A stretch of 15,097 nt of DNA, from the IMG/VR virus record IMGVR_UViG_2671180979_000021. One strand, written 5' to 3'. The notes under the pieces were generated by a model that saw only the letters and a list, made by a program, of their open reading frames with translations, ran no database searches and was not told where the DNA came from. This document shows positions 1 to 15,097 of this stretch, one piece after another. A program made the position numbers and the translations under genes. Source of the stretch: a virus. Its lineage: Duplodnaviria; Heunggongvirae; Uroviricota; Caudoviricetes. Numbering within the stretch: position 1 is the first letter of the stretch; each line of letters opens with the position of its first letter.

Positions 1-222
1 TCACTGCGGAAGGCGTCTGTAACAACCGAACTGATAGTCTGCCAGACCCGCCATAACCAGCTGGGTCAGTATTAACTGGCAGCGTTCGCGTGAAAGGTAA
101 GTATTCTGCGCAATCTCCCCGACTGTCGCCGGTTCGGTGACGCTCAATTCATTAAACACCACTCTGGCGGTTTCGGTCATATCTTGCTGTTTTAGCATGT
201 CTTTTTCCCTTCTGGTTAACAT
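1..222 (-). CDS. Small protein, 73 aa, possibly a winged-helix DNA-binding regulator (FaeA/PapI-like pattern)
   Basis: Complete ORF in the track: ATG at 220-222, stop at 1-3, purine-rich AAGGGA upstream. The central segment TVGEIAQNTYLSRERCQLILTQLVMAGL resembles recognition-helix regions of small wHTH regulators. Family assignment is from memory and not searched. Confidence 0.4.
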   Translation of the reverse strand: MLTRREKDMLKQQDMTETARVVFNELSVTEPATVGEIAQNTYLSRERCQLILTQLVMAGLADYQFGCYRRLPQ

Positions 223-318
223 GACATACCAATAACTCTTGTCTAAAAAGCCAGCAAGATAAAAAGTCAGTATTCACGACCACCAGCGTGTTTACTGTAC
301 TGCACCAAGTTTACAGGT

Positions 319-345
319 ACAAAAAACCCGCTCAGTGGCGGGTTT
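319..345 (-). terminator. Intrinsic terminator hairpin (CCCGC / tcagtg loop / GCGGG) flanked by A6 and T3, strongest for leftward transcripts
   Basis: Sequence aaaaaaCCCGCtcagtgGCGGGttt at 321-345. Read on the minus strand the stem is followed by a six-U tract. It lies 3' of the 475-1119 gene. Confidence 0.6.
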
Positions 346-474
346 AAGTTGTGTGGCGAAGTAACCACTCTTAACACACTAATAGTATTTTTGTTATAAC
401 ACAAGTAGCTCATTCAGTATTTTTAGAATCTTGACTTTCTTAAGCACGGCGAACTCTGAATACCAAACATAAAA

Positions 475-1092
475 TCAATTATCTTCCAGGCCGGATGCTA
501 TCAACGAAAGCCTCTCAAAAAACGCTGTAGCAGCCTTGTCCAAAGTTGAATAAGTACTGTATTCTCCGTGTTCGGGACCAACCACTACCCATGGTCGTCT
601 TTTTGGGATTCGGGACTTCTCAGAAATCACTGTTCCAGATATACCAATATCAATTGTTACACCTGTTATTATTTTCTCTTCATCTCTTTCCCTGAACTCA
701 ATTGCCATAAATGCCGTTTTTTTTCGTTTCCCGTTTTTAAAAAAATCAAATAAAGCAAAGCGATGCTCATTAAAATCAACACCCCATCGTCCTTCAGGAT
801 AAAGGGCATGAAAGTTGTCATTTACGCTCTGCATCGTCTCATAAGCTTTAACTTCTAAATCTCCATAGTGCATAGATACCGCGCAGGAGTCACTGGGTAA
901 CTGTATTTTCCCAAGATTGAAAACCTTTACTGCTCCAGAACTATGGCATCTTGCCCGCAATTTATCCCCATTTATACTAATCGGAGAAATATTCCTTAAT
1001 GTTCCGGGCTGGCTCCCTCCTAAGTAAACGACTGTTAAAGATTGCTTATTTTCAATTGCATCAACTAATACATGCTCTACATTTTTATCCAT
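475..1092 (-). CDS. Hypothetical protein, about 205 aa, AT-rich gene immediately downstream of Q; function unknown
   Basis: Track ORF 475..1119 (214 aa). The in-frame ATG at 1090-1092 (MDKNVEHV...) is preceded by GGGAG with 6-nt spacing, whereas the ATG at 1119 is preceded only by CCTCC, so the shorter start is preferred. Visibly lower GC than the flanking genes. No family recognised by eye. Confidence 0.55.
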   Translation of the reverse strand: MDKNVEHVLVDAIENKQSLTVVYLGGSQPGTLRNISPISINGDKLRARCHSSGAVKVFNLGKIQLPSDSCAVSMHYGDLEVKAYETMQSVNDNFHALYPEGRWGVDFNEHRFALFDFFKNGKRKKTAFMAIEFRERDEEKIITGVTIDIGISGTVISEKSRIPKRRPWVVVGPEHGEYSTYSTLDKAATAFFERLSLIASGLEDN

Positions 1093-1167
1093 AATAATCT
1101 CCCAATGAACAGGTATCATCAGGAGGTTATAATAAAATATGATTATTTACTTTGATTGAATTTATTA

Positions 1168-1539
1168 CTATATGTAACAATCAATTTCTAAAGATACCCC
1201 CAACATTGCCAGACAACCGTCAATAAACCCTTCAGCTTTCTGCAGTCTGATAACAACCTGATTAAGTGATATCCCCAGTTTTACCCCCAACACCCGTAAT
1301 GTAACCCCATACACATAATACATTTCCAGTAATTCGTATTGATACGGTTCCTTTTTCTTAAGAACTGTCATCGCAGAGCTAATGATCAGGCCATCGTCAT
1401 CGCTACATTGCGGGCGGGATTTTACTTTCGAAGGAATTAATCCCTTAAAACCTGCAGCAACAGATGACCATTCCACATCCTCGTGATTATTTGCCACCCA
1501 TGCCCCCCAACGTTCAAGAACCATTTGAATATCACGCAT
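1168..1539 (-). CDS. Late-gene antitermination protein Q (QuuD/YbcQ-like small Q family)
   Basis: The N-terminus MRDIQMVLERWGAW...NNHEDV.WSS.AAGFKGLI matches my recollection of E. coli QuuD-type Q proteins. GGAGA lies 6 nt upstream of the ATG at 1537-1539; the track start at 1554 would place the start inside that RBS. Last gene of the leftward early operon, as expected for Q. Confidence 0.75.
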   Translation of the reverse strand: MRDIQMVLERWGAWVANNHEDVEWSSVAAGFKGLIPSKVKSRPQCSDDDGLIISSAMTVLKKKEPYQYELLEMYYVYGVTLRVLGVKLGISLNQVVIRLQKAEGFIDGCLAMLGVSLEIDCYI

Positions 1540-1556
1540 CAACTTTCTCCACAAAA

Positions 1557-2552
1557 TCAGGCCAGCACGCCTATTGCCAGCGCACGATCGATAAAACGAA
1601 ATATCAGCTCCAGCTGGGAGCCATACTTCTCTTCAAATGCCACGGTATCCGCATGCAGCTCGTCGTGATGCTTTCTGCACAAAGGCAGCACGAAGAGGTC
1701 ATGCGCTTTTGTACCCATTCCCCCCTGACCGTGGCCTATCAGGTGGTGGGGATCATCAGCAGGCTTTCCACAACATGCACACGGCTGCGTCTTAACCCAG
1801 CGCGTGTACTTTTCGTTAACCCAGCGGCGACGTTTTGGGCGTAACATAAAAGACTCCGGCGACTCCGGATCCACTTTCAGCGCCAGCACCTTTTTCGCTT
1901 TATTCTGGATGATGCTGGTGGCCGGAACCGAAGGCACAAGGTCACTCTCCCGGGTGACAGACGGCACAACAGGCTTCGGTAATCTCAGTGCCTTACGGGC
2001 TGCACTTTCCGGTAAGGCATCCGCCAGATCATTACGAACCAGCCACCAGCACAGTTCCGGCATTGTCACAACGTGACTGTCATCAAAACCGAGATCCCGA
2101 CGCACAACAGACAACACCCAGCGGGCACAGTTATCCGTTGCCATTGATTCCAGCCGTTCCGTGAACTGATCGCGCAGCTGGTTATCGCAGTGCCAGCACA
2201 GACGGATTGCGCCCGGCGCGTGTCGCATTGTTGTCATGTTCTCGCTGTGCCAGTCGGAATGAGGCCACTGGCAGCCTTTTTCACGAAGTAACCAGCTTTC
2301 AAGACATTCCACGCCACCAGCACGACGGATCACTGCCTCATTGCGGAACACGGCCCGTACGGCAGGATCATCCGCCAGCGGTTGTGATGCCGCCGGAACG
2401 GCACCACTGGCGAAAGATGAATAACGTTCCGGCTCAGGCTCCAGCAGGACACGCCCCTGCATAAACAGGGGCATCAGCTCTGAACCTGGTCTGAAAAATA
2501 CGATCCCCATACGCGGGGCAATTTCAGGGGTCAGTAGTGCTCTCACGGTCAC
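1557..2552 (-). CDS. DUF968 (YdfU-like) protein with C-terminal HNH-like Cys/His motif
   Basis: 331-aa ORF. C-terminal CACCGKPADDPHHLIGHGQGG...LCRKHHDELH is a zinc-finger/HNH-like signature. Sits directly upstream of Q, as ydfU does next to quuQ in the Qin prophage. Confidence 0.65.
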   Translation of the reverse strand: MTVRALLTPEIAPRMGIVFFRPGSELMPLFMQGRVLLEPEPERYSSFASGAVPAASQPLADDPAVRAVFRNEAVIRRAGGVECLESWLLREKGCQWPHSDWHSENMTTMRHAPGAIRLCWHCDNQLRDQFTERLESMATDNCARWVLSVVRRDLGFDDSHVVTMPELCWWLVRNDLADALPESAARKALRLPKPVVPSVTRESDLVPSVPATSIIQNKAKKVLALKVDPESPESFMLRPKRRRWVNEKYTRWVKTQPCACCGKPADDPHHLIGHGQGGMGTKAHDLFVLPLCRKHHDELHADTVAFEEKYGSQLELIFRFIDRALAIGVLA

Positions 2553-2553
2553 C

Positions 2554-3363
2554 TCAATGAACGGTATCGAGCAGCTTTAACAGCTCAGGGAATCGGGATT
2601 CGAAGAAATGCGGCTGCGTCTCGCGCGGATTTGCGGGACTGGTGATGTTCTTGCCGAACATGCAGCCTTTCGCTGTCAGCGACCAGAATTTTTTGATGTT
2701 GTTAATCGAGGTACGGCTGTATCGTTCGCGTTGTTCAACGATCCCCAGCTTCGCCATCTGGTGATATGCCTGATTAGCCGTAAGGCGGATACCATACTGT
2801 TTCAGCAGTGCACTCAGCGACAGCGTAGGGCGACTTGAGCCATCAGGCGCGTCAGCAGGAGCATCAATGGCATAGCGCGGTGCCAGATTCGGTAAGCCAA
2901 CAGCCTCCTGGAGTTTCTGACAGGCACCAAGCACTGAAGAGTTAGACAGGTTTAACTCCCTGCGCATAAAGTCCAGCAGAATCACGCCAGCCTGCATCTT
3001 GTCAGCAGCCTGCCCGGATAATTTTTCCGGTGCGCTGGTTACCATATCGAAAGTACGGATCACCTTCAGATGGAATGACGGGCTGATCCACATTGCATAG
3101 GCATACACCAGTTCTTTGCAGACATACGTCCCCGGGTTATTTCCGCCATTAATGACGCTAACTGGTTGATTTTGTTCCAGAGGCGGAATTCCACCCTCGG
3201 TGAAAAGTTGTTCAATCAATTCACAGGTTTGCTTATTGGAGAGCCAGTATTTCGGGCGGTTTTTTTGTTCTCCCCCGGCTGCCCTGTGCAGATCGTTCAG
3301 GCTGTAACGCCCATAAGCATCACGACGAACTTCAATACCATCAATAACCATCAGATTATTCAT
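2554..3363 (-). CDS. KilA-N domain protein (antirepressor-like)
   Basis: N-terminus MNNLMVIDGIEVRRDAYGRYSLNDLHRAAGG...KYWLSNKQTCELIEQL...ELVYAYAMWISPSFHLKVIRTFD is a typical KilA-N domain. Strong RBS AAGAGGAGA 8 nt upstream of the ATG. Confidence 0.7.
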   Translation of the reverse strand: MNNLMVIDGIEVRRDAYGRYSLNDLHRAAGGEQKNRPKYWLSNKQTCELIEQLFTEGGIPPLEQNQPVSVINGGNNPGTYVCKELVYAYAMWISPSFHLKVIRTFDMVTSAPEKLSGQAADKMQAGVILLDFMRRELNLSNSSVLGACQKLQEAVGLPNLAPRYAIDAPADAPDGSSRPTLSLSALLKQYGIRLTANQAYHQMAKLGIVEQRERYSRTSINNIKKFWSLTAKGCMFGKNITSPANPRETQPHFFESRFPELLKLLDTVH

Positions 3364-3382
3364 ACTTCGTTTCTCCTCTTAA

Positions 3383-3772
3383 TCAGGCGGCTGCACCCGC
3401 CGGTTTCTCATACTTACTGATAGTGATCTCGACCTTCCCTTTCGGGATAACCGGTCCCCACTCCACCAGCATTCTTTTCACCTGTCTGTCGTCTTCCCAC
3501 ACACCCGCGTGGGTCAGGGCGTCAAACAGCGCCTTGTTATAGTTGTCCAGATCGCGGATCCGGTTATCCGGAGGAAACAACACGATCTCCACTGAAGCAG
3601 GTGCCGACGTTGGTTTTGGCAGACGACGTAACTGCTCAACTATTGCTGCGCACGCCGCGCTCTGAAATTTTCGCCCCGCCGCGCTTATCAGGCTCTTACC
3701 AGCAAATGCCCCTTTGTTGGGGTGTCGCCAGTAGGTGTTCACGCTGGGCGGGAAAGGCAGGATCAGCTTCAT
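3383..3772 (-). CDS. rusA: RusA-family Holliday junction resolvase
   Basis: 129 aa. N-terminal LPFPPSVNTYWRH and the central DLDNYNKALFDALTHAGVWEDDRQV motif match RusA. Its start overlaps the upstream gene stop (ATGA coupling). Confidence 0.85.
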   Translation of the reverse strand: MKLILPFPPSVNTYWRHPNKGAFAGKSLISAAGRKFQSAACAAIVEQLRRLPKPTSAPASVEIVLFPPDNRIRDLDNYNKALFDALTHAGVWEDDRQVKRMLVEWGPVIPKGKVEITISKYEKPAGAAA

Positions 3773-4095
3773 ACTTTCAGGCCTCTCTCATGTAACCAGT
3801 GAGTTGCACGCAGCCTTGCGTTTTCCTCACCGGCAAGCAGTGAGCGGATAATCCCGACCGCCTCGCTGTCGTCGTCCTTCACCGCTGTATGAAGCGTGAT
3901 CCCCCGGGCCACACCACGCTTTATCGTGATGACGCCTTTTTTCTCCAGTGCGCGAAGATGCTCCACCGCTGCATTCACCGAACGGTATCCCAGCATGGTT
4001 GCCACCTCCTGATTGGTTGGCGGGAAGCCACGCTCTTTCTGATAAGAAATCAGCATATCCAGCACCTGCTGCTGGCATTGAGTTAACGTCGTCAT
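3769..4095 (-). CDS. LexA N-terminal DNA-binding-domain-like protein (no peptidase domain)
   Basis: 108 aa. LTQCQQQVLDMLISYQKERGFPPTNQEVATMLGYRSVNAAVEHLRALEKKGVI follows the LexA winged-helix pattern. Confidence 0.6.
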   Translation of the reverse strand: MTTLTQCQQQVLDMLISYQKERGFPPTNQEVATMLGYRSVNAAVEHLRALEKKGVITIKRGVARGITLHTAVKDDDSEAVGIIRSLLAGEENARLRATHWLHERGLKV

Positions 4096-4745
4096 GCCGC
4101 CATCTCCCTGACCAGCTTTTCCGCCTGCAGGCGAACCTGCGCCAGAAACGCCTCACCACATGCCTCAAGTTCATCGCGCCCGATGTAGCTGATTGCCGGT
4201 CCCTTCCAGGTCTTGTCGAAAACAGCAATAGCACCAGCGAAGAAAGCGCCTGTCGGCACCTGCTTCTCATCCTTCGGGATAAACCAGGCAGGCAGTTCAA
4301 AACCAATACGCCCGCGAATAAAAGCAATATGATCTGCATCTTCCGGCCACCACACTTCGCTGGTGGCAGCTTTGATCAGGAAAACATAGCGCCCGCCCTT
4401 ATCACGCATGGCACTGGCATGCTTCATGATGTAACGCATGCCGGTGATGTATTGCCCCTCATGCTGACTGGCGCGGCTGTATGGGGGATTTCCAAAGGCA
4501 GCACCTTTAAGCTCCGCAAGACGTTCTGACCAGTCATGCGCCAGCGCGTTGTCTTCCGCCGTGTAATACGCGGCGCATTTGGCGTTATCACCGTCAGTAA
4601 ACAGATCCAGAACAAACGGGCCAAACAGGGTGTTAATTCCCCAGAAAATGTTGTCCGGTGTGCGCCACTGATCGCCCACTTCCTTCAGTTCATGGGCTGG
4701 TTTGTTTCGCAGTTCCACCAGCGCCCGGCAATATTTATTACTCAT
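4092..4745 (-). CDS. Phage Dam-type DNA N6-adenine methyltransferase
   Basis: Contains the NPPY catalytic motif (FGNPPYSRAS) within a Dam-like fold pattern. Preferred start is the ATG at 4743-4745, which overlaps the upstream TAA (TAATG); the track ORF extends to 4778. Confidence 0.8.
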   Translation of the reverse strand: MSNKYCRALVELRNKPAHELKEVGDQWRTPDNIFWGINTLFGPFVLDLFTDGDNAKCAAYYTAEDNALAHDWSERLAELKGAAFGNPPYSRASQHEGQYITGMRYIMKHASAMRDKGGRYVFLIKAATSEVWWPEDADHIAFIRGRIGFELPAWFIPKDEKQVPTGAFFAGAIAVFDKTWKGPAISYIGRDELEACGEAFLAQVRLQAEKLVREMAA

Positions 4746-5239
4746 TAAGCCCCCACGTAATTCCCTGACAGATACCACTCTTCACCTGATGCAGCGCGCT
4801 TGCTGCTTTTCCGTAAGCACCGCTCACGACGTGCCAGAAAATTGTTTCGTTCTGGCTGGGAGTGGCTTTCACGGAATGCCGCCATCCACACGGTTGCAGC
4901 ACGACGAAATAAGCCCCTGGACTCCAGTTCTTCCGCCTGGCGGGCCAGGCACAAAATCACCCGCGGGTCGTTAGTGCCGACATAGAAATTGCGCACAGGT
5001 CTGGTTTCACGAACTGGTTGCCGTTCCGCCTCCGGCGATATCTTTGTCTGGCGCGGGAAATGTCTGCGTGCATCCCCTTCACAACGGTGAGCCACACGCC
5101 CACTCTGACGTAACTTGCTTGCTGACTGCAGAACGCGCTGCCGTGAGTAACCTGTAAAAGCATCCGCAATGTCTCCGGAAGTACACCCCGGATGGGCTTC
5201 AATGAATTTCTGAACGTCATTCAAAAGACTCATGCTCAC
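4745..5239 (-). CDS. Hypothetical regulator with PerC-like C-terminal region (YfdN-like, 164 aa)
   Basis: C-terminal ARQAEELESRGLFRRAATVWMAAF...RRERCL resembles the PerC/ANR-type small activator pattern. Start overlaps the replication gene stop (ATGA). Same position as yfdN between the methyltransferase and replication genes of CPS-53. Confidence 0.55.
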   Translation of the reverse strand: MSMSLLNDVQKFIEAHPGCTSGDIADAFTGYSRQRVLQSASKLRQSGRVAHRCEGDARRHFPRQTKISPEAERQPVRETRPVRNFYVGTNDPRVILCLARQAEELESRGLFRRAATVWMAAFRESHSQPERNNFLARRERCLRKSSKRAASGEEWYLSGNYVGA

Positions 5240-6177
5240 CCCCTGAATCCTGCCGGGATCTGGCTGTAGTCCACGTTGTCGTAACTGGCTTTGAAGTACG
5301 GGTCCTCGCGTTTTTCGGTGTACGTGCTGACGGACGGCGATAAGCGCAGGGAAAGCTCATCCCATTTTTCCCGCAGCTTCGACGGGCTGAGCACGTTACG
5401 GCACCAGAACGGATCGCGACTGACGCGGCTGTACATCTCGCAGATTTGTTTATGAGTATGACCATCCTGCACACACATCAGGCGAATTTCGTTTGCCCAG
5501 GCTGTCCAGTTCGGTTCTTTGGGACGAACCACCTCGCCGTCACATTCGGCAGCCTGCTCGTACAGGGCAATGATTTTTTTCCAGAGCCACTGTGCGCAGG
5601 TCAAATCATCCTGCGTCCCCCACTGGCGCTTTTTAGGGCTGAATACAACCGCATCAGGATGGCGAGTTAAAAAATCCTGTTCATCCGTCTGCGTGTCCGG
5701 TTGCGAAGCGTCCGGACGAGAAGGTTTTTTATCTGACGGATCATGTTTTGATTTTACTGACGGATCCCCGCCAGATTCTGACGGGTGAAAACCCGCTTTT
5801 TTACCAGATTTCGACGCATCAAATTTTGACGGGTCAGATTTTGATGCGTCAGATTTTGACGGGTCAGAATCTGACAGTTGAGAAAATGCCGCTGCCTGAA
5901 GCTTCGCAACGTTAAGCTGATAAACATTCGACGCATTGCGGTTACCCTGGCGACGCGCCTTACGCGTTAACCAGCCTTCTGCTTCCAGCCGTGCGATAGC
6001 CGTTCTGACGGTACTCATCCCCGCGCCAATCTGGCGGGCAATGGTTTCAATTGATGGCCAGCACACACCTTCGTCATTACTGAAATCAGCCAGGCGGGCC
6101 ATAATTGCCACGCTGGATAACTTCATGCCTGACGCAGCGCAACCATCCCATACATAGCCGGTTAATTTAGTGCTCAT
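5236..6177 (-). CDS. Phage replication initiation protein (O-like; N-terminal wHTH, acidic low-complexity linker, C-terminal domain)
   Basis: 313 aa. N-terminal ...SSVAIMARLADFSNDEGVCWPSIETIARQIGAGMSTVRTAIARLEAEGWL is an HTH replication-initiator pattern. The DNA iterons map onto the SDPSKSDASKSDPSKFDASKSG linker. Confidence 0.75.
   Translation of the reverse strand: MSTKLTGYVWDGCAASGMKLSSVAIMARLADFSNDEGVCWPSIETIARQIGAGMSTVRTAIARLEAEGWLTRKARRQGNRNASNVYQLNVAKLQAAAFSQLSDSDPSKSDASKSDPSKFDASKSGKKAGFHPSESGGDPSVKSKHDPSDKKPSRPDASQPDTQTDEQDFLTRHPDAVVFSPKKRQWGTQDDLTCAQWLWKKIIALYEQAAECDGEVVRPKEPNWTAWANEIRLMCVQDGHTHKQICEMYSRVSRDPFWCRNVLSPSKLREKWDELSLRLSPSVSTYTEKREDPYFKASYDNVDYSQIPAGFRG
5731..5880. repeat. 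Iteron-like direct and inverted repeats (core TGACGG(A/G)T) inside the replication gene; putative ori
   Basis: CTGACGGAT at 5733 and 5757, CTGACGGGT at 5778, TTGACGGGT at 5826 and 5855, with interleaved GACGCATC (5813) and GATGCGTC (5843). Analogous to ori-lambda iterons lying inside gene O. Confidence 0.55.
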
Positions 6178-6186
6178 GACCGACCT

Positions 6187-6525
6187 CTATTTCCCTGAAT
6201 TTACGACGAAACTGTTCGAGCGGACTGAAGCATTCATGCTCATAACCTTCGCGGAGGTAGATAACCCGTTGTGTTTCCGGCTCCCAACGAATGACTCTGA
6301 CGGGCACTCCGTAGTGATCTTTGAACCAGCGGTTAACTTGTCGCAAAGGACTGTCTCCTTCTGCCGGTTGAAATCACCCACAGCCCACTCTGCAAAGCTG
6401 TGGGTTACAATTTCCCTGTCACCTGGTACATTCACTGCATAGCAATATTCCACCTTCGCTTTTCCACCCGGAACAGGAAGCGCAATCAGTTGCGAGCGAC
6501 GGTAGTGTGTTGTTAAACTGTTCAT
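6187..6525 (-). CDS. Hypothetical protein, 112 aa (uncertain)
   Basis: ATG at 6523-6525 overlaps the stop of the upstream gene, with GGAG 10 nt upstream. However codon usage is unremarkable, a perfect 9-bp inverted repeat lies inside it, and a competing plus-strand ORF exists (6170..6442). Confidence 0.35.
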
Positions 6526-7091
6526 GCGTTAGTTTCTCCACAACCAGAAGCAATCGACGCCACGACGCCCGGAGCTGCACACTCGCGGGCGTCATTACTT
6601 TCTGAAATGCAAAAAATTTTGTAGACAAGTGCTGCATGCTCCTGCAGCTTCGAAATTGAGAGATACAGCTCGTCGTTAATTGCTGTCTTCTCATGCGGTT
6701 CCACTACACCGTCTTCGATTGCTGAACGAATCTGTTTTGAATAACTGCCGATCTGTTCAATGACTTCCAGCAGACGCTGGTTAATATCGGCGTTGTCCAC
6801 ATCCTCGACGTCAGGAAGAGACACAAAGACGCCATTTGCAGACTGCGCCACAGCATCAGCAATGAAGTGAGTGCCACCAGCACGCTGTAAAACCATTGCC
6901 CATCCCAGCGGGAAAATCTGATCGCCATCTGCACGAAGGCGGTTGAATAAAGCGTTTTCTGTTACATCGAGCCAGTCAGCCGCTTCAGCGTAACCACCCG
7001 GCAACGCCGCGATAGTTTTTCTGACAGCTTTCACGTACCACTCAGGCTGTTTTTCTATTTTCCAGTGATGCTTACCCACGATTAGCCTCAT
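6522..7091 (-). CDS. YdaT/CII-like early regulatory protein, 189 aa
   Basis: Second gene after the Cro-like gene in the leftward operon, the position occupied by cII or ydaT in lambdoid and Rac-type immunity regions. No clear SD upstream. Family assignment is by position and general resemblance only. Confidence 0.5.
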
Positions 7092-7122
7092 CGTTCTGTG
7101 GTTAAAAATTGAAAGTGTTCTG

Positions 7123-7323
7123 CTAATCTTTCGGATAGATATCCGGTCTTAAGTCAGATTTCGTAATTGCACCTGACGTGCATTGCTCAAGTTTTTTAGC
7201 CAGCACAAAACTGGCTTTTTTATAGCCATTGAAAACCAGCCGTAAGTAGCCAGGTGTTGAGCCAACTTTTCCGGCCAACTCGCCCTGCTGTTCTTTGGTT
7301 AAAGAGTCCCAATACGCTTTCAT
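7123..7323 (-). CDS. Cro/YdaS-like HTH protein, 66 aa
   Basis: ATG at 7321-7323 with GGAGGT upstream. Sequence MKAYWDSLTKEQQGELAGKVGSTPGYLRLVFNG...TKSDLRPDIYP matches the YdaS/Cro-like family pattern (C-terminal DLRPDI). Divergent from the repressor gene. The track ORF extends further upstream without support. Confidence 0.75.
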   Translation of the reverse strand: MKAYWDSLTKEQQGELAGKVGSTPGYLRLVFNGYKKASFVLAKKLEQCTSGAITKSDLRPDIYPKD

Positions 7324-7325
7324 AC

Positions 7326-7398
7326 AATATGTACCTCCGGTGTACATATTACATGATTGGAATGAACCTTCAAGATACTTGTACCTTAACGGTACAAG
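7326..7398. promoter_or_regulatory. Divergent immunity control region with two 17-bp operators of form TGTAC-N7-GTACA
   Basis: O1 at 7330-7346 (TGTACctccggtGTACA, within the palindrome aATATGTAC...GTACATATt). O2 at 7380-7396 (TGTACcttaacgGTACA, within cTTGTACC...GGTACAAg). Both lie between the Cro-like and CI-like starts. A TTGTAC-N18-TTAATT arrangement could act as a pRM-like promoter for a near-leaderless repressor mRNA. Confidence 0.6.
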
Positions 7399-7413
7399 GG
7401 TTTTAATTTCGTT

Positions 7414-8088
7414 ATGAAAACAATCCATGACATCCGGCGGTCTAACGCCAGAAAACTGAGAGATGGTGTTGGCGGGAATTCTTCCTTTGCCACTATGATT
7501 GATCGCGAGCCAACCCAGACCAGCAGGTTTATGGGAGATGGTGCTACTAAAAATATCGGTGACAGCATGGCACGACACATCGAAAAATGTTTCGACCTAC
7601 CTGTCGGATGGCTCGATCAAGAACACCAGACAACGAACATCACAAAAAAACCTGATGTTTCAATCACTAATAAACAAATCACATTAGTCCCTGTCATATC
7701 ATGGGTACAGGCCGGAGCATGGAAAGAAGTTGGATATTCTGAGGTTGATTTGAGCACAGCAGAAACTTACCCCTGCCCTGTACCCTGTGGCGAAATGACT
7801 TATATCTTGCGGGTGATTGGTGATTCAATGATTGATGAGTACCGCCCTGGAGACATGATTTTTGTTGATCCCGAAGTCCCTGCCTGCCACGGTGACGACG
7901 TTATTGCATTGATGCACGATACAGGCGAAACCACCTTCAAGCGATTGATAGAAGATGGAACACAGCGTTATCTCAAAGCATTAAACCCAAACTGGCCTGA
8001 GCCTTACATTAAGATTAACGGTAATTGCTCTATAATTGGTACAGTGATTTTCTCGGGAAAACCAAGAAGATACACAATAAAGGCCTAA
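7414..8088 (+). CDS. CI-like prophage repressor (N-terminal HTH, C-terminal S24 LexA-type peptidase)
   Basis: 224 aa. C-terminal catalytic Ser (IGDSMIDEY) and Lys (TTFKRL) spaced as in S24 peptidases. Divergent from the Cro-like gene, with operators in the intergenic region. Confidence 0.85.
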   Translation: MKTIHDIRRSNARKLRDGVGGNSSFATMIDREPTQTSRFMGDGATKNIGDSMARHIEKCFDLPVGWLDQEHQTTNITKKPDVSITNKQITLVPVISWVQAGAWKEVGYSEVDLSTAETYPCPVPCGEMTYILRVIGDSMIDEYRPGDMIFVDPEVPACHGDDVIALMHDTGETTFKRLIEDGTQRYLKALNPNWPEPYIKINGNCSIIGTVIFSGKPRRYTIKA

Positions 8089-8100
8089 TCAATATTTATG

Positions 8101-8123
8101 AACCTGCTTCGGCAGGTTTTTTT
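8101..8123 (+). terminator. Rho-independent terminator downstream of the repressor gene
   Basis: AACCTGC-ttcg-GCAGGTT followed by TTTTTTT (8117-8123), 13 nt after the repressor stop codon. Confidence 0.75.
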
Positions 8124-8127
8124 ATAC

Positions 8128-8156
8128 TTGACAATGTACCCATGAGATACATAATG
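8128..8156 (+). promoter_or_regulatory. Sigma70 promoter (pL-like) with repressor operator O3 in the spacer
   Basis: TTGACA at 8128-8133, 17-bp spacer, ATAATG at 8151-8156. The spacer contains TGTACccatgagATACA (8135-8151), a one-mismatch copy of the TGTAC-N7-GTACA operator. Confidence 0.7.
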
Positions 8157-8573
8157 TATCCAAAAGAAACATGAGGCAGGCAAGATTCAAACAAAATTTG
8201 GTTGTAACACGGCGTATGGCACATGCGTCGTTAGCGGTCTGGGGACGTTAAAGGGGACAATCCACTTCTTGCTCGGGCAAACAAACCAGGTAGCCGGAAT
8301 GTGCAAGTCAATGATGATGCTGATAAGACGCCTAACCAGCGTGGCGATCCGGTTTGACGCCTGGGAAGAGACCAGGGTGCAACGATGAGGGCATTTATAG
8401 AGCCGCGACAAAGTGTGGTGCCGTAACTGGCTAAGTGCTCTCAGCGTTGTGGTAATCCGCGAAATGGCGCGGCGGTAAGTATGGCGGGGTTACTCTTTCC
8501 CCGTTGAGGACACCGGATTGTCAGGTTGACCATACGCCTGAGTGACAACCCCACCACAACAGCCACTGCTTTG

Positions 8574-8619
8574 GCGGTACCAGTTTGTACACTTGCTTCC
8601 GGCTGGTACCGCTCTTTTT
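8574..8619 (+). terminator. Leader hairpin plus T-run (candidate attenuator or terminator) overlapping a boxA-like CGCTCTTTTTA
   Basis: GCGGTACC (8574-8581) pairs with GGTACCGC (8605-8612) around a 23-nt loop, followed by tcttttt. CGCTCTTTTTA (8610-8620) resembles the boxA consensus CGCTCTT(T)A. Confidence 0.35.
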
Positions 8620-8756
8620 ACAAAACAGAGAAGAGCATCACCGGACGACGGGCTCATAACCCAATCCATCCGGGCGGCTGCCACCGCAGGTGTTCTTCTC
8701 TGTTTTGTGGAGAAACCAACCGACCTTGCAGGGTCGATATGATGAGGAGCAGCAAA

Positions 8757-9119
8757 ATGGCTAGCGAACGCAGTACTGATGTGCAGGCATTTATCGGGGA
8801 GCTGGACGGCGGCGTATTTGAAACCAAAATCGGCGCAGTTCTCAGTGAAGTCGCTTCCGGTGTGATGAACACGAAAACCAAAGGTAAGGTCTCACTCAAC
8901 CTGGAAATCGAACCATTTGATGAGAACCGTGTGAAAATCAAACACAAACTCTCATATGTTCGCCCGACTAACCGCGGGAAAATTTCCGAAGAAGACACCA
9001 CCGAAACGCCGATGTATGTCAATCGCGGTGGTCGCCTGACTATTCTGCAGGAAGACCAGGGACAATTACTGACTCTTGCCGGTGAACCTGACGGAAAACT
9101 CCGCGCAGCAGGTCATTAA
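8757..9119 (+). CDS. YfdP-like hypothetical protein, 120 aa
   Basis: ATG at 8757 with GAGGAG 7 nt upstream. 120 aa, directly upstream of a YfdQ homologue as in CPS-53. The track ORF start at 8526 is unsupported. Confidence 0.65.
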   Translation: MASERSTDVQAFIGELDGGVFETKIGAVLSEVASGVMNTKTKGKVSLNLEIEPFDENRVKIKHKLSYVRPTNRGKISEEDTTETPMYVNRGGRLTILQEDQGQLLTLAGEPDGKLRAAGH

Positions 9120-9184
9120 TATCGTTCTTAATTAACTGATTATTTATCTCATCACTGAATATCTTTATATAGTGAGGACTTATT

Positions 9185-10009
9185 ATGTCTCAGAACTTAG
9201 ACGCAACCGCAATTAATCAAATCCATGCTCTTATTTCTGCTCAGGGTGTTAATGAAATTATCAGTAATATTGGTGCCGATGCTGTGGCATTGCCTGAGAA
9301 TTTCCGCATTCATGATCTGGAAAAATTTAATTTAAATCGCTTCCGTTTCCGTGGCGCGCTTTCCACTGCCAGCATCGATGATTTTACCCGTTATTCTAAA
9401 GATCTTGCAGATGAAGGCACCCGCTGCTTTATCGATGCTGATAATATGCGTGCCGTCAGTGTGCTTAACCTGGGTACTATTGATGAACCAGGTCACGCAG
9501 ATAACACCGCCACTCTCAAACTGAAAAAGACAGCACCGTTCTCTGCTCTGTTGTCTGTTAACGGCGAGCGTAACTCCCAGAAGTCACTGGCAGAATGGAT
9601 TGAAGACTGGGCCGACTACCTTGTGGGCTTTGATGCTAATGGTGACGCCATTCAGGCAACCAAAGCGGCTGCGGCGATCCGTAAAATCACAATTGAAGCG
9701 AACCAGACCGCTGATTTTGAAGATAATGACTTCAGCGGCAAACGCTCCCTGATGGAGTCTGTCGAAGCGAAGACCAAAGACATTATGCCAGTGGCATTTG
9801 AATTTAAATGCGTTCCGTTTGAAGGTCTGAAAGAACGTCCATTTAAATTACGCCTCAGCATTATCACTGGCGATCGTCCTGTACTGGTTCTGCGCATTAT
9901 TCAGCTGGAAGCAGTGCAGGAAGAAATGGCTAACGAATTTCGTGATCTGCTTGTTGAGAAATTCAAAGACAGCAAAGTAGAAACCTTTATTGGTACTTTC
10001 ACCGCCTGA
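9185..10009 (+). CDS. yfdQ: YfdQ-family protein (DUF2303), 274 aa
   Basis: Length and sequence character match the E. coli CPS-53 YfdQ family as I recall it. RBS GAGGA upstream of the ATG. A hairpin (aaatgcccc/ggggcattt, 10022-10043) follows the stop codon. Confidence 0.75.
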
Positions 10010-10137
10010 TTTCATTACTGCAAATGCCCCTGCGGGGGCATTTATGGAAACGTAATTAACTCAATAATCGCCGGATGGTGCGGGATTCCTTTTACCCGAA
10101 TTCAGCGCGGTGCAGCGCATATAAAGTGGAGAACGAA

Positions 10138-10674
10138 ATGTCATTTATTAAAACTTTTTCCGGGAAGCATTTTTATTATGACAAGATAAATAAAGACGAC
10201 ATCGTGATTAACGATATCGCGGTTTCCCTTTCAAATATCTGTCGCTTTGCAGGACATCTTTCACACTTCTACAGTGTCGCCCAGCATGCGGTGCTTTGCC
10301 GCCAGCTGGTGCCGCAGGAATTTGCTTTTGAAGCGTTAATGCATGATGCAACAGAAGCGTATTGCCAGGACATCCCCGCACCACTGAAACGACTTCTTCC
10401 TGACTATAAACGGATGGAGGAAAAAATAGACGCCGTAATCCGTGAGAAATACGGGTTACCTCCTGTTATGAGCACGCCAGTGAAATATGCCGATCTCATC
10501 ATGCTGGCAACCGAACGCCGCGATCTCGGACTTGATGATGGCTCTTTCTGGCCTGTATTGGAAGGTATCCCGGCAACAGAGATGTTCAAAGTGATTCCAC
10601 TGGCACCGGGCCATGCCTACGGGATGTTTATGGAACGCTTCAACGAGTTATCGGAATTACGCAAATGTGCATAA
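10138..10674 (+). CDS. yfdR: HD-domain 5'-deoxynucleotidase YfdR-like, 178 aa
   Basis: HD motif (ALMHDATEAY) with the earlier His (AQHAV). ATG at 10138 preceded by GGAGA. Length equals YfdR (178 aa). The track ORF begins earlier at 10075. Confidence 0.8.
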   Translation: MSFIKTFSGKHFYYDKINKDDIVINDIAVSLSNICRFAGHLSHFYSVAQHAVLCRQLVPQEFAFEALMHDATEAYCQDIPAPLKRLLPDYKRMEEKIDAVIREKYGLPPVMSTPVKYADLIMLATERRDLGLDDGSFWPVLEGIPATEMFKVIPLAPGHAYGMFMERFNELSELRKCA

Positions 10675-11543
10675 CTCATGTAGTTAGTTTTTCTGGCGGG
10701 AGAACATCTGCATATCTTGTTCACCTGATGGAAGAACAAAGAAAGGCTGGCAATAACGTCTGCTACATCTTTATGGATACCGGTTGCGAACATCCGCTGA
10801 CATACCGCTTTATTCGGGAGGTTGTGAAGTTCTGGGGCATACCGCTAACTGTGTTGCAGGTCGATATAAATCCAGAGCTTGGGCAGCCAAATGGTTATAC
10901 GGAATGGGAACCAAAGGATATTCAGACGCGAATGCCGGTGCTAAAACCGTTTATGGACATGGTTAAAAAGTACGGTACGCCATACATCGGCGGCGCATTC
11001 TGTACTGACAGGCTAAAACTCACCCCTTTCACGAAATATTGAGATGACCATTTTGGGCGAGGGAATTACATCACATGGCTGGGTATTCGTGCAGACGAAC
11101 CCCGCAGGCTGAAACCGAAACCGGGCGTCCGGTATCTCGCCGAACTGTCAGATTTTGATAAGTCGGATGTTATCCGGTGGTGGCGTAAACAGCCGTTCGA
11201 TTTACTTATCCCTGAGCACCTCGGGAACTGTGTTTTCTGCATCAAAAAGTCAACGCAAAAGCTGGGGCTTGCATGTAAGGACGAACCTGGCCTGATGCGG
11301 GTTTTTAATGAACTGGTTACAGGCCAACACGTCAGGGACGGTCATCGCAGAACAGGTAAAGACGTTATGTACCGTGGTCATCTGAGTCTTGAAGGGATTG
11401 CCAGAATGTATGCCGACAGCGACTACTGGAATTTGTATCAGGCGATGGTGCAGGCCGGGCGATTCGATACCGGCTCGTGTTCAGAGTCATGTGAAATCTG
11501 GGGTGATCAACTGGAGTTGAAATTCGAAGAGGTAGTTACATGA
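10665..11543 (+). pseudogene. PAPS reductase-like (PP-loop) gene interrupted by a single in-frame TGA at 11040-11042
   Basis: N-terminal PP-loop motif SFSGGRTS. The same frame stays open from 10665 to 11543 apart from the one TGA (FTKY*DDHFGRGNYITWLGIRADEP...). This corresponds to the split yfdS/yfdT pair position in CPS-53. Confidence 0.55.
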
Positions 11544-12196
11544 CAAACAAAATTGACTATCAGGCACTGCGTGAGGCGGCAGTGAAAGCCGGTGAAGATA
11601 AGTGGCAGGCTAAAAAAATAAACGGTGATTTTTTCGTTATTCGTCACGGTAGTTATACAAGACAGCATGGCTACACATCGTATCAACCCATTGCGGAGAT
11701 TGATTGTAAGCCTGTCCGGGATTTTGTTGCCAGGGCTAATCCGGCTACCGTGCTGGCGCTGCTAGATGAACGGGAAAGAAACCAGCAATACATAAAACGC
11801 CGCGACCAGGAGAACGAGGAAATTGCGCTAACGGTAGGGAAACTGCGTGTTGAGCTGGAAGCCGCAGAGAAGCGCAACGCAAAATTACAAAGAGAGAATG
11901 CATACATCCGCAACCGGTACAAAGAACTGGACCTATTAATCGGGAAAAACATTCTGGTCATGCAGGCTGCGATTATCGAATGGCAATCGACTGGCGACGC
12001 TAAAAGCGGACTGGCATGGATTTATAACACACTGTTTGGCCCAGGCGAATTACCGGACGAATCTGAGAAAGATGCTCAGGCCTACTTTAATCGCAAATAT
12101 GCACCGATTGACGAAAAGCTTATGGAGCTTCACAAGTGGTTTTGGGAACAAAGTGAAGCCGAGCGCGCCGCTGGCATTCGCATCAAAGGAGAGTGA
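11540..12196 (+). CDS. Ead/Ea22-like protein
   Basis: Contains the characteristic ANPATVLALLDERE motif and a coiled-coil region. ATGA overlap with the upstream gene; RBS GAGGTAG. Confidence 0.7.
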   Translation: MTNKIDYQALREAAVKAGEDKWQAKKINGDFFVIRHGSYTRQHGYTSYQPIAEIDCKPVRDFVARANPATVLALLDERERNQQYIKRRDQENEEIALTVGKLRVELEAAEKRNAKLQRENAYIRNRYKELDLLIGKNILVMQAAIIEWQSTGDAKSGLAWIYNTLFGPGELPDESEKDAQAYFNRKYAPIDEKLMELHKWFWEQSEAERAAGIRIKGE

Positions 12197-12197
12197 G

Positions 12198-12389
12198 ATG
12201 AACGGACAAATATCAATTGTTCGACCGGGAGCATGTGACGATCGCGAAATACGAATGATTATTCGTCTGGCGAGGGGGAAAACAATAACTGCTCTCATTA
12301 CTCCAGAAAATCTCGCATTAGCATTAACAGGAAAGTCAGACCTGCCAGTAGAGCTAAAGCTGCGAAATGTTGAGATTAAGGTGAAATAG
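12198..12389 (+). CDS. Small hypothetical protein, 63 aa
   Basis: ATG at 12198 with AAGGAG 6 nt upstream, tightly packed between neighbouring genes. The track ORF 12036..12389 overlaps the upstream gene. Confidence 0.5.
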   Translation: MNGQISIVRPGACDDREIRMIIRLARGKTITALITPENLALALTGKSDLPVELKLRNVEIKVK

Positions 12390-12391
12390 CT

Positions 12392-12958
12392 ATGACCACT
12401 ATTACCAAAGAACGCCTGCTGACAATCCAGCAGTGGCGCGAAACATACGGACCTGGCAGCAACGTTGTACTGCCAGCAGAAGAAGCGGAAGAACTGGCAC
12501 GAATTGCACTGGTATCGCTGGAAGCAGAGCCTGTAAGCCAAACTTACAACTTGCCAGAATTAATCGAAGGCATGGAAGTTTCCATTGATGTAAGCACTTG
12601 TGATGTTGATTTAGGTAATCGCTATTTCGGTACCGTCACCGAGGCGTTAGAACTTGATACAGCCAAAAATGGTTACATCCTCCTAGTTCAGGACGCAGAG
12701 CCAAACTTCGATGTAAATGGCAACTCTCCGGGAACTCCGGATAGTTGGATAAGCTGTAGTGATCGAATGCCTGAAAAGGGCCAGAACGTGCTTATTTCGG
12801 TGAATTTCGATAGCTCTCAGGTTGAACCGCTAATATGCTCCGCACGCTATACCGGAAGCACCTTTCGGCGCGGAGATGCAACGATTAAGCCGGGTAATGG
12901 TATTGAGCAAGCAACTCACTGGATGCCGCTACCGGAACCGCCGCTGGAGGTGAAGTGA
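12392..12958 (+). CDS. DUF551 domain protein
   Basis: C-terminal W-x-S-C-S-D-R-M-P...ATHWMPLPEPP pattern is typical of DUF551 prophage proteins. Confidence 0.7.
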   Translation: MTTITKERLLTIQQWRETYGPGSNVVLPAEEAEELARIALVSLEAEPVSQTYNLPELIEGMEVSIDVSTCDVDLGNRYFGTVTEALELDTAKNGYILLVQDAEPNFDVNGNSPGTPDSWISCSDRMPEKGQNVLISVNFDSSQVEPLICSARYTGSTFRRGDATIKPGNGIEQATHWMPLPEPPLEVK

Positions 12959-13530
12959 TGAACAACTTAATGATCGACCTTGAGACGATGGGGAAAAATA
13001 AGGATGCACCGATCGTTTCCATTGGCGCGGTGTTCTTCACTCCAGAAATCGGAGACATCGGACAAGAATTCTATACGGTTGTTAGCCTGGAAAGTGCTAT
13101 GGAGCAAGGAGCTACACCTGACGGCGATACCATCCTGTGGTGGTTGAAACAAAGCCCTGAAGCACGAGCTGCAATCTGTATTGATGATACTTTGTCGATC
13201 AGCGATGCTCTCTCAGAACTAAATCATTTCATTAACCGGCACGCAGACAATACGAAATATTTAAAAGTCTGGGGTAACGGAGCCACCTTCGACAACGTAA
13301 TTTTACGTGGAGCTTATGAGCGAGCAGGACAAATCTGCCCGTGGGCATACTGGAATGACCACGATGTACGCACGATCGTTACGCTTGGGCGTTCCATCGG
13401 ATTCGACCCCAAAATGGACATGCCTTTCGATGGCGAACGGCACAACGCCCTGGCTGATGCCCGTCATCAGGCAAAATATGTTTCCGCTATCTGGCAGAAA
13501 TTAATTCCTGCCACCAGCACAGAATTATGA
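12958..13530 (+). CDS. DnaQ-like (DEDDh) 3'-5' exonuclease
   Basis: Exo motif I (IDLETMG) and motif III (HNALADARHQAKY). ATG at 12958 overlaps the upstream TGA, with GGAGG 7 nt upstream. Confidence 0.75.
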   Translation: MNNLMIDLETMGKNKDAPIVSIGAVFFTPEIGDIGQEFYTVVSLESAMEQGATPDGDTILWWLKQSPEARAAICIDDTLSISDALSELNHFINRHADNTKYLKVWGNGATFDNVILRGAYERAGQICPWAYWNDHDVRTIVTLGRSIGFDPKMDMPFDGERHNALADARHQAKYVSAIWQKLIPATSTEL

Positions 13531-13566
13531 TTTTCCCGGGTGCAGCCGGTTTTGATGGAGAAAATT

Positions 13567-13848
13567 ATGAACACCTTGTTTTTACTGATGGCTGAATTCA
13601 ATACCCCAAACATTGAACTCTCAGCAGTTAGCCAAAAGTACTTTGGTATGAGTCCAGCCACGGCAGAAGCAAAAGCAAACGCTTGTAAGTTGCCCGTTCC
13701 AACATATCGCATCGGCACATCACAAAAAGCAAAACGTTGCATCAATATTCAGGATCTTGCGGAATACATAGACAAAAGGCGAGAAGAAGGACGTATCGAG
13801 TGGGAACAGGTCAGAACAGTCAAACAGAAGGGCAAAGAAAATCACTAA
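13567..13848 (+). CDS. PrtN/excisionase-like small DNA-binding protein
   Basis: ATG at 13567 preceded by GGAGA. Sequence FGMSPATAEAKANACKLPVPTYRIGTSQKAKRCINIQDLAEYID resembles the pyocin activator PrtN / excisionase-like wHTH family. Last gene before the bidirectional terminator. Confidence 0.5.
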   Translation: MNTLFLLMAEFNTPNIELSAVSQKYFGMSPATAEAKANACKLPVPTYRIGTSQKAKRCINIQDLAEYIDKRREEGRIEWEQVRTVKQKGKENH

Positions 13849-13850
13849 AG

Positions 13851-13876
13851 AAAAAACCCGCCTGAAGGCGGGTTTT
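13851..13876. terminator. Bidirectional rho-independent terminator between convergent units
   Basis: AAAAAA-CCCGCC-tgaa-GGCGGG-TTTT: a perfect 6-bp GC stem with an A-run on one side and a T-run on the other, lying between the convergent 13567..13848 (+) and 13896..14069 (-) genes. Confidence 0.7.
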
Positions 13877-13895
13877 CAAAAAGCACCAGCTATGA

Positions 13896-14069
13896 TCATG
13901 CTGCTTTGAGACGACGAAGCTTACCCTGCTGCTCTTTACCAGAGACAGTAGCGTGAGTGAACGCATTAGGAGCAGCCTTCATCAGAACTTCAACAGCAGC
14001 ACCCATACCTACGAATGCTTTCATTGTGTCGAACTTAATCTGTGGCTTGGTTGCTTTTTGATCTTCCAT
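13896..14069 (-). CDS. Small hypothetical protein, 57 aa
   Basis: ATG at 14067-14069 with GGAG 6 nt upstream, stop at 13896-13898, ending just before the bidirectional terminator. Absent from the track (below its length cutoff). Translation MEDQKATKPQIKFDTMKAFVGMGAAVEVLMKAAPNAFTHATVSGKEQQGKLRRLKAA. Confidence 0.4.
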   Translation of the reverse strand: MEDQKATKPQIKFDTMKAFVGMGAAVEVLMKAAPNAFTHATVSGKEQQGKLRRLKAA

Positions 14070-14108
14070 AGAAAACTCCAGAAGTTATACCGAAACAATT
14101 CCTGTTGT

Positions 14109-14528
14109 TTACTCATCATCAATAGATGATACGCAATATTTATTTTTAAATTTAAGGTTCTTTGGCGTAACTTCATCAGAGATATCAAAACCGTCCAGAA
14201 TTCTATTGAATGTAGCTTCTGGCATATCATCATGAACAGAAATCTCACCCGATCGCTGCTTTCTAACCATGTTATCCACTCGCCAAATTATAGCTTCAGC
14301 GTAAACAACATAACTTGGATGCTTGATAAAGCGATGATCACCAGAATTCAAGACGCAAGACGGATCGTGGGGGACACCATCCTTGATACTAGAAATATTA
14401 ACAACTAAAACACAATAACAATCGTTAACGGGGTAATAAACAGGATCATTACAAATCACATGAAGATGATTGCATGGTCCAGTTGGGGCAAGCACAGTTC
14501 CTTTCCTGTATGGCTGATAATCCGTCAT
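14109..14528 (-). CDS. Hypothetical protein, 139 aa; candidate toxin/effector partner of the upstream Panacea-domain gene
   Basis: ORF whose start overlaps the stop of the upstream gene by 4 nt. Cys/His-rich N-terminal half (GPCNHLHVICNDPVYYPVNDCYC). AT-rich. No family recognised. Confidence 0.55.
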   Translation of the reverse strand: MTDYQPYRKGTVLAPTGPCNHLHVICNDPVYYPVNDCYCVLVVNISSIKDGVPHDPSCVLNSGDHRFIKHPSYVVYAEAIIWRVDNMVRKQRSGEISVHDDMPEATFNRILDGFDISDEVTPKNLKFKNKYCVSSIDDE

Positions 14529-15097
14529 GATAATTGCAAAGAAAATTCCTTAAGTTTCTGAGATTCTTCCATTTTGCCAATTATGCGATTAGCCTCATCC
14601 TCGCTTTTACCCTCACTGATCAGCATTTCTTTCAGGTCTATAGGCTTACGAGAATTGCCAGGATCGTGCCACTCTGGACAAACGCTTTCTAAATGCGTCA
14701 TATTTGCGAGATCAAATCGGTTCATATGCCCATACCGAGAATAGATTTCATCTAAAATCCGGATATCTGCACGACTCAATTCATCAAAGACCTCGTCTGC
14801 ATCCATTTCCCTCGGATCTGAACGCAACGATACATTATGCCCGTTCGTCTCTATCAAGTTGTACCAGTAGTCACCAATGCCTTCAGCCTTACCGCGAATC
14901 AAGTTCAGCGTATTCGACATGACTGGTCCAAATTTCATAGAGTAAAGGCTATCTTCGCCGATCATCCTGCCATGCTTCAAAATCGACTGGCGGTTAGACA
15001 GATAGAGCAGCTTCATCAATTTCAGATATGCCATGCGCCCACCTCTCTTAAGAAGTAGGTATGCAGCCATTTGAGCTACTTTTTCTTCGCAAAACAT
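14525..15097 (-). CDS. Panacea-domain (DUF4065, SocA/PanA-like) putative antitoxin; 5' end may be cut by the window edge
   Basis: N-terminal AAYLLLKRGGRMAYLKLMKLLYLSNRQSILKHGRMIGEDSLYSMKFGPVMSNTLNLI fits the Panacea pattern (KLxKLLYL ... GPV) as I recall it. The ORF reaches the last base of the window, so the true start cannot be confirmed. Confidence 0.6.
   Translation of the reverse strand: MFCEEKVAQMAAYLLLKRGGRMAYLKLMKLLYLSNRQSILKHGRMIGEDSLYSMKFGPVMSNTLNLIRGKAEGIGDYWYNLIETNGHNVSLRSDPREMDADEVFDELSRADIRILDEIYSRYGHMNRFDLANMTHLESVCPEWHDPGNSRKPIDLKEMLISEGKSEDEANRIIGKMEESQKLKEFSLQLS

Follow-up and report, generated by a model that had tools for sequence, protein, structure and literature searches.

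The initiator gene of a lambdoid prophage of the SfII/SfIV type contains an array of short dyad-symmetric repeats, placed in the part of the gene that encodes the linker between the two domains of the protein. Judged from its sequence, this array is very probably the replication origin of the prophage. That it acts in cis as a DNA element we regard as nearly certain. The repeats show dyad symmetry, are linked to the N-terminal domain of the initiator and are under purifying selection at the DNA level, and they are accompanied by a segment of low stability that carries GATC sites.

The prophage window and its initiator gene

The window, that is, the whole stretch of DNA analysed (15,097 bp), is an SfII/SfIV-type lambdoid prophage of E. 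coli or Shigella. Its early-right operon is on the minus strand, in the order cro-like gene, cII/YmfL-like gene, 112-aa ORF, 313-aa initiator, YfdN, Dam, LexA-like, RusA and KilA-N (Table 1). The initiator matched phrog_391 ('replication initiation O-like') over its full length (E 2.8e-135), and at the DNA level the gene is 98-99% identical to genes called 'O' or 'primosomal protein' in phages SfII, SfIV, Kati and others. The start of the YfdN-like gene directly downstream overlaps the end of the initiator gene, stop codon included, by 4 nt.

The N-terminal domain showed a Pfam match to HTH_36 (E 4.3e-11, aa 23-70). Its profile matches were to HTH_36, GntR and MarR-type winged helices, and Phage_rep_O was not among them in the Pfam scan; a search of PDB sequences with the initiator returned weak MarR-type matches only. 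Employing AlphaFold2 with a 29-sequence alignment as input, we obtained a confident winged helix for aa 1-98, with helices and a beta wing across aa 3-98, and a C-terminal domain (aa 164-280) with pLDDT values of 88-96. The segment between them (aa 103-161) was predicted to be disordered, with pLDDT below 50 and zero secondary structure.

Table 1. Features of the initiator region and neighbouring genes (positions in the window)
Feature	Position	Strand	Basis or remark
cI	7414-8088	plus	
Initiator gene, lambda-O-like, SfII/SfIV type, 313 aa	5236-6177	minus	ORF list
N-terminal winged-helix DNA-binding domain, aa 1-98	5884-6177	minus	presumed origin-recognition module
Site A, dyad CTGTCAGATTCTGAC (gene strand)	5863-5877		first and perfect-core copy; exact YCAGAWTCTGR at 5864-5874
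Four degenerate dyad units in 15-bp phase, including the GACGCATC/GATGCGTC pair	5803-5862		Tandem Repeats Finder and logo
A-tract/T-tract spacer between array and site B, AAAAAAGCGGGTTTTCAC (gene strand)	5785-5802		sequence
Site B, 17-bp near-perfect palindrome CCGTCAGAATCTGGCGG	5768-5784		best conserved site
Two direct repeats GATCCGTCAG(T/A)(A/T)AAA, candidate unwinding element with Dam sites	5725-5766		GATC at 5763-5766 and 5739-5742
Stability minimum of the gene, 40 bp with 68% A+T	5718-5758		nearest-neighbour dG
Predicted disordered interdomain linker, aa 103-161	5695-5871	minus	AlphaFold2
C-terminal domain, aa 164-280	5338-5688	minus	homologous to lambda O C-domain
C-terminal tail SQIPAGFRG, last 9 initiator codons	5239-5265	minus	BLASTP vs MG1655 DnaT aa 171-179
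YfdN-family gene, 164 aa, MarR-like winged helix and PerC/ANR-like C-terminus	4745-5239	minus	
Dam-type N6-adenine methyltransferase gene (phage)	4092-4778	minus	Pfam PF05869, E 1.2e-45; two genes downstream of initiator

Anatomy of the repeat array

The initial annotation of this DNA had described at least five copies of the nine-mer YTGACGGRT within the initiator ORF. This was borne out. Exactly five copies are present in the window, all on the plus strand (5733, 5757, 5778, 5826 and 5856) and all within 5733-5864, inside the initiator ORF; the expectation from shuffled sequences was 0.47, and none of 200 shuffles reached five. Tandem Repeats Finder likewise identified a 15-bp period (4.3 copies) and a 30-bp period (2.1 copies) at 5805-5868. 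The proposed coincidence of the array with a low-complexity linker also held, as the repeats encode aa 101-152 (SDSDPSKSDASKSDPSKFDASKS...DPSVKSKHDPSDKK), inside the predicted disordered segment.

The repeats are therefore real, but the nine-mer taken as a direct repeat is not their unit: the true unit is a dyad phased at 15 bp. Three nine-mer copies, those at the lower coordinates, are half of palindrome B and the two GATC repeats, a distinct and better conserved core, and the remaining two are junctions of adjacent 15-bp units. The nine-mer therefore lumps three different elements. The conserved core of the dyad is YCAGAWTCTGR, for which four of the five matches in the window are found at 5771-5874 (0.95 expected). 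There is no second cluster in the 15-kb window, the sole other match being located at 11148 with one mismatch.

Two perfect-core and four degenerate copies of YCAGAWTCTGR make up the dyads of the array. Site A is the first of them, and many homologues likewise begin their array with a sequence of the CTGTCAGAWTCTGAC type. The 15-bp units have the gene-strand consensus TCT GAC NCN TCA AAA. In a logo of 314 units from 65 genes, only nucleotides 6-9 were variable and the rest were conserved; the Lys codon was AAA in 229 of 230 cases and the Ser of the fourth codon was TCA in 267 of 314. Among homologues the number of units ranges from 3 to 10. The inverted GACGCATC/GATGCGTC pair noted earlier does exist, with arms at 5813-5830 and 5833-5850 that are 89% complementary, but its members are the variable middle codons of 15-bp units rather than separate elements.

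In the spacer between the 15-bp units and site B, GGTTTT is conserved at 90% or more across the family. Within site B, the 14-mer CCGTCAGAATCTGG is identical in about 35 homologues from other genomes, and the codons TCA, GAA and TCT are invariant or nearly so; divergent family members show a perfect 17-bp palindrome, CCTCCAGAATCTGGAGG, at this site. The core sequence is retained down to 52% N-domain identity and is kept in 73 of 75 family genes. Covariation of the dyad at the outer positions of site B (3/15 and 4/14) was also considered; these positions were complementary in only 95 of 150 sites and were not used as evidence.

A low-stability segment with conserved GATC sites follows site B

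In the 60 nt after site B, all 68 homologues compared have one to three GATC sites, and 54 of them have two. The density of GATC in this segment is tenfold that in the rest of the gene (68 genes), and the nucleotides of the GATC repeats are conserved at 90% or more. The same region contains the stability minimum of the gene (5718-5758), where dG is -48.3 compared to a gene mean of -58.5 (sd 3.4), about 3 sd below. As a positive control, the stability scan recovered the known AT-rich region of lambda directly after iteron 4. The minimum is modest, with 68% A+T as compared with 78% in lambda and a rank in the top 8% of 40-bp windows in the 15-kb window, and in phiP27 and mEp460 the stability minimum falls outside the equivalent place.

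The prophage thus combines two conserved GATC sites in the least stable stretch with a phage Dam gene two genes downstream of the initiator. The phage Dam is a possible functional partner of the GATC pair, and the combination suggests that the putative origin may be controlled by methylation or SeqA. A crude motif search of 72 related loci found an adenine methyltransferase encoded within two ORFs of the initiator at only 38, so a phage Dam does not universally accompany the GATC sites.

The array is inherited together with the N-terminal domain

The C-terminal domain of the initiator matches lambda O aa 78-270 (BLASTP 4e-25, 30% identity, 216 aligned positions), and the linker aligns with the segment of lambda O in which the four annotated iterons of ori-lambda are located. 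Both lines of evidence support, at the level of sequence, the earlier proposal of a lambda-type arrangement with the origin within the initiator gene.

Natural chimeras showed which part of the initiator the array belongs to. Citrobacter phage phiNP has the N-terminal domain and the array in common with the window (5699-6176, 83% nt) and a different C-terminal domain. Conversely, mEp460_4F5 has the C-terminal half in common (window 5236-5735, 96% nt) and a different N-terminal domain; in place of the array it carries four to six palindromic repeats of 23-24 bp, then its own AT-rich stretch. In that locus (L003, 1991-2167) the repeats read CATYGGGYCAYTTTGACCCRATG and are followed by an AT-rich stretch of TTCTCTGTA repeats. 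Probably this repeat set serves as the origin for yet another, separate type of specificity. In mEp460, Min27 and lambda, the repeats proper to each are likewise found directly after the N-terminal domain proper to each; lambda's four iterons, recovered by the repeat finder, served as a control. The comparison of iterons with N-terminal variation proposed in the initial annotation thus showed that array and N-terminal domain are co-inherited, as seen in the phiNP and mEp460_4F5 chimeras, and that the C-terminal domain is exchanged independently of both. Because of these swaps, the array is assigned to the N-domain module, as expected from the lambdoid ori-specificity model. Repeats were present in all intact homologues examined.

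Linkage of the array to the N-terminal domain, together with the DNA-level selection described below, would fit any function in which the initiator binds these sites. The true origin could then be located elsewhere, while the sites act in autoregulation, as a transcriptional roadblock within the pR operon or, through titration or handcuffing, in the control of copy number; the repeats of iteron plasmids have control functions in addition to their role in initiation. We consider such an exclusively regulatory role decidedly unlikely for this array. The 15-kb window contains no second cluster of the motif, the least stable, GATC-marked segment comes after the array, at the position of lambda's unwinding element, and the same layout is seen in other O types.

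Recognition of the sites by a protein other than the initiator (the MarR/PerC-like YfdN, a host factor, or a packaging or partition protein) is very improbable. A wHTH-containing protein is indeed encoded directly downstream (4745-5239), but phages phiNP, Kp1LV, KpF5 and Flotzy keep the array with no yfdN-like gene after the initiator, and the array always changes with the N-terminal domain of the initiator.

Selection acts on the DNA of the array

We fetched 80 loci from different species with the same N-domain family (52-100% aa identity) and compared synonymous sites in 64 alignable distinct genes. At 13 codons for conserved residues around P-S-E-S-G-G-D-P-S-V...D-P-S, the mean fraction of the major codon was 0.93, and nine of the 13 were at 95% or more. 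At 63 conserved codons of the N-terminal domain in the same 64 genes, the fraction was 0.55, and none reached 95%. The difference between the core block and the N-domain codons was highly significant (Mann-Whitney p = 2.6e-7). The conserved nucleotide block, GGTTTTnACCCGnCAGAATCTGGnGGGGATCCGTCAGTAAATTCAAAAc.aGATCCATCAG, corresponds to about 5731-5793 in the window. Non-synonymous positions inside and neighbouring the core block do vary, so the block is not the product of a recent sweep.

The reading frame of the core provided further evidence. In the phiP27 subfamily, the last core is in another frame in 54 of 62 distinct genes and encodes T-R/L-Q-N-L instead of P-S-E-S-G. Similarly, the window and a Citrobacter homologue (L082) share an identical TTTTCACCCGTCAGAATCTG and translate it in different frames. 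Since 149 of the 150 main-family cores keep to a single frame, it is one subfamily that supplies the evidence for independence of frame. Taken together, the frozen synonymous sites and the frame change of the phiP27 type establish that selection acts on the DNA and that the S-D-P-S-K linker is its translation. The view that the DNA repeats constrain the protein sequence, as first proposed, is strongly supported by these two results.

A constraint of this kind might in principle come from the mRNA or from an overlapping feature, such as stable folding of the O mRNA, transcription of the antisense strand or an overlapping frame. The predicted minus-strand fold of 5715-5880 has an energy of -50.8 kcal/mol (z = -4.96 relative to shuffles) and pairs site A with site B and GACGCATCAAA with TTTGATGCGTC; at 5782-5795 the antisense strand has a small hairpin and, after it, a T-run. 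A low energy is to be expected as a by-product here, because palindromic repeats pair with themselves. Moreover, the core is invariant in sequence and not covarying, and the GATC/AT-rich block is equally constrained yet unpaired in the fold. No Rfam family was found in the window, and no promoter-like site in 5200-6300. An overlapping ORF was rejected as the source of the synonymous constraint, since no other frame runs through the block uninterrupted in more than 34 of the 68 genes. On these grounds, constraint through RNA or an overlapping feature is slightly less probable still than recognition by another protein.

Least probable of all is an ordinary coding tandem repeat, in which slippage would have made a low-complexity S/D/P/K linker under peptide-level selection at most, with no cis function of the DNA. 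In its favour are the shared reading frame of the window's five TGACGG copies and of 149 of 150 main-family cores, the variable number of units (3 to 10, with a difference of one 15-bp unit among E. coli strains) and the predicted disorder of the segment. This explanation is nevertheless largely refuted already by the codon and frame data, since synonymous sites are nearly invariant in the block and saturated in the N-terminal domain of the same genes, the DNA core survives a frame change that turns the peptide PSESGG into TRQNLTP, the units have a dyad symmetry that a peptide repeat does not need, and the preferred codons TCA, GTA and AAT are unlike those of E. coli translational optimisation.

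A possible route from initiator binding to helicase loading

Returning to the array as an origin, we infer the following route of initiator binding, unwinding, origin firing and helicase loading. Dimers of the N-terminal winged-helix domain would bind the dyad YCAGAWTCTGR, with CCGCCAGAATCTGGCGG as the candidate target of the dimer. When the strong sites A and B and the four weaker, 15-bp-phased copies between them are occupied, an O-some-like nucleoprotein complex would form and destabilise the adjacent least stable segment (5718-5766) with its two conserved GATC-containing repeats. The lambda-O-like C-terminal domain and the DnaT-like tail would then recruit the host helicase-loading machinery. 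In such a complex the linker need only be flexible, so the S-D-x-S-K repeats and PSESGGDPS would largely be the translation of DNA sites. No DnaA box was found near the array; the sole match in the window is at 10666.

The initiator and the E. coli primosomal protein DnaT end alike, in SQIPAGFRG and SQIPPGFRG, with 8 of 9 residues identical. Of 73 family members, 47 end in a G-F-R/K-x tail, and the C-terminal domains that carry it include several unrelated ones. DnaT did not come up in the PDB sequence search, for which the tail is too short. The window contains no gene for P, DnaB or DnaC, and no loader is encoded next to the initiator, the Pfam matches of the downstream ORFs being MarR/PerC, Dam, LexA-like, RusA and KilA-N only; the SfII annotation lists no helicase loader either. 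As no helicase-loader gene was found, the loading step proposed above is a conjecture. From its similarity to DnaT, the SQIPAGFRG tail may be a mimic for host helicase loading. A simple rule connecting the tail with a missing loader holds at several loci and was rejected as a general one, because it fails for two loci (L089 and L091) that have both and for the 339-aa type, which has neither.

A more specific model would combine these features in a P-less 'solo-initiator' origin. Its unwinding element would be marked by the GATC pair and its firing gated by adenine methylation and SeqA, with the Dam supplied by the phage; the initiator would recruit host DnaB-DnaC by mimicking the C-terminal tail of DnaT (SQIPxGFRG), bypassing a phage-encoded loader. 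We put this combination forward tentatively and consider it doubtful as a whole. If it is true, the initiator would polymerise on the alternating half-sites of the 15-bp zipper in another way than in the lambda O-some. A solo initiator with a DnaT-like tail also offers a testable lead on host helicase loading in P-less lambdoid phages. In the literature searched, we found no paper that describes an SfII/SfIV-type origin or explains what the DnaT tail does.

Comparison with known origins

In lambdoid phages, iterons and an AT-rich tract in the middle of gene O form the textbook origin; ori-lambda of lambdoid and Stx phages has four to six iterons plus the AT-rich region and, like the array described here, lies inside the initiator gene between the regions for the N- and C-terminal domains (PMC7466680). 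The array further resembles ori-lambda in its multiple sites with internal dyad symmetry and, less clearly, in the least stable stretch on their downstream side. In both systems, sites and N-terminal domain are exchanged as one module, and the C-terminal domains are homologous (4e-25).

The strict features of lambda O were not found, namely a Phage_rep_O N-terminal domain, the length and spacing of the iterons and the P partner. The N-terminal domain here is an HTH_36-type winged helix instead of a member of the Phage_rep_O family. The sites are dyads of 11-17 bp at 15 bp, accompanied by an isolated strong palindrome, whereas lambda has 19-bp iterons at 20-24 bp (periods of 20, 24 and 23 bp). 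The AT-rich part is less extreme than that of lambda and carries the two conserved GATC repeats, and the initiator ends in a DnaT-like tail with no P gene beside it. Given the 15-bp phase (1.4 helical turns) and the overlap of 17-bp dyads as compared with the spacing in lambda, the complex formed on the array may not resemble the O-some.

P22 gene 18, phi80, 82 and HK97/HK022 also have origins inside their initiator genes, and there the initiator is paired with P, DnaC-like or DnaB-like partners. The likeness lies in the possession of separate in-gene repeats for each type of N-terminal domain, as seen here for mEp460_4F5, mEp460 and Min27; the difference is that the present module consists of the initiator alone.

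In plasmid iteron origins, and in oriC and P1 oriR, which are Dam-dependent, clustered initiator sites adjoin an unwinding element with GATC, and P1 encodes its own Dam. The array is similar to these origins in that its clustered candidate initiator sites are located beside a candidate unwinding element bearing GATC. It is different in that no DnaA box is found near it and in that the whole element is in coding DNA; relative to a plasmid-type iteron origin, it has dyads in 15-bp phase instead of direct repeats of about 17-22 bp spaced by nearly two helical turns (about 22 bp), which are usually accompanied by DnaA boxes. Judging from these comparisons, the array very probably follows the "ori-in-O" design of lambda, from which the module departs in its DNA-binding domain, in the layout of its sites and in the lack of a P gene. 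It is an expected type, of which the literature searched gave no description.

Distribution and remnants of the module

Using window 5650-5950 as a 301-bp query, we searched 5426 complete E. coli genomes; 2059 gave a match, and in 1945 very similar DNA covered 80% or more of the query. In E. coli, the RefSeq label of the gene is only 'helix-turn-helix domain-containing protein', and no origin is annotated. A defined origin would provide a target for studying or blocking the induction of SfII/SfIV-type serotype-converting Shigella phages and related E. coli prophages, and it would explain why the linker is conserved at the nucleotide level in this initiator family. The array is also a clean, naturally occurring case in which selection on the DNA overrides the reading frame, and it warns against codon-optimising or recoding the initiator gene.

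Variants and remnants of the module were seen in several genomes. In NZ_CP023371, a 316-bp stretch matched the 301-bp query within a 318-aa gene, consistent with one extra 15-bp unit. The CPS-53/KpLE1 prophage of E. coli K-12 (L094, 2587-3294) keeps the array and the C-terminal half in an N-terminally truncated pseudogene beside yfdN and yfdM. At two other E. coli loci (L067 and L090), only aa 1-79 of the N-terminal domain are kept, fused to an unrelated sequence that we take to be terminase-like, resembling e14 ymfN. Enterobacterial-type copies of the gene were also found in assemblies labelled Vagococcus, Chryseobacterium and Martelella (L022, L044 and L049), which are probably contaminated or mislabelled.

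Follow-up and report, generated by a model that had tools for sequence, protein, structure and literature searches.

The window analyzed here, the whole 15,097-nucleotide stretch of phage DNA, contains two divergent regulatory genes separated by a 90-bp gap: a cro-like gene on the minus strand (7123-7323; 66 aa, CroE/YmfT type), which is the first gene of the pR operon, and a cI-like repressor gene on the plus strand (7414-8088; 224 aa, CohE/YmfK type). The latter is followed by an intrinsic terminator (8100-8125, plus strand), with a hairpin and T-run conserved in most homologous loci, and a pL-like promoter (8128-8155, plus strand) lies directly 3' of it. Beyond this promoter extends the untranslated leader of the pL operon (8162-8756, plus strand), which is a mosaic of RNA modules, and then the first protein gene of the operon (8757-9119, plus strand), encoding a YfdP-like product (RefSeq name yfdP) and preceded by a GAGGAG ribosome-binding site at 8744-8749. 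The cro-like product was assigned to PHROG 35 (transcriptional repressor) and showed weak matches to the Pfam HTH_3/YdaS models as well as to the solved phage Cro structures 8co2/8c7k.

The C-terminus of the repressor matched Pfam Peptidase_S24 (PF00717, 1.5e-26), and its best PDB match, both in sequence and in fold, was the C-terminal domain of lambda cI. The motifs VQA100|G101AW, GDS138M and TFK176 are conserved, providing a Ser138/Lys176 dyad and an Ala-Gly site in the linker; with these features the protein corresponds to an autocleaving S24 repressor of the LexA/lambda cI type, for which cleavage is predicted. In the N-terminal domain no Pfam HTH model was matched at E <= 0.01, and a DNA-binding role of this part of the protein is suggested by its predicted four-helix fold (helices 4-19, 22-28, 33-40, and 50-59 in the AlphaFold model, pLDDT 82-90) together with a weak match to Rep of the Salmonella phage SPC32H (5D50), the closest solved relative of this domain (phmmer E 0.0018, residues 1-76; Foldseek 35% identity and rmsd 2.3 A over 78 columns). 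Unlike the repressor described here with its lambda-type S24 domain, SPC32H Rep has another C-terminal domain, and its inactivation is brought about by an antirepressor.

The motif TGTACNNNNNNNGTACA was matched with at most one mismatch at three positions of the window and nowhere else in it: OR-a (7330-7346, TGTACCTCCGGTGTACA) and OR-b (7380-7396, TGTACCTTAACGGTACA), both without mismatches, and OL1 (8135-8151, TGTACCCATGAGATACA), with one. A sequence-only reading of this DNA had placed three copies at these same coordinates, two perfect ones between the divergent genes and a third, with one mismatch, in the spacer of the downstream promoter, and the scan bears this out, as the perfect copies lie in the 90-bp gap and OL1 fills the space between the TTGACA and CATAAT of the pL-like promoter. 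The number of copies is also far from that expected by chance: shuffled windows contained on average 0.24 matches and none of 200 shuffles reached three, and 294 kb of control DNA contained next to no copies (no exact and two one-mismatch matches), compared to 39 exact and 91 one-mismatch matches in 196 kb around close homologs. When three mismatches were tolerated, 48 matches were found in the window against 42 expected, i.e., without window-wide enrichment, and for this reason two weaker sites, OR-mid (7363-7379, TGAACCTTCAAGATACT) and OL2 (8155-8171, TGTATCCAAAAGAAACA), rest on comparative evidence.

The comparison set comprised 29 loci from at least 15 genera, ranging from Escherichia to Halomonadaceae, with repressors 43-100% identical. 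In these loci the motif is found at fixed offsets, at -84/-85 and at -34 to -38 from the repressor ATG, with the third position about 50 nt beyond the repressor stop, and it is not found where the S24 repressor is more distant. The half-sites contain 1.3-2.0 bits of information and the center 0.2-0.6 bits. Because variation is free in the central 5 bp and the half-sites do not change, the operator consensus deduced from the alignment is TGTACC-N5-GGTACA, a 17-bp dyad with 6-bp half-sites; the repeat initially described as TGTAC-N7-GTACA is real, and its conserved half-site is 6 bp long. The mismatch in OL1 (GATACA) is a variant found at all three positions in other genera. Among the near-identical Ayreon, cdtI, Stx2c_2409 and e14 loci, operator substitutions are confined to the center or to positions 12-13, with which the right half-site begins. 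In OR-a the center "CTCC" is kept across loci because it forms part of the cro ribosome-binding site.

OR-a encloses CCTCC (7334-7338), which on the minus strand is the GGAGG Shine-Dalgarno sequence of the cro-like gene (start codon ATG, 7323-7321), in agreement with the overlap with the cro-like ribosome-binding site proposed earlier, and it also covers the predicted start site of pR. This promoter (7346-7373, minus strand), whose position and start we infer from the sequence, would consist of a -35 TTGAAG (7373->7368), a 16-nt spacer and a -10 TAATAT (7351->7346), hexamers that are kept in the 29 loci as TTGnnG and TAATAT/CATAAT/TATAAT. OR-mid is situated over the pR -35 and abuts OR-b, with 43 bp from its center to the downstream cI ATG. 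In most loci the site has the sequence TGAACC-N5-GGTACT, its left half is TGTACC in Erwinia, Proteus and Halomonadaceae, and in Rosenbergiella it becomes AGTTCC-N5-GGAACT. Part of this conservation is owed to the promoter, since OR-mid overlaps the pR -35, and the dyad is preserved beyond the needs of that hexamer.

OR-b overlaps the -35 and spacer of a candidate pRM (7379-7413, plus strand) composed of TTGTAC (7379-7384), 17 nt, the -10 TTTAAT (7402-7407), 6 nt, and the ATG. The cI start is without a Shine-Dalgarno sequence in 29 of 30 loci and the arrangement AAT-N6/7-ATG is kept, which supports the earlier claim that this gene has no clear ribosome-binding site. The leaderless cI mRNA proposed along with it, which would originate at the candidate pRM, is a tentative call because no consistent pRM emerged from an automated search in which the -10 had to have A at position 2; in E. 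coli the candidate -10, TTTAAT, is devoid of the crucial -11 A.

On the other side of the repressor gene, the pL-like promoter combines TTGACA (8128-8133), a 16-nt spacer and CATAAT (8150-8155), with 11 of 12 matches to the consensus, and its TTGACAATGTACC...GGTACATAAT is kept in 25 enterobacterial loci. OL2 is located 20 bp past OL1, over the predicted pL start, as a 20-bp direct repeat (D3). In most loci this site reads TGTACC-N5-GnAACA at +20 from OL1, and it departs from the 12 consensus positions by no more than one mismatch in Trabulsiella (L019) and Erwinia (L024) and by two in Edwardsiella (L023). The sequence-only reading had therefore counted the strong sites correctly and missed the two weaker conserved ones (7363-7379 and 8155-8171), which bring the total to five.

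The repressor is identical to YmfK/CohE of the e14 element of E. coli K-12 at 223 of 224 residues, and the cro-like product to YmfT/CroE at 65 of 66. The OR region of e14 differs by one base, located outside the three operator dyads, so that OR-a and OR-b are identical, and its OL1 and OL2 are of the same type, OL1 differing only in the center; ymfL and ymfM follow cro in e14 as in the window. The proposal that the operators predict the immunity specificity of this prophage can thus be made precise: judging from sequence, the specificity matches that of e14 (CohE/CroE), the repressor and Cro each differing by a single residue. The window is not e14 itself, as ymfJ is replaced, on the right-hand side of OL2, by a leader of the cdtI/SfV/Stx2c type and yfdP-like genes, and an intact O-like replication gene is present. 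The immunity region is common to phages Ayreon and cdtI and to Stx2c phages. In phage mEp460 the leader is the same from about 8181 onward and is combined with another repressor and with TTGC-N7-GCAA operators in both regions, and this module swap indicates that the operators travel with the repressor. The mEpimmI phage group was considered as a match and discarded, the paper on that group describing another repressor family. Sites for the e14 repressor and Cro were reportedly predicted in 2004 by Mehta, Casjens and Krishnaswamy (BMC Microbiol) by comparison with SfV. A literature search found no binding, footprint, ChIP or reporter study of CohE/YmfK, nor of the TGTACC/GGTACA motif.

Altogether, this evidence points, with a probability of about 0.9, to an e14-type lambdoid immunity switch in which the repressor, and probably also Cro, binds five dyads at pR/pRM and pL. 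It is an ordinary lambda-style switch of the well-known e14 family, the architecture of which is already known, and four features of such switches are present: divergent genes, multiple dyads over both promoters, the same dyads at pL, and co-variation of operators and repressor. That one repressor controls both the pR/pRM region and pL, as was suggested earlier, is supported by the presence of sites on the promoters at both sides of cI, by their conservation and by their co-inheritance with the repressor. According to the model, the CohE/YmfK-type repressor, and probably the Cro-like protein, would bind TGTACC-N5-GGTACA as dimers. Occupancy of OR-a would cover the cro ribosome-binding site together with the start of pR, the weak OR-mid would cover the pR -35 at an OR2-like position, and the perfect OR-b would overlap the candidate maintenance promoter in its -35 and spacer, making autorepression or shut-off by Cro possible. 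At pL, OL1 would fill the spacer and the weak OL2 would cover the start site; as a consequence of this placement, both outward early promoters would be blocked in the lysogen. DNA damage would then lead to RecA-stimulated self-cleavage of the repressor at Ala100-Gly101, with Ser138/Lys176 as catalytic residues, releasing pR (cro-ymfL-ymfM-replication genes) and pL (the long RNA leader followed by the yfdP-like genes). The e14 genes on both sides of cohE belong to one set co-expressed with the SOS genes sulA and recN, whose activity was seen in fur mutants and upon exposure to H2O2 (PMC10602906; gene list PMC12132413), and the e14 division inhibitor was reported to be SOS-inducible and not under LexA (bioRxiv 10.1101/2020.11.19.390815).

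As in lambda, cI and cro are divergent, 17-bp dyads lie over pR as well as over the maintenance promoter, and pL, which is located beyond cI and reads in the same orientation, has its own group of operators. Further points in common are an S24 repressor carrying an Ala-Gly cleavage site, a weak site in the middle, some 42-43 bp before the start of cI, and, possibly, a leaderless cI mRNA. The locus differs from lambda in the operator sequence, in having 3+2 instead of 3+3 sites, with OR-mid and OR-b abutting and a perfect site on the maintenance-promoter side, in the distance between OL and OR (about 0.75 kb, with no rex genes between them), in being without an N gene and having a CII of the P2/186 CP76 type, and in a repressor N-terminal domain not recognized by Pfam HTH models. 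Some of these differences weigh against the model, among them the N-terminal domain without a Pfam HTH match, as does the missing -11 A of the candidate pRM. The 17 bp from center to center between OR-mid and OR-b is unusual for cooperative lambda-type pairs and counts against any cooperativity presumed for them, and the lambda order of occupancy may not apply because a perfect site is found on the maintenance promoter and not at the OR1-like position only.

As an alternative, a simpler 2+1 layout like that of the sequence-only reading can be envisaged, in which only the three strong dyads are operators and the other two sites are conserved through promoter overlap. Both weak sites have three mismatches in the window, where such matches occur at the chance rate, OR-mid contains the pR -35, and OL2 is absent in Proteus, Rosenbergiella and Halomonadaceae. 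Nevertheless, both half-sites of OR-mid are kept outside the -35 hexamer, turning into the full TGTACC in several genera, and Rosenbergiella has AGTTCC/GGAACT as a matched dyad. At OL2 the left half is a perfect TGTACC, placed at exactly +20, in about 20 loci, and two loci have at most one mismatch in 12. The 2+1 layout is considered unlikely.

Far less probable is that the palindromes are RNA hairpins serving as terminators or attenuators. This explanation draws on the terminator scan, which flagged 7378-7398 (CTTGTACC TTAAC GGTACAAG + GGTTTTAATT) as a structure that could stop transcription into cI from the cro side, but the T-run of this hairpin is not conserved, the half-sites are invariant in 29 loci without the covariation that a mere hairpin would allow, the same dyad occurs inside promoter spacers and around a ribosome-binding site, where a terminator would be senseless, and the dyads are exchanged together with the repressor. 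Several restriction-modification systems recognize palindromes that contain GTAC, and the sites could in principle represent a restriction/methylation motif (GTAC/GGTACC-like) or be bound by a host factor; this is the least probable of the readings, given that the motif is found only beside this repressor family, at fixed offsets and in hosts from Enterobacterales to Halomonadaceae, and is missing near more distant S24 repressors. The LexA box (CTGT-N8-ACAG) was discarded on the grounds that its spacing and sequence do not fit the operators, and termination immunity of the P4/SfV type or of the C4 type of P4/P1, in which a small RNA acts on the leader, on the grounds that there was no Rfam C4 match even at E <= 10 and there were no strong internal complementary repeats.

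Downstream of OL2, the leader contains no plus-strand ORF above 39 aa and its predicted folding is markedly stable (MFE z = -4.56). Homology with other phages begins at about 8181, and the final ~190 nt are common to SfIV and, to a slightly lesser extent, SfII. Within it, a conserved, covarying and unannotated structured RNA candidate (8201-8453, plus strand) was detected in at least 120 viral contigs, with compensatory changes in 12 of 40 pairs and invariant loops. It is common to lambdoid, P1-like and epsilon15-like phages, in which it directly adjoins tRNA genes or DicF-like sRNAs. Rfam was searched, at permissive as well as gathering thresholds, with the window, its leader and six homologous loci, and only tRNAs and one DicF (in a Qin-type locus) were returned, with no family matching 8201-8453; ARAGORN found no tRNA in the window. 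The put RNA of HK022 was examined as a possible identity of the leader element, and an nhmmer comparison with the pL/pR region of HK022 gave no similarity, a result that excludes sequence homology only. We tentatively propose, at somewhat below even odds, that 8201-8453 represents a new phage RNA family made at the very start of induction. It could be a stable RNA produced by processing, or else an antitermination element acting in cis in phages of a group without N; the latter fits with the presence of an intrinsic terminator between the element and the first gene.

This terminator (GCGGTACCAG...CTGGTACCGC + TCTTTTT) ends a DicF-related segment (8568-8620, plus strand) that aligns with the Qin-type locus where Rfam places DicF and forms a hairpin in the MFE fold. 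In Qin-type prophages (dicA/dicC, dicB operon) the ydfC-dicF stretch of the early-left operon, which is under repressor control, is homologous to 8446-8620 of the leader. Qin has another repressor and other operators; the DicF seed is missing here and the terminator hairpin differs, and the Rfam DicF model found no match in the leader.

The general understanding of phage switches is unchanged by these results, which describe a textbook architecture in a known element. What they provide are base-resolution sites for the control of both early operons by an e14-type repressor, a control that in K-12 would include ymfM, the SOS-inducible and LexA-independent division inhibitor. For the "YmfT iModulon", cleavage of CohE acting at OR/OL would be a simpler reading than an unknown oxidative-stress response of YmfT. 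It is also predicted that e14 shares a single immunity group with Ayreon, cdtI and the Stx2c phages, in which case laboratory strains carrying e14 would be expected to resist lysogenization or plating by Stx2c phages.

The motif TGTAC-N7-GTACA occurs three times in the window, as perfect copies at 7330-7346 (OR-a) and 7380-7396 (OR-b) and with one mismatch at 8135-8151 (OL1), exactly as the sequence-only reading had listed them, and a pattern search of the 15,097 bases detected no further match at ≤1 mismatch. For the enrichment count suggested there, dinucleotide-preserving shuffles of the window held a mean of 0.24 matches, and none of 200 contained three. OR-a and OR-b are predicted operators located between a cro-like gene (7123-7323, minus strand) and a cI-like repressor gene (7414-8088, plus strand). 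OR-a encloses CCTCC (7334-7338); read on the minus strand this is GGAGG, the ribosome-binding site of the gene starting at 7323, which bears out the proposed overlap with this signal. OL1 was rightly placed in the spacer of the downstream promoter, TTGACA (8128-8133)/CATAAT (8150-8155), a promoter-like site that matches at 11 of 12 positions and lies directly 3' of a hairpin-plus-T terminator (8100-8119).

Twenty-five repressor homologues were aligned and used to fetch 79 genomic loci. The motif was present at ≤1 mismatch and at fixed offsets in all 29 loci with a repressor 43-100% identical to that of the window (Escherichia, Pseudocitrobacter, Klebsiella, Leclercia, Pantoea, Serratia, Rahnella, Edwardsiella, Erwinia, Proteus, Rosenbergiella, Symbiopectobacterium, Salinicola, Halomonas, and others), two upstream of the repressor ATG (-84 to -88 and -34 to -38) and a third some 50 nt beyond the stop codon. 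In Halomonadaceae (Salinicola, Halomonas, and Phytohalomonas; L033-L036) the third, pL-type site is found 0.9-1.6 kb past the stop instead of 50 nt, implying that further genes lie between repressor and pL, as rexAB does in lambda. The aligned sites give the consensus TGTACC-N5-GGTACA, with 1.3-2.0 bits at the six outer positions of each side and 0.2-0.6 bits over the central 5 bp of OR-b and OL1; the center of OR-a starts with an invariant CTCC because this is the cro ribosome-binding site. GATACA, the "mismatch" of the third site, is a variant that other genera use at each of the three sites, and among near-identical E. coli phages operator changes are confined to the center or to positions 12-13, at the start of the right half-site. 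Scored on the 12-position consensus, 294 kb of control DNA from loci around more distant S24 repressors contained no exact and 2 one-mismatch matches vs 39 exact and 91 one-mismatch matches in 196 kb around close homologues.

The count of three sites holds for the strong dyads and falls short for the total, as two weaker conserved sites were detected. OR-mid (7363-7379, TGAACCTTCAAGATACT) lies between OR-a and OR-b, abuts the latter and contains the -35 element of the predicted cro promoter pR; it is kept as TGAACC-N5-GGTACT, begins TGTACC in Erwinia, Proteus, and Halomonadaceae, and is a matched dyad, AGTTCC-N5-GGAACT, in Rosenbergiella. OL2 (8155-8171, TGTATCCAAAAGAAACA in the window) covers the expected pL start and belongs to a 20-bp repeat in which 8133-8152 recurs at 8153-8172. 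In most loci it reads TGTACC-N5-GnAACA, exactly 20 positions beyond OL1, with ≤1 mismatch over the 12 consensus positions in Trabulsiella (L019) and Erwinia (L024) and 2 in Edwardsiella (L023). Three-mismatch matches occur in the window at the chance rate (48 vs 42 expected), so that the case for OR-mid and OL2 is one of positional conservation only.

Phage mEp460 has its leader in common with the window from about 8181 onward; its S24 repressor and its Cro are both different, and TTGC-N7-GCAA dyads lie between the two genes and at the promoter after the repressor gene. This swap indicates that the dyads are part of the repressor module, and that the module boundary falls immediately after 8171. 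The mosaic junction, where the immunity module ends on the right, maps to about 8177-8185 in the window (L085:2480-2520 in mEp460); from just after OL2 the sequence is homologous to phages of other immunity types (mEp460, 1720a-02, CPS-53-like prophages).

The approximately 600 nt from pL to the first gene (8757, yfdP-like) have no plus-strand ORF longer than 39 codons and fold much more stably than shuffled versions (z = -4.56), and sequence comparison describes this leader as a mosaic. Over 8446-8565 it matches the ydfC-dicF spacer of Qin-type prophages at ~92% identity, and the homologue of 8446-8620 in that region is found in most E. coli genomes. The following 8568-8620 (plus strand) aligns with DicF, without the DicF 5' seed, and the Rfam DicF model does not match 8446-8620; the 3' end of the DicF-aligned segment forms its own terminator hairpin, GCGGTACCAG...CTGGTACCGC plus TCTTTTT, unlike that of DicF, which places an intrinsic terminator between pL and the first gene. 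A long near-perfect hairpin (8620-8708, plus strand; 25-nt arms, 84% complementary, 39-nt loop) is located just upstream of the ribosome-binding site of the first pL gene, within ~190 nt at the leader 3' end that are common to SfIV and in part to SfII and ST64B.

The leader also contains an unannotated, conserved structured RNA (8201-8453, plus strand), detected as well in P1 (L004:2506-2688), phiV10 (L005:2496-2745), and loci L087-L092 and L095-L214. The P1 stretch, 78-82% identical, starts right after tRNA-Ile and precedes ban; that of phiV10 is similarly close and ends right at a tRNA gene. An HMM matched the element in Uetakeviruses, Punaviruses, and lambdoids; the viral contigs carrying it are lambdoid, P1-like, and epsilon15-like phages, often with a directly adjoining tRNA gene, and its invariant 19-mer occurs in at least 120 IMG/VR contigs, with tRNA-Arg(UCU) directly 3' in 25. 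An RNAalifold core from 37 non-redundant sequences has 40 pairs, 94% canonical vs 30-46% with partners slid, and compensatory changes in 12 of them; the hairpins vary and the loops AUGGCACAU, GGUAGCCGGAAUGUGCAAG, GGUGUGAC, and GGAAGAG are invariant. A search of the element against Rfam 15, in the window and in six homologous loci, gave no matching family, and HK022 put was discarded as its sequence homologue, no similarity to the put region being found. In the Klebsiella phage BUCT711 (Uetakevirus; L087:935-984) the structured RNA is followed by tRNA-Arg and a weak DicF-like match (20 bits, E 0.8), an order parallel to the window's and suggestive of a mobile RNA cassette.

The repressor (224 residues; Peptidase_S24, Pfam E 1.5e-26; PHROG 4, "transcriptional repressor") matches lambda cI in the sequence of its C-terminal domain (1f39, 3bdn) and in the fold of its AlphaFold model (mean pLDDT 76; 2ho0, E 2.4e-8; 3bdn_A, E 2.9e-8). 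Homologues keep VQA100-G101AW, a cleavage context of the lambda type, as well as Ser138 in GDSM and Lys176 in TFKRL. Its N-terminal 70 residues, recognized by no Pfam HTH model, are modeled as four helices (pLDDT 82-90), and their closest solved relative is Rep of the Salmonella phage SPC32H (5d50). The cro-like gene encodes a 66-residue HTH protein (PHROG 35) and is followed by genes for a CII-like protein of the CP76 type and an O-like replication protein.

Phages Ayreon, 2H10, and cdtI, along with a number of Stx2c-converting phages, are 97-98% identical to the region; Ayreon, cdtI, and Stx2c_2409 have an identical Cro and a repressor that departs from the window's by one or two changes. 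RefSeq E. coli genomes name the two genes ymfK and ymfT, as the repressor and Cro genes of prophage e14 of K-12 are called. Repressor and Cro are each one residue apart from their e14 counterparts (T221K vs YmfK/CohE in the repressor), so the immunity specificity expected to be readable from the switch is of the e14 type. These near-identical proteins, together with ymfL and ymfM homologues after cro, assign e14 immunity to the prophage, which by sequence is a cdtI/Stx2c-type lambdoid. The homologues of ymfL (6522-7091, minus strand; 91.5% identical, CP76/CII-like) and ymfM (6187-6525, minus strand; 99% identical) lie directly downstream of cro and thus under pR and its operators. Elsewhere, a 125-residue ORF (10665-11042, plus strand) matches PAPS-reductase-like phage proteins in their N-terminal part only; its Ayreon and cdtI homologue carries the label "valyl-tRNA synthetase", apparently in error.

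The predicted pR (minus strand; TTGAAG 7373-7368, TAATAT 7351-7346, 16-nt spacer) has conserved hexamers (TTGnnG and TAATAT/CATAAT/TATAAT) and would start at about 7339-7341, within OR-a, leaving a cro leader of ~18 nt. A candidate maintenance promoter pRM (plus strand; TTGTAC 7379-7384, 17 nt, TTTAAT 7402-7407) would start at the A of the cI ATG. This ATG has no upstream Shine-Dalgarno core in 29 of 30 loci, and AAT occurs 6-7 nt upstream of it in all loci compared. An A at -11 is near-universal in sigma-70 promoters, and the E. coli pRM hexamer TTTAAT has none; a leaderless cI mRNA is plausible but not established.

In the proposed mechanism, repressor dimers at OR-a and OR-mid would occlude pR, OR-b, over the maintenance promoter, could mediate autorepression or shut-off by Cro, and OL1 and OL2, two helical turns apart, would occlude pL; SOS-induced self-cleavage would then release both promoters. 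OR-mid is centered 43 bp upstream of the cI ATG, which corresponds to the place of lambda OR2, where bound cI activates pRM. A literature search found no binding or footprint data for the repressor. In K-12, e14 genes on either side of cohE (intE, xisE, ymfH, and ymfJ; ymfT, ymfL, ymfM, ymfN, and further genes) form a co-expressed set with sulA and recN (PMC10602906; gene list PMC12132413), with peak activity in fur mutants and under H2O2 (PMC10602906), independent support for a mechanism in which both promoters are released. The e14 division inhibitor (ymfM) is SOS-inducible, not LexA-controlled, and thought to be under CohE (bioRxiv 10.1101/2020.11.19.390815).

The style of the switch is common to lambda and the window, which differs in its own operator sequence and 3+2 site layout. 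The switch itself is that of e14, a known element whose repressor and Cro binding sites were reportedly predicted by Mehta, Casjens and Krishnaswamy (BMC Microbiol 2004) via comparison with SfV. Added here are the base-level consensus, two extra sites, conservation across genera, and the mEp460 swap.

Follow-up and report, generated by a model that had tools for sequence, protein, structure and literature searches.

A mosaic of conserved structured RNA units, one of them related to the 190-nt DicF species, upstream of yfdP in a putative N-less lambdoid prophage

DicF is an RNA processed by RNase E as well as RNase III that represses ftsZ, xylR and pykA in an Hfq-dependent manner; its UUUCUGGUGA 5' seed and its 3' strand pair with ftsZ and pykA. 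A 190-nt product of RNase III and a 53-nt product of RNase E have been established experimentally for the dicF locus (PMC10448788). The dicBF operon of the Qin prophage resembles the locus described here in its CI/DicA-type repressor and in the repressed promoter on the same strand that leads into a non-coding stretch, where an RNA domain that we call module B is followed by a hairpin terminator that begins UUUGGCGGUAYCAGUUU, a unit with a long closing duplex, and then the next gene. Unlike Qin, our leader has neither the UUUCUGGUGA seed nor the DicF 3' strand nor a match to the DicF model, and it lacks the ydfABC genes and carries a different domain, module A, upstream. After the terminator it has module C where Qin has a unit of its own, and yfdP rather than dicB comes next downstream.

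The same RNA units, on the same strand as the tRNAs, are also found in the early, tRNA-containing trn-tci-ban operon of P1/P7, which like our leader is repressor-controlled (through Op(ban)), and in the tRNA-Arg island of phiV10 and SPN1S. In P7, Op(ban) is immediately followed by a module B homolog with its terminator, and tRNA-Ile by module A, and in phiV10 module A and a linker directly precede tRNA-Arg. In contrast to these P1-like and epsilon15-like loci, the window (the whole 15,097-nt stretch of DNA that was analysed) has no tRNA, and module B stands, behind the same linker, exactly where phiV10-like phages have tRNA-Arg. More distant parallels are offered by the prophage small RNAs AgvB and AsxR (PMC4104026), which also combine a conserved terminator scaffold with a variable 5' seed, whereas they are located in the late region downstream of PR' and have no sequence relation to the leader. 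The late-region location of AgvB/AsxR and of the Pas RNAs led us to reject them as identities for the leader RNA; the two EcOnc positions examined in strain Sakai are also in the late region. GOLLD and ROOL are likewise phage-borne, highly structured and often found beside tRNA genes (PMC12286853), but they have another host range and are much larger, and the window has no Rfam match to either.

The stretch at issue, 8157-8756, is bounded by recognizable early-region features on the plus strand. A gene for a CI-like repressor of the S24-peptidase type (7414-8088) directly precedes an intrinsic terminator detected by a terminator scan (8100-8126; stem 8100-8119, then a T-run) that is also annotated in phages Ayreon and SfV. 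Immediately downstream is a PL-type early-left promoter at 8128-8155 (TTGACA 8128-8133, 16 nt, CATAAT 8150-8155; 11 of 12 consensus matches), which is annotated in Ayreon as well and from which transcription would start at about 8162. The near-consensus, repressor-controlled promoter claimed in an earlier note on this DNA is thus real, its TTGACA-17-ATAATG being the same promoter shifted by one base. The operator placed in its spacer by that note also stands: the half-palindrome ATGTAC-N7-ATACAT at 8134-8152 shares its motif with ATGTAC-N7-GTACAT, a perfect palindrome (7329-7347) in the gap that divides the repressor gene from the cro-like gene, and the motif has four strand-matches in the window against 0.04 expected. 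At the other end, the first convincing gene begins, as noted earlier, at 8757. It is a yfdP-family gene (phrog_204, E = 1e-49; annotated as yfdP in RefSeq E. coli genomes) that spans 8745-9119 with its Shine-Dalgarno sequence GAGGAG (8745-8750), ATG at 8757 and stop at 9119. It is the first gene of the early-left operon, and the DUF2303 gene yfdQ comes after it. The order of repressor, long gap and yfdP-yfdQ is common to ST64B, phiNP, LLS and SfV.

Within the gap, every ORF is of 74 aa or less and most have non-ATG starts; this list, together with broken frames in relatives, confirms the view that the region has no credible ORF. A 26-codon ORF singled out at 8171-8251 is present, but a 1-nt indel breaks its frame in close relatives. 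The gap does hold RNA structure: the plus-strand fold of the leader has a z score of -5.5, beyond chance, and the leader is a mosaic of separately conserved units, namely module A, a linker hairpin, module B with its terminator, and module C, each of which recurs in other combinations in other phages. Pieces of it were found by BLAST, separately, in P1/P7, phiV10-like, SPN1S, Klebsiella, SfV and ST64B phages, and 4730 of the 5426 complete E. coli genomes contain parts of it. A 16-mer contig scan listed 120 matches, of which 102 were chance and 18 true, so it indicates only a rough taxonomic range, the Enterobacterales. Aside from the 53-nt DicF, these parts either have no annotation or are labelled as hypothetical proteins, and Rfam does not contain them. 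Accordingly, the Rfam scan of the leader that had been suggested returned nothing relevant: with the Rfam 15 covariance models there was no match in the window at the gathering score and none of relevance at E<=10 in the window or its sub-regions, and neither ARAGORN nor the Rfam tRNA model detected a tRNA or tmRNA gene in the window. In the Qin, P7 and phiV10-like loci the same models matched only the DicF gene of Qin, at 76.7 bits, and tRNAs in P7 and in the phiV10-like phage. The suggested comparison of folding and covariation across homologs showed compensatory base changes in modules A and C and, more weakly, in module B. In sum, of what the earlier note had proposed for the leader, a long structured untranslated RNA with an sRNA-type element is supported, with compensatory changes in these three domains, and its nut-like, put-like and N-remnant readings are not, as discussed below.

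Module A (8199-8385) is a pseudoknotted domain defined by covariation among 29 non-redundant homologs. It comprises helix H1 (8209-8217 with 8223-8231, loop GGCAC), H2 (8239-8242 with 8286-8289), which encloses a variable insert, a nearly invariant core, GGTAGCCGGAATGTGCAAG, at 8289-8307, H4 (8328-8331 with 8339-8342), a pseudoknot (8334-8337 with 8351-8354) and H6 (8360-8364 with 8372-8376, loop GAAGAGA). Across the homologs 94% of the cells are paired and 12 pairs have changed on both sides, a level that none of 500 shuffles reaches and that compares with 24-45% in slid controls. G-U pairs occur often, at fixed positions, in agreement with the plus strand only. Pattern-anchored alignments are biased toward conserved cores; this was partly controlled by anchoring the loci on an independent 3' motif, and the core GGAAUGUGCAAG then stays conserved. 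The window copy has all of the helices and the exact 19-nt core. Segments that are candidates for a closing stem and for tertiary pairings are invariant, that is, they lie in alignment columns without variation. Module A is carried by at least 120 IMG/VR loci, and adjoins tRNA genes in P1/P7 and epsilon15-like phages; in 45 of 128 copies a tRNA lies no more than 1.5 kb away, in every case on the same strand. It has no match in Rfam and may represent a new RNA family.

Between modules A and B is an imperfect long duplex with a branched tip, the linker hairpin (8379-8450; 8379-8384 with 8445-8450 and 8386-8397 with 8432-8443; -32.8 kcal/mol, z = -3.8), whose 3' strand and the closing stem of module B are in competition. 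Its architecture, CAAC..GAGRGCA...TGCTCTC..GTTG, is seen again ahead of tRNA-Arg in phiV10-like phages and separating units in the P7 ban operon. The analogous hairpin in Qin ends at the mapped 5' end that RNase III makes on the 190-nt DicF, and by this analogy the linker hairpin is a candidate RNase III site.

Module B (8446-8560) folds, by RNAalifold consensus, as a three-way junction with a closing stem (8446-8453 with 8553-8560), four further helices (8457-8461 with 8468-8472, 8474-8476 with 8512-8514, 8486-8489 with 8499-8502, and 8515-8526 with 8536-8551) and a possible loop contact between GUAUGG (8479-8484) and CCAUAC (8530-8535). Eight pairs of the consensus have changed on both sides, a modest covariation that derives largely from P1-type copies. 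The CACAACA motif, the consensus of GcvB R1 targets, occurs at 8557-8563 within the closing stem. With about 92% identity to the stretch of Qin that immediately precedes DicF, module B is, as judged by sequence, homologous to the 190-nt DicF species in the latter's 5' domain. Directly downstream, in the slot that DicF occupies in Qin, is a terminator hairpin at 8573-8619 (stem 8573-8585 with 8601-8613, then U8615-8619); the hairpin with a T-run described previously at 8574-8619 is therefore real, with a stem of 13 bp and not 8 bp. It has UUUGGCGGUAYCAGUUU in common with DicF, and at the position of the missing UUUCUGGUGA seed the window reads CACAACAGCCACUGC before UUUGGCGG, with a different 3' strand. 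The Rfam DicF model (RF00039, threshold 48 bits) has no match in the window at the gathering score and none at E<=10 on 711 nt or 86 nt. As in Qin, a unit ending in a terminator directly follows module B in a repressor-controlled early operon, and module B with its terminator is, in position and sequence, a homolog of the 190-nt DicF species without the DicF seed.

Across phages the terminator scaffold of this slot is conserved, whereas its 5' spacer or seed comes in several different sequences. All 116 classifiable copies of module B are followed by a T-run terminator; the DicF seed is present in 80 of them and absent from 36, and 22 have the A, B and C architecture of the window. Since the window hairpin has neither the seed nor a match to the DicF model, a DicF-like function in trans is putative. 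When DicF and the window hairpin were each compared with the ftsZ leader using ViennaRNA duplexfold, shuffled controls scored the same.

Module C (8620-8709) consists of a 20-bp duplex (8620-8639 with 8690-8709) that closes a junction containing a conserved CCGGACGACGGGCTCATAACCCAATCCATCCGG and a variable hairpin. The duplex region at 8615-8713 has a z score of -7.95, and compensatory changes are seen at four duplex positions and at 8645/8672 among phiNP, Kp4866, ST64B and LLS. Module C always adjoins TTTTTACA, i.e. it follows the T-run, and it is upstream of yfdP in the phages examined; it is a yfdP 5'-UTR element and a candidate RNase III-type site. Folding predicts a small hairpin at 8721-8736, just upstream of the yfdP ribosome-binding site. 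At this position ST64B, Kp4866 and LLS have a GGCGGTGGCAGCC-type sequence and phiNP has GGCGGCGGCAGCC; the stem sequence is thus swapped in the homologs and a hairpin is kept.

Taken together, we think it probable that 8157-8756 is the untranslated 5' part of a PL-type operon and encodes an array of structured non-coding RNAs, the prophage that carries it being lambdoid, N-less and of the SfV, cdtI, Stx2c or 2H10 type. Most likely the array is processed and is produced soon after derepression, with some transcripts reading through into yfdP. When the repressor leaves its operator, RNA polymerase would start near 8162, and the nascent RNA would fold domain by domain, thereby denying Rho a loading site on 600 untranslated nucleotides. 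A fraction of the transcripts would end at U8615-8619 to give a primary RNA of about 455 nt. RNase III might then cut the linker duplex, releasing a module A RNA and an RNA of about 170 nt composed of module B and the hairpin, the latter protected by the terminator stem; the RNase III and RNase E steps for the leader are extrapolated from Qin. Read-through transcripts would continue into yfdP-yfdQ, with the 20-bp duplex of module C providing a second RNase III-type site at which array and mRNA would be separated. Like DicF, the released RNAs would most likely act on the host in trans, at an early stage of lytic growth. Should the units be functional RNAs, then N-less lambdoid phages such as SfV, ST64B, LLS, cdtI and Stx2c have an RNA-rich early-left leader with a testable role in early gene expression, DicF is one variant of a larger modular RNA with a conserved 5' domain, and P1-like and epsilon15-like phages carry structured RNAs interleaved with their tRNAs.

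One rather speculative extension starts from the observation that a library of such units is common to lambdoid PL leaders, the dicBF operon, the ban-tRNA operon of P1/P7 and epsilon15-like phages. Module A and the linker-separated units may belong to an undescribed class of structured phage RNAs made as processed arrays beside tRNAs early in infection, with the pseudoknotted module A (about 165-190 nt) having a trans or catalytic function of its own, for example in host takeover, anti-defence or self-processing, and with DicF being the best-known 3' appendage of one unit.

Alternatively, the leader might act only in cis, its units shielding the RNA from Rho and RNases and its terminator attenuating early-left expression, without any function in trans and with recombination at the linkers spreading the units. 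The shuffled, mosaic composition, the conserved linker sequences that flank the units, and the tie of module C and the small hairpin to the yfdP 5' UTR are all consistent with this idea. We nevertheless find it unlikely. Module A retains its nearly invariant core of 12-19 nt, and its pseudoknot, across lambdoid, P1-like and epsilon15-like phages, including at sites such as those beside tRNA-Arg where there is no downstream mRNA to protect, and this is more constraint than passive shielding needs. Moreover, the homologous RNA, module B with DicF, builds up as a discrete species.

Slightly less likely still is an RNA like the put elements of HK022, through which module B or A would bind the transcribing polymerase and cause read-through of the 8573-8619 terminator and of later ones, thus replacing N. 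Antitermination by put is independent of proteins and works through the zinc-binding domain of the RNA polymerase beta-prime subunit. Like our phage, HK022 is lambdoid and lacks N, and its early leader carries a cis-acting RNA element ahead of terminators. In keeping with this comparison, no N homolog was detected among the ORFs and proteins that we scanned (the leader ORFs with YfdP and YfdQ by Pfam and PHROG, and other early genes, as a subset of ORFs, by Pfam), and module B is always directly upstream of an intrinsic terminator and ahead of genes that need read-through, namely dicB, P1 ban and yfdP. The authors of the study of the related N-less phage LLS likewise found no N and guessed at a put-like mechanism (PMC12315714). 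However, our leader differs from put in sequence and also in the size and architecture of the element and in how far it stands from the transcription start. Put is a two-stem element, with putL of HK022 located at the transcript start (PMC9378689), as opposed to module B, a three-way junction of 115 nt that lies about 285 nt farther downstream, and blastn of the leader against the HK022 early region returned only chance matches. The units upstream of the same terminator-module C junction differ between ST64B, phiNP, LLS and SfV, the terminator being accompanied by no one conserved upstream element, and the module B of Qin belongs to a stable, processed 190-nt RNA.

A lambda-type nut site served by an N-like protein has been largely refuted and is very improbable. 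In common with lambda nutL, the leader is placed after PL and ahead of the first early-left gene, CGCTCTTTTTACAA does resemble boxA, and the GACGA loop at 8641-8651 resembles a GNRA-like pentaloop. The boxA-like string proposed at 8610-8620, CGCTCTTTTTA, is nonetheless the 3' strand of the terminator stem followed by the U-tract, and a GCUCUUUA-type boxA is not kept: its GCTC becomes GCCC, GACC or CACC in phiNP, Kp4866, ST64B and LLS, where the stem strand reads CCGCCC, CCGACC or GGCACC. The proposed boxB-like hairpin is contradicted as well, the 3-bp CCG/CGG stem being displaced by a pairing of 8641-8645 with 8672-8676 in which 8645/8672 covary from A-U to G-C. Nor did the leader ORFs and three flanking proteins that were scanned include an N-like protein.

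Hardly any weight is left for a decayed protein gene, N-like or akin to the small ydfABC genes found between the promoter and the dicF region in Qin, as the two longest shadow ORFs do match PHROG families of unknown function (phrog_3651 and phrog_33599), yet both are frameshifted or stopped in ST64B, phiNP, Kp4866 and LLS despite the conserved DNA, overlap each other on opposite strands, show no codon-phase bias in their substitutions and, like the other leader ORFs, have no Pfam match. Every frame is broken in homologs, and what is conserved is compensatory RNA pairing with strand-specific G-U pairs, which also speaks against the N-gene remnant suggested earlier. We attribute the PHROG matches to automatic ORF calling over conserved DNA, and if the units are functional RNAs, phrog_3651 and phrog_33599 are probably artefacts of calling ORFs over RNA genes.

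The immunity and early region of a lambdoid prophage makes up the window. Genes on the minus strand are cro-like (7123-7323), CII-family (6522-7091), HTH replication-initiator-like (5236-6177), KilA-N and DUF968. On the plus strand, an S24-peptidase CI-like repressor gene (7414-8088) is followed, beyond the leader considered here, by yfdP (8757-9119), yfdQ (DUF2303; 9185-10009) and YfbR-like, Ead/Ea22 and DUF551 genes. The product of the gene in the cro position matches Pfam YdaS_toxin, the family of Cro/YdaS proteins in Rac-type prophages, just under the cut-off (25.1 versus 30 bits). As in lambda, the repressor gene, its terminator (plus-strand hairpin at 8100-8119 with a T-run) and the early-left promoter follow one another on one strand. 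This plus-strand promoter, TTGACA (8128)-16-CATAAT (8155), has 11 of 12 consensus matches, and its spacer contains an operator-like ATGTAC-N7-ATACAT (8134-8152), almost identical to the perfect palindrome ATGTAC-N7-GTACAT located between the repressor and cro-like genes (7329-7347); the motif has four strand-matches in the window versus 0.04 expected. Phages 2H10, cdtI and Ayreon and a series of Stx2c phages share 98-99% identity with the region.

The earlier note was correct that about 600 nt without a credible ORF lie behind this promoter: 8157-8756 holds short ORFs only, and the first real gene begins at 8757, preceded by GAGGAG. A 1-nt indel in near-identical relatives destroys the frame of the 26-codon ORF at 8171-8251, and a Pfam search of the leader ORFs gave no match. 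Two shadow ORFs that overlap one another on opposite strands, 8490-8684 (minus) and 8542-8742 (plus), match PHROG families of unknown function (phrog_3651 and phrog_33599), yet both are frameshifted or stopped in ST64B, phiNP, Kp4866 and LLS despite conserved DNA, and their substitutions lack codon-phase bias. Automatic ORF calling over conserved DNA that encodes RNA is the probable origin of these two families; "hypothetical proteins" of this type are annotated in Ayreon and mEp460. The leader is non-coding, and the proposal that it contains the remnant of an N-like gene is rejected because the frames are broken in homologs and codon-phase bias is absent.

The search that proved decisive found parts of the leader in 4730 of 5426 complete E. 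coli genomes. In the Qin prophage, module B (8446-8560) has its counterpart between ydfC and dicB, immediately 5' of the gene for DicF, the cell-division sRNA of the dicBF operon, whose copy next to the module B homolog scores 76.7 bits in Rfam. RNase III processing of the dicBF transcript yields a DicF species of 190 nt, and RNase E processing yields the 53-nt sRNA (PMC10448788; PMC5069750); both terminated and read-through transcripts are seen in Qin (PMC10448788). A count of 190 nt back from the DicF terminator reaches the foot of the Qin linker-type hairpin, where module B has its 5' base, and the 190-nt species is thus module B plus DicF. The leader is homologous to this dicF precursor region. 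For 22 module B sequences, the RNAalifold consensus consists of a closing stem, a junction with three helices and a long hairpin, with eight pairs changed on both sides, mostly due to P1-type copies. In P7, a module B homolog and then a terminator lie right behind the C1-controlled Op(ban) operator. Seven related IMG/VR sequences have only AAGGTTGACCATACGCC in common with module B and differ elsewhere; they may be distantly related to the hairpin-loop motif or may match by chance.

The T-run hairpin described from the sequence is real, with a 13-bp rather than an 8-bp stem, and a T-run terminator follows module B in all 116 classifiable copies. The DicF seed is present in 80 of these and absent in 36, and 22 have the A+B+C architecture of the window. 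Variants of this slot include classic DicF, a short-hairpin DicF and at least five others with different spacers. The window slot (8561-8619) has UUUGGCGGUAYCAGUUU in common with DicF but lacks the UUUCUGGUGA seed and differs in its 3' strand, and an 86-nt search with the DicF covariance model gave no match at E<=10. The window hairpin is a positional homolog of DicF outside the family as curated. Between DicF and dicB, Qin carries a unit (L130 4196-4335) closed by AATTTTGTGATG...CATCACAAAATT, which is conserved in the leaders of ST64B and SfV and, before tciA/terB, in P7 (L004 1552-1680). The long duplex that closes this unit begins a few bases past the DicF T-run, and an RNase III cut there could explain the published 72-nt DicF 3' end.

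Sensitive blastn searches of phage genomes revealed the leader to be a mosaic whose separate pieces occur alone in unrelated phages. Module A (8199-8385) is found again, with 75-82% identity, in three further settings: directly 3' of tRNA-Ile and 5' of ban in P1/P7; in epsilon15-like phages (phiV10, typing phage 10, SPN1S, PAT1) and a Klebsiella phage, where in the phiV10-like phages and the Klebsiella phage it lies directly 5' of tRNA-Arg; and downstream of the repressor in lambdoid mEp390. A search with a 16-nt core pattern yielded at least 120 loci in IMG/VR, with 108 distinct sequences; 45 of 128 copies have a tRNA no more than 1.5 kb away, in every case on the strand of the copy. When copies were collected by an independent anchor in the 3' half, the exact 19-mer GGTAGCCGGAATGTGCAAG was kept in 68 of 96 distinct sequences and GGAATGTGCAAG was almost invariant; collection of the alignments by exact-pattern anchors inflates apparent conservation near them, and the covariation statistics are subject to the caveats that come with the tool. 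When a hand-drawn structure of four helices and two pseudoknot contacts was scored on 29 non-redundant sequences, 94% of cells were paired and 12 pairs were changed on both sides, values reached in 0 of 500 column shuffles, and only 24-45% of cells paired when partners were slid. The pseudoknot 8334-8337/8351-8354 switches from AACC/GGUU to CACC/GGUG. Because G-U pairs are frequent at fixed positions, the fold holds on the plus strand only, which speaks for an RNA element rather than one at the DNA level. Module A matches no family in Rfam 15 even at E<=10, and there is a moderate chance that it is a new RNA family. Epsilon15-like phages (O157 typing phage 10, L003 2314-3022) have a ~700-nt gene-free island between their portal-side and terminase operons, in which a possible promoter with TTGACA, module A, the linker and tRNA-Arg are accompanied by two terminator-like hairpins; the island resembles a self-contained RNA operon.

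The linker (8379-8450), CAACGAUGAGGGCA...UGCUCUCAGCGUUG, folds into a long, imperfect hairpin (z = -3.8). phiV10-like phages have this architecture before tRNA-Arg, with the tRNA starting exactly where module B starts here, and in the P7 ban operon it recurs between consecutive units and tRNAs. Part of the linker's 3' strand also serves as the 5' strand of the module B closing stem, so that each pairing would exclude the other. GUUGUGG (8445-8453) can pair with either upstream CAACG (8379-8384, linker base) or downstream CCACAAC (8553-8560, module B stem), a choice that would be resolved by RNase III cleavage of the linker. CACAACA (8557-8563), in the 3' strand of the closing stem just 5' of the terminator hairpin, is the consensus target of the GcvB R1 seed, mimicked by the anti-sRNA AgvB (PMC4104026); the strand it pairs with, GUUGUGG, is similar to the GcvB seed. 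The likeness may be a coincidence.

Module C (8620-8709) is a 20-bp duplex directly after the U-tract (z = -7.95) that encloses a conserved junction and a variable hairpin. It is conserved behind TTTTTACA in SfV, ST64B, phiNP, Kp4866 and LLS, whose preceding terminator hairpins differ, and lies 5' of yfdP in the annotated records (SfV, ST64B, phiNP, LLS). Compensatory changes occur at four positions of the duplex, and one at 8645/8672 favours long-range pairing over, and so contradicts, the GACGA-loop mini-hairpin suggested earlier. The small hairpin before the ribosome-binding site (8721-8736) is kept although its sequence is swapped completely.

The leaders of this operon type are different mixtures from a single unit library: ST64B and SfV combine module C with the unit found after DicF in Qin and before tciA in P7, phiNP has another P7 unit, the hairpin and module C, and Kp4866 and mEp390 have module A-like copies.

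The leader runs from promoter through units, terminator and duplex-closed unit to gene, and its domains have evolutionary support for RNA structure. Upon derepression, transcription would start at ~8162 and terminate partially at 8619; RNase III would cut the linker and probably the module C duplex, releasing module A RNA and a ~170-nt module B-hairpin RNA, with read-through into yfdP. The released RNAs would most likely act in trans early in lytic growth, because the homologous unit yields DicF and module A is conserved at sites that have no mRNA downstream. That module B instead acts as a put-like antitermination element is improbable: the authors describing phage LLS likewise noted the absence of N, but similarity to HK022 is absent, the architecture differs from HK022 put and the units upstream of the terminator vary among related phages. 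A nut-like element finds no support, as the "boxA" is the terminator 3' strand plus U-tract with an unconserved GCTC part, the "boxB" is contradicted by covariation and the ORFs and proteins scanned include no N-like one. Although DicF and its 190-nt precursor were already known (PMC10448788), in Rfam and the searchable papers we found no description of their conserved 5' domain (module B) as a unit recurring in P1 and with seedless terminators, of modules A or C, or of the linker architecture shared with phage tRNA arrays.

In SfV (L002 3097-3883), modules A and B are replaced in the ~1070-nt leader by an SfV-specific insert with an annotated orf33 (98 aa) and an extra terminator. About 2 kb of the C1-controlled P7 ban operon (L004, NC_050152; 108-2785) is unannotated non-coding sequence with the same kind of units: GTTGTGxx...xxCACAAC-type stems, each behind AGTGCTCTyAnCGTTGTG linkers and interleaved with tRNA-Asn, tRNA-Thr and tRNA-Ile. 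ARAGORN places a tRNA-Ser-like gene, unannotated in the record, near 1366-1450 of the same locus.

Follow-up and report, generated by a model that had tools for sequence, protein, structure and literature searches.

An early-left operon of mosaic make-up in an Escherichia coli lambdoid prophage: a co-travelling yfdP–yfdQ pair behind a structured leader RNA, yfdR and an interrupted ninC-like gene

The window, by which we mean the whole 15,097-nucleotide stretch of DNA analyzed here (IMG/VR record IMGVR_UViG_2671180979_000021), is an E. coli lambdoid prophage, and the block of genes at 8,757–11,543 is the promoter-proximal stretch of its early-left (PL-type) operon. The four consecutive plus-strand genes described in the earlier note are all present, and the domains it assigned to them are upheld. 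The gene set is a known one and the region an ordinary prophage region: published work gives the cluster yfbR/yfdQ/yfdP as common in the early-left operons of lambdoid phages (PMC12315714). The features of the locus are as follows:

7330–7346 and 7380–7396: two TGTAC-N7-GTACA operator palindromes, between a cro-like gene and the repressor gene
7414–8088 (+): cI-type repressor with a LexA-like S24 self-cleaving domain (PF00717, 92.8 bits; LexA family in a near-identical record)
8100–8119 (+): intrinsic-terminator-like hairpin and T run, closing the repressor transcript
8128–8155 (+): PL-like sigma-70 promoter, TTGACA-16-CATAAT, 11/12 matches
8135–8151: operator TGTACCCATGAGATACA between the promoter hexamers, TGTAC-N7-GTACA type
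8573–8619 (+): GC-rich hairpin GCGGTACCAG / CTGGTACCGC followed by TCTTTTT, of intrinsic-terminator shape, within the leader
8612–8736 (+): conserved structured leader RNA, 125 nt, ending 20 nt 5' of the yfdP start codon
8757–9119 (+): yfdP, 120 aa, obligate partner 5' of yfdQ, 99.2% identical to K-12
9185–10009 (+): yfdQ, 274 aa, DUF2303, 99.3% identical to K-12
10138–10674 (+): yfdR, HD-domain protein, 178 aa, 98.3% identical to K-12 over all 178 aa
10665–11543 (+): NinC-type PAPS-reductase-like gene with PP-loop SFSGGRTS and C-terminal CxxC...CxxxC, TGA-inactivated
11540–12196 (+): Ead/Ea22-like gene, next in the operon after the NinC-like gene (PF13935, 92.1 bits)
12392–12958 (+): DUF551 protein, sharing this domain with K-12 YfdS
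12955–13530 (+): DEDDh 3'-5' exonuclease (Rv2179c-like), often a neighbor of yfdPQ(R)
13540–13848 (+): excisionase of PrtN/TorI type (phrog_1300), closing the early-left operon

The start of yfdR follows the RefSeq annotation of near-identical records, at 10138; a longer open reading frame begins at 10075. The Ea22-like protein also matched 'DpdH' in a defence library, in what looks like a mislabelled profile.

The proposal that this operon is driven by an operator-containing, repressor-controlled promoter was borne out, as both the hexamers and the operator palindrome could be located. Palindromes of the TGTAC-N7-GTACA type occur three times in the window as compared to 0.24 expected, and three were reached in 0/200 shuffles. 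A repressor gene likewise lies 5' of yfdP on the same strand in 136 of 162 loci, and the terminator-shaped leader hairpin is found in 14/25 related loci with at least four different stem sequences. The four genes had been described as first in the operon and expressed immediately on induction. Their order agrees with the first statement, but the promoter lies ~600 nt away, with the hairpin and the structured RNA intervening; immediate expression is uncertain because the leader that precedes the genes is terminator-like.

The leader RNA comprises an outer stem of ~23 bp around two hairpins, one of which encloses a GGG-CUCAUAA-CCC loop (8650–8662), and a small 3' hairpin. Its folding (z = -5.9) is accompanied by covariation: 96.9% of cells are paired, as compared to 39–53% in slid controls, and compensatory changes are seen at 11 pairs. 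A search of Rfam returned no match to this RNA. It precedes yfdP in prophages of many Enterobacterales genera, was found by blastn in ST64B, phiNP and LLS, and is present likewise in mEp460, cdtI and SfV; a core copy also lies within the late-operon leader of Klebsiella phages. YfdP and/or YfdQ might bind the leader, whether for autoregulation or to form a ribonucleoprotein, such that the RNA and the gene pair would make one functional unit; we consider this decidedly improbable.

Three other identities for the leader were considered and rejected: firstly, it is not a protein-coding gene, in that some loci have a TAA in the shared frame where the outer stem begins, length differences in the variable hairpin are not multiples of three, and substitutions are compensatory across the stems, not synonymous; secondly, it is not a tRNA, none being called by ARAGORN, and the 'tRNA-Asn/Arg' annotations at the Klebsiella phage matches mark true tRNA genes that adjoin the element; thirdly, it shows no sequence or structure similarity to HK022 put (putL or putR), model R1 of the leader, run with filters off, having returned nothing significant in HK022 (best E 0.17, outside the put sites).

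The two genes that follow the leader form the most constant part of the block. YfdP belongs with a family in which PF27127 is found on all listed homologues and which is encoded directly 5' of yfdQ, and YfdQ matches PF10065 with 310.7 bits (cut-off 26.6) over residues 7–272. In 161 of 162 loci yfdP lies directly 5' of yfdQ, and the same arrangement extends to Vibrio, Xanthomonas and Pseudomonas phages (E 5e-20 to 2e-34). At 95% DNA identity or more, the pair is present in 2722 of 5426 complete E. coli genomes, in up to 7 copies. The YfdQ family amounts to about 1800 clusters at 50% identity; among the best 150 of 1804 relatives no domain fusion was found, all being stand-alone proteins of ~270 aa. 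Structure prediction, suggested in the earlier note as a check on both proteins, gave fold matches for neither: the AF2 model of YfdP matched no known fold, and the fold search with YfdQ was likewise negative. The conserved residues of YfdQ are Arg-rich, and a solved structure entry contains 36 YfdQ chains, indicating a large assembly. At 21 of the 80 species-level loci yfdR is missing beside yfdP–yfdQ, as it is in distant phages, so that the pair's own activity cannot be YfdR-dependent. The conserved unit is the pair and not the four genes, which tells experimenters what to delete and what to co-express.

A bolder reading of these parts is possible, though on the unlikely side: the 125-nt RNA could represent a cis-regulatory or polymerase-modifying phage RNA of a new class, which might govern early-left read-through, and yfdP–yfdQ could encode a new two-protein machine for DNA or RNA handling that forms large assemblies. 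Both the leader RNA and the YfdP–YfdQ activity merit follow-up, and the former would bring an extra regulatory layer to the early-left operons of N-less lambdoid phages.

The fourth gene of the block is neither yfdS nor yfdT but orthologous to lambda ninC, the two proteins being 79% identical (92% positives) over 285 aa. By profile it does not encode a bona fide PAPS/APS reductase (CysH): PF01507 covers only residues 5–71 (35.3 bits), the PRK02090 score of 20.5 bits is far below the cut-off of 154, and CysH/APS reductases in the PDB match over ~60 residues with E 0.003–0.008. The N-terminal half of the protein matches SspD with E 1.3e-14 and DndC weakly (about 5e-3), half of the profile being covered, and no Dnd or Ssp partner genes (DndA/B/D/E, SspA/B/C) were found among the window ORFs or family matches. 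In a Vibrio crassostreae phage protein, an N-terminal domain 55% identical to the NinC-like protein is fused to a Dam methylase domain. Moreover, a phage PAPS reductase that counters Dnd is credited to Piel et al. 2022 in the accessible text of two citing papers (PMC13551039, PMC10945359). The suggestion of a role in DNA modification or counter-defence is thus reasonable for the NinC-like gene alone, given the SspD match, the Dam fusion and the anti-Dnd citations, but the gene is dead here. An in-frame TGA at 11040–11042 occupies codon 126, where intact relatives have Cys, and 79 of 80 close relatives retain an intact frame; because of this stop, the copy in the window is a pseudogene.

The earlier note had viewed the four genes as a possible nucleotide-modifying or counter-defence module. 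In a single nucleotide-pool or DNA-modification/counter-defence pathway of this kind, nucleotides would be supplied or removed by the HD phosphohydrolase and activated by the PP-loop enzyme, with YfdP and YfdQ as accessory factors. In favor of such a pathway, the HD and PP-loop domains adjoin, relatives of the NinC-like protein have been tied to evasion of Dnd and to a Dam methylase, and, among the 69 E. coli loci whose upstream sequence is long enough, close NinC-like alleles lie 3' of yfdQ in 61 and immediately follow yfdR in 53. When co-occurrence, which the note itself had named as a refuting test, was examined across loci, however, the full set proved confined to E. coli. Over all 162 loci, yfdR follows yfdP–yfdQ in 139 and the NinC-like gene is present in 10, all from E. 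coli; among the 80 species-level loci, 59 have yfdR and none the NinC-like gene. About 90% of E. coli yfdPQ loci are without the latter. Further evidence against one pathway is that lambda ninC resides in the nin region without yfd genes, that Stx-type phages have an unrelated protein of ~160 aa in place of YfdR, encoded between yfdQ and the NinC-like gene, that the NinC-like gene is pseudogenised here with the other three intact, and that PADLOC gave no match for YfdP, YfdQ or YfdR. The co-occurrence data largely refute the single pathway, which we regard as most improbable; the block is instead a patchwork of three independently assorting units.

For yfdR, the closest experimental evidence comes from K-12. 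The protein is an orthologue of the characterized K-12 YfdR (phrog_318, E 1.2e-110). It falls below the thresholds for the YfbR equivalog (NF003009 / PF12917; 19.4 versus 122 bits in NCBIfam, 24.0 versus 25.9 in Pfam), and is by profile scores a distant HD relative, no YfbR equivalog. K-12 YfdR is a weak 5'-deoxynucleotidase (5'-dNMP phosphatase) that binds domain I of DnaA; this binding depends on Phe46, and YfdR competes with DiaA and DnaB (PMC4776307). The minimal set that suppresses over-initiation in K-12 is yfdQ and yfdR with either yfdS or yfdT, yfdP being dispensable (PMC4776307). The only experiments on YfdQ and YfdR thus point to DnaA and replication initiation, and away from the nucleotide-pool or DNA-modification role proposed earlier (PMC4776307). 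The evidence consists of overexpression and in vitro work in K-12: the DnaA effect appeared solely when multicopy plasmids were used, deletion of yfdQRST gave no initiation phenotype, and the authors concede a possible artefact (PMC4776307). Because YfdP, YfdQ and YfdR are 98–99% identical to their K-12 counterparts, these data transfer directly to the proteins of the window.

Together, these observations suggest a mosaic operon whose first two units serve host takeover at DNA replication, with a NinC-type add-on and leader-controlled expression, a reading to which we assign a probability of roughly one half. The first unit would be yfdP–yfdQ, two genes that always travel as one cassette in gamma-proteobacterial phages, and the second yfdR, encoding a weak 5'-dNMP phosphatase and putative binder of domain I of the host initiator DnaA. 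Once the repressor is cleaved, the most likely job of both would be to take over the host at its DNA replication. Extending the K-12 result to an induced prophage, we infer that YfdR, aided by YfdQ and a DUF551-type protein, may cover the face of DnaA around Phe46 on which DiaA and DnaB depend, and that this blockade would stop new rounds of host initiation at oriC during phage replication. The third unit, a NinC-type PP-loop/Cys-cluster protein, would be an optional add-on tied to DNA modification and counter-defence, and is dead here. Expression would start from the operator-bearing promoter at 8128–8155, the transcript crossing the terminator-shaped hairpin and then forming the leader RNA, which probably sets the level of transcript, or of translation, that reaches yfdP. 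Should the DnaA result from K-12 also apply on induction, shutting off host replication initiation in this way would be widespread among temperate phages.

Besides the plasmid and deletion results from K-12 and the occurrence of yfdP–yfdQ without yfdR, further observations count against the DnaA model. The DUF551 protein of the window matches YfdS by domain only, no blastp match to K-12 YfdS being found at E < 1e-3. In addition, yfdP–yfdQ lies among recombination genes (ERF, YqaJ-like exonuclease, SSB) in Vibrio and Xanthomonas phages, a setting that points to DNA recombination rather than DnaA. YfdP–YfdQ together with the DEDDh exonuclease, and perhaps YfdR, might thus constitute an unrecognized module for DNA recombination or end handling, filling the slot of exo/bet/gam or erf/abc in other lambdoid phages; we hold this alternative to have a low, if appreciable, likelihood. 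The early-left position between repressor and xis/int is the usual site of a Rec module, and no canonical exo, bet, gam, erf or abc2 gene is present in the window or, within 6 kb, at 78 of 80 species-level loci. A phmmer search of the window for a lambdoid Rec module, seeded with lambda Exo, Bet and Gam, HK022 Erf and Abc2, and the CP2 and Vibrio ERF proteins, gave no match. Xanthomonas phage CP2 encodes an ERF annealing protein two genes away from yfdP–yfdQ, and Vibrio phages have the pair flanked by exonucleases on one side and SSB on the other. The Rv2179c-like exonuclease recurs near the pair, Pseudomonas phage pAN included. The Arg-rich conserved residues and large assembly of YfdQ also favor this alternative, as does the MMS and H2O2 sensitivity reported for yfdQ mutants in work cited in the accessible text of PMC4776307.

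Our preferred reading, a mosaic operon with a candidate replication-takeover function, can be set beside several known systems. The closest is the K-12 cryptic prophage CPS-53 (KpLE1), which keeps the order yfdP, yfdQ, yfdR at 98–99% protein identity and in which, as in the window, a TorI/PrtN-type excisionase closes the operon. After yfdR, K-12 has yfdS (DUF551) and yfdT, whereas the window has the NinC-like pseudogene, the Ea22-like gene, the DUF551 gene and the exonuclease; the statement that the block is conserved as yfdPQRST in CPS-53 was thus wrong for the fourth gene, K-12 being without a PAPS-reductase-like gene. The repressor, the promoter/operator and the structured leader RNA are also lost in K-12, where model R1 of the leader found no match in CPS-53. 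The lambdoid phages LLS, ST64B, phiNP and ArgO145 share three of the gene types at an identical operon position; in its accessible portion, PMC12315714 describes these phages without a function for YfdP or YfdQ, and the leader RNA and the strict YfdP–YfdQ pairing beyond lambdoid phages go unmentioned there.

Among regulatory RNAs, the HK022 put antiterminator is likewise a cis-acting structured RNA in the early-operon leader of an N-less lambdoid phage, with a multi-hairpin core of similar size (about 66–70 nt); unlike put, the element in the window has a long closing stem and lies 3', not 5', of a terminator-shaped hairpin. The NinC-like protein shares with DndC and SspD an N-terminal PP-loop ATP-pyrophosphatase half. 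The vibriophage anti-Dnd PAPS reductases are known here via the accessible text of citing papers, and the gene tested in that work may differ from the homologue matched. With lambda NinC (orf290), the PP-loop and C-terminal Cys motifs are identical in kind. Lambda ninC, a non-essential gene, is flanked by ninB and ninD in the early-right nin region, whereas its counterpart in the window follows yfdR in the early-left operon and has a stop codon within its frame; the NinC link provides a testable function for a lambda gene unexplained since the genome was sequenced.

The window is an E. coli lambdoid prophage, parts of which are matched in 4982 of 5426 complete E. coli genomes, and the genes of the yfd block belong to known families in a known arrangement. 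Cro-like, cII-like and replication genes run in the opposite direction from the control region shared with the block, which places it in the promoter-proximal part of the early-left operon. The features, by window position, are:

7414-8088 (+): cI-type repressor with a LexA-like S24 domain
8100-8119 (+): the repressor's terminator
8128-8155 (+): near-consensus promoter
between promoter and yfdP (+): leader of ~600 nt
8573-8619 (+): GC-rich, terminator-shaped hairpin, then TCTTTTT
8612-8736 (+): structured leader RNA, supported by covariation; a ~23-bp outer stem around two hairpins, then a small 3' hairpin
8757-9119 (+): yfdP
9185-10009 (+): yfdQ
10138-10674 (+): yfdR
10665-11543 (+): PAPS-reductase-like (NinC-like) frame
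downstream of the NinC-like frame (+): Ea22-like gene, 63-codon ORF, DUF551 gene, DEDDh 3'-5' exonuclease and PrtN/TorI-type excisionase

An earlier note had read the four genes at 8757-11543 as a single nucleotide-modifying or counter-defence module. Co-occurrence was examined in 80 IMG/VR loci and 80 loci from different GTDB species, each encoding a YfdQ relative at 41–100% identity, by searching six-frame ORFs with iterated profiles (counts are given over 162 loci). In 161/162 loci yfdQ is immediately preceded, on the same strand, by a gene for a YfdP homologue, and the contig of the sole exception begins inside yfdQ; a YfdP homologue is likewise encoded by the ORF just before yfdQ in four distant phages (Vibrio 24E30.2, Vibrio 1.151.O, Xanthomonas CP2 and Pseudomonas pAN; E 5e-20 to 2e-34). 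YfdR follows the pair in 139/162 loci and in 59 of the 80 species-level loci, being missing in Marinobacter, Photobacterium, Hahella and others. The NinC-like gene was found in 10/162 yfdQ loci, all E. coli, and in none of the 80 species-level loci, so that none of these holds all four genes. Of 69 E. coli loci with close NinC alleles (at least 92% identity), 61 have the allele downstream of yfdQ; more distant homologues are located elsewhere, and Stx-type phages carry an unrelated protein in yfdR's place between yfdQ and the NinC-like gene. Among the 5426 complete E. coli genomes, yfdPQ DNA is present in 2722 and NinC-like DNA in 542. Together, these locus and genome counts indicate that yfdP-yfdQ is the conserved unit, often joined by yfdR as a third gene and optionally by an inserted NinC-like gene. 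What the earlier note observed was largely right, but its one-module interpretation did not survive.

The operator-containing promoter that the note had placed ahead of the block was borne out: the promoter at 8128-8155 scores 11/12, and between its -35 and -10 hexamers lies a copy, with one mismatch, of the 17-bp palindrome TGTAC-N7-GTACA, of which two further copies separate the divergent repressor and cro-like genes. Three such sites occur in the window as compared to 0.24 expected, a number reached in 0/200 shuffles. Predicted repressor control of this promoter is well supported by its sequence.

The 150 nt before yfdP retain 75–97% DNA identity across genera whose YfdQ proteins share only 55–70%. 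A protein-coding reading of this leader fails because it contains in-frame stops and varies in length by amounts not divisible by three. The fold of the window sequence has z = -5.9; in a MAFFT alignment made independently, 96.9% of cells are paired, versus 39–53% with partners slid, and 11 pairs show compensatory changes, versus 2–6 in the slid controls, values that 0/500 shuffles reached. The strand is fixed by G-U pairs and by much higher plus-strand scores (118 bits vs 35). An inner loop of the leader RNA reads GGG-CUCAUAA-CCC, which may resemble the anticodon arm of initiator tRNA. The leader RNA had no match to Rfam, tRNA or HK022 put, and is not annotated in RefSeq records.

With a covariance model (R1), the element was detected immediately before yfdP in 31 sources scoring at least 100 bits and in 13 further species at E < 0.005, and it was not detected in K-12, Stx-type loci, or Vibrio, Xanthomonas and Pseudomonas phages; the leader RNA is conserved in many Enterobacterales prophages. 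The element's 66-nt core has a second operon context in Klebsiella phages GZ7 and Chronis (L274 2509-2574 and L275 2509-2574): there, with compensatory changes in its closing stem, it directly follows the tRNA genes that come after the Q antiterminator, and a terminator and the lysis genes lie beyond it. The terminator-shaped hairpin is found in 14/25 loci with at least four unrelated stem sequences, and the remaining 11 carry AGGAG-N-ATAATGTTCTG instead, ~45 nt upstream of the RNA element (e.g. loci L115, L130 and L161). This site could be a short leader ORF (MFCRG..ALFT), whose frame ends at the outer-stem start in some loci, or a -10-like GATAAT box. The position of the leader RNA favours a role in controlling the entry of transcription or translation into the operon.

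In E. coli MSB1_9I, the window's closest relative, a ParA-family gene (L243 2075-3160) is inserted between the repressor and the yfdP leader, which makes the leader region an insertion site for extra genes.

Published K-12 results apply to this block because YfdP, YfdQ and YfdR are 98–99% identical to their K-12 counterparts. When yfdQ and yfdR are supplied in extra copies together with yfdS or yfdT, over-initiation is suppressed in hda, dnaAcos and seqA mutants and initiation is inhibited in wild-type cells; yfdP is dispensable for the effect, and deletion of yfdQRST has no initiation phenotype (PMC4776307). Those authors caution that the effect of overexpression may be artefactual, propose a function comparable to that of lambda P for the ancestral phage, and report a much lower nucleotidase affinity for YfdR than for YfbR (PMC4776307). 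A 2025 survey describes the yfbR/yfdQ/yfdP cluster as common in early-left operons and its two small genes as without known function (PMC12315714). Interference of YfdQ and YfdR with host DnaA is the best-supported function. The main rival is a role of YfdP-YfdQ in recombination or at DNA ends, which is kept alive by the DNA-metabolism genes neighbouring yfdQ in distant phages (an ERF annealing protein in Xanthomonas CP2; YqaJ-like exonuclease, ERF and SSB in the Vibrio phages; a DEDDh exonuclease and HD phosphohydrolase in Pseudomonas pAN) and by the absence of canonical Rec genes from the window and from 78/80 species-level loci.

Predicted structures of YfdP and YfdQ gave no fold assignment. 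The YfdQ family comprises 1804 clusters at 50% identity; throughout the best 150 of the 1804 representatives it is a stand-alone protein of ~270 aa with conserved Arg, His104, Glu140 and Asp141. The solved structure PDB 9o7m contains 36 YfdQ chains, ~93% identical to ORF37 of Xanthomonas phage CP2, indicating that YfdQ builds a large assembly or is part of one. Two points that merit further work are the strict pairing of YfdP with YfdQ and the structured leader RNA.

The NinC-like gene is the only gene of the block with a counter-defence pedigree, and in the window it is a pseudogene: the frame has a stop at codon 126, where a 96.5%-identical copy from another strain, annotated intact at 292 aa, has Cys, and 79/80 close relatives in IMG/VR lack an internal stop. 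A true PAPS reductase was rejected, since the match to PF01507 is confined to the N-terminal PP-loop segment and the score against the CysH equivalog model falls far short of the cut-off. In profile searches, the N-terminal half of the protein matched SspD (1.3e-14) and, weakly, DndC. A 479-aa protein of Vibrio crassostreae phage 34E29.1 (L273 3501-4940), 55% identical to the NinC-like protein, joins the NinC-like PP-loop domain to a Dam-type N6-adenine methylase domain in a single chain, linking the NinC family to DNA modification. Two papers (PMC13551039 and PMC10945359) cite Piel et al. 2022 for a phage PAPS reductase aiding Dnd evasion. Lambda ninC is dispensable for plaque formation after correcting polarity on Q.

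The C-terminal half of the Ea22-like protein (11540-12196) matches a PADLOC profile named DpdH (E 1.3e-35); this profile is probably mislabelled or of prophage origin and not a true Dpd component. At the prophage end, a low-GC stretch adjoining the excisionase (14109-15097, -) holds a Panacea-domain (SocA-like antitoxin) gene (14525-15097, -) and, after it, a 139-aa ORF without a Pfam match (14109-14528, -), probably a toxin-antitoxin or defence moron.

[quoted passage not shown]

Follow-up and report, generated by a model that had tools for sequence, protein, structure and literature searches.

A premature TGA at an invariant cysteine codon marks a probable, very recent pseudogene of the lambda NinC family

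The described systems closest to the locus analysed here are NinC of phage lambda and the CysH-type PAPS/APS reductases. Lambda ninC is listed as non-essential in an essentiality screen (PMC10695390), and a search of the literature on NinC function yielded nothing beyond that listing; no link of NinC to anti-defence was found there, and on DNA modification there was nothing specific to NinC. An uninterrupted frame of about 280–295 amino acids would be expected of a lambda NinC family member; in the present copy the frame is broken by a TGA at codon 126. CysH PAPS/APS reductases (PDB 6vpu, 1sur and 2goy) have the adenine-nucleotide alpha-hydrolase fold and the PP-loop region in common with the NinC-like protein, but identity is only about 20%, and the C-terminal half of the NinC-like protein differs and carries its own set of invariant cysteines. 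Moreover, the NCBIfam CysH equivalog (PRK02090) reaches 20.3 bits, far below its cut-off of 154. Given this score, the low identity and the differing C-terminal half, the NinC-like protein is not a bona fide sulfate-assimilation enzyme. The sequence match to solved PAPS/APS reductases is limited to the N-terminal ~95 residues (profile match to residues 3–96), and no solved close relative that accounts for the cysteine set was found by sequence, the C-terminal half being left uncovered.

The window, that is, the whole stretch of 15,097 nucleotides analysed, contains an 879-nt frame that opens with an ATG at 10665, meets an in-frame TGA at 11040–11042 and continues in the same frame to a stop at 11541–11543. 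The original prediction described a PAPS-reductase-like frame with a single in-frame TGA, and translation of 10665–11546 agrees, giving 125 codons, the TGA and 166 codons. It also held that one base change would restore a protein of about 292 amino acids; a sense codon in place of the TGA indeed gives 292. The features of the locus are as follows.

10138–10674, + strand: upstream neighbour yfdR (5'-deoxynucleotidase), from the annotation of the syntenic loci of E. coli MSB1_9I (L001) and strain 97-3250 (L002) and from phrog_318
10665–11543, + strand: ninC-like frame (PAPS_reduct / PP-loop), now probably a pseudogene; 292 amino acids if codon 126 is sense
10665–11039, + strand: the 125 codons still translated, with the PP-loop SGGxxS and DTG/EH motifs (Pfam PF01507, 37 bits)
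11040–11042, + strand: premature TGA, from TGC (Cys126) by C-to-A at 11042, by comparison with L001 and L002
11043–11543, + strand: C-terminal 166 codons and the original stop, no longer translated, from family alignments
11540–12196, + strand: downstream neighbour, an ead/Ea22-like gene, from the sequence, the ORF list, the L001 annotation and a Pfam Ead_Ea22 match on a related locus (L006)

The end of yfdR and the start of the ninC-like frame overlap by 10 nt, and the ead-like gene starts on an ATG that shares bases with the original ninC-like stop (ATGA at 11540–11543). The gene order yfdP–yfdQ–yfdR–ninC-like–ead is found in the window and in its closest relatives. Beyond the ead/Ea22-like gene lie a DUF551 gene, a 3'-5' exonuclease gene and a PrtN-like gene; these genes are all + strand and lie downstream of an S24-peptidase repressor. 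In related genomes this region forms the early operon of a lambdoid prophage, or of a prophage remnant, beside dusA. The MSB1_9I element (positions 3927–16791 of that locus) is bounded by an integrase gene beside dusA and by a partial dusA duplicate, and its truncated phage genes include DinI-like, tail tube and Rha genes. With several phage genes truncated, it is a decaying remnant rather than a complete prophage, a state read from MSB1_9I, as the window stops short of those element ends. At the far end of the window, a Panacea-domain gene (SocA-like antitoxin; 14525–15097, − strand) reaches the last position and, lying upstream, overlaps a 139-aa ORF with no Pfam match (14109–14528, − strand); the two may form a toxin–antitoxin pair near the prophage end.

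The N-terminal part of the frame matches Pfam PAPS_reduct (PF01507) over residues 5–72 with 37.4 bits against a gathering cut-off of 22.5, which places it in the PP-loop ATP pyrophosphatase superfamily. The PP-loop SFSGGRTS occupies residues 8–15, within which S8, S10, G11, G12, R13 and S15 are family-invariant. The C-terminal part, 11043–11543, holds the invariant residues W138, G140, R142, D144 and E145 and encodes the invariant cysteines C189, C192, C272 and C276, while C126 coincides with the stop itself. The repaired protein matches PHROGs 33262 and 424 ("phosphoadenosine phosphosulfate reductase") with E-values of 1e-90 to 1e-92, each alignment running as one continuous stretch (residues 4–284 and 5–291). 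Its sequence places the gene in the lambda NinC family, as a pseudogene. Among 5,426 complete E. coli genomes, 423 have full-length relatives of the 879-nt stretch, some chromosomal and some on phage-like plasmids; relatives also occur in 119 phage records, the Stx-phage copies being annotated NinC at 89–90% DNA identity. A 91% identical intact copy is carried by plasmids of about 95 kb, apparently phage-plasmids (NZ_LR890200.1, locus L137, and some 70 others of ~92–99 kb), and downstream of these plasmid copies come the small ORFs that also follow the gene in Stx phages.

Six cysteines, C113, C126, C189, C192, C272 and C276, are invariant across the family (alignments A1 and A2), with CxxC and CxxxC motifs among them. 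In sequence terms this set suggests metal or Fe-S cluster binding of a kind absent from CysH. Furthermore, in four homologue clusters (P0081, P0088, P0092 and P0100) the NinC-like PAPS_reduct domain is joined at its C-terminal side to a Dam-type DNA N6-adenine methyltransferase domain (PF05869), forming proteins of ~465–511 amino acids; P0081 represents 11 member sequences. These fusions hint that NinC-family enzymes act in DNA modification. A separate Dam-type methyltransferase is encoded in the window at 4092–4778 on the − strand.

Comparison with intact copies resolves both the base change and its direction. The closest public copy, from E. coli MSB1_9I (WP_201524472.1), differs from the window gene at 4 of 879 nt (99.5% identity), and its flanking prophage is 99.6% identical over 6.5 kb with the same gene order. 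This copy is annotated as intact at 292 amino acids and has C at 11042, giving TGC for Cys126; past the stop, the window frame is amino-acid-identical to the MSB1_9I protein, an agreement far exceeding chance, and the remaining amino-acid difference is T120P. The 95% identical copy of strain 97-3250 also reads TGC. With TGC in both the 99.5% and the 95% identical copies, parsimony makes the A at 11042 the derived state, produced by a C-to-A transversion. Tryptophan had been offered as an example of the residue at the stop position, a suggestion that the homologue alignment replaces with an invariant cysteine encoded by TGC or TGT. Specifically, Cys126 is present in 122 of 122 family members, down to ~51% identity and including lambda-type NinC, and the junction is flanked by the invariant or nearly invariant residues Y125, G131, W138, G140, R142 and D144. 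At least 120 motif matches were obtained in IMG/VR, and of the 120 listed, 77 carry TGC and 43 carry TGT at the site.

The stop allele is confined to a narrow set of nearly identical copies. A degenerate motif across the site, Y-stop-[DN]-[DE]-x-F-G-x6-W-x-G-[IM]-R-x-D, matches the window once and shuffled sequences 0 times. With TGA at the stop position it has 0 matches in 185,579 GTDB species genomes, 2.9 million IMG/VR contigs and JGI metagenome contigs; with TGY, it has the at least 120 matches in IMG/VR alone. The 59-nt TGA junctions of three haplotypes (162, 184 and 58 records) gave no exact match among the 5,426 complete E. coli genomes, in a search that counts exact 59-mers and in which a TGA copy with one other mismatch is indistinguishable from a TGC copy. 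Gene calls on 16 public contigs give precisely this truncated product of 125 aa. Nine of these loci, from nine different sample accessions, were read, and all carry TGA; they come from seven Logan SRA runs, one ENA metagenome and one NCBI assembly (GCA_001284465.1), in which a 6.4-kb stretch matches the window exactly. The identity of the nine to the window is 99.7–100%, and the gene itself, 11043–11543 included, does not vary among them, the few SNPs lying in or upstream of yfdR (4 SNPs in yfdR of one locus, L012). This near-identity, together with the uniformity within the gene, points to one mutational event in one lineage that is very young. Conservation of the TGA across independent prophages, which had been raised as a possible sign of function, is not what is found, as the allele is seen only in these 99.7–100% identical copies. 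Independently decayed alleles of the gene also occur in other prophages: P0060 and P0064 are frameshifted after residues 158–167, and P0021, found on 20 contigs, is a deletion fusion that joins the first 231 residues to a DUF551 C-terminus.

We regard the locus as an ordinary nonsense pseudogene, very recent and limited to one lineage, that belongs to a phage gene family already known, and assign this reading a probability of about 0.93. As in nonsense pseudogenes generally, close intact orthologues hold a sense codon at the site, and the stop is derived and restricted to a single lineage. Among the alternatives originally set out for the TGA, the pseudogene is retained, while the split gene and stop-codon readthrough are not. 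In the proposed course of events, a C-to-A transversion at 11042 would have turned the TGC of invariant Cys126 into TGA in one prophage lineage, translation would end after 125 residues, and the mutation would have been inherited very recently within that closely related lineage, its loss of function presumably tolerated because ninC-type genes are dispensable. The non-essentiality of lambda ninC makes such a loss in a resident prophage expected. The 125-aa fragment keeps the PP-loop, but roughly half of the nucleotide-binding fold is missing from it, as are five of the six invariant cysteines; with these parts gone, it is probably enzymatically dead. Since the original stop overlapped the ATG of the ead-like gene, the premature stop probably also removes translational coupling between the two, and the ~500 nt of untranslated mRNA could exert some polarity on the ead-like gene.

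A functional split gene, in which separate N- and C-terminal polypeptides assemble, would have in its favour that the two parts are adjacent and in frame and that public gene callers predict a small 3' ORF of 58 amino acids (window 11367–11543), but the junction itself speaks against it. No in-frame ATG, GTG or TTG occurs for 84 codons after the TGA, so the downstream part lacks a start of its own over that stretch; the first such codon stands at 11295. Before that point there are only weak non-canonical start-like codons (ATC, CTG, ATT), and TGC-bearing copies have these bases at the junction too. Nor was a promoter-like (sigma-70-like) site found in 10000–12300, and an internal restart is ruled out on these grounds. 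With no start before 11295, residues 127–210, which include W138, G140, R142, D144, C189 and C192 and most of the invariant positions, could not be made separately. Conservation runs straight across the junction. In 111 IMG/VR contigs with the site away from contig ends (120 matches listed, 76 distinct sequence contexts) the frame is continuous, remaining open for at least 113 codons before the site and at least 115 after it (for 109 of these contigs, at least 156 after). Of the best 120 homologue clusters, none has its start or end at the site. The AlphaFold2 model, made for a homologue with 95% identity from an alignment of database proteins only (pLDDT 86.5, pTM 0.85), places residue 126 inside a helix spanning 112–130 that is followed by a strand at 135–139. 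Foldseek aligns the model to CysH/APS reductases with probability 1.0 over ~180 columns, a length exceeding that of the 125-aa fragment, and in the model the break interrupts a helix within one domain. Taken with the model, these observations make a working split gene very improbable. Programmed recoding is no better placed; here a working enzyme of full length would be made by inserting selenocysteine at the UGA or by reading through it as Trp or Cys. The stop does fall exactly on an invariant Cys codon, the place where Sec and Cys are exchanged in true selenoproteins, and UGA is the leakiest stop in E. coli. Nevertheless, the TGA is not conserved and is absent from every other collection scanned, and a Trp in place of the invariant Cys would probably be inactive. 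The earlier remark that no SECIS-like hairpin follows the TGA holds up in both an Rfam scan and RNA folding. The scan of 10900–11300 at E-values up to 10 returned only chance-level hits to Hatchet and TMV_UPD-PK3 and nothing significant, a whole-window scan at the gathering score found nothing, and the 71 nt from the UGA (11040–11110) fold no better than shuffled sequences (z = +0.72; 156 of 200 shuffles reach equal or greater stability). In addition, the flanking 59 nt are otherwise identical to the TGC-bearing junction of the plasmid copy L137, which argues that no SECIS has evolved here and lends nothing to recoding. Selenocysteine is ruled out by the scan and the fold, and diverged orthologues show no UGA/Cys alternation. 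Recoding of any kind is accordingly rated as highly unlikely.

A low level of full-length protein might still arise without dedicated signals. In E. coli UGA is a leaky stop, and background leakage would probably insert mostly Trp at a position where only Cys is seen. An allele in which near-cognate decoding at UGA-G leaves a little full-length protein and a tuned-down enzyme, or in which the loss is adaptive for the lineage, is a reading that we hold to be very unlikely. Another proposal, in which truncation was selected because it removed a costly activity or because the PP-loop fragment took on a new role, could draw on the presence of the allele in several sampling projects; yet the copies are nearly identical and represent one event, hitch-hiking within a clone explains the spread, and convergence on this truncation is not seen in other lineages, which decay at different places. 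Selected loss or neofunctionalisation is thereby left with very little probability. The persistence of the allele into several sampling projects and the slight variation in yfdR fit neutrality without establishing it. A sequencing or assembly error, with TGC as the true codon, would be compatible with the single-base difference from the nearest intact copy, but the truncated product is called on 16 contigs and nine of nine loci from different sample accessions read TGA, so that an error is scarcely credible and the allele is real. A very recent nonsense pseudogene thus remains the reading that we adopt for 10665–11543.

For annotation, 10665–11543 should be marked as a pseudogene of the NinC family and neither as two genes nor as a recoding candidate. 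The kind of event is already known, and its wider importance is small. Incidentally, the six invariant cysteines and the Dam-type fusions offer clues to the function of lambda NinC. The comparison also corrects the view, taken in the original prediction, that the locus appears in the K-12 CPS-53 remnant as two short adjacent genes, yfdS and yfdT, and with it the idea that these are halves of a ninC-like gene.

In K-12 MG1655, yfdR is followed by yfdS (120 aa) and yfdT (101 aa). These genes occupy the same position directly downstream of yfdR as the ninC-like gene, but their sequences are unrelated to it: YfdS and YfdT have no similarity to the NinC-like protein (best BLASTP E-values 2.1 and 4.9). 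By BLASTN, the CPS-53 DNA matches the window at 95% identity as far as ~10672, where yfdR ends, with no similarity beyond. BLASTP and BLASTN together rule out yfdS and yfdT as split halves of a ninC-like gene. A mosaic junction lies at the overlap of yfdR with the next gene (window ~10665–10674; K-12 MG1655 locus L004, 7512–8179), and the relation between yfdS/yfdT and the ninC-like gene is, as read from these alignments, a mosaic replacement by different modules. Clear similarity is seen instead to lambda-type NinC, represented by a lambdoid prophage of K-12 strain J53, in which a 290-aa protein encoded between ninB and ninD shares 78% amino-acid identity with the repaired protein. The Pfam domain and all six invariant cysteines are common to both proteins, and their lengths are close (290–292 aa). 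They differ in their setting, lambda ninC belonging to the nin region, whereas the window gene stands between yfdR and the ead/Ea22-like gene in the early operon, across the repressor from the nin side, and they differ in that the premature stop is present in the window gene only and not in lambda NinC.

Follow-up and report, generated by a model that had tools for sequence, protein, structure and literature searches.

A probable PanA-PanT toxin-antitoxin pair of cluster T6 at the edge of a dusA-integrating lambdoid prophage of Escherichia coli

The Panacea domain was named, and the clusters of toxins associated with Panacea-containing antitoxins (PanA) were catalogued, by Kurata et al. (2022, PNAS; PMC8832971). 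Cluster T6 is represented in that work by a pair from Pseudomonas moraviensis, toxin WP_083201923.1 and antitoxin WP_083354365.1, the authors having restored ten residues (MIFSEQKVAQ) to the antitoxin. Expression of the P. moraviensis toxin stops the growth of E. coli and the cognate PanA rescues it; PanA co-purifies with the His-tagged toxin, and the toxin specifically inhibits incorporation of 35S-methionine, not of thymidine (PMC8832971). HHpred assigned it an EndoA/PemK/MazF-like fold despite the lack of a CDD match (PMC8832971). Eight of the 25 candidate toxins (PanT) were non-toxic in E. coli in the same study, and several predicted PanAT pairs were either non-toxic or unrescued (PMC8832971). 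In the accessible portion of its Dataset S1 the T6 label occurs at least 87 times, with the antitoxin gene followed by the toxin gene, mostly at overlaps of -1 or -4. The T6 entries there include several Enterobacterales besides the P. moraviensis pair, with one row each for Pantoea septica LMG 5345 (-4) and 'Yersiniaceae bacterium 2016Iso4' (-1). The same portion marks the P. moraviensis copy 'NotPhage', and another E. coli phage PanT, of cluster T1, 'not Toxic' (PMC8832971). According to Ernits et al. (2023; PMC10440598), Panacea antitoxins of the stand-alone type act by direct neutralisation.

The locus characterised here lies at one end of a 15,097-nucleotide stretch of prophage DNA (the window), and comprises a 190-aa protein gene, panA, and a 139-aa protein gene, panT. 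The pair is real, and is an E. coli prophage example of the PanT family already described, not a new kind of system. It is most likely a type II PanA-PanT toxin-antitoxin module with a translation-inhibiting toxin of MazF fold, carried as accessory cargo by a lambdoid prophage that integrates at dusA. Its general plan is that of the P. moraviensis PanAT, in which a stand-alone Panacea antitoxin gene precedes the gene for a toxin of about 130-140 aa at a -1 or -4 overlap.

The Panacea identity of the 190-aa product, which an earlier note made from the sequence alone had proposed, was confirmed by HMM search: Pfam PF13274 (SocA_Panacea, DUF4065; gathering cut-off 25.7 bits) matched residues 27-137 with 70.9 bits and E=2.2e-19. 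The protein carries no extra N-terminal domain and extends for about 50 residues C-terminal to the Panacea domain. In RefSeq it is named 'Panacea domain-containing protein' (WP_000458584.1 / WP_000458583.1). Its identity to the PanA encoded by Pseudomonas phage Sirocco is 49%, and its N-terminus, MFCEEKVAQ, resembles the MIFSEQKVAQ of the P. moraviensis protein. In some records a 232-aa PanA is annotated from a start further upstream (P0079).

Table 1. Features of the panAT end of the window (window coordinates).
Feature	Coordinates	Strand	Description
panA	14525..15097	minus	190-aa Panacea-domain protein
panT	14109..14528	minus	139-aa toxin candidate; predicted MazF/Kid-like SH3-barrel fold with helical C-terminal extension
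panA stop/panT start overlap, ATGA	14525..14528	minus	read in the sequence; translational-coupling signature
Alternative panT GTG start	14493..14495	minus	PGAP choice in some genomes; 128-aa product WP_014640052.1
57-aa gene, phrog_2741	13896..14069	minus	co-oriented, 3' of panT; phage backbone gene
Intrinsic-terminator-like hairpin, GAAAACCCGCC-TTCA-GGCGGGTTTTT then T-run	13852..13877	minus	separates the convergent minus-strand genes from the excisionase/PrtN-like gene
Excisionase/PrtN-like gene	13540..13848	plus	phrog_1300 'excisionase' (E=8e-40); RefSeq PrtN family

At the junction of the two genes (tcATGAcgg) the panA stop codon (TGA, 14527..14525) and the panT start codon (ATG, 14528..14526) share 4 nt; in related loci the two genes overlap by -4 or -1, or are separated by a gap of a few bases. 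This overlap had been noticed earlier, together with the low G+C content of the pair relative to the prophage core and a terminator after the excisionase-like gene, and all three observations stand. The G+C content is 41.2% in 14109..15097 vs 48.8% in 1..13848. The 57-aa ORF starts 39 nt 3' of panT and is followed by a G+C-rich hairpin with a T-run (13877..13852; 6028..6003 in L001 coordinates, which equal the window coordinate minus 7849), which separates it from the convergent excisionase-like gene, labelled 'pyocin activator PrtN family' in RefSeq. The 57-aa gene is probably transcribed through to this terminator, as is the pair. The ATG of panA is the last triplet of the window, and the panA promoter lies outside it. 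In the DNA beyond the window (L001 7249-7500), E. coli RM8385 has a weak sigma-70-like site, TTGACC-17-TAAACT, about 127 nt 5' of panA, such sites being no commoner there than in shuffled sequence.

The surroundings of the pair are those of a prophage edge. In both RM8385 and E1620 a dusA fragment is reached about 250 bp beyond panA and is followed by the host genes DUF2713, zur, dinF and lexA, while the other flank holds a lambdoid early region with ymfK/ymfT/ymfL, yfdPQR, ea22-like, DUF551, 3'-5' exonuclease and PrtN/xis genes. Phage record SKA5, which is permuted, has the integrase gene just past the dusA fragment; from this order of dusA fragment and integrase, panAT therefore fills the slot between xis/orf57 and attP-int. 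Phage mEp460 carries an unrelated 177-aa gene in the same slot beside the 57-aa gene (mEp460_023; L031 3415-3948), so that the slot is a variable cargo position. These arrangements suggest a variable cargo hotspot beside the attachment site used by lambdoid phages that integrate at dusA, in keeping with the accessory hotspot that had been proposed for this edge. The 57-aa gene itself (phrog_2741, E=1.8e-34) is 97-98% identical in mEp460, which has it without panAT; it is thus part of the phage backbone, and was rejected as a third component of the module.

Screening of 5426 complete E. coli genomes found a 1.25-kb region spanning the pair in 205, with a coverage of 80% or more and identities of 95-100%, in many cases 99-100%; two phage records contain it as well. 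Comparison of both genes with their Kosakonia and Pluralibacter copies gave pN values of ~0.09-0.11 against saturated pS values of ~0.78-0.82. As judged from these substitutions, panA and panT are both real, intact and under strong purifying selection. This bears on the reading that the pair does not work as a toxin-antitoxin system in E. coli, whether as a non-toxic accessory pair, as a decaying remnant, or because PanA is a SocA-like protease adaptor of type VI, a reading that we regard as extremely unlikely. In its favour are the predicted PanATs that proved non-toxic or unrescued in the survey of Kurata et al. (PMC8832971), and the history of the Panacea domain, initially characterised in the ClpXP adaptor SocA, whose name the Pfam entry bears. 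Against it stand the intactness of both genes, the selection acting on them and their spread through E. coli at such high identity. As for type VI, PanA shares its Panacea domain with the antitoxin of the Caulobacter SocAB system, but it scores only 14.4 bits against the NCBIfam SocA equivalog NF047745 (cut-off 190) and was rejected as a SocA equivalog; PanT is not SocB-like, and the T6 PanA binds its toxin directly, in the manner of type II, having been co-purified with it (PMC8832971).

We therefore return to the type II reading, for which the 139-aa protein is the central component. It gave no significant match in Pfam, NCBIfam or PADLOC, and in PADLOC-DB v2.0.0 neither protein of the pair matched any family at E≤1. 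Searches of PDB sequences with phmmer and with a profile HMM returned sub-threshold matches only; noise matches to ICMT, DapC and hemocyanin, likewise sub-threshold, were dismissed as chance. PHROGs places the protein in phrog_19071 only, a family of unknown function. An initial homology search with PanT gave 62 clusters, drawn from Enterobacterales, Vibrio and Shewanella. With an exhaustive profile search the family proved large: 2715 cluster representatives passed E≤1e-3, and 938 of these also passed E≤1e-10; a homologue of the toxin is carried by 9 phage records. Among the 120 matches listed from a profile search of a set of 5.8 billion proteins, none was a named protein of P. moraviensis. 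In one protein collection both products, PanA (190 aa) and the toxin (139 aa), share a single 90%-identity cluster of 541 members; this grouping is probably spurious, the result of a read-through or fused gene call bridging panA and panT.

RefSeq annotates the start of panT inconsistently: the RM8385 protein (WP_014640052.1) starts with the GTG at 14495 and has 128 aa, the E1620 protein (WP_000133216.1) starts with the ATG at 14528 and has 139 aa. Residues 1-11, upstream of the GTG, are conserved in homologues across genera, and the ATG at 14528 is preferred for that reason; the GTG is probably not the true start. The inconsistency is settled on this basis.

Membership of the 139-aa protein in T6 follows from its homology to the PanA-adjacent genes of genomes that Kurata et al. 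list in this cluster. It is 56% identical to the gene next to panA in Pantoea septica LMG 5345 (tblastn E=1e-48) and 55-57% identical to that in 2016-Iso4 (tblastn E=3e-49), and the overlaps seen in the two genomes, -4 and -1 respectively, equal the values in Dataset S1. The relationship to the validated toxin WP_083201923.1 runs through the authors' clustering and through a proxy in phage Sirocco rather than through a direct alignment: the Sirocco PanA starts with the MIFSEQKVAQ of the restored P. moraviensis protein, and its 132-aa partner, at an overlap of -1, shares about 48% of its residues with the window toxin (E=3e-39), the nearest Pseudomonas relative compared. The 132-aa Sirocco homologue (L033 1486-1884) is absent from the GenBank annotation, which has in its place a 44-aa ORF on the other strand (1741-1875), and Sirocco PanA (929-1486) is 'hypothetical' in the record. 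The window copy differs in setting from that of P. moraviensis, being in an E. coli prophage at the dusA att site, whereas the latter carries the 'NotPhage' mark in the accessible part of Dataset S1.

Across species-representative genomes the two genes were found together almost without exception. A PanA homologue lay directly upstream of the toxin gene, on the same strand and ending a few bases at most from where that gene starts, in 26 of 28 toxin loci, both T6-listed genomes (LMG 5345 and 2016-Iso4) being among the 28. The other two loci have only 54 and 235 bases 5' of the match, too short for panA. The two proteins also co-diverge across Proteobacteria, the identity of PanA and toxin to their window counterparts falling together from 82-86% and 86-87% to ~31% and 31% in Alpha- and Betaproteobacteria. 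This answers the question, raised with the first reading, of whether the pair co-occurs across genomes. A type II toxin-antitoxin architecture is likewise upheld by the same-strand two-gene order and the ATGA overlap of the window, the tight pairing being kept in the 26 loci.

For the fold of PanT we turned to structure comparison, in which the predicted structure showed the fold of the MazF/Kid/CcdB superfamily, followed by a C-terminal extension of two helices (residues 104-116 and 122-131). The top-ranking matches were MazF/Kid RNases or a related toxin chain, with CcdB lower. This assignment for the E. coli member was reached independently and agrees with the HHpred result of Kurata et al. 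for P. moraviensis; in both cases a MazF/PemK-like fold is predicted for a protein without a CDD or Pfam match. The earlier note's statement that the protein could not be placed in any family thus no longer holds, as it falls in this superfamily by structure and in T6 by homology. Its suggestion of a new toxin survives in part: the protein is likely to be a toxin, but not a new one, since its family has a validated Pseudomonas member.

PanT relates to MazF/Kid (PemK, PF02452) through the predicted three-dimensional fold, and no similarity between them could be detected in sequence. PF02452 gave no match at E≤0.1 with the window protein or with any of 86 family members, a PanT profile search of PDB sequences found no MazF, and hhalign of PanT against an approximate three-sequence MazF/Kid/EndoA alignment gave a probability of 0.5%. 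PanT differs further from MazF/Kid in its helical C-terminal extension and in its partner, a Panacea protein in place of MazE/PemI (AbrB/SpoVT or RHH). In the alignment of the 86 members (mean column identity 34%) the family-wide conserved positions were H21, L22, S/T47, D55, C58, G63, H65, F67, S72, Y76, G113 and S117, with H21 and S/T47 kept in 86/86 sequences, D55 in 85/86, and C58 and H65 in 84/86 each. For the conserved H21, D55, C58, H65 core no sequence resemblance to canonical MazF could be detected, nor does it offer a residue-level alignment to the catalytic Arg and Thr of that enzyme (R29 and T52 in E. coli MazF); S/T47 may be the counterpart of T52. The 6 Cys and 6 His of the 139-aa protein agree with its earlier description as Cys/His-rich, but most of them are lineage-specific (among them C19, H23, C26, C37, C39 and C132), and only C58, H21 and H65 are kept family-wide. 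A zinc-finger-like reading of the protein was accordingly rejected.

These residues raise the alternative that PanT has the MazF-like fold with a new chemistry, in which H21, D55, C58 and H65 would form a metal site or a catalytic centre of Cys-His-Asp type, and PanT would modify some part of the translation machinery instead of cleaving it. The near-invariance of the four residues in a family of such low mean identity speaks for it, as does the failure of profile searches to connect PanT to PemK/MazF. Exchange of catalytic residues is, on the other hand, common among RNase families, with Kid and MazF as an example. Further points lie on both sides in the work of Kurata et al., which reports no biochemical activity for T6 yet links the cluster to EndoA/PemK/MazF by HHpred (PMC8832971). 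On balance we hold the new-chemistry reading to be distinctly unlikely. A broader proposal includes the defence function: the T6 toxins would replace the MazF features with the invariant H21/D55/C58/H65 set and block translation by a metal-dependent or Cys/His-based chemistry not described for this fold, and the Panacea partner would sense superinfection and release the toxin, the whole being an uncatalogued prophage-borne abortive-infection system. This proposal, too, is unlikely.

The shared barrel also admits a CcdB-like toxin, one that acts as a poison of DNA gyrase or of some target other than RNA. Such a mode of action is very unlikely, as the structural matches ranking above CcdB were all MazF/Kid RNases or a related toxin chain, and the T6 representative reduces 35S-methionine and not thymidine incorporation (PMC8832971). 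The relatives of PanT thus inhibit translation rather than replication, and the type of antitoxin differs from that of CcdB as well.

The reading we favour remains a MazF-fold translation inhibitor held in check by PanA. For the P. moraviensis representative, translation inhibition is the activity published, and an endoribonuclease role is a candidate for T6; toxicity of the window PanT in E. coli is also a candidate property. In the mechanism we propose, coupled translation would yield PanT stoichiometrically with PanA, and PanT would be kept inactive in a PanA:PanT complex, by analogy with the T6 representative, through the Panacea domain, the tail of about 50 residues C-terminal to it, or both. 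Loss or displacement of PanA would free PanT to block translation, most plausibly as a MazF-like endoribonuclease that uses the same barrel face as MazF with the conserved H21/D55/C58/H65 set. The prophage could benefit either through abortive-infection-type exclusion of other phages or through stabilisation of the element. An anti-phage role of the pair is a tentative suggestion; a literature search found nothing specific on later work on this family or on phage defence by PanAT, and 'PanA' matches in a 2026 Photorhabdus toxin-antitoxin paper were discarded, as they came from the software name PanACoTA.

With this assignment a 'hypothetical protein' in a few percent of complete E. coli genomes, those with the full cassette, is placed in an experimentally validated toxin family. 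The E. coli copy offers a convenient native-host model for the biochemistry of T6 MazF-fold toxins and for the sensing of a phage cue by a Panacea protein. What novelty remains lies in the chemistry of the T6 toxin and in its possible defence function.

Two minor observations concern the window beyond the pair. In no complete E. coli genome was 80% or more of the full 15 kb covered in one place, the best reaching 79% at 96.7% identity, and the early region is thus a mosaic that does not occur intact in that collection. Beside the RusA-like gene, a 108-aa ORF (3769-4095, minus strand) apparently matches, by length and order, a 'LexA family protein' of E1620 (L032 5441-5767); 108 aa is unusually short for a LexA/CI-type protein, and the window also encodes a full-length LexA-family repressor, the ymfK-like protein of 224 aa at 7414-8088.
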